A stretch of DNA of 62,490 nucleotides. It comes from Balamuthia mandrillaris (lineage: Eukaryota). Where the stretch lies: contig JAVKOQ020000051.1 of NCBI GenBank assembly GCA_031835245.2, forward strand, positions 186,001 to 248,490. The letters run 5' to 3'. The translations under genes were made by a program, and so were the position numbers. Below are positions 1 through 62,490 of the stretch, piece after piece; position 1 is the first letter of the stretch, and every line of letters begins with the position of its first letter. A model generated the notes under the pieces. That model saw nothing but the letters and a program-made list of their open reading frames with translations, ran no database searches and had not been told where the DNA came from.

Positions 1-116
1 AACGACAAGAAACAACAAGAAAGAGAGAATGAATAAAAGAAAGAGAACGAAAAAGAGAAGACAACAATATGTAATGTTACACATAAGTAAGCCAAAAAAA
101 AAGGTGAAATGCATAC

Positions 117-581
117 GGTAGCAAACAGCGTCCATGGAGTAGTAGTCTCCCCTCTCAAAGCATACTAGCACATCCCGGCCATGAACAGGAAGACGCTTTC
201 TCCGCCCTACAGCCTCCTGTATCTCCGCTTCCGTGCCAACGCGCACCCACTGTTCCACGCTTGCTTCATCTCTTTGTCCTATATTTTTTTTAACATTTAA
301 GAGAGAGAGAAAGAGAGAGAAAGCAACAAGAAAGTACTTTTGACAACTTCGTAAGTATGGGAAGCATCAAAAACGAAATTGTAGCTGCCAGAGGCGTCGG
401 CCTCGATGGGCTGGGCTTCCTCGGACAGATGGGAGTCCCGAAGATAAAAGTCGTTCATGGCGGACATCAAAGAGAGTTTCTTCTCGTTCACATCGGAGCG
501 CCTCAGTTGAAAGGAGCGTTGCCCGTGCGAATCTGCACGAGCAAAGAAATGGATCCGATCACTTGCATTCGGCGCATTCAT
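117..581 (-). CDS. Rieske [2Fe-2S] domain protein, 5' part (continues off the left edge)
   Basis: Exons 581-338 and 278-117 join in phase across a GT-AG intron. Exon 2 reads WVRVGTEAEI...RLPVHGRDVLVCFERGDYYSMDAVCY(H), the first C-x-H ligand box of Rieske ferredoxins. The second box lies outside the window. Confidence 0.7.
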
Positions 582-927
582 TCTTTTCTTTTGCTTGTTG
601 CAACGCTATAGCACATCACGTCGTCGCGAAATCCTTAAAAAATTGAAGATTATCGTCGATCACGTCGTCGTGGAGTTTTGGAATAAATGTCGACAACTGC
701 CGTTATCCTTAAAAGAATAAATGTGGACATTTTTTACCTGAAAAAATAACGACGGTTCGTCGAACGTTACCTTTTTTTGATTTGTTCAATCTCCTTTGGC
801 GCAAAACAATGCATTGGATCGACCGATACCATTGTCTTTTTTGTCCGCGATTTCTGCCACCACTTGGCAAAGGAGTCTAAGTTATTGGGAGTTGGAGGAA
901 GGCAACAAAAAGACAGCAGCAGAAGGA

Positions 928-2440
928 ATGAATAACACCGACTCTATCCGTGAGGCAGACGAATTGTTGGAAGCTCTGTTGAAGGATTATCAAGAGCCTG
1001 CAGCTGCGACACCACCAGTGAGACAGTTCAACGCCCCCTTTCGCAGTCCCTCCTCCCCCTCCTCCTCTATGTCTTCTCTCCCTGCTTTCCAACAGCAACA
1101 ACAACCTCAGCAGAACACTGCCTCCACCTTACCAAAACAGACGACACAAGCACCTCCCAGCCCAGCTTCGTCTCTCCCCCCTGCCACCAAAGATCCAGCA
1201 CCTGCTCAGGAAGAGAGTGACGACGAAGATGAGTCCAAGGATGACAGCGAGGACGAAAACAAAAAGGAGCAGAGCAGCAGGAACAGTCCATCTCCTTCAA
1301 AGAAAAAACGAAGCTCCGCGGTGTCCAGCGTGAAAAAGAGTTTGACGCTTAGAAGAAAGAAAAAGTCAAAAGAAAAAGAGGGGGACTCAAGCGAAGAGGA
1401 CTCACCAAAAAGAGAGGAAGAATTGAAGAGGAGTGGCACCTTGAGAAATGCAAACCAAAGCAGCGGTCTGCAGCAACAAAAGAGTAGCTCTGGCAAGAGT
1501 AGTGCTGACTCTTCTGAAGGAATCGAGGTGGAAAGCAGCTTCATCCAAGGTTTGTTTTTCTCTTGCGTCCACTGTCTCCATTTCTAAAGCCTCTGTTTCC
1601 GCATCCATCTGCAGCGAGTGACAGGAGCAGGTTTGCTCAAAGCCCGGTGATGAGAGAGGCGAGGCTGGCGGTGATGAGCATGCGCAAGCTCGAAGCTTGC
1701 GCGCATGACAGCAATGTGGGTATAGAAGACTTTTTGGTGGCGGCTAGACAAACTGTCGGATCTTTCACGGTCCTCTTTGAGAAGTTGACCAACCAAGGCA
1801 GGGAAGACCTTATCAGCACCCTTAAAATGTGCAGTGTAAGTTCTTTTCTCCCCACTGTTATTGTTCTTTCACTAAGCTTCTTCCGCCAACTTCCTCAAAC
1901 TTCTTCTTTGTTGAGGTTCTTCTCGTTCTTCTTCTTCAAATTCTTACGCCGCTTCTTCTTTTCTCGTTATCCCTTCTGCTTCTCATCTCCGCTTCCGTTG
2001 ACTGAAATACTTCGCTTGGCGTTTTGAAGGTGAAACTTATCTCCTCGGGGAAAACGTTCAAGCAACAACCAAACAACGAAGAAGCAAGAGGTCAGTTTGC
2101 TGAAGCCCAAAACGAGGTTGCAGAGTGCATTCGCTTCATCTTGTCCCAAACCTGCGCCAGTTCTGGTTCTAGAGCAGGCAGCTTTTTAGGAGGGAGCAGC
2201 CCAGTAGCATCTTCAGTCGAACGAAGAGGAACAACTCAGTCTGGAAGCAGTTCGCCATTGACGACCTCATCTTCTCAAGCGCTAACATCAGCGTCCTCTT
2301 CGGCCCTGGGATATCCTGAACTTGGCGGAATGCTTCAGTTAGTCCAACTGCGCGACTTATCGGTGATCGACGAAAAGGACTACAAAGAGCTGAGAGACGC
2401 GCTTCTCCAGCAGTTCAAGCGGAGAATCGGCAAAAGCTAG
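928..2440 (+). CDS. Hypothetical multi-exon protein with Ser/Lys-rich N-terminus and amphipathic helical segments
   Basis: ORF pieces 928-1549, ~1614-1835 and ~2030-2437 are separated by pyrimidine-rich GT-AG introns. The 3' end is uncertain (possible extra exon near 2530-2610). No family recognised. Confidence 0.5.
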
Positions 2441-2917
2441 TTGTTTGTGTTGGTTTTCTGTTATTGTCAAACTTGGTTATTGACACCACTCCACACTTGC
2501 CTTGGCTGTGTATCCCCAATCAAGAGTAGGAGATGACCTGGTGTGCACTAGATTTGTTGTTGCCCAAACAGGGGAGGAGACTTCTCATGATATTGCTCAG
2601 GAGTTGTGACATTGGAATCATCAGGAGATGAAAGGCTCGCTCTCCGAGCTCCTATGTTGGGAGAAGCCTCGTCAACAATTCTACTCACCACTCTAGATAT
2701 TGCGTAATTGCGTGCAACACAGGCTAACGCCAACAGCAGGAGCAACGAACCAGGCCTCTGTCCACTCTTAATCATGTGGTCGTAGGATCGAGCCCCAGGC
2801 CTGGCGATCAATTTTTTAGTGAATTGGATCTAAAGAGGTGCGATGCTTTGATCTATTGCACAGAGTTTTAAACCACCAATCAAAAATCAAAATGGAGGGC
2901 CTTTTCTTGTATTCGTC

Positions 2918-4516
2918 ATGTCGACACGCTTCAAACAAAAAAAAAGTACAAAGAAAAAGACAACAAAAAAAGGCCTTAGGGGATGTAATTCGAGAATGCG
3001 CCCTAAAACCAAGAAGCAAGAAACGAAAGCGTCAGAGGAGGCGGCACCACCGCGACCACACCGTTGGCGACCCGCCCAAGAAGACGACCACGATGCTCCT
3101 CCTCCTGGCGTCCAACATTTTTATTCCGACTTGGAGCCGCCCACGCCGGGTCCTCGCGTACGACTCCATCGCACCGAAGCAAATGTAGAGGGAGTGGAGG
3201 AAGGAGCGCTTCTTCCAGGGTGGGCGGCCGAGGCCTTGTCACCAATCTCTCTGTTGAACTGCGTTCAAAGCGCTGCCCTGCCGGTTTTCTTCGGCAGTCA
3301 CCACCACGCCTTGTTGTGTGCGCCAAGCGGCTGTGGCAAGGGCACCTCTGCTCTCTTTGCCCTCTTTCGAGAACTTCAGCAAGAAGGGAAGCGAGTAGCC
3401 GGAAGGATAGGAGAAGGAGTGATGACGGCCTATGTGGTTCCATCCACACGAGTGAAGGAGCCCATCATGAGGTGGCTCCGTCGTCGGCTTTGTCCTCTCC
3501 AAGTGAAAGTGAGGGACGTTTCGCAACTCCAACGTGAACCACAAGAACCAGAAGGAGACCACAAAGGACAAGAGGGTGATGGAGAGAAAGAAGAAGGAAG
3601 CAGCTTTGTTTTGGCAGTTGGAGAAGTAAACGAGTGGAAGGGGCTCGCGGCAAGCAGCAGAATGCAGCACTTGCAGTTGATTCTTATCCAAGACGTGGAG
3701 GAGCTATGTGATGCGCAAGAAGAAGGACAAGAGAGCTGTCTCCAGGAGCTGTTAGCATCGCTTCTTTCTGCAAACAACGAGAATGCACGTGTTGTGGCAT
3801 TGGCTGGAGCTATTGATGAACGACAGGTTTGTGACTCCTGGAAGCACATCCGCCGGTGCTTAACACAACATGCACAGAAAGAAGACGTGGTGGAACTGAC
3901 CTTCAACAGCCGCTACAGATATCCCTTGCTAAACAGGCAGAGCTTTGTACGAATAGCAATCTCGCAAAACAAGAAGATGAACAAAGAAGAAGAACGGGAA
4001 GAGAAAGAAAGGAGGACAGCAATTGAGAGAGCGATAGTGGAGGGACTACAATGTGCGTGCCGCGAGTTGCTTCACACTGGCTCGAGTTTATCATCATCCA
4101 TTTCTCCGCTCATTGTGCTCTACTACGAATCCACCAACCCTCTCGCCTTCACCGCTGTCAACACTCTCTCCGCACTCCACGCCCACAAGAAGGAAGCACA
4201 ACGCACAAACATGACGTTGAATATAATACAAGTGCACACCATGCAAGACTGGGAAGAGGCCGCTTCGAAAAAAAACGACATGCTTCATCCCTCTCGGAGC
4301 AATGGCGCCACCGTGTTGGCGCTTGGCAGTCACTCCTTTTTGTGGGCCAGTTCCTCCAAAGAACTGCCGATGGGACACCAGGTCATCGTTTGCTCTGTGT
4401 TGGATGAGCGGCCGCCCACTCGCCCGGAGGCAAAGCACATGACGGCTCACACAGAACGCTTCGTGATGGTTGCTGATGATCGGCTGTGCGACGCATTCAT
4501 GGCTTCCATGACCTGA
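2918..4516 (+). CDS. Intronless Brr2/ASCC3 (Ski2-like) helicase-related protein with degenerate motifs
   Basis: 532-aa ORF. LNCVQS (Q motif), LLCAPSGCGKG (motif I), AYVVPS (Ia), LILIQDVEEL (II), RVVALAGAI (III) and FNSRYRYPL are colinear with the first Brr2 RecA domain. Confidence 0.65.
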   Translation: MSTRFKQKKSTKKKTTKKGLRGCNSRMRPKTKKQETKASEEAAPPRPHRWRPAQEDDHDAPPPGVQHFYSDLEPPTPGPRVRLHRTEANVEGVEEGALLPGWAAEALSPISLLNCVQSAALPVFFGSHHHALLCAPSGCGKGTSALFALFRELQQEGKRVAGRIGEGVMTAYVVPSTRVKEPIMRWLRRRLCPLQVKVRDVSQLQREPQEPEGDHKGQEGDGEKEEGSSFVLAVGEVNEWKGLAASSRMQHLQLILIQDVEELCDAQEEGQESCLQELLASLLSANNENARVVALAGAIDERQVCDSWKHIRRCLTQHAQKEDVVELTFNSRYRYPLLNRQSFVRIAISQNKKMNKEEEREEKERRTAIERAIVEGLQCACRELLHTGSSLSSSISPLIVLYYESTNPLAFTAVNTLSALHAHKKEAQRTNMTLNIIQVHTMQDWEEAASKKNDMLHPSRSNGATVLALGSHSFLWASSSKELPMGHQVIVCSVLDERPPTRPEAKHMTAHTERFVMVADDRLCDAFMASMT

Positions 4517-4772
4517 AAAACAATGCGAGGCGAAGAATTTTTCGTGAAATTTCATCAGCATACAGGAAAAGGTGCCACCTTAAATGTCGACAAGAATGAC
4601 ATTTGTTTTGCTCTTTTATTTGTAGCGCAGAAGGAAGAAAGAGAAAGCGAAGAGACGTGATAGACTACCCCCGCGCCCTTTCTCTTTCGCTCTTTTTTTT
4701 TTTTTTTTTTTTTTTGTGCAGGGGGTTCGAAGAAGGCTTTGTTTTTGCAGCAGTGAAACTTGGTGCCAGCGA

Positions 4773-7050
4773 ATGAAATTCTACATCATTATTTTGGTAG
4801 CTGGTATGCTACTCACGGGCTCCATCAATACCATCGTGAAGAGAGCCCAAAATGAAGCGTAGGGTGTCCTTCTTTTATTTATTTATTTTTTTTAACAACA
4901 CAAAATACTTATCCCTTCACACATCAAAAAAAGTTCAGCCAAAGGAATCGACGGTAAAGATCGTCAATTTGAGCATCCGTGGTTCCAAACGTGGGTCATG
5001 TTCATCGGGGAGTTTCTGTGCCTTGGCGGCCTCTTTGTTCAACGCTACTTGGAGTATCGGCGGAGGAAGCAGGCTGACGCAAAGTCCTTCCAGTACGGCC
5101 CCATTAACGATGAGGTGGAGGTTCCTCCTCTTACCCCTAAGCCACGGGTATGCCTTTTTTTTGTTTGCTGTCATTACGTGTTGCGTGTACCGTTTTTCTT
5201 TCCTGGCATTTGTCTTCTTTCTTGCTCTCTTGTGTTTTGGTTCTCTTTCTCTTCTATTGTTTCGCTGCTCCCTCGTGCTTCTCTGTCTCTGTCTCTGTCT
5301 CTGTCTCTGTCTCTGTCTCTGTCTCTGTCTCTGTCTCTGTCTCTGTCTCTGTCTCTGTCTCTGTCTCTGTCTCTGTCTCTGTCTCTGTCTCTGTCTCTGT
5401 CTCTGTCTCTGTCTCTGTCTCTGTCTCTGTCTCTGTCTCTGTCTCTGTCTCTGTCTCTGTCTCTGTCTCTGTCTCTGTCTCTGTCTCTGTCTCTGTCTCT
5501 GTCTCTGTCTCTGTCTCTGTCTCTGAAACGAATCAAACAATTACAACCAAACGAAGATATTTCAATGGGTGTTGATACTTCCAACACTGTTTGATTTGGC
5601 GGGTACCACTTTGGCAGGCATTGGTCTGTTATGGATTTATGCTTCCGTTTGGCAAATGCTCAGGTAATTTTTTTCCTTTCTCTCTTTTGCTTTCTTTATC
5701 TTTTGGTTTTTGTTGTAAAAACTTAACTCATAAGCGAACAAAACAAAATAAAGAGGGTCAATCATCGTTTTTACGGGCATTCTGTCGGTAATCTTTTTGA
5801 AGCGGAAACTGTCGGCTTATCATTGGTTGGGTATGGCCATCGTGGTGCTGGGCCTTGCCCTGGTAGGCACTGCAAGTATTCTCGGCGAATCTGGAAGCAA
5901 AGGCTATAAAGTAAGTCTCCTTGTTCTCTTTTTTTTTTCCCTTTTTTTTCTTTTTGTTTCTTTTTCTTTTTTGTTCTCTGCTTGTTTTCTCACCCATACG
6001 TTTGTACACGTACAAAAGATGTATTTGGGAATAGGCCTCATTCTTTTGGGACAACTGTGCAGTGCTGGACAGATGGTTGTGGAAGAGACCTTTGTAAAGG
6101 GAAGAGCACTTCCTCCATTGCAAATTGTCGGATTGGAAGGTTTCTTTGGATTGGTTATCATGACTGTGGTCTTTTTGCCCGTCATTTACTTCATTCCTGG
6201 TAGTCAACCCAGTCACTTTTCCCATGGAAGCTATGAAAACACATTAGATGCTTTTGTGCAGGTTTGTTTCTTCTTCGTTTCTCCTTTTACTCTATTCCTT
6301 CCCTGTTTCCATCTTTTAGTCCTTTCTTATTTGTTTTTTTCCTGGTCATCCACTTTCTTCTGTTATGAATGCTCACTTCTCGTTCTCACTTTTTTTCTTT
6401 AGTTGGGTAACAGCTGGTTTTTGTTGGCTACAACATTCGGATATCTCATTTCAATTGCTTTCTACAACTTTTTCGGTTTGGCTGTTACCAAATCCTTAAC
6501 TGCTGTTCATCGAACCCTCATTGATGCCTGTCGAACCATTATCGTTTGGGTTGTTGGTATGTCTTTTCTTTCATTTTTGCTTCTATTATCTTCTCTCTGT
6601 CTTGCCGTTCCTTGTCTTTTCTTTCGTTCATTCTTTCTCTCTCTTGTTGTTTCTTTTTTGTCGGTTCGTTCTTGTTGCTTCTTTCTGTTTTCCTTCTTTC
6701 TTTCTTTCGTTTTTGCTAAAACATAACACCAAGGTCTTTTCTTGTACTACGCCGTCGACTTGCACGACATCGGAGAGGCGTGGACGAAATGGTCGGGCCT
6801 GCAAGTGGCCGGGTTTGTGCTCTTATTTTTAGGCACGCTTATCTACAACGCCGTGGTTAAGCTCCCCTTTTTCCGTTACGAGAAGCCGAAAATGGCTGAA
6901 GTCATCAAAGTGGCGGTTCAGGACAGCGAGACGGAACCGCTGATTGATGATAGCACCTCCTCCATGTGGAGCGATGAGCTGCCTACTTCCTTGCGAAGAA
7001 TGAAGAACGAGGAATGGGTGGAAGAAGATACAGGGATGAAGAGAGAATGA
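4773..7050 (+). CDS. SLC35F6: SLC35F6-like nucleotide-sugar/DMT transporter, multi-exon
   Basis: GMLLTGSINT, FEHPWFQTWVMFIGEFLCL, QMVVEE, IVGLEGFFG, SIAFYNFFGLAVTKSLTAVHRTLIDACRT and LIYN motifs are spread over GT-AG exons. Confidence 0.85.
5281..5525 (+). repeat. (CTCTGT)n microsatellite, about 41 units, intronic
   Basis: Perfect hexamer run inside an intron of the SLC35F6-like gene. Confidence 0.97.
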
Positions 7051-7207
7051 GTGAAGGAAAGAAGGAAAGAAGGAAAGATGAAAGAATGAAGAAGACGAAG
7101 ATGATGCAAAAACTTATTTTCTTTACTTTTCACTGAAGTCCTTTTTTTTTAACCAGAGAGAAGAGAGAAAGGAAGAAAGAAACGACAAGAACAAGGACGA
7201 ACCAACG

Positions 7208-8437
7208 ATGGGCACCAAAGAGCACCAACAAACCGAACACGAAGAGATAGAGGAGAACCAAGTAGCGGGGGCAGAGTGGGAGCAACTGCCAGATGAGCTG
7301 CTCTCTTTGGTTTTGTCCGCGGTGGATCCTTTGTTCGTGGGCATCGCGGCAAGGACCTGTCGCGCTTGGTACCGCTGCGCTCCGCCTGCTCTTCGGGACC
7401 GGCTGTACCAAGCGGCAGTGTGCAGCTCTAAGCCACTGTTGCAATGGGCGGTGCAAGGGGAGGCCAAGACTGGCCTCTGCCCTGTGAACGAGGAACTCGC
7501 CGCCATGATCGCCAGACAGGGCCACTTGGAGCTGCTGAAGTGGGCGAGAGAGGGGCTGAACTGTCCTTGGGACGAGCACACTTGCAGCTTGGCCGCAGGG
7601 CAAGGTCACTTGCAACTGTTGCAGTGGGCCAGAGCCAACGGTTGTGCTTGGGGGGAGTGGACCTGCGTCGAAGCCGCCAAGAATGGCCAGGTGGAGGTGC
7701 TGAAATGGGCGAGAGAGAACGGATGTCCTTGGGACAGGCGTGTTTGCTGCTTTGCTGCCCAACGCGGGCAGTTGGAAGCACTAAAGTGGGCCAGGACCAA
7801 CGGGTGTCCTTGGGATCAACGAGCCTGCACCTGGGCCGCTGGGAACGGCCATTTGGAAGTGCTGCAATGGGCGAGAGAGAACGGATGCCCTTGGAGCGGG
7901 GATACTTGTTGTGAAGCTGCCTTAGCGGGGCGTTTGGAGGTGCTGCAATGGGCGAGAGAGAATGGATGCCCTTGGGATGAAAGGACTTGCTCCTCTGCTG
8001 CCTGGAACGGCCATTTGGAAGTGTTGCAATGGGCTCACGCCCACGGATGTCGTTGGACGGCAAGCACTTGCATGAATGCTGCTGCGAACGGCCATTTGGA
8101 GATGCTGAAATGGCTCACGGCCAATGGGTGCCCATGGAGCACATTCATTTGCCACATAGCTGCCCGGAGAGGGCAGTTGGAAGTGCTGAAATGGGCCAGA
8201 GAGAACGGCCGTCCCTGGGACGAAGAAACGTGTTCCATGGCTGCTGGGAACGGTCATTTGGAGGTGCTGAAATGGGCCAGAGAGCATGGTTGTCCTTGGG
8301 ACGAAAGAACTTGCACAGCGGCTGCAGAGAACGGCCATGTGGAAGTGCTGAAATGGGCCAGAGAGAACAAATGCCCTTGGACCACCCGCGCTCGTAAGTA
8401 TGGCGCAGAGCATGGATACGTAGAAGAGGAGAGCTAA
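7208..8437 (+). CDS. F-box-like plus ankyrin-repeat protein (27-aa CPW-type repeats), intronless
   Basis: WEQLPDELLSLVLS...CRAW is F-box-like. It is followed by about 11 repeats of GHLEVLKWARENGCPWDExTCxxAA. Confidence 0.9.
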   Translation: MGTKEHQQTEHEEIEENQVAGAEWEQLPDELLSLVLSAVDPLFVGIAARTCRAWYRCAPPALRDRLYQAAVCSSKPLLQWAVQGEAKTGLCPVNEELAAMIARQGHLELLKWAREGLNCPWDEHTCSLAAGQGHLQLLQWARANGCAWGEWTCVEAAKNGQVEVLKWARENGCPWDRRVCCFAAQRGQLEALKWARTNGCPWDQRACTWAAGNGHLEVLQWARENGCPWSGDTCCEAALAGRLEVLQWARENGCPWDERTCSSAAWNGHLEVLQWAHAHGCRWTASTCMNAAANGHLEMLKWLTANGCPWSTFICHIAARRGQLEVLKWARENGRPWDEETCSMAAGNGHLEVLKWAREHGCPWDERTCTAAAENGHVEVLKWARENKCPWTTRARKYGAEHGYVEEES

Positions 8438-8587
8438 AATGCCAAAGGTGATCCATCTTGTGCTCCGCTACAGGTAGGAGAAACACAGGCATTGCACCTC
8501 CACAGCAGCTTTCTTTCTACAAAAACGAACTAGGGGAAAGGTAAAACAACAATAAATTATATGATCGATATATCCATAGTGTGACTC

Positions 8588-10259
8588 TTAGTCTTCCATA
8601 TCAATTTGAATTTGAGCGTCGATCCGCTGGAGGAGGATTGAGGCTGATGGCCGTTCTGTTACGTTGTTGTTCAGGCAGTCTTGGATAAGTTGAAGCCACG
8701 AGGAAGGTATGTTACCCTTAAGTTCTTGCAACTGTGAAGAACGAAAACGTATGTTAAATAAAGAAGAAGAAACTAAAGGAAGCGGAAGAAGCAGAAGAAA
8801 AAGAAGGAGAAGCAGAAGAAGAAGAAGAAGAAGAAGAAGAAGAAGAAGAAGAAGAACAAGAACAAGAAGAAGAAGAAGAACAAGAACAAGAACAAGAACA
8901 AGAACAAGAACAAGAACAAGAAGAACAAGAAGAAGAGACGCAAGAAGACCTGATCTTCAGCAGCTTCTGGCAAGCTAAACAATGCCACATAACTAGCGCT
9001 CCCAGTGACGGACCAAGTCTGTCCTCTACAAAGACAAGACGCTCCAAATACTTCGGTCAACAGCATGCCAAAGGAGTAAATGTCCGACTTAAGAATATCT
9101 TGCGAAGTTCGGTGGGGAATGTTCAACCCTTCCAAAGCAGATGGGATGAGAGCGGGATCTCTCCATTTGGGAGGGGTGGAGAAGGGAAGCTTTGGTAGTC
9201 GCTCATATAACGCGGAGTTAGAAGGTAAGGTATCCGCCAAACCAAAGTCGCAAAGCTTTGGTTCAAAGCTATCTGTCAACTGGTTTTTGGGGCGTCAATA
9301 TAGATGAAACCAAAACAATATAAAACAAACATGTGAAAGAAAAACAAAACAAAGAAAGAACAGAAAAAGAACAAACCAAAATGTTGCCCGAATAAATGTC
9401 ATTGTGGCGAATGGAGTTGCTGTGGAGATGGACCATGGCAGCACAGACTCCACTTGCAATCTTGCACCGTTGCTCGTGGGTGAGCACGCGAATGGGTTTT
9501 TTGCTTGGTCCTCCTCCAAAGAGATAGTTCAGCAATGATCCCTTCTCCGCGTATTCAAAGAGTAAACTGAAGCGATACTCTTTGTTCAGCTATGAAATGA
9601 AATAACAAATCAGTCTTTCCTTCAGAAGGAGTTTTGAAAAAAGAGGGGAAACACCGACGAACCTGATGAAGAGGAGTTGCGATACCATAGTCATCGTATT
9701 CTTTTTCGTTTTCATGTAATGGCTGTTCTTCCAAGTCTTTCAAATCTTTTTGCCTCAACAGAGTGCATCCCTTGTATTGCACCACATTTGGATGCGTTGT
9801 CAGATGGCTGTTTGCAAACAGAAAAAACGACGTTTCTTTAACTTGAAGGATAAAGAGAAAGAAGCATAGAGAGAGAGAGAGAGAGAGAGAGAGAAGAACA
9901 TATAGGTAGCGGATCGTACCTTAGCACTATAGATTCTAACTTTAAAGTTTTGTCCATTTCGTTATGCGCTATTTTGATGGCCACTGGTTCCCCTCGTTCT
10001 TCATTTCTTTTGTTGAAGATTGCTTCTGTCTCATCTTCCTCTTTTTCTTTTTCCTTTTCTTTCAAAATATTTACGTATCTTTGTTCATCTGAGCCGTCAT
10101 CTCGTATATGTAATGGCAGATATGTGCCTTTCCATACAGTTGAAAAGTAACCACTTCCAATCGGCTCTTCTACCAACACGTTTGCCCCAAACTGCTTTAG
10201 TTGTTTTTCTATCTCCTCTATTTTTGTGTTAATATTAAACGATCCAAACAATAGACTGC

Positions 10260-10301
<42 letters not shown>

Positions 10302-11457
10302 ACATACCTCTCTTCATTGCTATTTGTAGAAGGATGTATTCTTTGTAGTCTGCCAAACATCGCTCTTTCACGTATGTGAAATCATTCTTCTAAATAAGTG
10401 AAGAAGAGAAAGGCAAAGAATAAGAAGAACAAGAACAAGAACAAGAACAAGAACAAGAACAAGAACAAGAACAAGAACAAGAACAAGAACAAGAACAAGA
10501 ACAAGAACAAGAAGAAGAACAAGAACAAGAACAAGAACAAGAAGGATAAATAAAACGGAAAATTGAGAGAATAAGGGAAGTTGACGAAAAAGAACCTCAG
10601 CAGCTTTGAGCAACTCCTCAAACGACCATCGCAACGGCGAAACCGCATCAATGGCATATCCAAGAGCTCCGCAGATCTCTCTCTCACTCTCCACGTTCAT
10701 CAACAGCAGCAACGCCGTTTCCATGTCATCATTGCCTATAGTTATTGATGTAGGATAGTTTGAGTATGTGTAGGAGCTAAGAAGCGATTGGGCCAATGAG
10801 GCGCTCAACAAATGTGGTGCCGTGGTCACCAATGTGCGAACGATTGGAAAGAGCCCTAAAGAGACTGCTTCCGTCCAACAGCTGGATAACAGCGGGCCAT
10901 AGAGTACGCGTGCCTTTTTTGAGGGTGATGGAAGGTTGGTAAGAGATAACTAAATAAAAGAAAATGAACGAAACTTCGACAAGAAAGAAGATGAGAAACG
11001 CAAGAACAAACGTACATCGACATCATGCAGCAAAGGCCGGTACAGTTCAAACATGAAATGGAAACAACGAAAAGCTCTGCATTGTACAGCAAGAAACAAC
11101 GTCCAAGGGGATGTTGAGACTCTGCTGTTGAATGGATTCGGCAGCTTTTGATTTCAGAAGACAACTTAAGCAAACAAAGCACAAGGACTTGAAAACAGCA
11201 AAGTTGTTGGTACCACGTGGTCGTTGATAGGATCGAAGCCCCACGCGCAAAGTTGTTGAAGGACGCCAACCCTGTCCTCCCTCAAAACGTGTTTGATGAC
11301 TTGCTTCTCCATTTTCGTGTAGTTCCTCTGCGAGCCAGAAGGGAGAGAGAGAGAGAGAGAGAGAAGAGGAGGGAAAGTGTAAGCATAGAGTGAAGAGAGA
11401 ACGAAGAGAATGAGAGATCGAGGGAAGAAGAGGGAGCGAATGAGAATAAGAATGAGA

Positions 11458-11489
<32 letters not shown>

Positions 11490-12088
11490 ACAAGAAAGAG
11501 CTAAACAAAAAATGAAGAGAGAAGAGAAGAGCGAGAAAGGCAAAAAGAGAAGGAATAGAGACAGTGAAGTGAAACCTGCGTAAAAGAAGGATGCCATAGT
11601 TTACGAAGAAGAGGGAGGTGACCACCGCTCGCTGCAAAGATAATCTTCCACAAGCGAACCCCACAAACAAGTAGGGTCAGTAAAGAAAGAAAGAGAAAAG
11701 CAAAGAAAGAACAGATGCAAGAACAAAGAAAGAGACGAAACAGAGAAACGCACCTTGCGGCCCTCGTCGTCAAACTGGGCGAGCTGTTTGCTTAGCTCCA
11801 CGAAGCGAGCCCTGAAGGTCTGGCCTCTTCTTTTCGGTCCACCAAAACTCTCCTCGAACTGTTATCCCAAACAAACAAAACAACATAAAAAGTTAAGCTG
11901 CAGGCTTCTTTCATCGATCCACAACAGAAAGAGAAGAAAAGGAAAACCAAAGACTGCCAAAGGTATTCATCTTGAGCGGCGACCATCCAGCGCTTGCAAA
12001 CCAACGACGCGGACCACAGGTCCCGCGGGGAAAGGAAGGAGAAGCACAGAAAGCGCAGCTCCGCCGGCAACTCCTCCTCTCTCCACAT
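8588..12088 (-). CDS. F-box plus protein kinase (TKL-like), multi-exon
   Basis: N-terminal LPAELRFLCFSFLSPRDLWSASLVCKRW F-box. Kinase motifs IGSGYFSTVWKG, VAIKI, GSLLNYL, HNDIYSGNIL, KLCDFG, SDIYSFG, and last exon LIQDCL...ERPS with stop at 8590-8588. Joining all exons into one gene is inferred from collinearity. Confidence 0.7.
8791..8936 (+). repeat. (AGA)n/(AAGAAC)n intronic microsatellite
   Basis: Tandem run inside a kinase-gene intron; pyrimidine-rich on the gene's sense strand. Confidence 0.9.
10425..10541 (+). repeat. (AAGAAC)n intronic microsatellite
   Basis: Near-perfect hexamer tandem array. Confidence 0.93.
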
Positions 12089-12255
12089 CTTTTTTTTGTT
12101 TCTCTCTTTTATCGTAACAATTCATCAAAGGGTCAATAATTTTCCGTTTATGGTATAATTATTTTGATTATTTATCTTTAAAAGGTAAATATCTCCGATA
12201 ATTGTTGAAATGCAAGGAAACATTTTAATAGAAGGAGAAGAACGAATAAAAAGAA

Positions 12256-13863
12256 ATGGGAAGAGTCTGCAGCGTAACGCCGGTAGCTCATGTGCATGTG
12301 AGGGAGTTTGAAGGCTCGCCGGAAGCGTTGGAGAAGGTGGACCAAGAGTTTTGTGGGAGCATTCGAGATCGCGGCTTTGCTTGCGTTCAGCTGGGAGAGG
12401 ACCAGCTTCGGATCATCGAGGAGGCTTACGCTGTTGCTCGCGCGTTTTTCGGTGGGATGAGCAAGGAAGAGAAGGAGCGCTGCGCCATGACGGAAACGCG
12501 TGACATTGGATACGTTCATCTTCCCGATATCAAAGAGTTCTATCAGGTCTCTATTTATTTCTTTCGAGTTTTCTTTTTTTTTTCTTTATTTCTTTTTTCT
12601 TTTTTTCTTTTCTTTTTCTTTTTCTTTTTTTTTCATTTTTGCTTATCTTTTTCCTTCAACGACAACTTTAGATGCGTTACACCAAAGGGTTTGATAGTTG
12701 GCCTCAGCTAGAGCAACAACACACGCTCTCAAGGGATGCTTTCAAGAAACGCTCTCTGGCGTTTTGTAGCCTTATGAGGCAGGTCACTGAGCTTTGTTTG
12801 GCTTCTTTGGAACGTGGCGTCAACGCTGAGCCTAATGCTTTGCTGCGACTTTTGGATCCTTTGGAAAGGACTCAAGTAGAAGACGACGAAGCGGAAGAAG
12901 CAGAGGAGAAAGCAGGCAAGAAGTCTTTTGGGAGCTCCATCTTTCGTTACTTCCGGTATTTGAATGGTGCGAACACGAGCAACTCGGAGGAGGACCCGTG
13001 TAAAGTGCATTTGGATGTTGGTCTGTTCACCATTATTGTCTCTTCTGCTGTACATCAGGTTTCTCATTTCGTCCTGTTTGTTCCTTTCTTCTTTCCTCTG
13101 TCTTCTTTCCTCCTCTATCTGCTTTGCTCTTTGCTCTTTGCTCTTTCTTTTTCTTCTTTCCTCTTTCATCTTTCTTCCCTCTTTGCTTTCTTTCTCATAT
13201 TCTAGCAGTTGCAACTGTTAGATTTTTCATCGCTAGAGTGGATAGCAGCGGAGAAGTTATGCAACAGCGAGAAGCATGAGTTGATCGTGTTTGCAGGAGA
13301 GACTCTCGAATATGTTTCCAATGGATATTACAGAGCTCCAGCCCACCGCGTTGCTCGTTGGGATGGCAAGGAAACTGCGGACTATAAAGAGTACATGGCA
13401 CGATTGCATCACACTCCTTCCTCTTCTTCTTGTTCTTCTTCTTCTTCTTCTTCTTCTTCTTCTTCTTCTTCTTCTTCTTCTTCTTCTTCTTCTTCTTCTG
13501 CACACCACAAGAAAGAAAAGAGAATAGCAAACGAAGGGGAAGAACAATGGATCAAAGATAGATATTCGTTGGTCTGGTTATGTAGAGCACATCCAGATGC
13601 GCTACTCGATCCTCACAGCCTCAATCCCTCTTTCATCGAACCCATTTCCTCTGCGGTACCCTTTTTTCTCTTCTCTCCCCTCTCTCTTTTCTCTGGCTCA
13701 ACAAACCAAAAAACGAAAACAACAGCAAAAGGCAATAACATGCGCGGAGTTCATGCAGAAAAAGTATAGCACAAAACAATCGGCAAACGGGCTCAACACC
13801 TCCCAACTCGGCTACGCAGGTTATCCTTCCATCAACACCAACAACGCTTCCCACTCTCCTTAG
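12256..13863 (+). CDS. 2-oxoglutarate/Fe(II) oxygenase (IPNS/DIOX-like)
   Basis: RDRGFACV and AFFGGMSKEEK (DIOX N-terminus), HLDVGLFTI (HxD), GETLEYVSNGYYRAPAHRV (distal His) and RYS (2OG-binding RxS), over 4 exons. Confidence 0.85.
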
Positions 13864-14242
13864 CCAACTCTTGCTTTAAAAATTATTATATTAATTATTT
13901 TTATTTAACGAAACGGATGACGTAACATTTATACTAATATGGAAAATAACACGTCACTTATTGTTTTGGTCTGATTGTCGACAATTTATCGACAAATTTC
14001 GTATAATTTCCTTTTACGGAATTTTCAAGCGAAAAATTCTGAAAAAGACAAAAAAGAAAAGAAGTGAAAATAAAGGCAGAAGAAGAGGCACAAGGAGAAG
14101 AGGGAGAAGGGGGAGGCGCTTAGAGAAGAACAGAAACGAAAAAACACGCCCTGAATTTGTTTGTGCGTTTTGTTTATGAAGAGGTGATTTGTGCGAGCAA
14201 CACCAGGACAAACGAGTGCGAGGGGCGTTTTTTTAAGCAAAA

Positions 14243-14291
14243 ATGATTTCAGTTCTGCTATTGACCAAAACAGAATACATAGTTACGCTAC

Positions 14292-14338
<47 letters not shown>

Positions 14339-15068
14339 GCATCTCTCTCTCCTTCTCTCTTCCCTTCTCTCATCCCTTCTTCATTTTGCTCATCTTTTTT
14401 TTAAAAAAAACAGTACATAGGAGCAGCGGGAGGAGGAGGCCTGCTCTTGTTTCTGGCGCTCATCGCGCTCACCATCGTTGTTGTTGTGCGCTGCCTTCGA
14501 AAGAAGCGACGAAGGCAGAAGGGCTACAAATCCTTGGACGAGGAGCAGCGCTTCATCGCGGGTGGCGGCGGCAGCGGCCCTTTCCCGAGGATTGAGGAGA
14601 GCGTGGACCAGGGGTGGCGGCAGGCCAACAAGGGCTGGAGGATAGGAGGCAGCAGCGGCGCTGTGGTGGCCTCCAAGCGGAGAGGGGGCTCCTTTTGTGC
14701 GTTCGTCTCGCCCACCAGCAGCAAGAGCTCTGCTGGAGAGAGCGCCTCCATTCATGAGTATCTGGAGGCGAAGATCAAGGTGCCGCCCACTGAACACCAG
14801 AAGAGAGCCGTGTTTGAAGGTTTTCTTATTCTTTTTCTCTCTTTTTCTCTCTTTTTGTTTTTTCTTTTCTCAACATTACACCCCAACACACAAAACAGAT
14901 GTGGCGGCAATGAATGCCCGTTATTACTTGAGGGGATCGCAGCTTCGTCTTGTCTCACAACTATCTCGGATTGGGAGTCGCATGTACAAGGCAAGCTTCA
15001 TGGTGAAGCATCCCTATCGCGGAAATGTCCTTATGACATTAGTATGTTTTTGTTTTCTCTTTTCTTAG

Positions 15069-15118
<50 letters not shown>

Positions 15119-16821
15119 CAGAGTGAGTTTCGAGCGGAATACTGATTCCCTTTTGAATGAATTAGACACCAAAGGGAAAGTTGTGTGGCGTTCCCATCAA
15201 CTCGGACAGCGGTAAATCTACATTCTGTAACGTACTGATGTCTCTCAAGGTATTATTTTTTGTTTTGTTTTGTTTTGTTTGTTTTTCCTCTTTTAAAAGA
15301 TTGTATTCCATTGTGTAGCATCCATACATATATCCAACTTATGAAGTGGACTACATTCAAGATCGAGAGCTTTGTGTCGTCTTTCGCCCTTTTCAGCCAA
15401 AAGGTAGTCTTAAGGACTATCTTTACAAGGTACCTGTTCCTCCTCAGCTTTACCGCCACTTTAGTGTAGTTAACGTTCAATGCTCTTATTTTTTTGTACT
15501 TGTTTTACTTGGCCAAAATAGAGCAATCCAAAGAACACTTGGGATAAAAAATACAGACACCCTGGACGCCGGTTACGACTGCGAACCATCGCTATTTTTG
15601 GCAGACAGATCTTAGAGGTATCGCGTTATGCTGCTCTTACGTCTCGTTTCTCTTTTTCTTTTTATTTGTTTTTTTTTGTTGTTATCCTTTCTGTTTGATC
15701 CTTTTTTTTTTTTTGTTCTGATTCTTGTAATATTTTATATGTTTAACAAAACAAAAAGGGATTACTCTTTCTGCGATCAAAAGGATTCCCCTACGGGCAC
15801 CTTCACAGCGGGAACGTCATCCTCGAGAACAACACGTGTCGCATTACCGACTATGAAAATGCTCTCCTTAACCTTACTCCAAGGCTACAGGCCTTCCACA
15901 TTCACTTGGCCATGCGACAACACAATAAGCAAAGGGATGCTGACCTGGTTGCTTTTGGTTTGCTGCTGTTTGAGATGGCAATGGGCTATGAGTTGACGCA
16001 AATCGATCCGCTTGTTGTTCCCTCTGAGTGCCCTGATTCTTTGGCATCTGTAAGTCATGATTCTTTTGTTCTGTCTTCTTCGCTTATAGTTTCAAAAAAA
16101 AATCAGGTTTTGCGGTGCATATTTGAGGAGCACCCAACCATCAAAGTAACGACATTGGACGACGTTCTAATGTTGCCACTCTTTGCTGATGTACTATTAA
16201 AGCCACACGCGAAATTGAAAAAGGTGCTACTTTCTATTTTTCTTGCTTCTTTCTCTTTACTCATTGTTATCAAATAAACAGACAAGGATAGAGGCAAAAG
16301 GAATAGAGATGCTCAAAGCTGCAAGCAAGTTCTCCATCGTGGGGAGAACAGAGGAATTCACCGACTCCTCTCCTACTCTCCTCCACAGAGACAGCGGAAG
16401 CGAGCGAAGGTCTAGACGAAGAAGAAGGAGAGACAGATTGTCCACTTCCGTCTACAGCACTTCCGTTCCCATCTCCACTCCTTCACGACGTCTCACCTCT
16501 GCCGCTTCTTCAACTTATCACAACAATATGTCTTCTTCTTATGTTCCTCCTCCCTCAACCGCTTCCTTTCCGCCTTCTTCTGACTCGTTTTCGGCCAGTC
16601 CCGCGATGGCTTCGTCTGCTCCTGCTCATACCTTCTTAGCATCATCCTCCACAATTCCTTTTGCTTCCGCTTCTCCTCCCCAGCCGTTTCCTTCCTCATC
16701 CTCTTCTTCCTCCCGCTCTGGTTTGCTCTCTTCCATTTCGGCCTTTGACAAAGCCGACCTTCGCAAACCGGAAGTTGTCAATGATCCTTCTGCTGCTCAA
16801 GTCTCCTCATCTTCTTCCTAA
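14243..16821 (+). CDS. PXK/Slob-like (pseudo)kinase with N-terminal transmembrane helix and C-terminal WH2 motif
   Basis: RIGSR, FRPFQPKGSLKDYLYK, FGRQILE, PYGHLHSGNVIL and RITDYEN match Slob/PXK kinases. C-terminal SRSGLLSSISAFDKADLRK is WH2-like. Start codon approximate. Confidence 0.75.
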
Positions 16822-16865
16822 CATTAAACATGCAATACTTCCTATTTTTTGCTCTTGCAAGAAGG

Positions 16866-16904
<39 letters not shown>

Positions 16905-16956
16905 GTGGCTCTAGAAAGATTATATTTGTTTAATTTTACTTGAGTAAAGAGGGAAC

Positions 16957-19519
16957 TCAAAAGCCTCTGTCCACTTTGTTGCTAGGCAGATTATTACCAT
17001 ACCTTCTACCACCACCTCCTCCTCCTCCCCTAAACGCTCCTCCTCTTCCACCACCACCTCCTCCCCATCTGCCTCCTCCGCCACCCCCTCCGCCACCTCC
17101 CCATCTTCCACCACCACCACCTCCTCCCCATCGTCCTCCGCCGCCTCCACCTCTTCTATCGTTCTGAGGTCGTTCTTTGAGAGGAGGCAACTCGGATGCT
17201 CGCGAGAAGACTACTTCCCAAGCGTCCATCTCCACCAATCGTTCAGCAAGCACTTCGGGTACATCGGCGATGGCACAGCCCTCCTCCTCGCAGAGACGAA
17301 TATCTTTTACCTTAGAGCCCTCTTCTTCGGTGGTGTACTTTTTGATAAGGTTTACAATGAAGACTGGAGAGTAGATCGGACGTTGTTGCTTCATCCGGAT
17401 CATCAGCGTAACGTGACCTTCCATCGAAGACAAAAGAGAACGACCCTTTAATTTTGCAAGAAAGAAAAAACGATGTCAGCAAAATAAAGAAAACAAATAT
17501 AAAACGAAGAATACAGAAAGATAGTGGAGAGAGAGAGAGAGAGAGAGAAAGAGAAAAAGAGAAAGAACGAAAGAAACCTTAATTGGTTGAGTGTAGCCGG
17601 TAATTGTAGCCATGGCAGCTGCCAAAGCCTCCGCAGCTCCTTTCTTGGCGATGAGCTCCTTCGCTTTCTCTAAGAAGAGAGGAATCATGGTGTGATGAAC
17701 TGCGTCCAATTTCTCTCCGACGCTGTCCGCAGTAGCTTTGACGAGATCTTCTGGTTGTGGCGTGCCGATACGCTCAAACTTCGTGCCAATGGCCCGCTCA
17801 AGGCGTGACAGCATAAATATGCTTCTATTCGCAAAGAATGTAATGCAGCTTCCCGACCTTCCAGCACGACCAGTTCTGCCGCTACGATGGATATAGGTCT
17901 CAATATCACGAGGAGGCTCGCACTGAATGATAAGATCTACGTTGGGAATGTCGAGTCCACGCGCCGCCACGTCCGTCGCTACCAAACAATTGAACTGTCC
18001 ATCCCTGAAGCTCTGCAGGGTCAGCTCTCTTTGAGCCTGCGCAATGTCTCCATGCAGCACCTGACAGGCGTTCCTCAGCGAAGATTGAAGGGCCAGCTCA
18101 TTGGCCTCTGCTTTGGTGTTTGCAAAGACGATAGTTCTGCCATTGCCTCCATAGACCTTGACAACATCAGCCAGTGTGGCCTGACGCACGGAGGGCGGGC
18201 AACAAATGGCCATGTGCCTCACTTGCGCTGGCGTCGTGTGCCTCGACTCACCCACCAAGTCTACTGTCACACAGACTCCATCCTTAGAGGAAGAGGAACG
18301 CATGTGCTTGCGAGCGATGCTTTGAACCCAGGAAGGAATGGTGGCCGAGAAGAGAAGAGTTTGACGGCGCTCGGGAGGAGGAGCGCTAGAAAGGATCTGT
18401 TCCACGTCTTTCTCAAAACCGATATTGAGCATCTCATCAGCCTCGTCCAGAATGACGTACTCGATGTTTTCCAAGCGGAGAGTGCCACGTTCAATGTGAT
18501 CCTTGACACGCCCGGGGGTGCCTACTACTATGTCCACGCCCATGCGAAGAGCGTTCTCTTGTGGTGCGTAGGGAGCTCCTCCATAGATGCACACCGTTGT
18601 TAAATATCGCCCTATTGTTGAGTCATTGTTAAAACCTGCTCGCATTATTTGCAAAAAAAAAAAACACACACACACACACACAAAGGAGATAAAGAAACAA
18701 AAAGTTACACGAACCAATAGCATCAAACTCTTTGGCAATCTGTTTGGCCAGCTCACGCGTCGGCGAAAGACAAATAACACGAGGAGCTCTTCCTCGTTTC
18801 GGCTGATAGCCGCTCAAACTTTCGCCTCCCGTCTCGCTCTTCATGTGGTTCTGCAGCCTCTCCACCACCGGCAAGGCGAACGAGAGCGTCTTGCCGCTGC
18901 CCGTCTTGGCCCTGCCGATAAGGTCCTTGCCGTCAAAGATGTGGTCGTAGGTTTGGGCCTGAATGGGGAAGAGGACGTTGAAGCCGCGGCTGCGAAGCAC
19001 CTCCACGGTCTCAGGAGAAACCCTAAAGTTGGAGATGGGAGGGCCGTCAATGTTGGTCGCGGGAGGGATCGACTCCTGCTCCTCCTCGTCCCGTTCGGGT
19101 TCCTCTTCCTCCTCATCCTCGTCGACCTCGGCGTGTTCGAGGGCCAAAAGTTTTCTCTTGTGGTTGAGCGTTTCAATGTCCTCTTCCTCCTCCTCCTCCT
19201 CTCTGTCGCTCTTTTTGGATTTCTTGTCTGTCTTCTCCTTTTTCTTGTCGTCTTTGTTCTTCTTCTTTTTCTTGTCCGAGTGAAGGCCGTTTCCGTTGGA
19301 GGCGGAAGAGGTGATTATATTGATGACCATCGAGTCATCGGCCTCTCCGTTTGCCGTTGAGGTTTTGGGCTTCTTGCTTTGCTTCTTTTCTTTTTTGTCG
19401 GACTTTTTCTTCTTTTTCTTGGAGGGTTCTTCGGCTCCGTTGGCTCGTTTGGTGGCGGAGTTTTTCTCCTCTTTGTCTTCCCACCCGTTCAGTTCTTCGG
19501 CGCTCCTTTTCTTTGCCAT
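16957..19519 (-). CDS. DDX21: Nucleolar DEAD-box RNA helicase DDX21/DDX50 with GUCT domain and Gly/Arg-rich tail
   Basis: [47 protein letters not shown] and [10 protein letters not shown] motifs, a GUCT-like C-terminal exon and an RGG/RWGG tail. Confidence 0.92.
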
Positions 19520-20142
19520 CTCCTTTGTCTTTGTTTTTTTTTTCTTTTGTGGGTGGACCACTACTGATTTGATTTGAAACGGAAATAAATAAAATAAAAC
19601 AGAGAATAGCTCTGTTGTTTGGTGTTTAAATAAATAAATAAATAGAACCGGGAAGGAAGGAAAGAAGGAAGAAGAGTAAAAAGTGTGTTGCCAAAAAAGA
19701 AAAAGAAGAACAGCGGGGGGAGTTGGTGGCTCTAAAGGGGGTCGCGTGCGCTAAAGCCCTTTTCTTTTTATTTTCTTTTTCCTTCTTTCTTCTTCTTTTC
19801 CGCATTCCGAAAGTGCTCTGGGGGACCCCTCGGCAAATCTTTCCTGCCGACAATCCGAATACTCGACCAACCTATTACATCTCCAATGTTGAATGCCACC
19901 GATGCCGACATATGAGCCACATGCTAACAAATCCACCTAATAGTAGCGTTGAAACCGAAAGAAATTCCACTTGAAATTGGTGCACAGAAGGAAGAACGAT
20001 GGCGGAGCAGTGGCAGGGTTGTAGCGGCCGTTTTTTTCCAAAGAAACCTCCTCCAAAAGCGTAGTGGGGGGAGGGCGGAGGCGTTTCTTTTGCTGCTGCC
20101 ACACAAACCACCTAAACATACACACTAGCCTCCAAAAGAGAG

Positions 20143-20875
20143 ATGGACACCACCGCTAGAGCTCGGGGAGGGGAGCCCGTGAGACCGCCCGCGGGCAAGC
20201 CTGCAGGCCTCTTCAACTTCAAGAACGTGACGGTGCTTTCCTCGATTGGCTTCTTTGGCGTTGGCGTTGGCACCATTGGCCTTGCCTACTACTACTCCAC
20301 CCTGCGAGAGGACATGCTACGTGTACGTTGTTTTGAGCTCTTGTTGTTTTCCTGTTTTTCCAACTGTTGTTGTTGGGCCAACTATGCTTACGCTCTACCT
20401 ACGCGCTTCACAGAGGGACGCTCCCATTTATCAGCTTTTCAAAACGTTGCAGCGAGAATTTGGCTATGGCACCTTCCCTCTCCTTACCTCTGCCATCCTG
20501 TGTGGAGCTTCCACCATGGACGTGCCTGAAGCCCAGTCCTACACTTCCAGAGCCATTGTTGGAGGTTAGTGTCCTTATGCTCTCGTTTTCTCTGCTCTAT
20601 CTTGCCCTCTTTAATGCTCTCTCTCTCTCTCTCTCTCTCCTCTTCTCTTCTCTTTCTTGCTCTGCCCTTCTACTCCTTGCTATCAAACAACAAACAACGA
20701 AAATGTACCAGCAAGCATTGCTGGAGCAGCAATCTATGCGTTGCGCAGCTTGGCCAGCTACGGAGGCCGAGACGACCTCGGCAGGACGAGCTCCTCTGGT
20801 TTGGCGGGCATCATGTTGGCCTTTTTGGGCTTTGGCGGCTGCTTCGCCTACCTAGAACTAAAGAGAATCATGTAA
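20143..20875 (+). CDS. Small hypothetical membrane protein (about 3 exons)
   Basis: Hydrophobic Gly-rich segments in exons ~20143-20321, ~20414-20564 and ~20712-20875 separated by GT-AG introns with CT tracts. Confidence 0.5.
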
Positions 20876-21141
20876 GTGGAGCGGAAAGGTGCTCCAGCTC
20901 TTTCGTTCTTGCACGTAACCTCAAACACAATAACATACTCTTTGAACCCTTTCGTTCCCTCCCACCTCTCTCTTAACGAAACAAAGGCAGCCAGCAGTGC
21001 AATGTGTTTGTTTGGTGGCGAAAAGAATGCAGAAAGCGGTTCAAATGTTTTTGAGTTTTATTTTATAGTATTACAAATTTTTCTTTGCGGCAAAGAGAAA
21101 TGGGGGAAGTGCTATGGTGATTCGCTGTATACACGCTAATC

Positions 21142-21554
21142 CTACATCATGGTAATGATGATGAGGCAGCGAAGAATGTGCTGTAGCACGCACCGACTGC
21201 CATGGGTGAGGATAGAGGCGCGTGAAGGAGGCATATCGGGGATAGGAACAAAAGTACTCAGATATCCGCTTTTCCTGATAGGCTTATAGGGGTAGAAGTG
21301 TTGGGAAGGATGCCGTGAAACAGGGGTTATGTGCACGCTATTTCCTGGACTTGCCTTCTCTCGGAGAGCAGCTCGGCGAGAGGGGGAGAGACGAAGGCCC
21401 GTTGGTGCGGGGAGTATTCGAACGATTGCTGCTCATCGGTCTCTATCAAGTCAAAAGCGGAGGCCCTCTTCTTCTTCTTCTTTTTGAAGGGGAGGCAGTT
21501 CATCGAGGGCATCGTCAAGAGTCCGACCACCAGCTCCGCAAAGGTGTTTGTCAT
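21142..21554 (-). CDS. Possible small hypothetical protein
   Basis: Two abutting ORFs in different frames (21554-21327 and 21336-21142) with coding-like composition. Structure unresolved. Confidence 0.25.
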
Positions 21555-21969
21555 CTTGTTGTTGTTGTTGTTTCGAAGTTTTGTTGCTTTGGCGCAGTAA
21601 GCTTGTGCGTGGGGTTTTATTGGGACACCGGGGAGAGTCTTCTTAGAAATTTAGTGGCAAAACGAAGCGCCAATAGGGGTTTTAGAAAAAGCACCGCTCT
21701 GGTTAATTGCTGCGCTTTTAAACCCCGTCGCCGTTTTTTAATGTTCCGATATTGCGCGAAAATCTCCCATTGGCCTGTTTTTCGCCACGTAATCCGATCG
21801 CAGATCCACGTGAGGTGACGCGGGTGAAACAACTCGTGCAACAAAAGATAGGACGCCGGCTTATCCGAAACAAGCAACCAGAGGATGCTTGCCACTTGTC
21901 CTCTGGGTATCGTCAGCTTTCCGGGCTAAAGTGAAAAAGAGTAGAACGTTTGTTTTTGTACTGATTCGG

Positions 21970-23227
21970 TCAGTGACCTCCTCCACCACGCCACCGTTGG
22001 TTTCGACCTCTTCCGCCACCTCCACTCCCGCCACCCCCTCGTCCTCTTCCTCTGTAAGGCGGTCTTCCTGTTGACGCGCTGCTGTGGTTGTTCTGTTGAT
22101 AGGCTTGCCAAAGGTTGGGCAAACCCAACATTTGCAGAACCTCTTCTGTTTGAGGGCTTACGTGAAACGTGTTTTGGGGAACAGAGTGGATGGCTGCTGC
22201 CTGTGTCGTTGCTGCTTTGACGGAACGATGAGGCTCCACCGTCATCTCAAAGTTGGTTGGGATCTTATAGCTTCCTTTTTCTTCCATTATCTTTTTGGTT
22301 GCCACCAGCTCCTTCTCTAAGTTAGGCAATAGCTGCTTTCTGCAGAAAACGACAACAGACAGAGAATGAGAAAGGGGATGAAAATGATAAACAAGCAGAA
22401 AGAAATAAAGGTAAAGAAACAAAGGTACATTTTGGGAAGAGCAAAAGGTGTTGCAGAGAAGCTAAAGTAGGGATGCATGGTGCGAAGAATGGCCAACCAC
22501 TCCAAATCGTACGAAAGCTCTTTGGATCCTCCTGTCTTGTCTGGAAAGTCTATCACCTTTTTTTCTCATGGTCAGAAAGAGGTGCTGTTCAAACAAGTAA
22601 CAAACAGAACTAAGCGAGAGAGAACAAACATGCAAGAAATGTCGTTTTGGCAACGGCTTGTCCAAAGCAAGAAACCGAGTGAACGACGCTCCTCCCTCCA
22701 CACTACCATCCAAGTTATGGGGCACTTGCGCCTCAAAATAACTGTGCATATGGCCAGAGAGCCACCAGGTGGGCTTCAGCATGTGCATTAGTTGCGTATA
22801 GTGCCTACACCCCAATTGACCCTGTTTAATCTCCTGCGCAAAGAAAGGTTTGTCCCGGAGCAACTTCTCTTCGTCACCATGCACCGTCATTCCATCAGGC
22901 CAGTCGTGCGACATGATGATATCCAACGGTTGTCGCAACAGCCTCAGCTTTTGCAGCTCATAGTTGCGCACGTGGAAGGCGCTGCGTTTGCTGCCTTCGT
23001 CGCGATAGGGCGGCACCTCGTAGTGACCCTTTTCAAAGTCGTAGTGCTTAAAGATGCCAGAGAAGCCGCCAATGCGGAGGTCTCCGAAGTTGACCACACC
23101 GCTGTACCCTAGGAAATATATGTTGGGAGCTGCCCATCCTCCATAGTAGCTGTTGTTGTTTGTTGTCAGAAAACAAAGCAGCCAACGAAAAGGCAAAATA
23201 GAGACGAGAGTGGGGAGAAGCTAGAAG

Positions 23228-23267
<40 letters not shown>

Positions 23268-23844
23268 CAGAGGGAGTTACAGTTCAAGCAGGTGGTTGCA
23301 GGCTTCATGATTACCGCCAACAAAAATGATGGGTATAGGAGCAACAGCCTCGCCATTGTAATACTTGTAAAAGTCTTTGAAGTAATGGTATTTGCTCGGT
23401 CCCGATAAACAACTCAAGTCATACTCGTTACGACAAGCCTAAACAAATAAATGAAGGAAGAAAAAGGTTACACTCAAAAGAGGAAGAAATACCACAACGT
23501 GAACTACGAAATACAAACAGGAAATCATGGAAAAAAAGGTATTGCAAGAAAGATGCTTACCTCAAAGTCACCGCAACAGAGCACGAGCTCCACTTTTATG
23601 CCTCTCGCTTGCTCGATGCCGGCAATTCTCTCGAAAATGGTGTCCAGCTCTCCATGCGTGCAGCCTACCACGGCCACCTGTTTCGTTGTTATTCAAAACC
23701 ACAGGATATCCTCCCTCCGTCAATGGAGTCGTTCACATCTACAAGAATAAACAGCAGCATTACCTTTAAACCCGTCTTTGGTGCATTGCTGGCAGTGGAC
23801 CCTTCTCCCATGGGTGATGCCTTAGCCGTTGTAGGGGCCTCCAT
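21970..23844 (-). CDS. DBR1: RNA lariat debranching enzyme
   Basis: VAVVGCTHGELD, CCGDFE, GGNHEA, YYGGWAAPNIYFLG, RIGGFSGI, SHDWP, WLSGHMH, TRFLALDKPLP and LSYDLEWLAI motifs. Confidence 0.95.
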
Positions 23845-24037
23845 TTTTGTGTTGTCGTAAAATGTCCGTTCGCTTTGTTGTTCGGCTGGTCTTGGTCTCT
23901 TTCCTTCTTTTTTTTTTTTCTTCTTCTTCTTCCTTCTTTTCTGTGAACGTACATGCCACATCAGCATTCTCTTTAAAAGGATTTTGCTGACACCAATAAC
24001 GTTTGGTGCTGTCTCTCTGTCAACCAAAGCATTCCTG

Positions 24038-25367
24038 TTAGAGGTTCGCTTTAGTTTTGGCCATGAACGTGATGGGTCGCCCGCTGTCCCGCTCGATCAC
24101 AGCCTGCTTGAAGCCAACTTGCTCGGCGCGTTCCTTGAAGCCAACTCCCTCTGGGCTATGTCGGGCTATTCCATCCATCAAGGTGGCCATTGTTTGGGTT
24201 GTTCTCATTCCCATATTTTCGTATGCTTGTTTTGTTGTGGAGAACAGGCAATGGCGGAATGGAAAGAGAAGATAAAGAGATAAGCAAGAGAACAAGAGAA
24301 ACAACGGAACGAGAGACAAGAGATAGAGAGAGCGAGAAAGGAGACAAAAAGTGAAGATGAGAAGGGTACCGCTGTTAATGACGAGTTTCTGCATGATCAG
24401 TTGGTTCTTGGGCACAGAACTGATGCGTTGGGCAAGCTTCTCCACGGTGGCATCTAGCTCTGAGGCTGGAACAGCAGCGCTCACAAGGCCCATCTTTTCA
24501 GCCTCTTTGCCATTGATGAGATCGCCGGTGAGCAACATACGTTTAGCTTTCTCTGCGCCGACACGATACACCCACATGAACGTCGTGGGACAACCCCATA
24601 CTCTTTGTTCAGCCAGAAGAAAAGATAATCAAGAATAAAAGGGATACAGGTCAGATCATCGCAATCCAGAAGGTAAACCAAAGAAAAAGAAAACAAACCT
24701 TGCAGGAGGATATCCTATCTTTGCATCCTCAGCCATCACAACGAGGTCCTGTAACACAACAGATAAGCACACAACGAACAACAACGAAAATATAGGTACG
24801 TACACAACACAGAGCGATGTCGCTGCCGCCAGCGACCGCATAGCCCTGTATCTTGCAGATGACTGGCTTGTAGGAGCGCCACAACGAAAGGAAGGACTGC
24901 GTGAACTGGTCCATCATCTGGTAGTCCACTATGGGATCCCATGGCATGGTCTATTTTTTGCATCCTTAACACACACAAAAGCAAAATGACAACACAACCA
25001 AGCGAAAAAAAAATCAACCTGCTGGACGGCGTCATATTCGCCTTTTCCCTCAGCAAAGATGCGAAGATCGTAGCCGCTACAAAACGCACGACCAGCTCCG
25101 CTCAACACAATGACATGCACCCTGTCATCTGTGCTTCGGACAAGCCAAAGGTAGGCATGAATCAGTCAATCATGCTTTGAAAAACGTTGGTGGTAATGGT
25201 CGCTGGCATCATCTCTTTCAAAAAGAGTGGGTACCTCGGTTAGCCTGTGCGACACTCTCTTGAAGTTGGATTCTCAAGTCGTTGTTGATGGCGTTCAATC
25301 GTTCCGGCCGGTTGAGCGTGATGTGGGCCACCCGCCCTTTCACCTCGTACAAAACCGCTTTCTTCAT
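24038..25367 (-). CDS. Enoyl-CoA hydratase/crotonase-family protein
   Basis: ITLNRPERLNAI, SGAGRAFCSGYDL, KPVICKIQGYAVAGGSDIAL and GYPPARVWGCPTT motifs; ends in -ANL. Confidence 0.9.
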
Positions 25368-25753
25368 CGCTCTACCGAGTTCCGTTCCGATAAGGGCAGA
25401 TCGCCACGTCAGCCCTTCGAAGAGATCAATCATGACATCATCACAAGCGAGCGTCGACAATGTCCGCAAAATTAAAGCACGACACGAGACAATTCTGAGG
25501 GGGCTGAAAAAGTCGTGTCAGATCTTTGCGCCGCCTTAGCCACTTCACCGCTTGTTGGCAATTGTCGACACGAAAGGGAAAAGTCGTTTTGGGCCGATAA
25601 GACGAGAAACGGAGGAAGAAAGGAACCAAAAAAAAGCCCCTCGTCTGCTTCGCACAAACCATTTTTTTTCAAACAGTTAAAAAAAAGTGGTAGCGCGCTA
25701 AACAGGAAGAACACTTGGAAAAAAGGCACACAAAAAACAAAAACAAACAAAAG

Positions 25754-26992
25754 ATGATTATCAACATAAAGGCGTCAACTGGGCAAAAGTACGAGGTGGA
25801 AGCGGAGGAGGGCTTGACCGTCGGTGAATTTAAGGAAACCGTGGCAGAAAAGTCAGGCATCCCTGCCGCCCAACAACGGCTCATCTTTGGAGGACACGTT
25901 CTGAAAGATGCTCGGACTCTTGAGAGTTATGGTAGTGTGCACCGCTTGCTCTTTCTTTTCGCGTGCCTTCTCCCTAACATCACTTCTTCTGATCTGACAT
26001 CATACTTTTGGGTCTTCATTCGCGAATAAAAAACAGGCATAAAAGATGGTTTTACAGTGCATTTGGTGCGAGGCGCCTCCAACAACATCGCCAGCCAAAC
26101 CACTTCAGGCCGGACACCACAGCAACAGCAACAGCAACAGCAAAGCGGCTTTGGTGGATTAGGAGGTTTGGGTGGCTTTGGTGGGCTGGGGGGCATGGGT
26201 GGAATGGGAGGACAGGGCATGCAGAGCCTGCTCAACAGCCCCATCATGGAAAGCATGCTCAACAACCCTGAACTGCTGCGCAGCCTTCTTACCACTAATC
26301 CCCAGATCAGAGCTCTCATGGAACAGAACCCTGAGGTGGCGCAACTGCTCAACGACCCACAGGTGTTGCGACAGACGCTGGAGATGACGAGAAACCCTGA
26401 GCTCATGCGAGAAATGCAGAGAAACTACGACCGAGCGTTGAGCAACATCGAGGCTTTGCCTGAGGGTTTCAACGCGCTTCGCAATATGTACACCAATATC
26501 CAAGAGCCTATGTTGAACGCCGCGACGGGATCTGCCACTGGTGGTTCGAATCCGTTTGCCAGCCTCTTCTCCTCTTCCTCTTCTTCCACAGCTTCTACCA
26601 CTTCCTCTGCCTCCTCGACTGCCACTCCCACTCCCAACTCAAATCCTCTTCCTAATCCTTGGGCTCCACCTGGTTTGTTCTTTCTTTTTCTTGTTATGTT
26701 TCAATTATTCCTTTCTTTCTTCCATTTGCTTATTCATACCTCTCACTTTTTATTATTTTTTTTAAAGAGTCTACCACGTCTTCTACAACCGGAACTGGAA
26801 CCACAACCAGCAGCGGAGGAACGCAGGCCAGTCCTTTCAGTATGTTTTCCGGATTAGGAGGAGCAACTGGCGGTAGTGGTGGCAGCCCATTTGGAATGGA
26901 TCCTTCTGCAATTCTCTCTATGATGCAAAACAACCCCATCATGCAACAGATGTTTCAACAAGTTCTTTCTGACCCTCAAATGCTTCAAGAGG

Positions 26993-27041
<49 letters not shown>

Positions 27042-27765
27042 ATCTTCTCCTTTGGTTTTAAAAAAAACCTCCTATTTATTTATTTATTTTGTTCTTATAT
27101 GTTAGGTGTTAAATAATCCAATGGTACAACAACTAACCAGCACAAACCCAATGGCAAGAACCCTCCTCCAAAATCCTCAAGTGATGGCGCAGCTAATGAA
27201 CCCAGAAACCATCCAAGCCATGCTCACCCTTCAGCGGAACCTCGGCGGTTTGGGTGGCGCATTGGGTGGTGAAGGCGGTTTAGGAGGATTGGGAGGATTG
27301 GGAGGATTAGGCGGTTTTGGCCTCTCTACTCCTTCATCCACTACTTCTACGACTGGCTCGACCACGACCTCCACCCCATCACAAACGACAACTGGTTCTA
27401 CTCCTTCTACAACTACCCCTTCTTCCACACAACAACAACAATCGCCGTTGGATACGATGAGTCTGTTGCAACAGGCATTGCGGGGTGCTTCAACTGGAAC
27501 GACAACACCTGCTGTTGGTATGTTTCTTCTCGTTATCCCTCTCTCTCACTCTCCCCCTCGCTTGCTCTCTTTGTTATTTAAGCCACCAATCCTTACAACA
27601 AAACTTGACACCAAAACAGATCCAGCGACGCTATACGCAACACAACTGGAGCAGCTGCAACAAATGGGCTTTATAAATAGGGAAGCCAACTTGGCTGCCC
27701 TTCAGGCCACCGGCGGCAACGTCTCTGCTGCGGTTGAGCGTTTGCTGAATCAATTGGGTGGATAA
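25754..27765 (+). CDS. UBQLN: Ubiquilin/Dsk2 (UBL-STI1-UBA)
   Basis: UBL ([13 protein letters not shown]), STI1 repeats ([20 protein letters not shown]) and UBA ([13 protein letters not shown]...[14 protein letters not shown]). Confidence 0.95.
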
Positions 27766-28708
27766 ACAATAAGAAAGACATTATTTTTACGACTATACCT
27801 TTTTTTAAAACTTAGCTTTGCCCTCCCTTATCTTCGGTATCTTCTTCTCTCCTCTCCGCTCCTTCTCGCTCGCCTTTAACTTTCGGGTTCTTGTTGCCAA
27901 GAGCAAAGGTCTTTTCTTCGTTCTCGTGTTGAGACAACAACAAGAAGGGCAAACGTTCCTAACTTTCTTCTGACATTTTTTTAGCGGAATGAAACGAACC
28001 AGCACCTCACAAAAAGGATCGTCTTACGATTACAAACTTTGCTCTTGCCCAAAGCGCAGTCAGCTACCTGACGTCACGTTGCGTGGCGCCTGGAAAAACC
28101 AATTTTAGCTGACATCACTCCCCCCGATCGCGATTCGGTGAAGGCTTGACCCCGCATTGACTTTGCCCGTTACCCAACATGGCGGTGGTAGGGTTAATGA
28201 ATTACGCCCTCCGCCAATGAATAACGCACCATTGTGTGATTGAGAAGATAGGCTCATCGTGGCTTTTTTTTGTTCCGTTGCCTCTGCAACAGACCGGCAC
28301 GCACAAACGCACACACGCACGCAGGCAAAAGGGGGGAGGTGAGGGCAGGTCGTCCGGACGGAAAAAAATAAGCTAGTCGCACACGCAGTGCAAACACACA
28401 CACAAAAAACGAAAGGAAAGAAGACCGAGCTAGTGAAGCGAAGTGAAGCACTTTCTCTCATCTCTCTCCCCTTTTTTTTTTTTGGATTTCGAACCAGGCC
28501 ACGTTACAATAACGTAGCAAGCGCCAAAGAAGCAAACAAAAAAAAGAGAGAAGAGGAAGACAAGGGAAGGAAGGAAGGAGGGAAGAAGATTTCAAATCGG
28601 TTTCTTCTCTCGCTCGCATTGCGTAAATTTTGGAGAAGGAAAAAATCTCTCTAATAAAAAAAAAAAAAAAACGGAAGGAGGAGGAAAAATAAATAGATTA
28701 AAAGAAAG

Positions 28709-31554
28709 ATGGACAAGAAGCTGTTGTTGATGTGTTCGGACAAGAATGCCAAGATTATGGCTATTCTCAAGGACCAGGACTCGGACCAGGTGCAAGAGTT
28801 CGAGACCACCATCCAAATGGTGCAAGTGGTGGTGAACCGCCTGCTCAAAGGCAAAAAGGCGATCAACATCGATACCAACCTGCTCGAACAGGTCTACAAA
28901 ACTTTGGACAAGTATCAACAAATCTTGGAACAATACGTTGACTCTGGTTCGTCTTTTTTCTCCTCTTCCTTCGCTTGTTTTAAATTATAATCAATCGTAA
29001 TCTCATTTCACTTCATCAATTTGTTTTTTTTGTTTGAAAGGAATGATAAGAAGATTACTCAGTTCCAATCGATTGCGGCGAAGATTGGAGCAATGCAACG
29101 CTGCGCTTCACACTCACCTGAAAAACTTTGTGGAGAGCCTCAAACAGCTCAACAGCGCCAAAGCCGCATCTCCCGCCAACAAAGCCCAGGCCAACAGCAC
29201 GGGCGCTCCCCCCTCTTCAACGGAAGTGGCGAATGCCAACACCAAGAAGTCGGCGACAACAACCACGACGACCAAAAAGAAGACGAAGAAGGAGAAGAGC
29301 AAAACCGGAACAACAGACGCCAACAAGAAAATAAAGAAAAAGAAGAAAGCTTCCTCCACAACAGCAGGAACCAACAGCAAAGACAAGTCCACCAAGAAGG
29401 AGAAGAAGAAACACAAGACCAAAAAGACTACTGCTGCCGCTTCTGCTTCTTCAACGACTGCAGCGGAAGAGCTAAACAAACCTCCTGAAATACCATCAAC
29501 TGCGATCAAAGCCGGTCAAGAAGACAGCAAAATTATTTCCTCCCAGGAGAGCTATCCGAAGACGGCTTATGCCGATGTGCCGAAGACCTCTGCCACTGCT
29601 TCAGCCAACAAGACGACTTCCGATGTGGACCAGTCCTCTTTGACAGAGTGTACTGACTCGTTTGGTAGTCCACCTACGTCCGTCTCTGCTGGCTTCACGC
29701 AGTCCAAAGACAGCGATGATGAGGAAGAGGGTGGCGAGGAACACGAAAGAAGGAAAAGAACTAGCAGCAAGAAAGGAAGAGGTGGTGACGACGAGGATGA
29801 AGACGACGAGGAAGAGGAGGAGGATGACGATGAGAATGATGGAGATGTCACGCCGCGAATGCCGGTGGGAGACACTCCAGCAGCGAAGACCACCATGTAT
29901 GAAGCGGACGACGTGTTCGAGGATGGACAGGAGCATTTGCTTCATCTCTCCGAGAACATGATTCGAGATGCTCAAGGAAAGCGAATGTGGACACAGTTGT
30001 TTGGAGAAGAGGTTTTACTCAAATTCCCTTTTTTTCCCATGATCCCTTCCTTGAAGCTTATTGTGTTTTTGTTTTCCTGTTTGCCAGACATTCTTTGTGG
30101 ATATTAATGTCTTTTTGGATGCATTGGAAGGTGTTCTTGGACACGCCATTACGCTTGACGATAGGACCTTGTTGATTCATGTTCTAGGTATTACTCCTCT
30201 CTCGCTTTTGGCGTAATGTCTATTCTCTTACATTGCGCAAATAGATAACTCGGGAACTGGTTTTGCAAACATGTACAAATGGAGCGAGTTTCTCAAAGGC
30301 TTTGGTCCTTTGCCTCAAATTATTGCAAACGTAATTTCTTGCTCTCCCTCTCTCTCCCTCCGCTGTCTTCTTCTTTCTTCCCATTATTATTTTCTATTCT
30401 TTTTATCTTCATTCGTTTCCCTCTAGTTGCTGACTTTAAAAAAAAACAAACAAACAACGTACAAATAGCTCCGAAGAACATTCTTCTCTCCGTGTGTATT
30501 CCTCAACTCCCTTTCTCTTTTTATTTTCTTCCACCGCTGCTTACCATTTTTCTTTTAATTGCATCAAATGTATTAGATGGTTCCATGGCTTCTTATCATC
30601 TCGCGAAGCAACACTGCTCTTGGAACAACAACCTATTGGCACTTTTCTCATTAGGTTCAGCCGTTCCAGCAGCGGATCCTTCGCGTTGGCCGTCGTCAAC
30701 TCCCCTGGCAACGTTTTGCACATTCTCATCGAGAGCGCTCAGCCCGATGGCTTCAAGATAGAAGAGGAAGATGGAGAGGGCACCAAAATCTTTGGAACGT
30801 TAGAGGATATCATCGACCATTACTCTGTGTTCCTTAAATTCCCTTTCAATTCGGATCTGCCTCGCGAAAGGTTCATTTCTTTCTTTCTCTGTTGCAGTTT
30901 TTCTCTCTCTCTCTCTCTCTCCCTCTTACTCTCTTACTCAAGGTTCCTCTTTCTCATTTGTTTATTCACTTTTCTTGTTGTTGGAATAAAACTAGTTGGT
31001 TCCATGGAGATGTATCTTCCTCCGAGTCGGAAGAGCTTCTTGCTGATCATCCACACGGCACATTCCTTATCCGTTTCAGTTCGCGATCTGGTTGCTTTGC
31101 AGCTTCCTACAAGGATGGAGAGGCCATCAAGCATGCCCTCATACAAGCGGTGCCCGGTGGCTTCATGTTTGCTGGAGAGCGGGAGACCTATCCTACCCTC
31201 AAAGATATGATTGCTGCCTTCTCTCACACTCTTCGGTATGTTTCTTGCTTTCCTGTCTTTCTTGTAGTTTCTCTCTTCTCTCTCTCTACATTTGTTCTTG
31301 CTATACAGCTTCTAGTAATTTTTTACTTCTTTCTTGATCCTATCGTTTCTTGTTGCTTCTTGTTTTCTATCTTTATGAGCCCACTAATCATGTTTTAACT
31401 CCATTCCAGTCATGCACTTCCCAACGCGGAGAACACGGTGGTAAACATCATTCGAAGCCACAGCAACGAGGCCCGCGCCAAACTCCAGCGAGGCAGCAGT
31501 GAAACACCGACACCTGGGCACTATGCCAGCTTCAACAAAATCGACCAACACTGA
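28709..31554 (+). CDS. Tandem-SH2 domain protein with N-terminal helical bundle and EF-hand-like module
   Basis: Two SH2 domains (WFHGFLSSREA...GTFLIRFS and WFHGDVSSSES...GTFLIRFS), preceded by a Cbl/SHK-type segment (LDNSGTGFANMYKWSEFLKGFGP). No kinase domain. Confidence 0.85.
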
Positions 31555-32257
31555 CCGATCTGTTTTATTGTGTGTTTTTTTTTTCATCTGCCACCTCAAC
31601 TGACTGTCACTCACCTTTTTTTTGTGTTTTTGTGTTGTTATGTTTTTTAGCTTTTAAAAACAATTTTGTTCTTTTTCTTGTTGTTGTTCTCTCTCTTCTC
31701 TCTCTCTCTGTTCCTCCCTCTTCTCTTCTCTCTGTTTCTCTCTCTTTGTGGGTGAGTAGGATTTATCCAAAAATGCGAAAAGGTGAGGTAATGCGCAGGA
31801 CGCGACCAAGGTGCAACAATGTCCGAGCCTCGCACCGCATCCAAGTCACGCCCCAAGTTCTCCACTCCAAATAATGGTCGACGGGGACCTAGCCATCTGG
31901 AAGATGGACAGTTTTTTGCCCCAGACGAAGGCGCAGAGGGGCGTGCTGTGTAAAGCGTCTCTTGGCGGCGCTGCAAGCTGTCTCTTCCCCACGCGTCACA
32001 CGCACAACCTCCATGCAACACCCCTTGCCTTCTTTTGTGAGAGTTAAGCTCAGCGTTGCCGCACAACCCTCCATTCCTATGGCTTTCGAACCCCCCTAAC
32101 GAGAGAACGTGTTCAACCATTTTCGTTGGACCTGGAAATGACTCGAGGAGAACCAACCAAATTATTGAAGGGTTGTGTTATGAGATGGAGGAGCACGCCT
32201 CTTTGGCCCTCCTCTCCTCCCCTTTATTGTTTTTTAACACGACACAAACATAACCCA

Positions 32258-34554
32258 ATGGTTCTTCGTGGCGTTTCTTTGGTGGTTGGCCTGCTGGTTG
32301 TGGTCTGCCTTGCGGCAACGGCGGTGCTCGCTCTCCCACAGCAGCAACTACAGCATGGCGGCCAGCCGCAGCCCCTGCTCAGCATCAACATTAACAACAA
32401 CGTTGGGGACCACAACGCTGAACTGAAACAAAGTGCCGCTGGCGGCCCTCTTTTGGTTCCCAAGCCTGCTGCCATGTCATTTGGCTCCACCACCGTGGAA
32501 CTAGCCTCCTCCTTTCAGGTTTGTTGCTCTCTTCTCCCTTCTCTCTCCACTCCACCTTCCTGCTTCTTACGTCCCTCACTTCCATAGTTCACTGCCGCCA
32601 CTCCAAATTATGACTTGACGGCCGCTTTCCAACGCTACAAGCAGCTGATCTTTGATCACGCCTCTTCTTCCTCCTCTGCCATTCGTCGTAAGAACAGCAA
32701 CAACAAAGAAGAAGATCTGGTCAGTTTGACGGGCTTGCAAGTGACGGTGGAGGACAACAGTGCTCCGCTGCAACATGGCGTCTCTGAGAACTACACGCTT
32801 ACCATTCCCTCGTCGTCTGCTTCGTCCGCTCAGCTCTCCGCCAAGACCGTGTGGGGAGCCTTGAGGGGCCTGGAGACGTTCAGCCAGTTGGTGGCCTTTA
32901 ACTTTTCGACTAGAACTTATCAGATAGCCTATGCTCCTATCCAGATTCAAGACGGGCCACGCTTTGCTTATCGTGGATTGTTGGTTCGTTTTGCTCGTTC
33001 GTCTCCTCTACTTCATGTTGCTCATTACGGATAAAATAATGTATAAAAGGTGGACACCTCACGCCATTTCGAGCCGTTGCGAACGCTTCGCAGTGTGGTT
33101 GACTCCATGACGCATGCCAAGCTCAACGTCTTGCATTGGTAACGTTTAATGCCTCTCTTTCCTTAGATTTTTTTTTTGGTCTCATGAGCTCTGTGTTTTT
33201 ATTATCTGATAGGCACATGACCGATACACAATCGTTTCCATTGGAGAGCGCGTCTTTTCCAGCTCTTTGGGACGGTGCTTACAGCCCGATGGAAAGGTTT
33301 ACTTTGGACGACGTTGCTTCCATTGTAGAGTACGCACGCCAACGTGGCGTCCGTGTAATGGTACATTCTCTTCTAACAGTCTTTTCTCTTGTTTCTGATC
33401 TCTTCGTTTTTCATATTTTCTATTCCTAACAAATTTGATTAGGTGGAGTTTGATGTTCCTGGGCATGCAGGCTCATGGTGCGCCGGCTATCCTGAAATAT
33501 GCCCTAGCCAAAGCTGCAACCAACCATTGAACCCAGCAACAAATAAGGTTGATATTACTCTCTTTCTCTTTCTCTTTCTCTTTCTCTTTCTCTTTCTCTT
33601 TCTCTTTCTCTTTCTCTTTCTCTTTCTCTTTCTCTTTCTCTTTCTCTTTCTCCCTTGCCCTTGCTTCATTCAACAACTTATCATCTTTGCCCTCAACAAA
33701 AAGACTTTTGAAGTAATAGCTGGATTGTTGGCTGATGTTACAGGCAAGGCTAGCCGTTCTGGGATCTTCTTTGAAGATTTTCTGCACTTGGGCGGCGACG
33801 AAGTGGACACGTCCTGCTGGTCCCAATCGCCAGCCATCTCCACCTGGATGCAGCAGCACAAGTTCACAACAGATGATACTTACATGTACTTTGTGCAACG
33901 CGCTCACGACATCGCTATTGCCTATCAACGCACTCCTGTCAACTGGGAAGAGGTCTTCAACCACTTTGGTACCAAGTTGGACAAGAGAACCGTCATCCAT
34001 GTTTGGCTCGATAAACAGACGCTGGCCAGAGTCGTGGCTGCTGGCTATCGTGGCATCCTTTCCAATAACGACGTGTGGTATTTGGATCATTTAGGTTTGT
34101 TCTTTCTCTTCTTTGGAGGTTTAAAATGACTAAAAGCAACACAATCCAAAGGAACAACATGGCAACAGTTTTATCTGAACGAGCCATTCCAGTACATCAC
34201 AGACCCGAAGCAACAGGCGCTTGTGTTGGGAGGAGAGGTCTGCATGTGGGGTGAGACCGTCGACACGAGCGACATCTTCCAAACCATTTGGCCTCGTGCT
34301 GCCGCCGCTGCAGAACGGTTGTGGAGTCCTAGTTCCCAGAACGACACCACCGAGTTCTTGCCTCGCCTGGAACGTTTCCGATGGTTAGTTTCATTCCTCC
34401 TTTTCTTTCCCTTTTCTCTCTCTGCTGATGTCCTGTTAACGTTGTTTCCAACAACAACAGTTTGTTGAATGAAAGAGGATTTGCAGCAGCTCCTACAAAT
34501 AACGCTCAAGCAAGAACTGCACCTTCAGGTCCTGGTTCTTGCCTTTCACAGTAA
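32258..34554 (+). CDS. Beta-N-acetylhexosaminidase (GH20) with signal peptide
   Basis: ENYTL, GALRGLETFSQL, DGPRFAYRGLLVDTSRHF, LNVLHWH, EFDVPGH, HLGGDE, LGGEVCMWGE and IWPRAAAAAERLWS motifs. Confidence 0.95.
33559..33652 (+). repeat. (CTCTTT)n intronic microsatellite
   Basis: Perfect hexamer array inside a GH20 intron. Confidence 0.93.
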
Positions 34555-34608
34555 ACAACCGATGAATGAACCAAGTTTTATTTACATGCTGCCGTTTCTC
34601 AGAGAAAC

Positions 34609-36227
34609 TTAGGTGTTCTGTCCATCATCACAGTTCAGTTTTCTTGCACGGCTTGGCACTTTAACAAGGTGGTGCTGACGGGTGGTCTTCTCCGAGACTC
34701 TCAGCGGGGAGAGATGCGATGCATCCAGTTGACGGAACTCCTCCACGGCTTGTTGGATGCGATCAGCATCGGAGGTATCTTTGGCGTAGAGCCGGAGAAA
34801 CGTGTCACAGGGGAGTCCTTGTGGAATCATGCTGCTTATCTCAGCAGTGGTGAGGTAGGCAGAGTGAGCAAATAACTCTGATTTGAAGGGAGGTTGTCCA
34901 GCGGATGCAAAGAACTTAATCTTCACAACCAACAACTGGGTGATTTCGTTGTTGAACCTGTCGAGGTTCTCTCCCGCCATGGACATCTCCTTTTGTTGGT
35001 CCAACCACTTTCTCTCCGCAACAAACTTGTAGAGATCTCGGTTGCGCATCCGTAGAACGAGGTTTCTAGCAGCCGCGAGGTTATGAGCTTCCTCTTCGTC
35101 GTTCTCTGCTTGTCTACTGTTTGTTTGAATTCTCTTTCGTTCTAGCTCACGAAGGATACCATCCGTGAGGGAGGCATAGTAGCGATAGTCCTTTTCCCGA
35201 ATCATGTCCTCCAGTGCGAGGTATCGACTGGCCATGAGGAAGATATCAGATATCATGAGCTCTATTCCTTTGACCACAGGGTGTTGGTACGTCTGCTGAT
35301 GAAGGGCGAATCGCGTGTTGAACATTTGGTAAATGTTGTAGGCTTCTTTGGGGCGAAAGACGATTTCGTAGTCATCGCCCACGTTGCTGAACTCTATCAA
35401 TCGATTGAAGTCAAAGCCAAGAGGCAAGGCCGCACTCTTGCAATCTCTTGATAGATAATCAAACTTGTCTACATCGATGCTGTGGTTGTGGTGTTAGTCA
35501 GAATAAACCAAGAACAAAAAGACACAAAAGAGAGAAGAGAAACAAGGTGAGAATAGAACGAGAGAAGGACATCAAACCTTGTCTTTTCGTTGTTGACAAT
35601 ACGGTAGAGGAACTTTCTTGGGTCGTCGTTCCAAACCTTGCCACGTATCATATGAGCTACCTTGTCCAACTCCTCCTCGCTCAGCACCCCTTTCTCCTCG
35701 TTGATCAACCTCAGCAGTTCCACTGACAAGTTCTCATGCTCCCATTCCTCAAACTGCGCTCCCACGTTTTTACAGAGAGTCTTCATAACTCCCTCAAAGG
35801 TGTGACTGAAGGGGCCGTGACCCAGGTCATGGCACAAGCCTGCTACCTCCACCAAGAACATCTCCCTCTCGGTGGCCAGCCCAGGGTTCAGCTTGCAGAG
35901 GTGCTGCATCCATTGACCGGCCAAGTAGCACGTCCCCACGCAGTGTTCGAAGCGGTTGTGGGAGGCCCCTGGGAATACCAGGTACATTCCTCCCAGCTGC
36001 TTCAAATCGCGCAGCCGCTGGAAGATGGGAGTGTCAATGATTTCGAAATGCTTTTCGTGGATAGGGATGAGGCCATGGACAGGGTCGTTGAGGTATTTGT
36101 AGGGCATGATGGGTGTGCTCCCCCGAATGCGGCGCGGAGGGGAGGGCTGCTGTGCTGCCTCGGTCTCGTCGTTGTCCACCTCCTCCGCTGTTGCCTCCTC
36201 CCTTTTGCGCTTGCCTTTGGCGTCCAT
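34609..36227 (-). CDS. SAMHD1-like HD-domain dNTP triphosphohydrolase (no SAM domain), one intron
   Basis: NDPVHG, IIDTPIFQRLRDLKQLG, FPGASHNRFEHCVG, LCHDLGHGPFSH, IDVDKFDY and YQHPVVK motifs. Confidence 0.92.
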
Positions 36228-36483
36228 GGCGAGGTGCGTTATGACAGCAGATCAGCTTGGCTCGCTTGTTCTGCAGCGCAACAACCACCGCACCTGTGCT
36301 ACCCCTTTTTTTTTTGTTGTTTCCCTTTCTTTTATTTTCAGGCAGCCGATGCACCAATTGTTTTTCAAAAGTTGATCAATAGTGATCGGAATTTAAGGTG
36401 AAGAATTTCATGTCGTCATGGAATGATGAACCTGGAAAGAAATAAGAAAACAGAAAAGAAGGGAGAGGAGCACGACACCATTG

Positions 36484-36894
36484 ATGGGCCGCAACAGGGC
36501 AGGAGGCAAGGGAACTCGAGAAAGGGAAAGAACCCGCGAGGCGGGGGGAGGGGGAAGAGTGGAAGCCGGCCGAGGCGGTAAACGGAGAAAAGACAAGCAA
36601 CGAGATGCCAAAAAGTACTGCGTACCTCCTCCTCCTCCTTCTCGCCGCTCAACCACCTTGGTTCGTTGCTTCTGACTCTGACTCCTCTTTGGTTGGTTCT
36701 TTTTTTTTGTTGCTCGGCGAACAGAAATGCAGTTCCCAAAGGCAAAGGCTTTAACAAGTCCCTGCCACAAAAACTTCCTGTTCGGCTTGCCATGTGGGTA
36801 CGCTGTTGTATGCTCTCTCATTCTCTCTCATTCTCTCTCTCTCTCTCTCGTCTTCTCGCTCTCTCTCTCTCTCTCTCATTCTCTCATTCTCTCT

Positions 36895-36932
<38 letters not shown>

Positions 36933-38100
36933 TCTCGCTCTCTCGCTCTCTCTCTCTCGCTCTCTCTCTCTCTCTCGTTCTCTCTCCCCCCCCCTCTCTC
37001 TCTCTCTCTCTCACACCACAACCATTTAACGAACTTGTGTCACAAACAGGACTTTGGGCAATGCGACTCTAAGAAATGTACTGGCCGCAAACTGAGTCGT
37101 CTGGGCTACGTGAAGTGCCTTCGCCTTAACACGCCGTTTCAGGGCGTGGTATTGAGGTTTCAAGCTCCTTCGAGTTCCTCCCTCCTTTTCTTCAAACACT
37201 GGTTATGACCACCTCCAAAACACAAACTACAGCCCAATGGGACAAAGAGCCATTTCTGCGGAAGATAGAGCACACGTGGAGGTAAGCGGCATATCCGCCA
37301 TCGATTGCTCATGGGCCAAGCTGGAGTCCATTCCCTTCACTAAAATGAGGGCTGGGCAACATCGCCTCTGTAAGTCTATTGTTGTTTTTGCGTTTATCAC
37401 CACTCAGCGCCATATTAACCTTATTTCAAACAAAGTGCCATATCTCGTTGCTGCGAATCCGATCAACTATGGACGGCCATTGAAGCTCTCTTGTGCAGAG
37501 GCGTTTGCTGCCACTCTGTTTATCACTGGCTTCAAAGAAGAAGCCGAAGAGATCATGAGCAAGTTTACGTGGGGCCATGCCTTTTATGAGCTCAATCAGT
37601 TAGTTCCTCTCTCTCTTCCTCTCTCTCTCTCCCTCCCTCCCTCTCCCTCTCTCTCCCTCTCTCTCTCCCTTTCTTTGGTGCACACTCATAATTTCTTCGA
37701 CGACGATAGGGAATTACTGGACAAGTATGCCGAATGCAAAACTAGCGCGGAGGTTGTACAGGTGCAAAATGAGTGGTTGGAGCAATGCGAACGCGAATTA
37801 GAGGAAAAGAACAAACAAGGATCAGAAGGTTTGCAATATCATTCTACATCGTTCATTTTGCATTATTTAAACTAATATGTTACACGTGCAGATGGTGAAG
37901 ACGATCTGATGGTTGCCAATCCTAACCATGCTAATCGACGGAACCTTTTGATGCCGTCCTTTAGCAGCGACGAAGAAGATGATGATGAAGAAGACGAGGA
38001 TGAGGACGAGGACGAGGATGAAGATGACGAAGAGGACGAGGACGAAGAAGAAGAAGAGAGCGATGAAGAGGGAGAAAGCGATGACGAGGAAGAAGACTAA
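36484..38100 (+). CDS. TSR3: 18S rRNA aminocarboxypropyltransferase
   Basis: [50 protein letters not shown] and FTWGHAF motifs with an acidic tail. Confidence 0.95.
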
Positions 38101-38203
38101 CACACAAAAAAAAAACAGATATTAAGCAGTGGGTGTCGAACCTACGGCACACCATCCTAAAAACATAACTGACATGAATTGGTATCGAACGTAAGGAAGT
38201 ACT

Positions 38204-40891
38204 ATGGGCAAAAGGAGGCAAATTCAGGAAGGGACGCACAGCAGCAGAGAGGGAAAAAACGAAATGCTGGTGGAGGGCGGAGTGTTGCTGCTTGGTCCCT
38301 CTTCGTTGGTTGTCATTCCGACCGCGAATGCAGAGCAGCAGCTTACCTTACAGCGCTCGACTTTCTATCTGATGACGTCCAGCGATAGCGATACCACGAG
38401 TCGTGTTCTGGTGTTGCCCGTCCCGAACTCTGACCACCTTAAATGGAGCAACTCCCACAGAAAGAGCGGTGTACGACCTTCCATCAAAGTGGTATCGATG
38501 GACGGACGGGCCATGCGGAAGGTTTTTAGCAAGGTAGAGAGCCTCTTCGTTCAGAACGCGACCAGCGAGCAGCAGAACAACAAAAGATGGAGAAGAAAGA
38601 GAGAACATCAACGGTTACAAATGGCTTGTAACTATAGCAGTTCGAGCGATATGCCTCTATTCAAAGGTAAACAGTTCAAAACGTCAGCGTCAGATGAAAA
38701 AACAGAGCGAACTCAAGCTGCCATTAGCGAGAGAGAAGACGAAGCAGTGGAAGAAGAACGAGACCTCGTGATGTACGAGTTGGAAGCAACCAAAGCCACT
38801 TTGCGAGAACTGGAACTGAACTTTTGTCCTCGGGCAGCGGATGTTTCTGAAACATATCAGCAGGAGCTCCGTCAACTCAAAAAGACAAATCTCCAAAAGA
38901 AAGGACGAGCAAGAAGACGATTGAGAAGAGCAAGAAGAGAAACAGTAACAGCAGAGTGGAAAGAAAGGGCATCTTCTGGAGCCTTTCAGGTATTTGAGAA
39001 CCTGCCTCAATTGTTGCAACATGTTGCTCCCTCCCGTCCAAAGAAGGACAATAATGCAGACGCAAGAGACGAGAGGCGGGCATGTTTCGAGTTGAGCAAG
39101 CGAACAAGACGCTTGTTGCGACGGCATTATCGTAAAGGCTTTGGCTTTATCGTATGTTTGGTAGACACCGATGCTGCACGACGTGCTGCATTCGCTCGAA
39201 GTACTGATCTCTTTGCTGGACTTACCATTCGACAAAATCCCATCTTGCTCTCTCCTTCTACTATGGTTCACAAAGACGCAGGGCACCGACAGCAACAAAC
39301 GAAAGCAGAAAGAGAGGCAGGAAAAGAGGCTCATGGTCAACGCCCTTCGTTGGAAGAAGGATGCAAGGGAGAGGGGGGATTGGAATTGTTTGCAGGGCTA
39401 ATCACGCGTCAGCCTCATTGTCAGAATCAGCCTTCCTCCTCTCATTCGCAACCACTCCTATCGCCTAAACAGTCATCACTTCTTTTGTTCAAGGATGACA
39501 CAGCATTTGCAGACACCATGCAAGCAAACATAGAAGCAAACCCTAATAATCAACATGACAACCATCCTTACGTCAAAGACAAAGAGGACAGCCTTTTCAC
39601 CTCATTAGCATTGAAACAGGAGGTTTCGCCTTTAGTGCTTCCCTCCTCTCCACTAACTGCCGACAAAAAGTCCACCATCTACAACATTGCCGACAGTCCA
39701 GAAACCAAAGTGGAAACCGGCGAACAGCACACATCTGATATCGAGGATTCAGCCATCAACAACGGCTACGACGGACAGGTAGCTCTGGTTGACTTTGAAA
39801 AAGTCTACGCACAGATAGAAGAGATGGATGCAGACGTATTGCTTCAGGATGAAATGATGAAGAAGTTTGAGGAGAAAATAGAAAGCGCCCGTCTGAGAAG
39901 ACAGAAAGAAAAAGAGCAGCGAGTGAGCGAGATGCTGCGACCCTACAAGGAAAGACTGCCCTCCATGGATAGGAACCTTCGTCAAGTAGAGGAAGAACTG
40001 TACGAGCTGCAGGAACAACTGAGCACAATGGGAGGTGGCAACCAACCTCGGAATTCTGTTCCATCAACTCCTCGGAGCGACTCCCAACCAACGCTAACAA
40101 CGACGTCAAAAGCCCAGATTGATGAAAAAGAGAATGACACGGGAGTTAGTGGCTATGAGAAGAACGATAAGGAAGATCAGGAAGGAGCATCGGGTTTATT
40201 AGTTCTAGAAGGAGCAGCCATAAACGGCAATGGTCTTACATCAGGTACAAAAACTACCACCTGCATTCGCGAAGAAGCAGAACGAAATAATGGGTTGGCT
40301 AACGGTGCACTGCCTGAAGACATCGTGCACGAAGCCAGCGGCAACGGACTGGAGAGGAGCAACGAGATGCGAGAGATATCAAACGTGGAGTTGTGCAAAG
40401 TAACCGTGTCCATTGCGTACACCCACCCTTTGTGGAGCGATGGAGGCAGCGCCAGTGCGAAGAAACTCTATGTGCCAACTCAACACTTTGTGATAGAAAC
40501 AAAGAACATTCTTGATGAAACCAACGTGATGCAACCGAACCTACCGAATAGCAACAGGGTGAAAAAAGAGAAGAAGAAGAGGACGTTTGTGGAGAGAACC
40601 TACTTCAATTATCAGATCTTCTCTGCAAAGGCAACTGCTCCACTTCCTCGGTCTCGCTCCATATCAACGGACAAACAACCACCACTTCGACATCACCAGC
40701 AACAAAAACAAGCTGAAGAGATAGACAGAAAGATTAACTCCGACCACTCCGTTCAACAAACGAAAGATGCAGCATGGCAACATCTCAAAGATCTCACTGC
40801 TCTACATCAGCAAGGTTTCTCCTTCAAGACTTCTCTGTCTCTGTCTCTGTCTCTGTCTCTGTCTCTGTCTCTGTCTCTGTCTCTCTCTGTC

Positions 40892-40938
<47 letters not shown>

Positions 40939-41390
40939 GTCTCTCTCTCTCTGTCTCTCTCTCTCTCTTTCTCCCTCTCTCCCTCCCTCTCCCTCTCCCT
41001 CTCTCTCCCATGGCTCTTCTTTCTCTAAAATGATTCAACGCGAATCATCAACAAGGGCGTATCTCGCAAGATGAGTTTGTGCTTCTCAAGTCAAAGCTGA
41101 TAGATCTCTTCACTGGAACTAACTTGTCGGATTCTTTGGCAACATCCTCTCCCTCCTCTTCCTCCTCTTCCTCTTCATCTCCTTCTCTTCCCATCGGGGA
41201 AAACACCGTGGCAATGGATAAAGAAGACGATAGCGTTGATAGTAACGGTAGAAGCAAGGCACCACACGAAGTGGGATTGGATGCTGCAGCAATAGCGCTG
41301 CCTAGTCTCCTTCATCTGCAGCGGAGTCGTTTGTTGGGTGTTCATCCAAATCGCTTTCTACTGTTACCTTTACTTCCTTCTAGAGAATAA
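38204..41390 (+). CDS. Large hypothetical protein (about 970 aa, probably one intron near 40813-41070)
   Basis: Long open frame with coiled-coil and low-complexity regions. A CT-repeat GT-AG intron precedes the last exon. Confidence 0.6.
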
Positions 41391-41485
41391 CGATAATATA
41401 AGAATAACAACAAAAAAGTTGTTTGTTTAGGGAAAATCCGAGTGAACAGGAGGGATGATAAAAGAAAAAAAAAGGACGACGAGAC

Positions 41486-42843
41486 CTACGCAATGATCCA
41501 AGAAGAGTGAGCAAGGCACTCGAAGCCAAGTGAGGCGACCATAGCTTGGGAAGCTTTGTTCTCCGGATGGATGTAACAAAATGGAGTAAGGGGAAATACC
41601 GGCGCTCCATCATCTCGTTTGCGAAGGGTTGCCAACAGTACTGGCGACATCTGTTGCACTCGTTCCTGTTGTTGAGCGAGCAGATCAGCGGCCACCCACC
41701 ATAAAACTCTTTGAGCAAGTCCTAGTCTTCTGCAAGAAGGCATCGTATAGGTCATTCCTATTTGAAAGTCCGTTCGTACTAAACTCCAGCAACATATCGG
41801 TCCACTTTCTTGTGCAAGTTGGTTGCTCTCGTTTGTGGATGTTGATGATGAAGGTTGTTGGCGGATGCATCGCGTCGGCCGGTGAATAACGCAGTCTCGG
41901 ATGTTGTCTTTGCTGGTTGCTGATCGATACGTCCATGTTTCGTTGATCAGATCCACATCATTTTCCTCCGTCATTCCTTTTTGCTTCCCAGGTTAGTTTC
42001 TCTTCTCTCCCTTGACGTTCCACCCTCCCATTCAAGGCTCTCTCTCTCTCTCTCTCTCTCGCTCTCTCACTCAAAAACAAAAACAGAGAAAGAGGCCAAC
42101 CTTCATAAAAGCCAGAAGGCAAGTCTCGTGGCACCACCTTTTGGAACTCGTCCGTTTTGTGAAGTAGCCAACACTGATAGCGACCCACCACTGTGTCTTC
42201 TTCTTCGCCTTCTATCGCTGTCTTCTCGTGATGCAAGTCATTTAGTTCTTTGGCTGGTGGTGATGAGGGTGAAGGCAACAGCTTGTGTTTATTTTGTCGG
42301 AGGTGCTGAAGAAGAGGCTCCACCAGAACGTCATCCACAGCACTGAAGACGAGCCTTGGCTCGCAGGGTCGGCCCGCCTCGTCCAACGTGAAGGGCAGAG
42401 GGTATTCCATGTCGTCCAACAGGCGTCGCATCGCTTCGGCATCGGTGCCAAACGTCGTGAACTTGTGATCTCTGGTGTCATAGCTGATGGCCGCTTTTGA
42501 CAACGTTACGCCCGTTAACCAGGGGAGGAAGGGAGAGAACGAAGAGAGGAGCAGAGAGGAGAGAACCTTGAATGGGAGAAGAAACAGGGTCAGGGTGACG
42601 GTAGCACAGCCACCACGTGTGCAGTTGAGTGGCGGTCGGAGCAGCGGAGCAGCGGGTGCGCGTGTCCTGGCCCCAAGGAGCCGCAGCAGCAGGAGGAGGA
42701 GGAGGGTCGCCGTAGAGAACGCTCGCCAGAGGCCACGGAAAAGGAAGGTTGGGCAGCAAGTTGGCGGCGAGGTCCGCTTTGTCCTCTTCCGACAGCCTCT
42801 TCCACGCCCCCCGTGGTGGTGGTACCTCTTGCTTCTTCTCCAT
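41486..42843 (-). CDS. GNAT acetyltransferase (glycine-N-acyltransferase/FR47-like)
   Basis: DVDLINETWTY, IGMTYTMPSCRRLGLA (motif A) and FCYIHPENKASQAMVASLGF (motif B), over 3 exons. Confidence 0.85.
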
Positions 42844-43089
42844 CTTGGTTAGGAATTTTTCTTCCAGAGACCGCCTCCTCCTCCTCCTCCTCTTTACTTT
42901 AGTTATAGTTAAAATAATTTGAATAATAAATAATACAAAAAAATTCAAAAAAAAAAAGAAAAGTAAAAAGAAAAGAAAAGAAAAGAAAATTATAAATATT
43001 TTTGGGGATCGCTTTGCTGCACGTTCAGCACGAAGCAGTATCAGGACAGGGAAATATTTTTTTAAAAAAAGAAGAAGAAGAAGAAAACG

Positions 43090-43441
43090 ATGGAAAAGCA
43101 AAAGGAGAAAGAAGAGGAGAGCGATAAGCCGCCACAACACGCTCCGCCGGCCCCCTCCCAGCCGCTGCACCACCACCACCAAGTCACGGATGTCAACCAC
43201 AAAAAGAAGCACAGACGGACTTCGCTGCAAAGTGGTGGCAAGAAGAAGGGAGAGTGGGGCAGGAAGAAGGACGAGAGGGGAGCAGGCCCAGGCGGAGGCG
43301 GTGGCAATGGCCGGGTGGTCTACGTGAACGACCAACGGCGGAACAGCGGGTTGGGTTATCCCACCAACCGAACGACCACCACCAAGTACACCTGGTGGAG
43401 CTTTATTTTCCTGAACCTCTACGAACAGTTTCGACGGTTCG

Positions 43442-43479
<38 letters not shown>

Positions 43480-44104
43480 AGTTCTCTTCTCTCCTCTCTC
43501 TCTCTCTCTCTAGTTCTCTCTCTCTCTTCTTCTCTCTTCTCTCTCTTTCTCTCTCTTCTCTCTTCTCTCTTCTCTCTCTTTCTCTCTTCTCTCTTTCTCT
43601 CTTTCTCTCTTCTCTCTTCTCTCTTCTCTCTTCTCTCTTCTCTCTCTCTCTCTCTCTCTCGCAGTGGACGTAACAAAACAACAAAAACAACACAGAGTAG
43701 CCAACTTTTACTTTTTGATAGTGTGCATCATTGAGCGTACTTTTATGCTTCTGTGCTTTTGTTGTTGTTTTATGTTGTCTTACTTATCTTCTTTCGTGAA
43801 CCAACAACGCAAATAGTGGTACCCGACGTCGCACCGTTGACGCCATGGACTAGCATACTGCCGCTTGCCTTTGTCTTGTTTGTCACTGCTTTGAAAGACG
43901 GCATCGATGACTACGTACTTTCTTCTTGTCTCTTTTCTCTGTTTTCTCGAGAATGTATTTTGTTGAGCAGCAAAAGCTGATGCTAAAATGAGGAAATAGC
44001 GACGAAGGAAAGCTGACAAAGAGGTGAATAGCAAGCTCTCCAAAGTAATGGAAAAGGATTTGGTTCGAGACACTATTCACTGGGTAGATCGCGCCTGCGA
44101 GGTA

Positions 44105-44135
<31 letters not shown>

Positions 44136-44808
44136 GTTGATGTTGACGATGAGAAACAACAAATAAAGGCGATAGCGGTGGGCGATGTTATTCGCGTGAA
44201 CGAGGGAGAAGAACTTCCGGCTGACATTGTACTGCTCAAATCAGGCGGTCATGATGAACAATGTTACATTGAGACCTCTAACCTGGATGGGTCTGCTCCT
44301 CTCTAACCTCTTCTCTCTTCACTCCTAATTGGTAAAATATAAAAAACAGTGAAGCAAACAAGAAGATAAAACGAGCAGTACCTTTGACGGCAAATATGAG
44401 CAACGAAGAGCTATACGCTTTGGAAGGGGTGCTGCATTGCGAAGAGCCCAACATCCATCTCGACTCTTTTCACGCAACTTTTAGCCACAAACCCATTCCT
44501 TCCAGTCATCGCAGCGTTTCTGCGTTGACCTCCGACTTTTCTCTACATAGCTTATCTCAACCTCGCCCTAGTGCTGATGACAGTAACGATAGTCTTCAAC
44601 GAAAAAGACGGCTAAAGATGCAACAGCGTATGTCTAGAACTGTAACACGCCCTACTTCTAGCAGCCGAAGAAGCTCTACTGCCCGTGAGTTCACCTGTCC
44701 ATTGAACGCTTCTCACCTGCTGCCTCGTGTATGTTTCCTTTCTCTTTTCTCTACTGTGCTCAGTTCTTTCTTGTCTTCTCCGCTCCTCTCGCCTCCCCTC
44801 TCACTCTT

Positions 44809-44845
<37 letters not shown>

Positions 44846-47800
44846 GTTTGTTCTTCAATCGCACTCTCTTGACAATGGACAAACAAACAGGGATCCCGGC
44901 TGGTAAGCACGCCATACGTGATAGGAGTGGTGGCCTACACCGGAAGAGACACAAAGCTTGTATTGAATCAAAAGAGTGTCCCTTTGAAGTTCTCCCAAGT
45001 GGAGCGAACCATGAACAAGCTACTGTGGGCTCTTATCGTGTTCGTGGTTATACTTTGTGGTATTGGTGGCATTCTTAACGTTTGGTGGGAGGTTTGTGCT
45101 CATTTTTCTTTCCGTTTGCTTTCGTTCTGTGTTATTTCGATGATCTGCTGACCTTCTTATTTGCAGATTGAAGAAGGAATCAAAGCTAAGTATCTGATGC
45201 TTCCACGAAAGGTTCGTTCCACTGTAACCTCAGGATTCAAAGAGGTCATGACATTCTTTGTTTTGTTGAACGTTTTCGTTCCTATTTCGCTCTACGTAAC
45301 GCTCGAGTTTGTCAAGTTCTTCCAAAGCCGCATCATCGAGTTCGATCCCGACTTATACTGTCCCCGCAGCAAACAATCCATCATCGTCAAAACGACTGCT
45401 TTGTTGGAGCAACTCGGCCAGATTGACTATGTTTTCACGGATAAAACGGGAACGCTCACTCAAAACAAGCTCAAGTTTAGACGTTGTTGCATCGGAAGTC
45501 GAATGTTCTATGCTGGTACTGCCCCTAATGTTATTGCTGATGGCACCTCTGCCTCTGTAGCTTCGACAAAAGATAAAGTAGATGAGGAGGCACACCAACA
45601 AACTGTATCCATGAAGGTACATTCTTTTTGGTCTTGTTGCTTCTTGCAGGTGGAACAAGTACTAATACAATTCTCCTCTTTTGCTCCCGAAGTCGCACGA
45701 ACTTCCTTTGCAAGAGCATGCCAACGATGAAGAGGTAGTAGAGTTCTTGATCGCGATTGCTCTTTGTAATACAGTCTTTGTAGATAATGTTGCGAGTATG
45801 CGCGACGGCCAAAGTGAAGACGAAAGAGAAGAAGAAAAAGAACTTAGCAGCAGTGATGACGAAAAGCCACAATTCTCCACTTTGCGGGATCAAGTGCAAT
45901 CGTCTTCATCAGTGCCTTGCTTTCAAGCCTCTTCGCCTGATGAAGAAGCTCTTGTCAAGGCTGCTATGCGCTATGGTGTAACACTTGTTTGCGTACGCAA
46001 TCTCCTCTTCTTACCTTCAATAATTGCAAACTGACCAACAACAAATGCTGCAGAGAGAGCACAGCATAGTAACGCTCAATGTACAAGGAGAACAAAGAGA
46101 TTACGAGGTATTAGCGGAACTGCCCTTTGACAACGATCGAAAACGCATGTCCGTCATTGTGTCCACTCCTGATGGCGACCTCAAGCTATACTGCAAAGGA
46201 GCCGAAAGCATGGTATTCCCTCGTGTGCGTTCCTCCTCCAAGGAAGATTCCATTTTGTTGCAAGTGTCCAATGCTGTGGATTATTATGCATCAATGGGGC
46301 TTCGTACTTTAGCAGTGGCCAGCTCCACTTTGCAACGAGACAGTTTCTCTCGATGGTTCGAACGGTATGAGGAGGCGTGCATGGCTATCAACGAGAGAGA
46401 AGCTAAGATTGCTGCTGTCGCAGAAGATATTGAGCAACAGTTAAGTTTATTGGGGGCTTCTGCGGTGGAAGATAAGTTACAGGAGGGTGTACCTCAGACC
46501 TTGGAGTCCTTACGTCAGGTGCATACTTTTCTTTATTTGCTGCTGTTTGGAAGGATTACTCACTCGCTCACTCTCTTTTCCACTATGAAGGCGGGAATTA
46601 ATATTTGGGTTTTAACTGGAGACAAGCAAGAAACGGCGGTGAACATAGGTTATAGCTCCCAAGTGCTCGACTCTTCCATGAAGTTGCTATATCTCACAAA
46701 CTGCGTTACGGTGGAGGCTTGTGGAGCTCAATTGAAGCGTCTGCGTTCGTTGGAAGATATAGACGACCAAAGTGATGCACAAACCGGCACATCTGCTTCT
46801 GCACAACATTCTAGCGGAGTTTCAAGATTGTTTTCTTCTCTCGTCTCTTGCCGCCGGTACAGAAGGAAGCAAACACAACAAGGGACCAAAACTGATACAA
46901 ACGCACCTCTAGCACTCATTGTGGATGGCACATCACTGAAGCACGCACTTTCCTCTCATAAGGTTAGAAGGCTTCACTACCGCTGATGTTTCCATCATCA
47001 TCTCTAATATGTCTGCACACAGCAAACTTTCTTAAGGCTAAGCGAAGCGTGTAAAGCTGTTATATGCTGTCGTGTATCGCCGAAACAAAAGGTGAGTTCC
47101 ATTCTCTACTTGCTCTCTCTCTACTTGTCTGCTTCTCACTCTGATTTTACGGTGACATAGGCGAAAGTTGTAGAGCTGATCAAGGGCACCGGCCACACAA
47201 CGCTTGCTATTGGGGATGGTGCCAACGATGTATCTATGATACGAGAGGCTCACGTGGGCATTGGAATCGTTGGCAGAGAAGGTTCTCAGGCGTCTCGTTC
47301 TTCGGACTATGCCATTCCTCAGTTTCGGTACGAGCACATTATTTAACCCAACAACAACGCTAAGTCACTTTATTCACCAATTCTGCCTGTTCCTTACGAT
47401 CTATACAGGTTCTTGAACAAGTTGTTGCTGGTGCATGGACGGTATGCCTATGTCCGGATAGCCACTTTAGTACAATATTTCTTTTATAAGTAAGTGACCT
47501 GGAGCCTTTTCGTTAGCAACGTTCTCGTTATTTGACAGACCGTTCTTTTTGTCTCATCGTTCATAGAAATGCTGTATTTACGTTACCTCAGTTCTTCTAC
47601 TCTTTCTACGATGGATTTTCTGGGCAGGTACCATTTTAAGACTTCTTTTCTTTTCTTTCTTTTTTGCTAAACCCAAGTGATACTAGAAGCTAACATGAAC
47701 TATTTGTGGTTTTAGACATTGTTCGATGCTTGGATTATCACCTTATTTAATATGGCCTTCACATCATTTCCAATTATTCTTGTGGGGTTGCTCGATAAGG

Positions 47801-48764
47801 ACGTGCCAGAAAAGCTCCTCTTTCGTTATCCACAGCTTTATGCTCGTTCTCAAGGAGGCCGTGCCTTCAACTTTAAGGTCTCACATCTCCTCACTGTTGA
47901 TTACGTTAAATGCTAAATCTCTCTCTCCCTCAGACATATTTTTGGTGGAACGTGAGCGCAGTAATACATGCCTCTTTTGCGTTCTTTGTAACTATTTACG
48001 CGTTGAGCAGCCAAGAGCTCCACCACGGTCACCCGTTCGACCTGATGTGCTTGGGTACTACCATCTCAACAGTAGTTGTGTTGGTGGTAACGCTAAAGTT
48101 AGCCTTGGAAACAAAGTACCTCATTCCATCTTTTTTTTTTTGGTTTTGTGTTGTTGACAGTAATTGCTCGTTTTCACAACAGCAATTGGACATGGATTCA
48201 CCATTTATTGTATTGGGGAAGCATCATCGTCTACTTTGTATTCCTTCTTGTCTATTCGGTGTTGCCTTTTGCAGCCTTTGGCATGTATTGGGTGCCATGT
48301 ATCCTTTTTTCTACATTGTTTTGTGATTCTCTTTGAGAATGCTTTCTTTGGGTTCTTGTTTTTCCTTTACTCCACAACAGATATGCTCTTACGGGCGCCA
48401 GTATTCTGGATAACAGTTTTGTTGCTGGTGCCGACCGCTCTTCTGTTTGACTTTGCTGCAAAGAGGTATCCTTCTTCTTCCATCCTCTCAATATATATAT
48501 ATATATATTTTTTGTCGGAAAGGCCTTTGACTTTTCTCCGTGGCTTAACCAACCTTATTTTCGCAAAGCTTCATGGCGCTGAACTTCCCAGAAGATTGGC
48601 AAAAAGTGAACGAGTACTACCAGCACAGAGGGCAAGGGTCGGCGAAGAAGATCAAGAAAGGTGGCGCCACCTCTCGCCGTCCACGTTCCTACAACCGCCT
48701 TCCTCATCACGAAGCAGAGCCCTTGTTGAAGGAGGCCAGCATCAACTACGACGCCCTAAGTTAA
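43090..48764 (+). CDS. P4-type ATPase phospholipid flippase
   Basis: [69 protein letters not shown] and GDGAND motifs. Confidence 0.96.
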
Positions 48765-48903
48765 AAAAATAGAAAACAAAAAAATGTTAAGATCACATGT
48801 GATCTTTGAACTGATCGACCACTCAGTTTTCAGAAAACATATTAAATTAAACACCATGTCGACGTGTAAAGATCTTTATGGCCGCAAAAGCAAAAAAGAA
48901 AAG

Positions 48904-49422
48904 ATGAAGCCGTCGGCCATTTCCTTGGTGCTTCTCCTTCTGGTTGTGTTGGTGTGGAACAAGGACGACGTGGGCGTCGCCAACGGTCAACAGCCCCCTC
49001 TCCCTTTCGCTTTGCCGGTGGTCATCAACACTTGGCCTTTCACCAACGCTACGCAAAAGGCTTGGGAGGTCATCTGGGCAGAAAAGGGTACTAGCCTTGA
49101 CGCCGTCGTTGCAGGTGTCTCTTTTCTCGCCCATCCATTTGCGGCCCTTTCAATGTTGGCTCTTACTTGTACTATTCCAAAGGTTGCACTGTATGCGAAC
49201 AGGAACAGTGCGATGGCACAGTTGGCTTTGGCGGTTCGCCCGATGAGAGTGGCGAAACAACGCTAGATGCGATGGTCATGGATGGGCCAAGCCATGATGT
49301 CGGTTCGGTTGGCTGCCTTAAACGGATAAAGTCGGCCATCGCTGTTGCCCGTTCGGTGATGGAACATACCGAAGAAACCCTCCTAGTTGGAGAAGACGCC
49401 ACCAAATTTGCCATCCAGGTAG

Positions 49423-49462
<40 letters not shown>

Positions 49463-50149
49463 CTCCTCTCGTTCATTGGCGCTTCCTTCATGCAAACTGA
49501 TGCGAAGGTGATCTGATCACAGATGGGCTTCAAAGAAGAGAGTCTGACCACCCCAAAGTCCTTCCGCATATGGGAACAGTGGAAGCAGAACAACTGCCAA
49601 CCGAACTACTGGCAGGATGTCTCTCCAGACCCACAATCCAATTGTGGACCGTACCATCCCACCGACAACCTCCAGCACCACAAGAACCAAGCCTTTGCTA
49701 ACAAGGCTATCGACATCAACAACCACGACACGATAGGGATGGCCGTTGTGGACAGCCATGGGAATATTGCTGCTGGCACCTCCACCAATGGTGCCAACCA
49801 CAAGATAGACGGCCGAGTGGGTGACTCGCCTATCGCTGGAGCCGGTGCCTATGTCGACAACGATGTTGGTGCGGCGGCAGCCACTGGCGATGGGGACGTC
49901 ATGATGAGGTTTCTGCCTTCCTACCAAGCCGTCGAGAACATGAGAAACGGAATGGATCCCACAGCTGCTGCGGAGGACGCTCTCCTTCGCATTCACAAAA
50001 AGTACCCAAACTACAAGGGTGCCCTCATCGCTGTCAACAAGAAAGGAGTGTTTGGCGCTGCTGCGCATGGTTGGACCTTCCACTACTCTGTTCGCAATCC
50101 AAAGCTGAACAACGTGACGGTGGTCGTGGTTCCTCCTATTGCTGTCTAA
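48904..50149 (+). CDS. AGA: Aspartylglucosaminidase (Ntn hydrolase) with signal peptide
   Basis: [41 protein letters not shown] (autocleavage site), AGTSTNG and GRVGDSPI motifs. Confidence 0.96.
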
Positions 50150-50205
50150 CTGCTTCAAAGAGAAAGGAAAAACATGAAGGGTAACCAACTCAGACAAATC
50201 CTCTT

Positions 50206-51483
50206 CTAATCTGTATTTTTGTTCTGTAGAGCAATAAGGAACCAGCAAGGACAATAAGAGAAACAATACTCTTCTTTGCAGTCATACTGGTCTGCCAGTA
50301 TTAAGTTGCTGCTAGAAGCGGTCGTGGCGGGAGACGTGGAGGAGGAAGGTTTGTTGAATACCAACACAAAGGGACTGTCTCTGGCATGGAACGCTCCGCA
50401 GCTCTCGCATCGTCTGCCAGCCTTTATCCGCTCCACTAACGGCTCCGGAAGCATCGCACTTAATGGTCGTTTTGGCTCCGTTTCTTCTCCGCCAGCTTCT
50501 TCCTGTTCACCGTTGGTCTGCTTCTCTTTTCCTTCTTGTCGTAGCTGGTCGAAGAAAATACCGCTGCAACAGTCCAGCAAGGGATAAACGGGACCAATAG
50601 AGGGTCCTTCTCCATCGACGTTACCGCTTTTCTCGTTCCTCAGTTGAAGGTAATGCTCCAGAGCTGCCCATAACACCAGGTTCAGTGCTTCATGCATTCT
50701 ACTCCTGAAGTACCGCTCGTTCCAAAAGCCAGGTTGCGCTGCAAGTTTCAACTCCTCACTTGTTGCCTCCACGTCCTTTCCGTCTTCCTCTCCGAACAGC
50801 ACACTCTGCACCACTTCCCTTCCAAGGAGGGGCATCAAGTCGCAGGTGTCGTTAAGGCCGTCCCCTCCCATTCCCACCACGTCATAAGTACGGGGGTATT
50901 CAACCAGAGCGTCCACCAAAGCAGTGTATGATACCCAGAAGCGAGCTGAAGCTTCAAAGCCAAATTGTTCGATAGCGTCGTAGAAGGCGCGACCCATTGC
51001 ATCTTGTTTGATGTGAGGTACAGCTCCAAAACCGCGTCGACGCTCCTCCGTAGTGTTGCCGTAGTTAAGACTCCAGTTGTCGTAAACGAACTGCGCGATG
51101 CGCCAGAATAAGTCAGAGTCAAGCCCTTCCTTGCTCCCGACCTCTAGAAGGGGTGGCTGACCCTCTATCAGCGAGGTCTCAAAGCCATACTGCAATGTGG
51201 ACAGCACGTTAGAACCCATCAAAAAAGAACAAAAGAGAGCACGGTAGAGAAAAGAGACCTGAAGTTTTTGTCTCCAGTGTTCGTTGTTGTATTCGTCAAC
51301 GACCCATGAGGAGAACAAGTGTTGTTGCAGCACCTCTCTCAATAACACGCACTTGACGGGAAGGTCCGCTTCTGAAATATGGTCCAGCACTGGCGGGAGG
51401 CGATATGATGGTGGCCGAGGTAGCGGTTGCGCCCGTGCTCCTACGCGGGTTTTTTTGGCATTGCTCTCGTCCGTTGCGTTCAT
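50206..51483 (-). CDS. Hypothetical protein with C-terminal Cys cluster
   Basis: Long ORF with a possible in-frame intron near 51259-51200. C-terminal CESC...C...YC..YCPC. No family recognised. Confidence 0.55.
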   Translation of the reverse strand: MNATDESNAKKTRVGARAQPLPRPPSYRLPPVLDHISEADLPVKCVLLREVLQQHLFSSWVVDEYNNEHWRQKLQVSFLYRALFCSFLMGSNVLSTLQYGFETSLIEGQPPLLEVGSKEGLDSDLFWRIAQFVYDNWSLNYGNTTEERRRGFGAVPHIKQDAMGRAFYDAIEQFGFEASARFWVSYTALVDALVEYPRTYDVVGMGGDGLNDTCDLMPLLGREVVQSVLFGEEDGKDVEATSEELKLAAQPGFWNERYFRSRMHEALNLVLWAALEHYLQLRNEKSGNVDGEGPSIGPVYPLLDCCSGIFFDQLRQEGKEKQTNGEQEEAGGEETEPKRPLSAMLPEPLVERIKAGRRCESCGAFHARDSPFVLVFNKPSSSTSPATTASSSNLILADQYDCKEEYCFSYCPCWFLIALQNKNTD

Positions 51484-51729
51484 GGTTGGCGTTACTTCTT
51501 CTTCCACGTGGCCGCGTTACATTCGCTTTTGCCGCGGAGAGGGATGCGCCATGTTCTTTGAACGGCACGGTGCAAGGTTTGAGCAGCCTTCCTGCAACAA
51601 CGCTGTTCGCTGAATTCCACGAACGAGGAACCAACAGAAAAAAATGAAGTGAAAAAGTTTTACGCTTGGGCTGTACAGAGGGGGGCTTGCAGAACCAACT
51701 CAGAACCGAAAACATAGAGGAACACTAAG

Positions 51730-52332
51730 ATGACGCTTATAGAGGGGCTATTTGAGATCCACGTAACAGTGAAGGGCGGAGAGGGGGTGGAAAAGTTCAA
51801 AGATGTGTGCAAAGAGCTGCGGTTAAAGCCGGTGTTGATCGAGCTGCCCTACGGCCAAACGCAGGAGCAACTGATGACGTCCTCCTGGGCCAGGGGCAAC
51901 GAGGAGACCGCAGTGGAGGAGGCGAAAAAGGTGGCCTCAGCTTTGCACTCGCGCGGCTTTCAGGTTGTGAGAGTCAAAGTAGAGGCCACTGCTTCGAATC
52001 GTGGAGTGCCTCAGACGCCCCCGGACGACCCGCAACGCTACTTTGAGTTTCACGTGAAGATGTTGGTGGAGGATGAAGAGCGGTTACGCGCGTTAGTCGC
52101 CCCTCACCATGGCCATCTTTCTCGCAATTCGTTGAAAGGGGAGAAGGACGTCAAGTTCATAACGTTGCGGGTGTATGGCAAAGGCAAGGTGGCTGCTTTT
52201 GCCGACTTGGAGGCTCTACTCTTGTCGTTAAAGGACGAGAAGGTGTTGGCGGTGCACAGGGAGTACGCCGTCTACGACACCAACGTCGAGCTGGACAGCG
52301 GTTGGATCGATCGACTGCGGCAGTCGGCATAA
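51730..52332 (+). CDS. Intronless 200-aa protein with internal duplication (FExHV motif twice)
   Basis: Clean ATG-TAA ORF with FEIHVTV...RVKVEA and YFEFHVK...HLSRN...REYAVYDTNVELDSGW. Confidence 0.75.
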   Translation: MTLIEGLFEIHVTVKGGEGVEKFKDVCKELRLKPVLIELPYGQTQEQLMTSSWARGNEETAVEEAKKVASALHSRGFQVVRVKVEATASNRGVPQTPPDDPQRYFEFHVKMLVEDEERLRALVAPHHGHLSRNSLKGEKDVKFITLRVYGKGKVAAFADLEALLLSLKDEKVLAVHREYAVYDTNVELDSGWIDRLRQSA

Positions 52333-52679
52333 GCTGCCAACATATAGACAACCAAAGCAATAACACCCTTCTTCTTTTCCAAGTGGATCGTTGGAAGTAC
52401 ATCGCCACCAACACACTACCACTCGAAAAACTCCAATGAGCAACTCCATCACTCGCTACCACCTACTGTGCGTTGTTGCCCATCAAGCGGACTTGTTGTT
52501 GTTCCGCACGAAGACTGGACGTCACGCATCTGAACGACCATTACATGAACGAATGAACAACGAATGGAGGGGGTCAGCTTCCTCAAGAAGAAGGAAGGAA
52601 AGAAGGGAGAGAGCGGATTTGTACAAACGAACAACAGGAAAAGAACGGAGAAGATAGGAAAAAAAGATGGGTGGGGGAG

Positions 52680-54419
52680 TTAATAAACCTCTATTTCTTT
52701 TTGTTTTTGAAGGAAGAGTTCTCTGCGGTGAAGTTTTTCCCTCCGCACGTGGTAAACCAGGAGAGAAGAGGATACAAGGATAGCAAGTATCAGAAAGCAA
52801 GAGGCCACCAGGAAGTTCCATTTGTAGCATACGTTGCCTTTGCACTCGGAGCTGTCTGACGGGGTTACGCTTTCGGTTAACTGCTCCGACACAAACGTCA
52901 GAAGAAAGCCAGCTCCTGCAAGTGGCCTTGCGTTAGCAACAAACGAGCACAATTGGGTCGAGTGTATATTTTTTTCTCGTACCAGCAGGAGCCAACGTTA
53001 TGATACTGGAGTTCATGCCGTAATAAGGAAGGCCAAAGTAAGTAATCGTCAGGGCAATGACCGTTGCAAAAGTAACACCATAACCAACCGCAGTTCCAAT
53101 GTCGATCAGAATGAGAACCTTTTCTCCAAAAATGAGGTATGAAAGGTAGACTACCAGCATTAGAGCTGCTGACAGTATAAACCACAACGGCCTGCATTCA
53201 ACGCACTTATTTAGAACATATGGCAGCTGTAGACAAAACAAAAGTTGAAACAGACCTCGGTACAAAGCGTACTAAAAGATCGGATGCTATACCCACAAGG
53301 ACTCGTGATACACTGTTCAAACTTCCAAAGATAATGACGTAAACGTTGGTAACAGACTTACTCATATCAAAAGAAGCAGTCACAGATCCTACTATGTTCT
53401 TCCACATTAACCCTGTATTCTGAGTTTAGTTTGATGAAGCGTGAAGAAAAAAAAAAATAAGCACGAAGAACGGAGAACGAAGAAGGCAGCATACCAATTC
53501 CAGAAATACAAAAGAACGTGATAAACAGGAGCCAAAACTCCAACCGCAAAATCATGCGGTAGGGTTTGCATGCAGGATCCCACGGGTCGGAAGAGCTAGG
53601 TCCGCCTAAATCCTCCTCTTCTGATTCTTGGTTCTGTTTGTTGTTGAGTTGCTTCTCCTTCTCGCCATCATCCGCATCGTCATCGTCATTGCTATCTTCA
53701 GCATCTTCCTCCACGAGCAACAGTTGAGTAGCTTCCAAGGAGGTGACCTTGGGAGGTAGAGGCCCGCTGAGGGTAGCGTAGGCTTGTGGAGAGGGAACCT
53801 TGCGCAAGAAGATGAGGCCAAAGAGGTTGGTGACAGCGACGCACATGGAAAGCAAGAAAAAGAAGTGCCGAACGTCGTAGTCCAAGCCATATTGGTAGAT
53901 AAGAGTGAAGACCAAGGAGCTAAAACCGTAGAGACCCACAAAGAAACCCGATACCTTTCCTTTGTGGGCAGGAGGGAAATTGCTTACGTTGCAACCGATG
54001 GTGGCAACGACGGAGGCGTAGGAGCCTTGCCCTATGAGAAAGTAAAACAGGCAGAGAAGGGCAAAACTGTTTGGAATGTGGTTCTCCAGCACCAGCCATG
54101 TGAAAAAGTATCCCATAAACGTGAAAAGGCAAGCCACCAGAGAGGTAACAGCTGGCCCCGTGAAATCAAAGAGGAGTCCCATGGTCAACCCAAGGTAAGT
54201 GCCAATGTCGCCCATGGACCCCAATAGTTGCACGTTGTCTCTGTCCAGCGCCTTGGCCAAGTTTTGGCTGTAAGCTCCGAAACCATAGAGTGTTCCCGCC
54301 GTCAGGACCATGAACGTCCCTGCCACAAAGGACAACACCCGCCGCAGCTGAACGGTTTCTACTAAGACTTTCTGCCATGCTTTCTTGAGCAAGTTTGGTC
54401 TTGCTTTATGTTGAAAAAC
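52680..54419 (-). CDS. MFS transporter (nodulin-like/MCH1 type)
   Basis: GTLYGFGAYS, GLLFDFTGP, NFPPAHKGKVSG and GIASDLL motifs with multiple TM helices and GT-AG introns. Start uncertain. Confidence 0.85.
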
Positions 54420-54448
54420 CTAACACATAAGTAGGAGCCTTTGTAACG

Positions 54449-54479
<31 letters not shown>

Positions 54480-54929
54480 CCCTTCTTCACCATGCAGATA
54501 AGAGTACATACCAGAGACTAGACGACTATCACTCATCGATGATGTTCTTTCAGCTGTTAACACGCTCCCAACTGAAGACCAGTTCCAGAGGAAAGGGAAA
54601 AGAGCTCTTTATGCTCTGGACAGGCAGGAAAGGTGCTGTGAAGGTTCCTTCTTCCTTGTCGAAATTATTGTGTTCGCATCAACAAGTTCCGCAATTATTG
54701 CTGTTATAAGGTAATATTTGGAATTATCATTGTAGATTTCCAATAAAATGACGAATTTACGGCAGTATATCGGAATATTAGATTATTGTCGATGCAGCCC
54801 AAATGAAACCCAAATGAAACCCAAAGGTGAGGAAACAGGTAAGGTGACCCAAGTCGCATCAGTCTTGCACACGAAACGAGCAACATCCAGCAGCAACACC
54901 AGCAACAGCAAACTGCCCGCCTGGCGTAG

Positions 54930-56364
54930 ATGCCTGAGTGCCCACACAAGCGAGGCATACCGCACACCATTCGCGAGTATCCTGGCCAACGAAAAGATTT
55001 TCACCACAAGCAGTACAAAACCCCCAAAGAGACGGCTATTGCCATAAGAGGTATGCTTTTTGGTGTTCGTGCCATAGAGTTTTCAATTTTTTGTTGTTGC
55101 GCACGACGACCCTAACCAACGCGCGTCAGATGCTGCTGTAGCCAAAGCAAACACACTATGGCACCGGAGTTTATTGATGAGCTTTTTGGCTGGTGGTAAG
55201 TTTTAACAAGAGTGGCGTTGTGCACGTTCTTAAAATTTGTTTTCAAAACAGTGTTTGTTAGTTTCGGTGCTGAGTTTGCAGTTAACGTTGCTGGAGGAAG
55301 CCCAGACGTTGGAAGCTCAAACCCAGGCATTCAGAGGCTTCTTTTTGCCATACCTTTTGCGGTAGGCTTGCTCTTGCCTTTTAAACCACGTGGTTTCCAA
55401 GCTTCAATTTCTCATTGTCTTGACCTACCAACAGACGGGCCTCACGCTCATTATACTGTTTGGCGCTGAGCTCTTCACGGGCAACACGATGTTCATGACG
55501 ATGGGTGTGGTAACGCGGCGAGTGCCGCTATGGCGCGCTGGGCGCAATCTGCTTTTTGCCTTCTTTGGAAACTGGGCTGGGTGCGTGTTTGTAGCCGCCT
55601 TTTTTGCCTATTATGCCGACTTTTGGAAGGACGATCCGTGGAACTCATATGTGAAGGCAATAGCAGTCCGCAAGGTGGAGGAGTTTGATGCCTATGTCTA
55701 CTTTTTACGCTCCATTGCAGGAAACTGGCTGGTGTGCCTTGCTGTATTCATTGCCATGGCGGCTGAGGATATTGTGTCAAAGATGATTGGTGCCATCATC
55801 CCCATCGTTATTTTTGCAACTAGTGGCTTTGAGCATAGCATTGCCAACATGTTCTTGGTCACTGTTAGCATCATGTATGGCGCTGATGTGGACTATGGCA
55901 AGTTCATTTACAAGAACCTTATACCTGTCACAGTGGGTAACTTTATTGGTGGTAGCTTGTGTATGGCGATGGCTGCATGGTATCTTTACATCATTGAGCC
56001 CAAGCACCAGCACAAGTGGACCCACTACACACACTTTAACAATTCCCATGTACATAACATCCAACTTGCTATCACCAAGCCTACTTACTTTTTCAGGCTC
56101 TTGTGGGCAAAGCTTACAAGAAGAGAACTAAAGAAGTCACATGAAGATAATAAGTTCATCATCACTTTGCCTGTTGACACTCAAAACAAGCCCTCAACTA
56201 CTCTTACATCTCATTGTGTTGCAAATAGTGATTTGAGTAATGAAGAACAAGAAGTACCAAAAGATGATAGTGATGATAGTGATGTTGAAATGGGCACTAT
56301 AACATCAATGAACAAGACTTTTCCTTCAAATACAAGTGAAAGTGAATATAACAAAGAAATATAA
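54930..56364 (+). CDS. Formate/nitrite transporter (FNT); last host-type gene before the telomere
   Basis: KTPKET, SFLAG, FAVGL, GAELFTGN, FFGNWAG, AGNWLVCLA, GFEHSIANMF and VTVGNFIGG motifs. Confidence 0.93.
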
Positions 56365-57107
56365 TCTTTATAAATAAAATAATTAATTATTTATTTATAC
56401 AACAAAGACAATAGTAAGGGTTATGGGCTCAGATATTTTTATTCCTTTGGCAAAAACCTTGGTATTCTCATTTCCTCTTTTTCTTCATTTTGTTCAATTC
56501 ATTTCATAACTATTCTTTTTTCTTTAGCTGTTTCTATGTTGACTGAGCTAATATTGAAGAAGAAGCTTAGAAACTTGGATGAGTTGAAAGGCCAAGAATA
56601 CTCTCTTCAGAAGAGGTGAAGAAGTGGATCATTGACAGAGAAGAAAAGAAACTATATAAAACCTTTGAGTAGTTCAAAACAAAGGTATATTTCAATTTTT
56701 TTAATATCAACAAGCAAGGTTTAGGGTTCTATGCTCGATTTTGAGCTAAGAATTAGCTGTTAAAATATAATGATTGTATCATTTTAAAGAGCAACTTAAG
56801 GGCTATAAGAAGATATATTATATGTTTGGTATAAATAAAATGTTACAAAGTTAGAATATTTTTGGTTTAAAAAGTAAGAAAACTGTATTGTGCATAAATT
56901 TTGCACAAATACTGCTCGATTTTCGCGAAAAACAAAAAGAAAGAAGAAAGAATCACACGCCAAAGCACTTTTAGATCTTGTAGTGCTGATTGTGAGCTTT
57001 AACAGTCATCTTTTTTCAAATGGTTTGTTGCTAAAGTGTTGTTTTTGTTGTTTTCATTATTGTTGTAGTTTTTAATTATTATAAAACACAAAAATAGGTA
57101 TGCAACA

Positions 57108-57342
57108 TGTTGGTAAAATCACCAACACTTATCTCAAGACTCCTCATGTTGGATCCGTCCCGGACCCTCAGCTCTCCTTTCTTTTGTATCCCCCATCCTT
57201 CCTTTCTCCCTTTTCCCCTTTCTCTCGGTGTACTTTGAAGCAACGTCGGAGATTCACTCTCGTTGTCCTTCCTCTATTCTCTTGAATACACTCCTTGTCT
57301 CGTCACCGACTCTTTCCTTCCTAAGGTTGGATTTAACCAACA
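57108..57342 (+). mobile_element. Putative 5' LTR (235 bp) of an LTR retrotransposon
   Basis: Begins TGTTGGTAAAATC and ends GATTTAACCAACA (TG...CA, 12/13 inverted match). Composition shifts from AT-rich to GC-richer at 57108. Lies directly upstream of a gag-like ORF. Confidence 0.7.
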
Positions 57343-57395
57343 TTTTTTTTTGACTTACATAAGTGATTCAAATCCCCTCTTGCGCTACGCACATC

Positions 57396-58152
57396 ATGGA
57401 AGCCACAGCCGCTCTCGACACCCTCCGTGAACAGCTTCGCAAGGCACAACAGGAGTACCTCCACATGCTCCAACAATCTTTTCAACTTGAGCTCGACATC
57501 CCCAGCTGTCCCGAGACTGAACGCGTCGCCAAAGAAGAAGAACAGCGCAAGTTAGACGAAGTCGCAGAACACACTAGAAAGGCCATGGAACGGTTACAAC
57601 AACGTATAGACAGCTTTGCTATTTTCCTCGCATCCACCTCGGCCACACTAGGCAATTCTTCCACATGCAACACTTCCGCTGCCGCTGTTTCTCCTCCCTC
57701 GCCCGTTCCACAGATCTCTCCCATACAGTCACCTCGTTCGAGTTCACCCTCTCCCGTTGACGTTTCCGTCAACAACACAACTGCTTCCAACAGCACACAC
57801 GTTGCCTCTGTCCCAGAAACACAGAACAACACAACTACTCCTTCCCTTCCTACTCAGAAGAAAATGCCTCGCCTTCCCCCCGGACTACCTAAGTTCGACG
57901 TCAGCAAGCGCCAGGACCCCGCTCTTCACACCATGGAACTGGAGTATCACCTCAACGCCTACAACTACCCTGAGGATAGATGGACGCAAGCCCTCATCAC
58001 CACCCTTGTTGGAGACGGACGTCTTTGGGCCATTAGCGCTCTACGAGACCAACCATGGAACGTCGCCCGAGACCTCTTCCATCGGCACTACCACCTTCCA
58101 GACATCGAGGCCACAACGATTGAGGCCGTCACGTCGTTTCGACAGAAGCCTG
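57396..58152 (+). pseudogene. gag: Ty3/Gypsy-like gag, 3'-truncated by telomeric repeats
   Basis: N-terminal coiled coil and Pro/Ser linker, then the capsid-like LPKFD...YPEDRW...LVGDGRLW...W...LF..HY...FRQKP. The frame then runs into (TTAGGG)3. No pol is present. Confidence 0.75.
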
Positions 58153-58170
58153 TTAGGGTTAGGGTTAGGG
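58153..58170 (+). repeat. Internal telomeric tract (TTAGGG)3
   Basis: Three perfect repeats in the same orientation as the terminal array. Confidence 0.95.
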
Positions 58171-58442
58171 GCGAGTACTCTTAAACCTAAGCTAGCCTCT
58201 CCTTGTAACTTAAAGAAATATCATAAAAAACTAAGTCTAAAATAGATACACTTATATTGTGATGAAATTTTTTTTAATCTTTTCTAAAGTTGTAAATATC
58301 AATAAAAAGGCAGTTTTGTTAAAATATTTTTATAATACTAAGAAAAAAATGTTGAAGATAAAGAAATAACAACAACATAAAAAAAAACTTAATATCATAA
58401 AAACATTTCAACATGAAAATAGAAAATAAAAAACAAACAAAA

Positions 58443-61149
58443 TCAAATATTAAAATGTTGACAAATAGCTTTTTCACTACCATACTTAAGCATTAAGTTT
58501 CTCCATTTGTCTTTGCAGTCCACATTTGTCCTGAGTTGCTGAGGTAAAGTTGATGCAATCTCAACCCAAGTAGCTTTTTTATGAAGACGCAAATGAATCA
58601 ACTCTTTTGTTTCTTCATCACTCCAAGGTTGATGTTGACGATGATTGGAAGTTTTGATGCGAGTTCTTGGAGTAGAAGTTTGAAGTTGAAAGGGTCCATT
58701 TTTTCATTTTTTGTAAGGTACTTGCTTCAAAGGTGAATGGTTTTGTAGATGAGGTAATGCAGGTTCTATGAATGCTTCCAAAAGCTCATCTAAAAGTTGA
58801 AAGTTGCCTGCCAACAAGCTTGCAATATGTCTTCTTCCAACAATCGTTTTGATGTGATTAAGTGGTGGTGGTGGTGATGATGCATCTTGAGAGTTATTTC
58901 TTTGCTTGAATGCTTCCATTTCCTGGCTCATCTCTTCTTCAACTTCATCTTCATGATTGTCTATCCATGCATGTAAGCACTTTTGCCATAAAGACTTGCA
59001 TAATTTAGCATGATCTGACTTGGATAAATCAGTTCTGCTTTGGAATCTAAAATAAATAAAAATTAATGAATAAAATGAGTGAGTTAAGCACAAGAAAAAT
59101 AAACAAAATAAACAAAATAATAATAATAATAAAGTAAAAAATACACCAACCTTTCCATAACTTTGTCATAAAAGGCTTCATAATTAGTTTGTAAAGACCA
59201 CTTTGAAGTCAAAGGTTCTTTCAAATTATGAAATACTTCTTTGGTAACTAAAGTTGGATCCATCAAACTGGTTGAAGAGGCTTCACCTAATTGATTGTAT
59301 GTGCAAAAGAAAATAAAAAGTAAGATAAGTTTTTCTTTCTTTCTCAAATTAAAAAAAAAAGAAAAAATAAAATACCTGAGGAAGAAACTAATCTATTAAC
59401 AACCATGGATTTGATAGCAGTGCTTTTCACATAACGTTGTTGAGAACGTCCATAAGGCTGCCAACCAGCAATAAAAGCTGTAGATTCCAGTACTGCATTT
59501 CTTTGTTGACTGTCATTCAAACCCTGCTTGATCAAAGCAGTGCAAATGAAACCAGCTCTCAAAGAATAGAAAGTAAAGAGGCCTGGAGGATAGTTGGCTT
59601 GGCTAGCACATTTCTTCAGTCTGGCATTCAAAGCATCAGGGCTCAGTCCCCACAAAGAAGTAGCTTGTTGTTGAGGAGAAAGATTCCAAGCAGAAAACTC
59701 TTCTAAGCATAAAGAATGAGTTTCTTGAAGATGAAGATTAAGCCAGTAGATGAAGTCAGCTGTGGGGTTGATGTGAGGAGGAGGATGAAGATAGCCTTCC
59801 AAAGTAATCATGTGATTCCAATCTCCTGGTTTTCCTTTGGTAACTTGATGAAGAAGTGAAAAGAAGCAGAGACTGTGAGGATCAGAGGGATCTTGGATGA
59901 TGAAGTTCTGAAAATGTCCAAGAAGAATGTTGGAAGCTGTGATGGCTCTAGCTCCAGTGCTTACACTATGCAACCAACAACTGGCATCTCTTGCTTTTTT
60001 GCGTTTACCATCCGGAATCATCGTTATGATTTGAATCACATCATCCCTCAAACAAGCATCTCTCATTCTTCCTGATCTTGTACAAGATGGAGCACGTTGT
60101 TTGCACTTCTTTGCTGCCAAATTCACAGTATCTTGTATCTTTTGTGGTACTTGCTCTCCTCCTGTTTCTTCCATATGAATATGATACAAACTTGCCACAA
60201 TAACATCTTTTGCTGAAGTCAAAGCATATCCAACAGTCATCACCAACCATTCCACAAATGCTCCAAGATGATGTTTATCTGCATCCAAAGGAAAAGGTTC
60301 AAGTTTCCACTTATCACAAAATGCTGTCCAAATCAATCTGGCCCAGGCATGTTTTCGCAAAGTTGAATCACTCCATCATGAAGAAGTTGCACTCAAGTAT
60401 TCCCATCTTTCTAACATTAAAGAAGGAAGCATACGAATAGCTCGAGACACTCTTGCTGATGGGGTAGTGGTTGGTAATGCTTGTGATGATTGTTGTTGTG
60501 GTTGTACTTTCTCTTTTCTTTTTGTTTTTGTTGGTTCATTTTCTGCTTCACTTTCTGAAGAAGAAGAAGAAGAAGAAGAAGAACAATCTACCAAATCAAT
60601 GAAAAGAGTAGAAGTTGTTGTTGGAGTTGTTGATGTTGTAGTCAAGTCTATTAAAGAAGAAGAAAAAGAAGAAGAAGAAGAAGAAGAAAAATAAAAATCA
60701 TCATTATTGGTCTCTCTTTCCTTCTCTTTTTCTTCTTCATCTGATGTTGCAAAAAAACTATCATTATCTTCTTCAAAATTAAAAGCATCATTGTCATCAT
60801 AAAAAATGGGAATGAATGAAGAAGAAGAAGAAGAAGAAGAAGAAGAAGAAGAAAAAAAAGAAGAAGATGATGATGATGATGATTTCAAGGTGGAAGTTGA
60901 AGTTGTAGAAGAAGTAGATGCAGATGATATTATCATTTTTTGTTTTTGTTGAGTGTGAAAGGATCTTTGAAGCAAGATAAAAATGAATAAGAAATAATAA
61001 TTCAAAAAAAATTACTTTTAAAATAAATAAACAAACCTTTTACATTTTTTGCTACAAAAAAGTTGATTTGATTGAGGACAAGGAATCAAATTCAAACAAA
61101 GTGAACAATGTACTTTTTTTGAAGTTGAAGGTAGCATTGTTGTTGACAT
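58443..61149 (-). pseudogene. Zinc finger - tyrosine recombinase - telobox Myb gene; exons 61149-61037, 60964-59376, 59286-59151, 59046-58443; two in-frame TGA
   Basis: All three GT-AG junctions keep frame (2442 nt = 813 codons + stop). Motifs: CSLC...FCSKKC; STGAR, VTKGK, YSLRAG, AGW, QRY; WSDEE...W...RTNVDCKDKWRNL. Premature TGA at 60378-60376 and 58706-58704. Confidence 0.85.
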
Positions 61150-61820
61150 AAAATATTGGTAGAAAATAAAAAAAAAATTCACTTAAAAAGACTTTGTAAA
61201 AGAAAAAACACAATTAAAAAAATAAGAGGGGAAAAACAAGTGGAAAAAGTGTGAACTGTTTGTGAAAAAATAAAAAAATAAACTTTAATTGTAAAAAAAA
61301 TGTTTGAGGAGTTAAATTTTGGATTTTTGTAGACATGTCGACAGAAAATAACCGAAAAACCATAATAGAAAGGCGCTATCGAAGGATGACTATTTAAAAG
61401 GGCGAAAAAAACATTATATTTTTCGAAAGCTCCAGGGAAAAGAAGGGGAGATTAACCTAGGTCGTTCAATTGATTGATTGGCTTACGTTGTTACATATGA
61501 ACCAATAATTGAAAGCATTTAGTACTGGTGAAAGAACAATGCTGGAAATTGTTGGGACAGGGGCACTGCCTTGCCATATCTTTCCGTTAAGACAAAATGG
61601 CTGCATGGGCCCACCCGCTTCTCATTCCTGCATTCACTTGAAGAAGGAAATATCCGTTGAAATATTGCATTGAGATTGGGTTCCTTTGGAAAGGTTTGTT
61701 TGGTATAGAGAAGAGTAGTCACTTAGAAGGACAACCTGACTCTGGAGTGATTTTTTTTTGAAATTTTTTTTAAATATAGCAATTTTATCCAAGTTAAAAA
61801 AAAAAACAAATGATTAAAAG

Positions 61821-62187
61821 CTAAGTCTACAACTAAACAAGCTATGTTTATGAAAATTTACTTATCTATGTTCCAGGCTATGGAAAATTGAATACAATTG
61901 GTTTAAGCCTTAGAAAACATTATGTACTTGAGAAATTAATTATTTAAGTCAAAAACAAAATAATTCACTCTCACAATAAATTTAAAAAACAGAACTAAAA
62001 AATACTTTCCAGATATAGTCTTAAAATAACACAAACAAGGTGTTGCATTGCTGAAATGCTTTATTTACTGCTTAAAAAAAAAAAAGAAAGGTGAAAAACT
62101 TAATGTTTTTTGATATTTTTATTTTAAAAATAGAATATTTGACAAGAACATAAAGTTTACAATTAAATAAGCTATGTTTATGAAAAT
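61821..62187 (+). repeat. 37-bp degenerate direct repeat (61821-61857 and 62151-62187)
   Basis: CTAAGTCTACAACTAAACAAGCTATGTTTATGAAAAT versus TAAAGTTTACAATTAAATAAGCTATGTTTATGAAAAT; the last 19 bp are identical. Confidence 0.85.
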
Positions 62188-62457
62188 ATGTTGACTAAGT
62201 CTAACTTAACAAAAGAAAAGGACAAATTATCAAAAAAGAGTGTATTTCAACAGAAAGAAAGAAAGACAACAGGAAAAATACTCCATTATTGCTTTAGAGT
62301 ACATTAAGAAAAAGGAAAAAGAGAATAATGGAAGACTTGAAAGTAAGTATTTTACATAAGAAGTCTTGAAATAAGTGTTGATGATTTTATTAACATACTT
62401 CCTCTTTTAAGAAAAATAGAAAGATAAAAAAATAAAAGAAAAGAATAAGAGTATTCA

Positions 62458-62490
62458 AGGGTTAGGGTTAGGGTTAGGGTTAGGGTTAGG
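62458..62490 (+). repeat. Terminal telomeric array (TTAGGG)n, right chromosome end
   Basis: AGGG(TTAGGG)4TTAGG runs to the end of the window with the G-strand pointing outward. Confidence 0.93.

Follow-up and report, generated by a model that had tools for sequence, protein, structure and literature searches.

The window, as we call the whole stretch of 62,490 nt of Balamuthia mandrillaris DNA analysed here, carries at positions 58171-62457 a decayed copy of a one-gene DNA transposon, in which a tyrosine recombinase (YR) is fused to a Myb domain and which sits inside telomeric repeats. We consider it probable that the element is excised as a circle by its own recombinase and integrated in telomeric repeats, with the Myb domain holding the repeat.

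Boundaries and flanks of the element

The element body (4.29 kb) lies between two AGGG motifs and has continuous multi-copy cover in the DNA contig sets X1, X4, and X6, where read depths were not taken as copy numbers. On its left is a proximal telomeric tract, (TTAGGG)3, at 58153-58170 of the forward strand, the final AGGG of which (58167-58170) forms the left overlap; tracts of three repeats are also found at three related loci (L003, L005, and L016; see below). On its right, the second AGGG (62458-62461) opens the terminal telomere, which runs on the forward strand to 62490. The telomeres of Balamuthia are TTAGGG, and its transposons are described as awaiting curation (10.1101/2025.02.25.640156).

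The flank outside the element (57108-58152, forward strand) consists of an LTR-like repeat (57108-57342) and an open reading frame that we presume to be gag-like, which has no Pfam match and is cut by the telomeric tract at 58152. Loose ends occur at this same base in X4, X5, and X6, where intact copies of the flanking LTR-type element run on into other sequence. A solo LTR belonging to this family, old and drifted toward AT, lies within the right end of the element (62189-62395, reverse strand; alignment score against 57108-57342 of 137.5; maximum for shuffled sequence, 76). A plausible history of the window would be a chromosome break in the LTR element, capping by a telomere, and then entry of the transposon three repeats from the proximal edge.

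An earlier note on this DNA had placed AGGG at both ends, and all of its letters and coordinates were found in place. It had also pointed out that excision across AGGG would restore a perfect telomere. This is true but uninformative: Any two junctions in a 6-nt repeat join in phase, with an overlap of 0-5 nt, so that the AGGG overlap and the perfect telomere are near-empty as evidence. Telomerase healing likewise uses such microhomology. The overlap lies inside the periodic target, and overlaps differ between lineages.

The recombinase-Myb gene

The gene occupies 58443-60936 on the reverse strand in three exons, with introns at about 59375-59287 and 59150-59047. The window copy is dead: It has two premature stops (60376-60378 and 58704-58706) and a Tyr at the position of the catalytic His (59566-59568). 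Its closest relatives are two proteins of B. mandrillaris, P0001 (93%) and P0002 (51%), followed by Monocercomonoides and metagenome proteins at 32-40%. The P0001 cluster has 17 members, its annotated relatives standing in one species' records at ~90% identity, and 206 representative homologues score below 1e-10.

Pfam and PDB sequence searches did not detect the recombinase domain in the window copy. The AlphaFold model of P0001 (pLDDT 71) finds Cre as its best match (E 2e-06; TM 0.55 by target), with XerH and lambda integrase also matching, and is predicted to contain the core-binding plus catalytic fold of the tyrosine recombinase superfamily. In the ESM Atlas the domain groups among unnamed eukaryotic tyrosine recombinases. 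Across 50 homologues the catalytic R, K, H-x-x-R, W, and Y (the R-K-H-R-H/W-Y set) are invariant. Pfam domains typical of Cryptons (GCR1_C, DUF3504) or Starships (PF11917) are found in none of the 64 homologues scanned. The YR is the only enzyme encoded, and no motif resembling a reverse transcriptase (RT) is seen on the coding strand of the seven loci checked. A single FLDDI occurs on L001, on the strand opposite to the coding one. No reads fall on the coding exons in the ~3/100 of RNA run X21 that was read, which we do not take as silence.

The Myb domain is located at 58494-58631 on the reverse strand (Pfam PF00249, E 4e-08), at the C-terminus of the protein. It is the only one in the protein, and a Myb domain is detected in 30 of the 64 homologues scanned. 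Its third helix (58497-58532, reverse strand) reads RTNVDCKDKWRN and is near the telobox consensus VDLKDKWRT (PMC3767043), with seven of nine residues identical (VDCKDKWRN). A profile of 18 such domains matches TRF1/TRF2 (E 1e-11), with c-Myb repeats scoring equal or higher; since the profile fails to separate the two, it is the helix-3 motif that argues for telobox specificity. Judged from this motif, the Myb domain is likely to bind the telomere repeat of its host and so would steer the element to telomeres. The earlier note had overlooked this domain as the likely reason for the targeting.

Relatives in telomeric repeats

A metagenome scan returned 25 loci, 19 of them strong, and a genome scan added one, giving 20 strong loci (L001-L019 and L026); short bacterial matches with E of about 1e-4 to 1e-3 (L020-L025, L027, and L028) were left out before counting. 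Counting as telomeric any tract of at least two telomeric hexamers, we find such tracts at 15 of the 20. TTAGGG tracts occur in three lineages (L002/L003, L005, and L016) and TTGGGG tracts at L006-L015 and L018, from a host with the ciliate code. There is no tract at L004, L017, L019, or L026, nor at any of the six weak bacterial matches L020-L025. Together with the window this makes about eight lineages, five of which have tracts; L001 has a junction that resembles a telomere, and neither feature is present at L004 or L026. Neither the viral contigs (viral_contigs, two scans) nor phages gave a match to the element.

The TTGGGG elements, whose reading frames are open only under table 6, form tandem arrays of diverged units with two to eight repeats between them, although tract lengths may be biased because short-read contigs span short tracts only. 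A 3.2-kb unit is shared by L006, L007, and L008 (99.8%-99.9%), with three different neighbours after (TTGGGG)4. Diverged units within arrays have base-exact right ends in common, and unit size in the family ranges from 3.0 to 4.3 kb.

The Myb helix differs with the repeat. Helix 3 follows the pattern RTN(V/I)DCKD(K/R)WR in TTAGGG elements and RT..(M/Q/G)(V/I)(R/K)(E/D)RAR in TTGGGG elements. Because the latter are a single lineage, this change suggests, rather than demonstrates, that the helix coevolves with the host repeat.

Element ends and the proposed core site

At the left junction of the window (58162-58180, forward strand), a telomeric GGGTT is followed after 9 nt by TACTC in the element. 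When the left ends are lined up by their final telomeric GGGTT, WAC falls exactly 9 nt on in 12 of 13 junction rows. The geometry is found in five of seven lineages, L005 and L026 being the ones without it, against a background of 2.3% per site; the P-value of 1e-7 is optimistic, since the motif was defined post hoc on the scored junctions. In all rows the left junction also falls at one phase of the telomeric hexamer, after (R)GGG or GGG. As WACTC inverts a GGGTT-like half-site, the telomere appears to supply one half-site.

In the window, both ends of the element carry an 11-bp arm: the left one at 58173-58183, preceded by GC at 58171-58172, and the right one at 62446-62456, followed by A at 62457 (both given on the forward strand). 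As the earlier note had reported, the arms are inverted and match at 10 of 11 positions; in the outer part the match is eight of eight. Interior controls place this beyond chance. None of 20,000 random 30-mers of the element interior matches the real left end at 10/11, and among 5,000 random pairs drawn from the interior, 0.14% score 10/11 no more than 4 nt from both ends. The left 11-mer by itself is not rare (two matches in the window, 1.78 expected); the arms exceed chance because the matches sit at both junctions.

Core sites of tyrosine recombinases have inverted arms of 11-13 bp around a spacer of 6-8 bp. The window arms have accordingly been read as a loxP-like site with 11-bp arms and a 7-bp spacer, in which crossover within AGGG would give a circle junction joining 62461 to 58171. 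We regard this special case of the main model as unlikely, even though the arms are real, with chance an unlikely source, the recombinase fold is Cre-like, and a second X1 contig stops at the same right base. The 11/7/11 core is confined to this copy; among relatives the right-end partner arm lies 9 nt (L001 and L016) or, judged by eye, 11 nt (TTGGGG units) from the left motif, compared with 13 nt in the window, or is not found at all (L002, L008, and L010). The right-end spacing is thus not conserved, and the target has only four of the seven spacer bases. The 11/7/11 site shares one axis with a pair of 8-bp arms 13 nt apart. The alternative join, from 62457 to 58171, would instead place perfect 8-bp arms at the family spacing of 9 nt. 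Neither joint is observed in X1, X4, X6, or X21. A model that imposes one spacing of 9 nt on both ends was not adopted: In three lineages the offsets were 0, 2, and 4 nt.

Under the main model of a circle integrating in telomeric repeats, the Myb domain would grip the host telomere repeat while the recombinase excises the element, and the circle would then integrate at GGGTT(A/G)GGG in telomeres. In the core site, telomeric GGGTT would pair with the inverted WACTC of the element across 9 nt, and only the first 3-4 nt would be common to the element core and the target, so that, unlike in loxP, there would be no full spacer identity.

Copies in Balamuthia and a possible circle in a relative

L001 is a circularly permuted contig with a terminal overlap of 155 nt. 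Its junction has GAGTTGG/CCAACTC arms at the same spacing as the left motif and three different hexamers, with no tract of the telomerase type. It could be a circle junction, or a head-to-tail or collapsed tandem array without a telomerase-made tract. In Balamuthia, neither the X1, X4, and X6 contigs nor the X21 reads contain a joint connecting the right end with 58167-58173; the joint listings for these sets are complete (3 + 11 rows), but contigs lose rare molecules and cannot establish absence. Given the telomeric tracts, the left-end geometry, and the circular L001 unit, telomere targeting by the element family is well supported and a circular form is likely as the element's intermediate; for Balamuthia itself we infer it. 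The earlier proposal of a tyrosine-recombinase element moving via a circle is supported by the defined ends, the telomeric insertion, and the circular form of the relative L001; no Balamuthia joint accompanies it in X1, X4, X6, or X21.

The ends recur in other copies. An X1 contig with two small indels stops at the same right base before the telomere, as does a low-depth contig. For P0016, a copy 88%-93% like that of the window, the annotated last exon crosses the left end, continues through three repeats, and diverges thereafter, which implies, from the protein only, that this copy has the left junction of the window but a different flank. In other contigs telomere follows directly after 58441, 60064, 62315, and 62400. 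Such telomere-capped truncated ends show that break healing occurs in the element family.

These truncations would fit a passenger like the Y' repeats, which spread between chromosome ends by recombination: The element would be carried by homologous recombination of its flanking tracts, and its right end would be a telomerase-healed break. The short tracts separating tandem units and the dead window copy are compatible with this account. We nevertheless judge it quite improbable, as diverged array units share base-exact right ends, the left-end site is conserved in five lineages, the catalytic residues are invariant, and the inverted arms stand end to end in the window element. Recombination of this kind can explain secondary spread, but not the element family.

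Transcribed stretch and ribozyme-like motifs

Nearly all of the 34 reads of RNA run X21 that were placed fall in a transcribed noncoding stretch of the element with paired ends (61426-61749, forward strand). A back-joint from 61749 to 61426 is present in four reads with four different starts, and the fold has a z of -1.7. This stretch is a candidate circular RNA. It has no Rfam family and no detectable likeness to the noncoding DNA of the relatives, in the noncoding parts of which Rfam finds only a tRNA (L005) and low-complexity miRNA matches. A reading as telomerase RNA was rejected; its sole basis is TTAACCTA at 61452, one C short of a TTAGGG template.

All TTGGGG units scanned have a motif resembling a type I hammerhead 3′ of the gene (16 sites at 12 loci), compared with zero strong matches in 1.57 Mb of shuffled sequence. 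With this motif and the back-joined RNA of the window element, one could imagine a non-autonomous element akin to DIRS/TATE, in which transcripts that are circular or have been cut by a ribozyme would undergo reverse transcription in trans before the recombinase integrates them. This seems very improbable to us. The hammerhead-like motif is absent from the window and from all lineages other than the TTGGGG one, and its Rfam scores are under threshold; the coding strand of the seven loci lacks RT-like motifs, and no split direct repeats were found in the window element. Because the genomic copies keep two introns and RT is absent, a DNA route is favoured.

Discussion

The element resembles Cryptons in having one gene, a tyrosine recombinase, and a proposed circle, and in CryptonF, too, the C-terminus holds a DNA-binding domain (PMC3212892). 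Cryptons have short direct repeats of 4-6 bp (PMC3212892), to which the AGGG at both ends of the element may correspond. It differs in carrying a Myb/telobox domain rather than GCR1_C or DUF3504 (none of 64 homologues), and the available part of that source mentions neither a telomere target with tandem arrays nor Myb for Cryptons (PMC3212892). With TATE of Leishmania braziliensis it shares a tyrosine recombinase and clusters arranged in tandem at a single position in the telomeric hexamer, GGG^TTA (PMC6681497). However, TATE, a retrotransposon, has split direct repeats and carries Gag-like, YR, and RT/RH ORFs (PMC6681497), whereas the present element has one gene with Myb, no RT/RNase H ORF, and no split or inverted terminal repeats of the DIRS/TATE type.

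Nimavirus integrases likewise insert by a YR in telomere repeats, with concatemers or episomes across the tract, but these belong to crustacean viruses of 280-400 kb with a TAACC target and C2H2 and SAM-like domains (PMC10871703); the element is 3-4 kb and without viral genes. Starships, too, are YR elements of eukaryotes that recognise short target motifs and use multicopy safe havens such as 5S rDNA as targets, but they are fungal, with a DUF3435 captain and 70-200 kb of cargo (PMC9156397), whereas the element lacks PF11917 and has units of 3.0-4.3 kb. Cre, finally, is the closest solved fold, and loxP also has inverted arms about a short core, but the target of the element is a non-palindromic repeat with a spacer identity of only 3-4 nt, and its protein has an extra Myb. 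The element would work like a Crypton with the target of TATE or nimavirus integrases, but its domains match neither those of the Crypton groups, nor those of Starships or DIRS/TATE.

A telomere transposon of the YR-Myb kind was not found described in the literature searched, which did not extend to Repbase, subscription journals, or supplements; the Crypton list in the supplement of PMC3212892 may bear on novelty. Nothing of the kind was found in the available parts of PMC8867601, PMC13368176, and PMC8767320. The telomere-specific mobile elements found so far in this literature are retrotransposons (TATE; PMC6681497) or giant viruses (nimaviruses; PMC10871703). On balance, we lean toward the broader view that there are undescribed minimal telomere-homing transposons across amoebozoans, a ciliate-code host, oxymonads, and other protists, in which a captured telobox would have been retuned with the repeat (TTAGGG to TTGGGG) and circles would integrate via an asymmetric core, with the telomere as one half-site.

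If this is true, a DNA transposon of 3-4 kb that combines a telomere-protein domain with a Cre-like enzyme would open a new and simple route to the telomeric safe haven. The family would offer a natural experiment on a Myb helix reading TTAGGG versus TTGGGG, as well as a eukaryotic YR with a circle and target that are testable on plasmids and, possibly, a single-protein integrase for TTAGGG repeats. In Balamuthia, the element would account for part of the uncurated repeat content and of the turnover of subtelomeres.

Transcription and noncoding features

Within the decayed YR-Myb element, transcription in the RNA run X21 (about 3 in 100 of the run read) is confined to window positions 61426-61749. 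Four X21 reads carry an end-to-start joint of this RNA, and its termini are complementary (CTCCAG/CTGGAG). The transcribed segment is preceded by a TATA-like box, near 61392, and followed by a T-run, at 61751; an Rfam search of 61426-61749 matched no family. It may be a circular noncoding RNA.

Among the related loci, units of the TTGGGG lineage carry a type I hammerhead-like motif (L006, 1790-1858, with matching sites in L007-L015, L018, and L019), which lies directly 3′ of the recombinase stop codon in all TTGGGG units scanned. The motif is near-invariant across these units, whereas their recombinase genes have diverged to about 65%. At another related locus, L002, the GC-richer stretch downstream of the gene (2190-2560) harbors a tRNA-like B box as well as several hairpins; its fold z is -1.4, and nothing in Rfam matched it. 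L005 has a tRNA gene (3599-3671) about 250 nt past the telomeric tract adjoining the element.

Neighboring sequences and arrangement of units

An old, AT-drifted solo LTR lies inverted within the right end of the window element (62189-62395), and X6 DNA contigs terminate in telomere at 62315 and 62400. The high-copy LTR-type element at 57108-58152, whose ORF we take to be gag-like, breaks off at 58152, where (TTAGGG)3 caps it. Elsewhere in the window, positions 7681-8384 hold a coding-like tandem repeat (81-nt period, 8.7 copies), presumably ankyrin-type.

The related locus L026, from a contig binned in a Bacteroidetes MAG, bears a eukaryote-type YR-Myb gene with an intron, and a single TTAGGG there is followed by an AT-rich tandem repeat of the 12-nt type; the contig is probably a contaminant. 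At L016, a 136-nt motif is repeated close to the right end and also within the neighbor upstream (61-168, 2511-2646, and 2703-2838), and this locus is therefore a tandem array with (TTAGGG)3 separating its units. The Balamuthia proteins P0001 and P0023, as annotated, close with a stretch that is identical to a portion of the P0002 family, a hint that both families lie in tandem in Balamuthia.

Follow-up and report, generated by a model that had tools for sequence, protein, structure and literature searches.

Introduction

Tyrosine recombinases act on sites that consist of 11–13-bp arms and a 6–8-bp spacer, and a circle model has been proposed for Cryptons, which carry such an enzyme (PMC3212892, in the passages available). 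The elements specific for telomere repeats, i.e. TATE, SART/TRAS and Giardia Gil, are retroelements in the parts of the literature at hand. TRF1 reads bases through K421, D422 and R425, together with R380 of its arm (available parts of PMC2377444, Table 3, and PMC8867601).

The window analyzed here is a 62,490-nt stretch of the Balamuthia mandrillaris contig JAVKOQ020000051.1. It holds a decayed gene for a Cre-fold recombinase fused to a Myb domain. We consider it rather probable that this gene belongs to a Crypton-like DNA transposon, in which the Myb domain, by binding the telomere repeats of the recombination site, would steer insertion into telomere tracts.

The window and its repeated unit

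The gene lies in a repeated unit situated between two telomere tracts. Features of this region are as follows.

57107–58151, plus strand: flank, an LTR-like repeat (57107–57342) and a gag-like open reading frame, both part of a multicopy element that breaks off at 58151, directly before the telomere tract
58152–58170, plus strand: internal telomere tract, (TTAGGG)3, the fixed left junction of the element, which caps the truncated gag-like open reading frame
58172–62457, no strand assigned: AT-rich, CpG-depleted repeated unit carrying the recombinase-Myb gene; its right end differs among copies
62163–62396, minus strand: decayed copy, inside the unit, of the LTR-like repeat 57107–57342 (blastn 5e-12; alignment score 174 against a shuffle maximum of 80.5)
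62458–62490, plus strand: terminal telomere repeats (TTAGGG), 5.5 copies, running to the window's end

The unit between both tracts is 4.3 kb in length and has 32% GC and a CpG observed/expected ratio of 0.23, as compared with 47% and 0.79 in window positions 1–55900. A search of window positions 56400–62490 against Rfam gave 11 matches, all far under the gathering score.

The flank element is multicopy, with varied loose ends at 57108 in sequencing-run contigs. Other copies of its gag-like open reading frame show different letters beyond 58151, and the continuation of the open reading frame is seen as a loose end at 58152. The "gag" label is one that we presume from likeness; the open reading frame gives no Pfam match. 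The LTR-like element (57107–58151, plus strand) displays TG...CA ends with a 6-bp inverted repeat, carries a T-run where an obvious tRNA primer site would be, and has low-level RNA reads in runs X21 and X22.

Several other observations concern the window at large. A GC-richer island at 61400–61750, inside the unit, attracts RNA reads from either strand. These carry differences and loose ends and probably come from another repeat family; the island has no Pfam or Rfam match. Positions 61794–61857 and 62123–62187 form a direct repeat of about 65 bp (77% identity, with a 35-bp core at 91%) near the decayed LTR copy. CpG loss (55980–57100) starts in the 3′ part of a formate/nitrite transporter open reading frame, with no CpG in 55980–56364, which suggests methylation-driven decay spreading into the last host gene. 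At 7681–8384 there is a tandem array of 81-bp units (27 residues each), which we take to be ankyrin-like.

Gene structure and splicing

The spliced gene model reads as follows.

59376–60936, minus strand: exon 1, a low-complexity N-terminus followed by predicted Cre-like core-binding and catalytic domains (R330, K367, H457, which is Tyr here, R460, W492, Y502)
60376–60378, minus strand: premature TGA, codon 187; most homologues have Arg here, as do the major contigs of runs X4 and X10
59287–59375, minus strand: intron 1, 89 nt, GT-AG, skipped in X5 record 21
59151–59286, minus strand: exon 2, from the spliced model and an X5 contig
59047–59150, minus strand: intron 2, 104 nt, GT-AG, skipped in X5 record 21
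58443–59046, minus strand: exon 3, with a helical linker, a premature TGA, the Myb domain and the stop codon (58445–58443), from the spliced model and an X5 contig
58704–58706, minus strand: premature TGA, codon 680; Arg codon in other copies
58494–58634, minus strand: single Myb domain with a TRF-like recognition helix (K at 58514–58512, D at 58511–58509, R at 58502–58500; the arm Arg is His here, 58634–58632)

The first-pass annotation had read through the TGA at 58706–58704 into a Myb segment and had joined this to the recombinase across two frame-preserving introns. The Myb segment beyond the TGA is in frame and matches PF00249 above the cut-off (E = 4e-08). Both introns preserve the frame and have GT-AG borders, and in X5 record 21 (749 nt, 2 differences) the exons are joined at both predicted positions, the intron 1 join being ambiguous by 2 nt (AG). 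Alignments of intronless homologues also span both exon junctions. The length of 813 aa given for the read-through protein has to be corrected, as the spliced frame from the ATG at 60936 has 766 codons and two internal TGAs. The second in-frame TGA, at 60378–60376, was absent from that annotation.

Run X5 is labelled "DNA?". It is probably RNA, since its contigs span the exons but leave out both introns, and depth is almost nil over 60602–62350; it is possible instead that the X5 contigs lacking introns come from an intronless DNA copy. Raw RNA reads of X21 and X22 (3–5% of each run) give a depth of 0 over the gene except for 0.36 in one low-complexity bin.

Decay of the window copy

Five of the catalytic codons proposed initially are found as stated: R at 59949–59947, K at 59838–59836, R at 59559–59557, W at 59463–59461 and Y at 59433–59431. 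The residue written as the "x" of an xSLR motif is a Tyr and not the catalytic His, and this position is His in 30 of 32 aligned rows. With a second TGA and a Tyr in place of the catalytic His, the window gene is a decayed copy and not a read-through gene.

Other copies in the sequencing runs are less damaged, in a comparison where no single contig record covers the entire gene. Major contigs of X4 and X10 have Arg at both stop positions, His at HxxR and Arg in the Myb arm. At codon 680, Arg accounts for all depth in X4, X5 and X10 and for 1266 of 1793 in X1. At codon 187, TGA is kept in X5 record 22, the only X5 contig there, and in most X1 depth. The HxxR position is His in contigs of X1, X4, X5 and X10, and the Myb arm residue, His in the window, is Arg in the major contigs of X4, X5 and X10. 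Programmed read-through of TGA or a changed genetic code was considered and is ruled out by the Arg codons that other copies have at both places. Among the 27 displayed differences between the window and the major X4 contigs, 22 have a C:G pair in X4 where the window has T:A, and 7 of these lie at CpG; the excess would fit cytosine deamination.

Recombinase fold and active site

A phage-integrase fold had been expected for the recombinase, and structure prediction agrees. The model of window exon 1 (pLDDT 90) has Cre as its top match (E = 6.5e-07, probability 1.0, TM 0.55–0.6), as does the model of the intact homologue P0012 (E = 5.1e-07). Sequence profiles detect little of this: Pfam on exon 1 alone gives no integrase match, and PF00589 is matched in only 6 of 33 aligned members. 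The neighbours of the recombinase in the atlas are phage-integrase and ALOG/integrase clusters (score 0.93). The catalytic positions R-K-H-R-W-Y are invariant in all of the 126–137 rows that cover each of them, among the best 150 of 337 matches. By its predicted fold and the catalytic set of its family, the window gene is placed in the Cre-like tyrosine recombinase superfamily.

A conserved recombinase-Myb family

Of 7998 proteins scored in a profile search, 40 were obtained as matches, and 23 of these carried a precomputed PF00249 annotation. The alignment set consists of 33 members, i.e. 32 of the 40 and P0005; eight partial or redundant sequences were left out. PF00249 is matched in 29 of the 33, and thus the fusion is a conserved architecture of the family. 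A HMMER scan of 1.84 billion representatives gave 337 cluster matches at E ≤ 1e-30; of the best 150, the catalytic core is covered in 124, the Myb helix in 86 and both in 83.

Relatives are found in Balamuthia, in oxymonads and in metagenomes. Those with a named host belong to Balamuthia, Monocercomonoides exilis or Blattamonas nauphoetae, each of which has several paralogues. The closest named relatives of the window gene are B. mandrillaris proteins. No reverse transcriptase was found in the 28 of the 150 matches that were scanned (mostly the longest), nor among the 33 aligned members or the scanned stretches of the window, and the 33 members show no match to GCR1_C or DUF3504. Two confirmed related loci, L001 and L002, were obtained from 78 candidates in a metagenome scan. 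Scans of viral contigs yielded 0 of 31 and 0 of 34 candidates, and genome contigs 0 of 52. A protein search with the Myb region returned 3 family members among 6 candidates.

Some members show additional domains. Five close members (P0025, P0027, P0028, P0030 and P0031) have two tandem Myb domains, and P0046 and P0128 are fused to a ubiquitin C-terminal hydrolase domain (PF00443).

The Myb domain

The K-D-x-x-R set that corresponds to the base contacts of TRF1 is present in the window and in 21 of 29 aligned rows. The arm Arg is found in 26 of the 29, and equivalents of TRF1 R415 and W383 in all 29. A helix 2–3 query aligned without gaps to TRF2 and Terfa, with zebrafish Terfa giving the top single-domain score (15.3 bits) among five alignments displayed, and 13 of its 23 matches are telomere-binding proteins. 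Judged by these residues, the predicted reading helix is telobox-like.

Over the whole domain the picture differs, and the proposal of a TRF-type telobox Myb holds in part. The base-contact residues are kept in most close homologues, but the whole-domain family profile does not favour TRF over c-Myb: single c-Myb repeats score 25–31 bits, TRF1 and TRF2 19–26 bits. At the Leu420 position 26 of 29 rows have Cys, and the loop for the most part follows the c-Myb pattern. Pfam detects neither a TRFH domain nor a plant Myb extension.

The domain could then be a general DNA-binding module, similar to c-Myb, CDC5 or trihelix proteins, that reads some other sequence, with the telomere association having another cause. 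Consistent with this are c-Myb and Trichomonas Myb repeats that score level with or above the TRFs, a match to GT-1, and atlas neighbours that are only generic Myb clusters (best score 0.88). The helix also diverges in about half of the tree: among the 83 distant relatives K-D-x-x-R is strictly present in 25 and in relaxed form (K/R-D-x-x-R/K) in 34, and relatives lacking the set fall mostly in one half of the core tree. However, the displayed c-Myb and MYB21 repeats lack the full K-D-x-x-R that TRF2 and Terfa have, and the inverted octamer described below varies with the host repeat. We consider a general module very improbable here.

A core-tree clade (P0123, P0125, P0131, P0138, P0147, P0159, P0162, P0164 and P0166) has intact catalytic residues and a helix 3 that is different yet conserved within it. 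It may read another repeat.

Telomere tracts and a putative recombination site

The telomere setting of the window element, with which a target-selecting role of the Myb domain had been said to agree, recurs in the family. Members are tied to telomere repeats in unrelated hosts, i.e. in the window, L001, L002 and Blattamonas. Both metagenome loci fetched (L001 and L002) start with telomere tracts, and 0 of 200 shuffles reach their counts.

L001 is intronless and shares 543 of 547 residues with P0029. It starts with two tandem copies of the unit, each opening with three TTAGGG repeats, and telomere-like letters lie between them. Only under code 6 does L002 give an open frame, of 162 codons, and TTGGGG repeats lie upstream of it. 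TTGGGG is the telomere repeat of ciliates such as Tetrahymena. In Blattamonas, P0090 and P0174 share 98% identity as far as the first Myb residues, at which P0090 runs into about four telomere repeats and stops four codons later. This stop is in the same register as that of the window's truncated open reading frame, P0090 being known from protein only. Telomere-frame peptides are found at the start or end of the protein in 5 of 150 matches (shuffle mean 0.07, maximum 1); as a control, six other alternating peptides were found at termini for all other residue pairs together.

The tracts adjoin a candidate site, with a function proposed from its arrangement.

58159–58190, plus strand: putative 32-bp recombination site, consisting of a G-strand octamer, 16 nt and an inverted octamer (58183–58190, 7 of 8 positions matching)

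Exactly 16 nt separate the last G-strand octamer of the tract from an inverted octamer that matches the host's repeat at 7 of 8 positions; this holds for the window, for each of the two L001 units and for L002. The inverted octamer is of the TTAGGG type in the window and L001 and of the TTGGGG type in L002, which has the ciliate code. All three loci with flanking DNA thus show the site together with a short tract of the host type. Positions with a 7-of-8 inverted octamer number 2 of 4278, 2 of 1919 and 1 of 1167 in the three sequences. The chance of a shared gap of any length from 0 to 44 is about 2e-08 given local composition, for a pattern that was noticed post hoc. The tract between the L001 units has no inverted octamer at 16 nt. 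By analogy, the 32-bp arrangement would fit the size of a tyrosine-recombinase (loxP-like) site.

Two of these loci count against the preferred reading: in L001 the Myb helix of P0029 is degenerate although the site is intact, and L002 is frameshifted and ends before any Myb domain. Since the inverted half-site lies inside the element, the Myb domain may read the element's own end, or both this end and the target, and the arrangement suggests as much.

The site pattern gave two matches in viral contigs, both in small genomes of the Rep/capsid kind that have long telomere hairpins but lack a recombinase; they are unrelated to the family and give no information on the site. These are L003 (2170–2285) and L004 (1170–1290), related small circular genomes with Rep-like and capsid-like open reading frames, in which the intergenic region has a long inverted TTAGGG/CCCTAA array that could form a telomere-repeat hairpin. 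We presume from likeness that they are CRESS/crucivirus-like.

Ends of the element and mobility

The left end of the element is fixed. X5 record 17 contains the same three repeats and 58152–58311 next to a different flank. One left end with two flanks, together with the paralogues in Balamuthia and Monocercomonoides, supports mobility. The right end is variable: telomere repeats begin at 62457 in X1 and at 62315 in X10, and an X4 contig continues for more than 150 nt. In X1, telomere joints also occur inside the element, at 58441 and 60064. The distal end looks eroded and healed, as the right-end joints vary between runs; with the right end varying, neither a counterpart of the site on that side nor a target duplication could be identified. 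The window, the loci and the run contigs showed no element complete at both ends and no junction of an excised circle. An 11-bp terminal inverted repeat with a dif-like circle junction was considered and dropped, as the right end differs between runs; the X1 joint of 62457 to 58152 is simply the right end followed by telomere repeats.

The short tracts might instead be the ends of a telomere-bearing element. Its Myb domain would bind these ends and insertion would take place at short microhomologies as in CryptonF, host telomere DNA not being needed. The window and X5 record 17 differ in their flanks but both have exactly three repeats ahead of the site, and three to four are found in L001, L002 and P0090. 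In the window the gene has its 3′ side next to the site and points toward it; in L001 and L002 the 5′ side faces the site and the gene points away. Inward-pointing G-strand tracts at both ends would account for these opposite orientations, which count against the preferred reading. Flanks often finish in TAG(G) or TGG, comparable to the donor-target microhomology of CryptonF (PMC9977147, in the part available). However, the same microhomologies are seen where repeats cap broken copies inside the element (X1 58441 and 60064), which is what healing by telomerase would produce. The window copy sits at a chromosome end, and the right end has no inward-pointing tract or inner half-site. We regard this possibility as unlikely, though the best of the alternatives. 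The Myb domain would read telomere repeats in this case as well as in the transposon reading that we prefer.

Alternatively, the unit could be a subtelomeric repeat that spreads between chromosome ends by host recombination or break-induced replication, with the recombinase gene a passenger or a tamed host gene. The Y′ element of yeast is a comparable spreading subtelomeric repeat. A decayed LTR fragment within the amplified unit, the ragged, healed right ends, the inactive window copy and the near-zero gene reads in X21 and X22 would all fit such spreading. It leaves unexplained, however, the fixed-spacing, host-repeat-matched site in distant lineages, the catalytic residues invariant over 126–137 rows, and the Blattamonas copy behind a truncated sister gene, and we consider it improbable.

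Proposed mechanism

For the preferred reading, insertion of a telomere-targeted Crypton-like transposon, we propose that two Myb domains would bind the outer octamers and the recombinase would cut within the 16-bp core. An excised circle would then recombine with a short TTAGGG tract, mostly that of a freshly healed break or of the telomere base. Distal ends would later erode and be re-capped by telomerase, and copies would decay through cytosine deamination. Balamuthia telomeres have about 90 repeats (bioRxiv 2025.02.25.640156, in the part available), and random insertion into telomeres of this length would not give tracts that always consist of only three to four repeats, a point against the preferred reading.

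A broader proposal, to which we give a little less than an even chance, is that of an undescribed DNA transposon superfamily in Amoebozoa, Metamonada and hosts with the ciliate code. In this superfamily a TRF-like Myb domain would make telomere repeats into a loxP-like site, the half-site would co-vary with the host repeat (TTAGGG or TTGGGG), and the element would be added onto newly healed breaks. No description of the family was found in a literature search that did not extend to Repbase or to most subscription papers; such elements may be listed in the additional files of PMC3212892 or in the closed supplements that accompany the Balamuthia preprint on bioRxiv.

If the proposal is true, a DNA-only element with a shelterin-type reader would reach a safe-harbour niche by a new route and act as a new force on the chromosome ends of protists. 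Its enzyme would also be a naturally occurring Cre-like integrase in which the targeting module can be separated and seemingly follows the host repeat in its specificity. Crypton DNA-binding domains have earlier been tamed into host proteins (PMC3212892, in the passages available), and the family would for that reason bear on the origins of telobox domains.

Comparison with known systems

Cre/loxP (PDB 1crx, 4crx) resembles the family in both domain folds, in an active site of the R-K-H-R-W-Y type and in site length. However, identity to Cre is 11–18%, and Cre has no helical linker and no Myb domain. The teloboxes of TRF1, TRF2, Terfa, NgTRF1/TBP1 and Tbf1 resemble the family Myb in being single and C-terminal, and share with it the R-T-x-V-x-x-K-D-R/K-W-R signature and a basic N-terminal arm.

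Among transposons, Crypton and CryptonF are similar in having a single gene for a tyrosine recombinase with a C-terminal DNA-binding domain, in lacking a reverse transcriptase and in being multicopy (PMC3212892, PMC9977147, PMC13465315, in the passages available). CryptonF carries GCR1_C where the family has Myb, and the word "Myb" is absent from the main text of PMC3212892 and PMC13465315 as available. Telomere targeting is not mentioned in the available passages of PMC3212892, PMC9977147 and PMC13465315. Cryptons are marked by 4–6-bp direct repeats at both termini; here the right end is variable and probably truncated.

TATE of Leishmania braziliensis also has a tyrosine recombinase and a fixed position in telomeric hexamers, and it clusters at chromosome ends (PMC2696322, PMC6681497, in part). 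A fixed hexamer register of this kind is found in the window, L001 and L002, and in P0090 from protein only. The likeness is one of position. TATE belongs to the retroelements, has domains for reverse transcriptase and polymerase and shows a TT duplication, and "Myb" is absent from the available text of PMC6681497. Reverse transcriptase with RNase H, as in TATE/VIPER-like elements, was not found in the family sequences scanned. TRAS of Bombyx and Tribolium is specific for telomere repeats, and the Myb domain of its enzyme is proposed to aid specificity, but TRAS is a non-LTR retrotransposon that uses an APE endonuclease and a reverse transcriptase, i.e. a different chemistry (PMC5537684, in the part available).

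The family thus appears, by analogy, to be built like CryptonF with Myb in place of GCR1_C, placed like TATE and Myb-bearing like TRAS.
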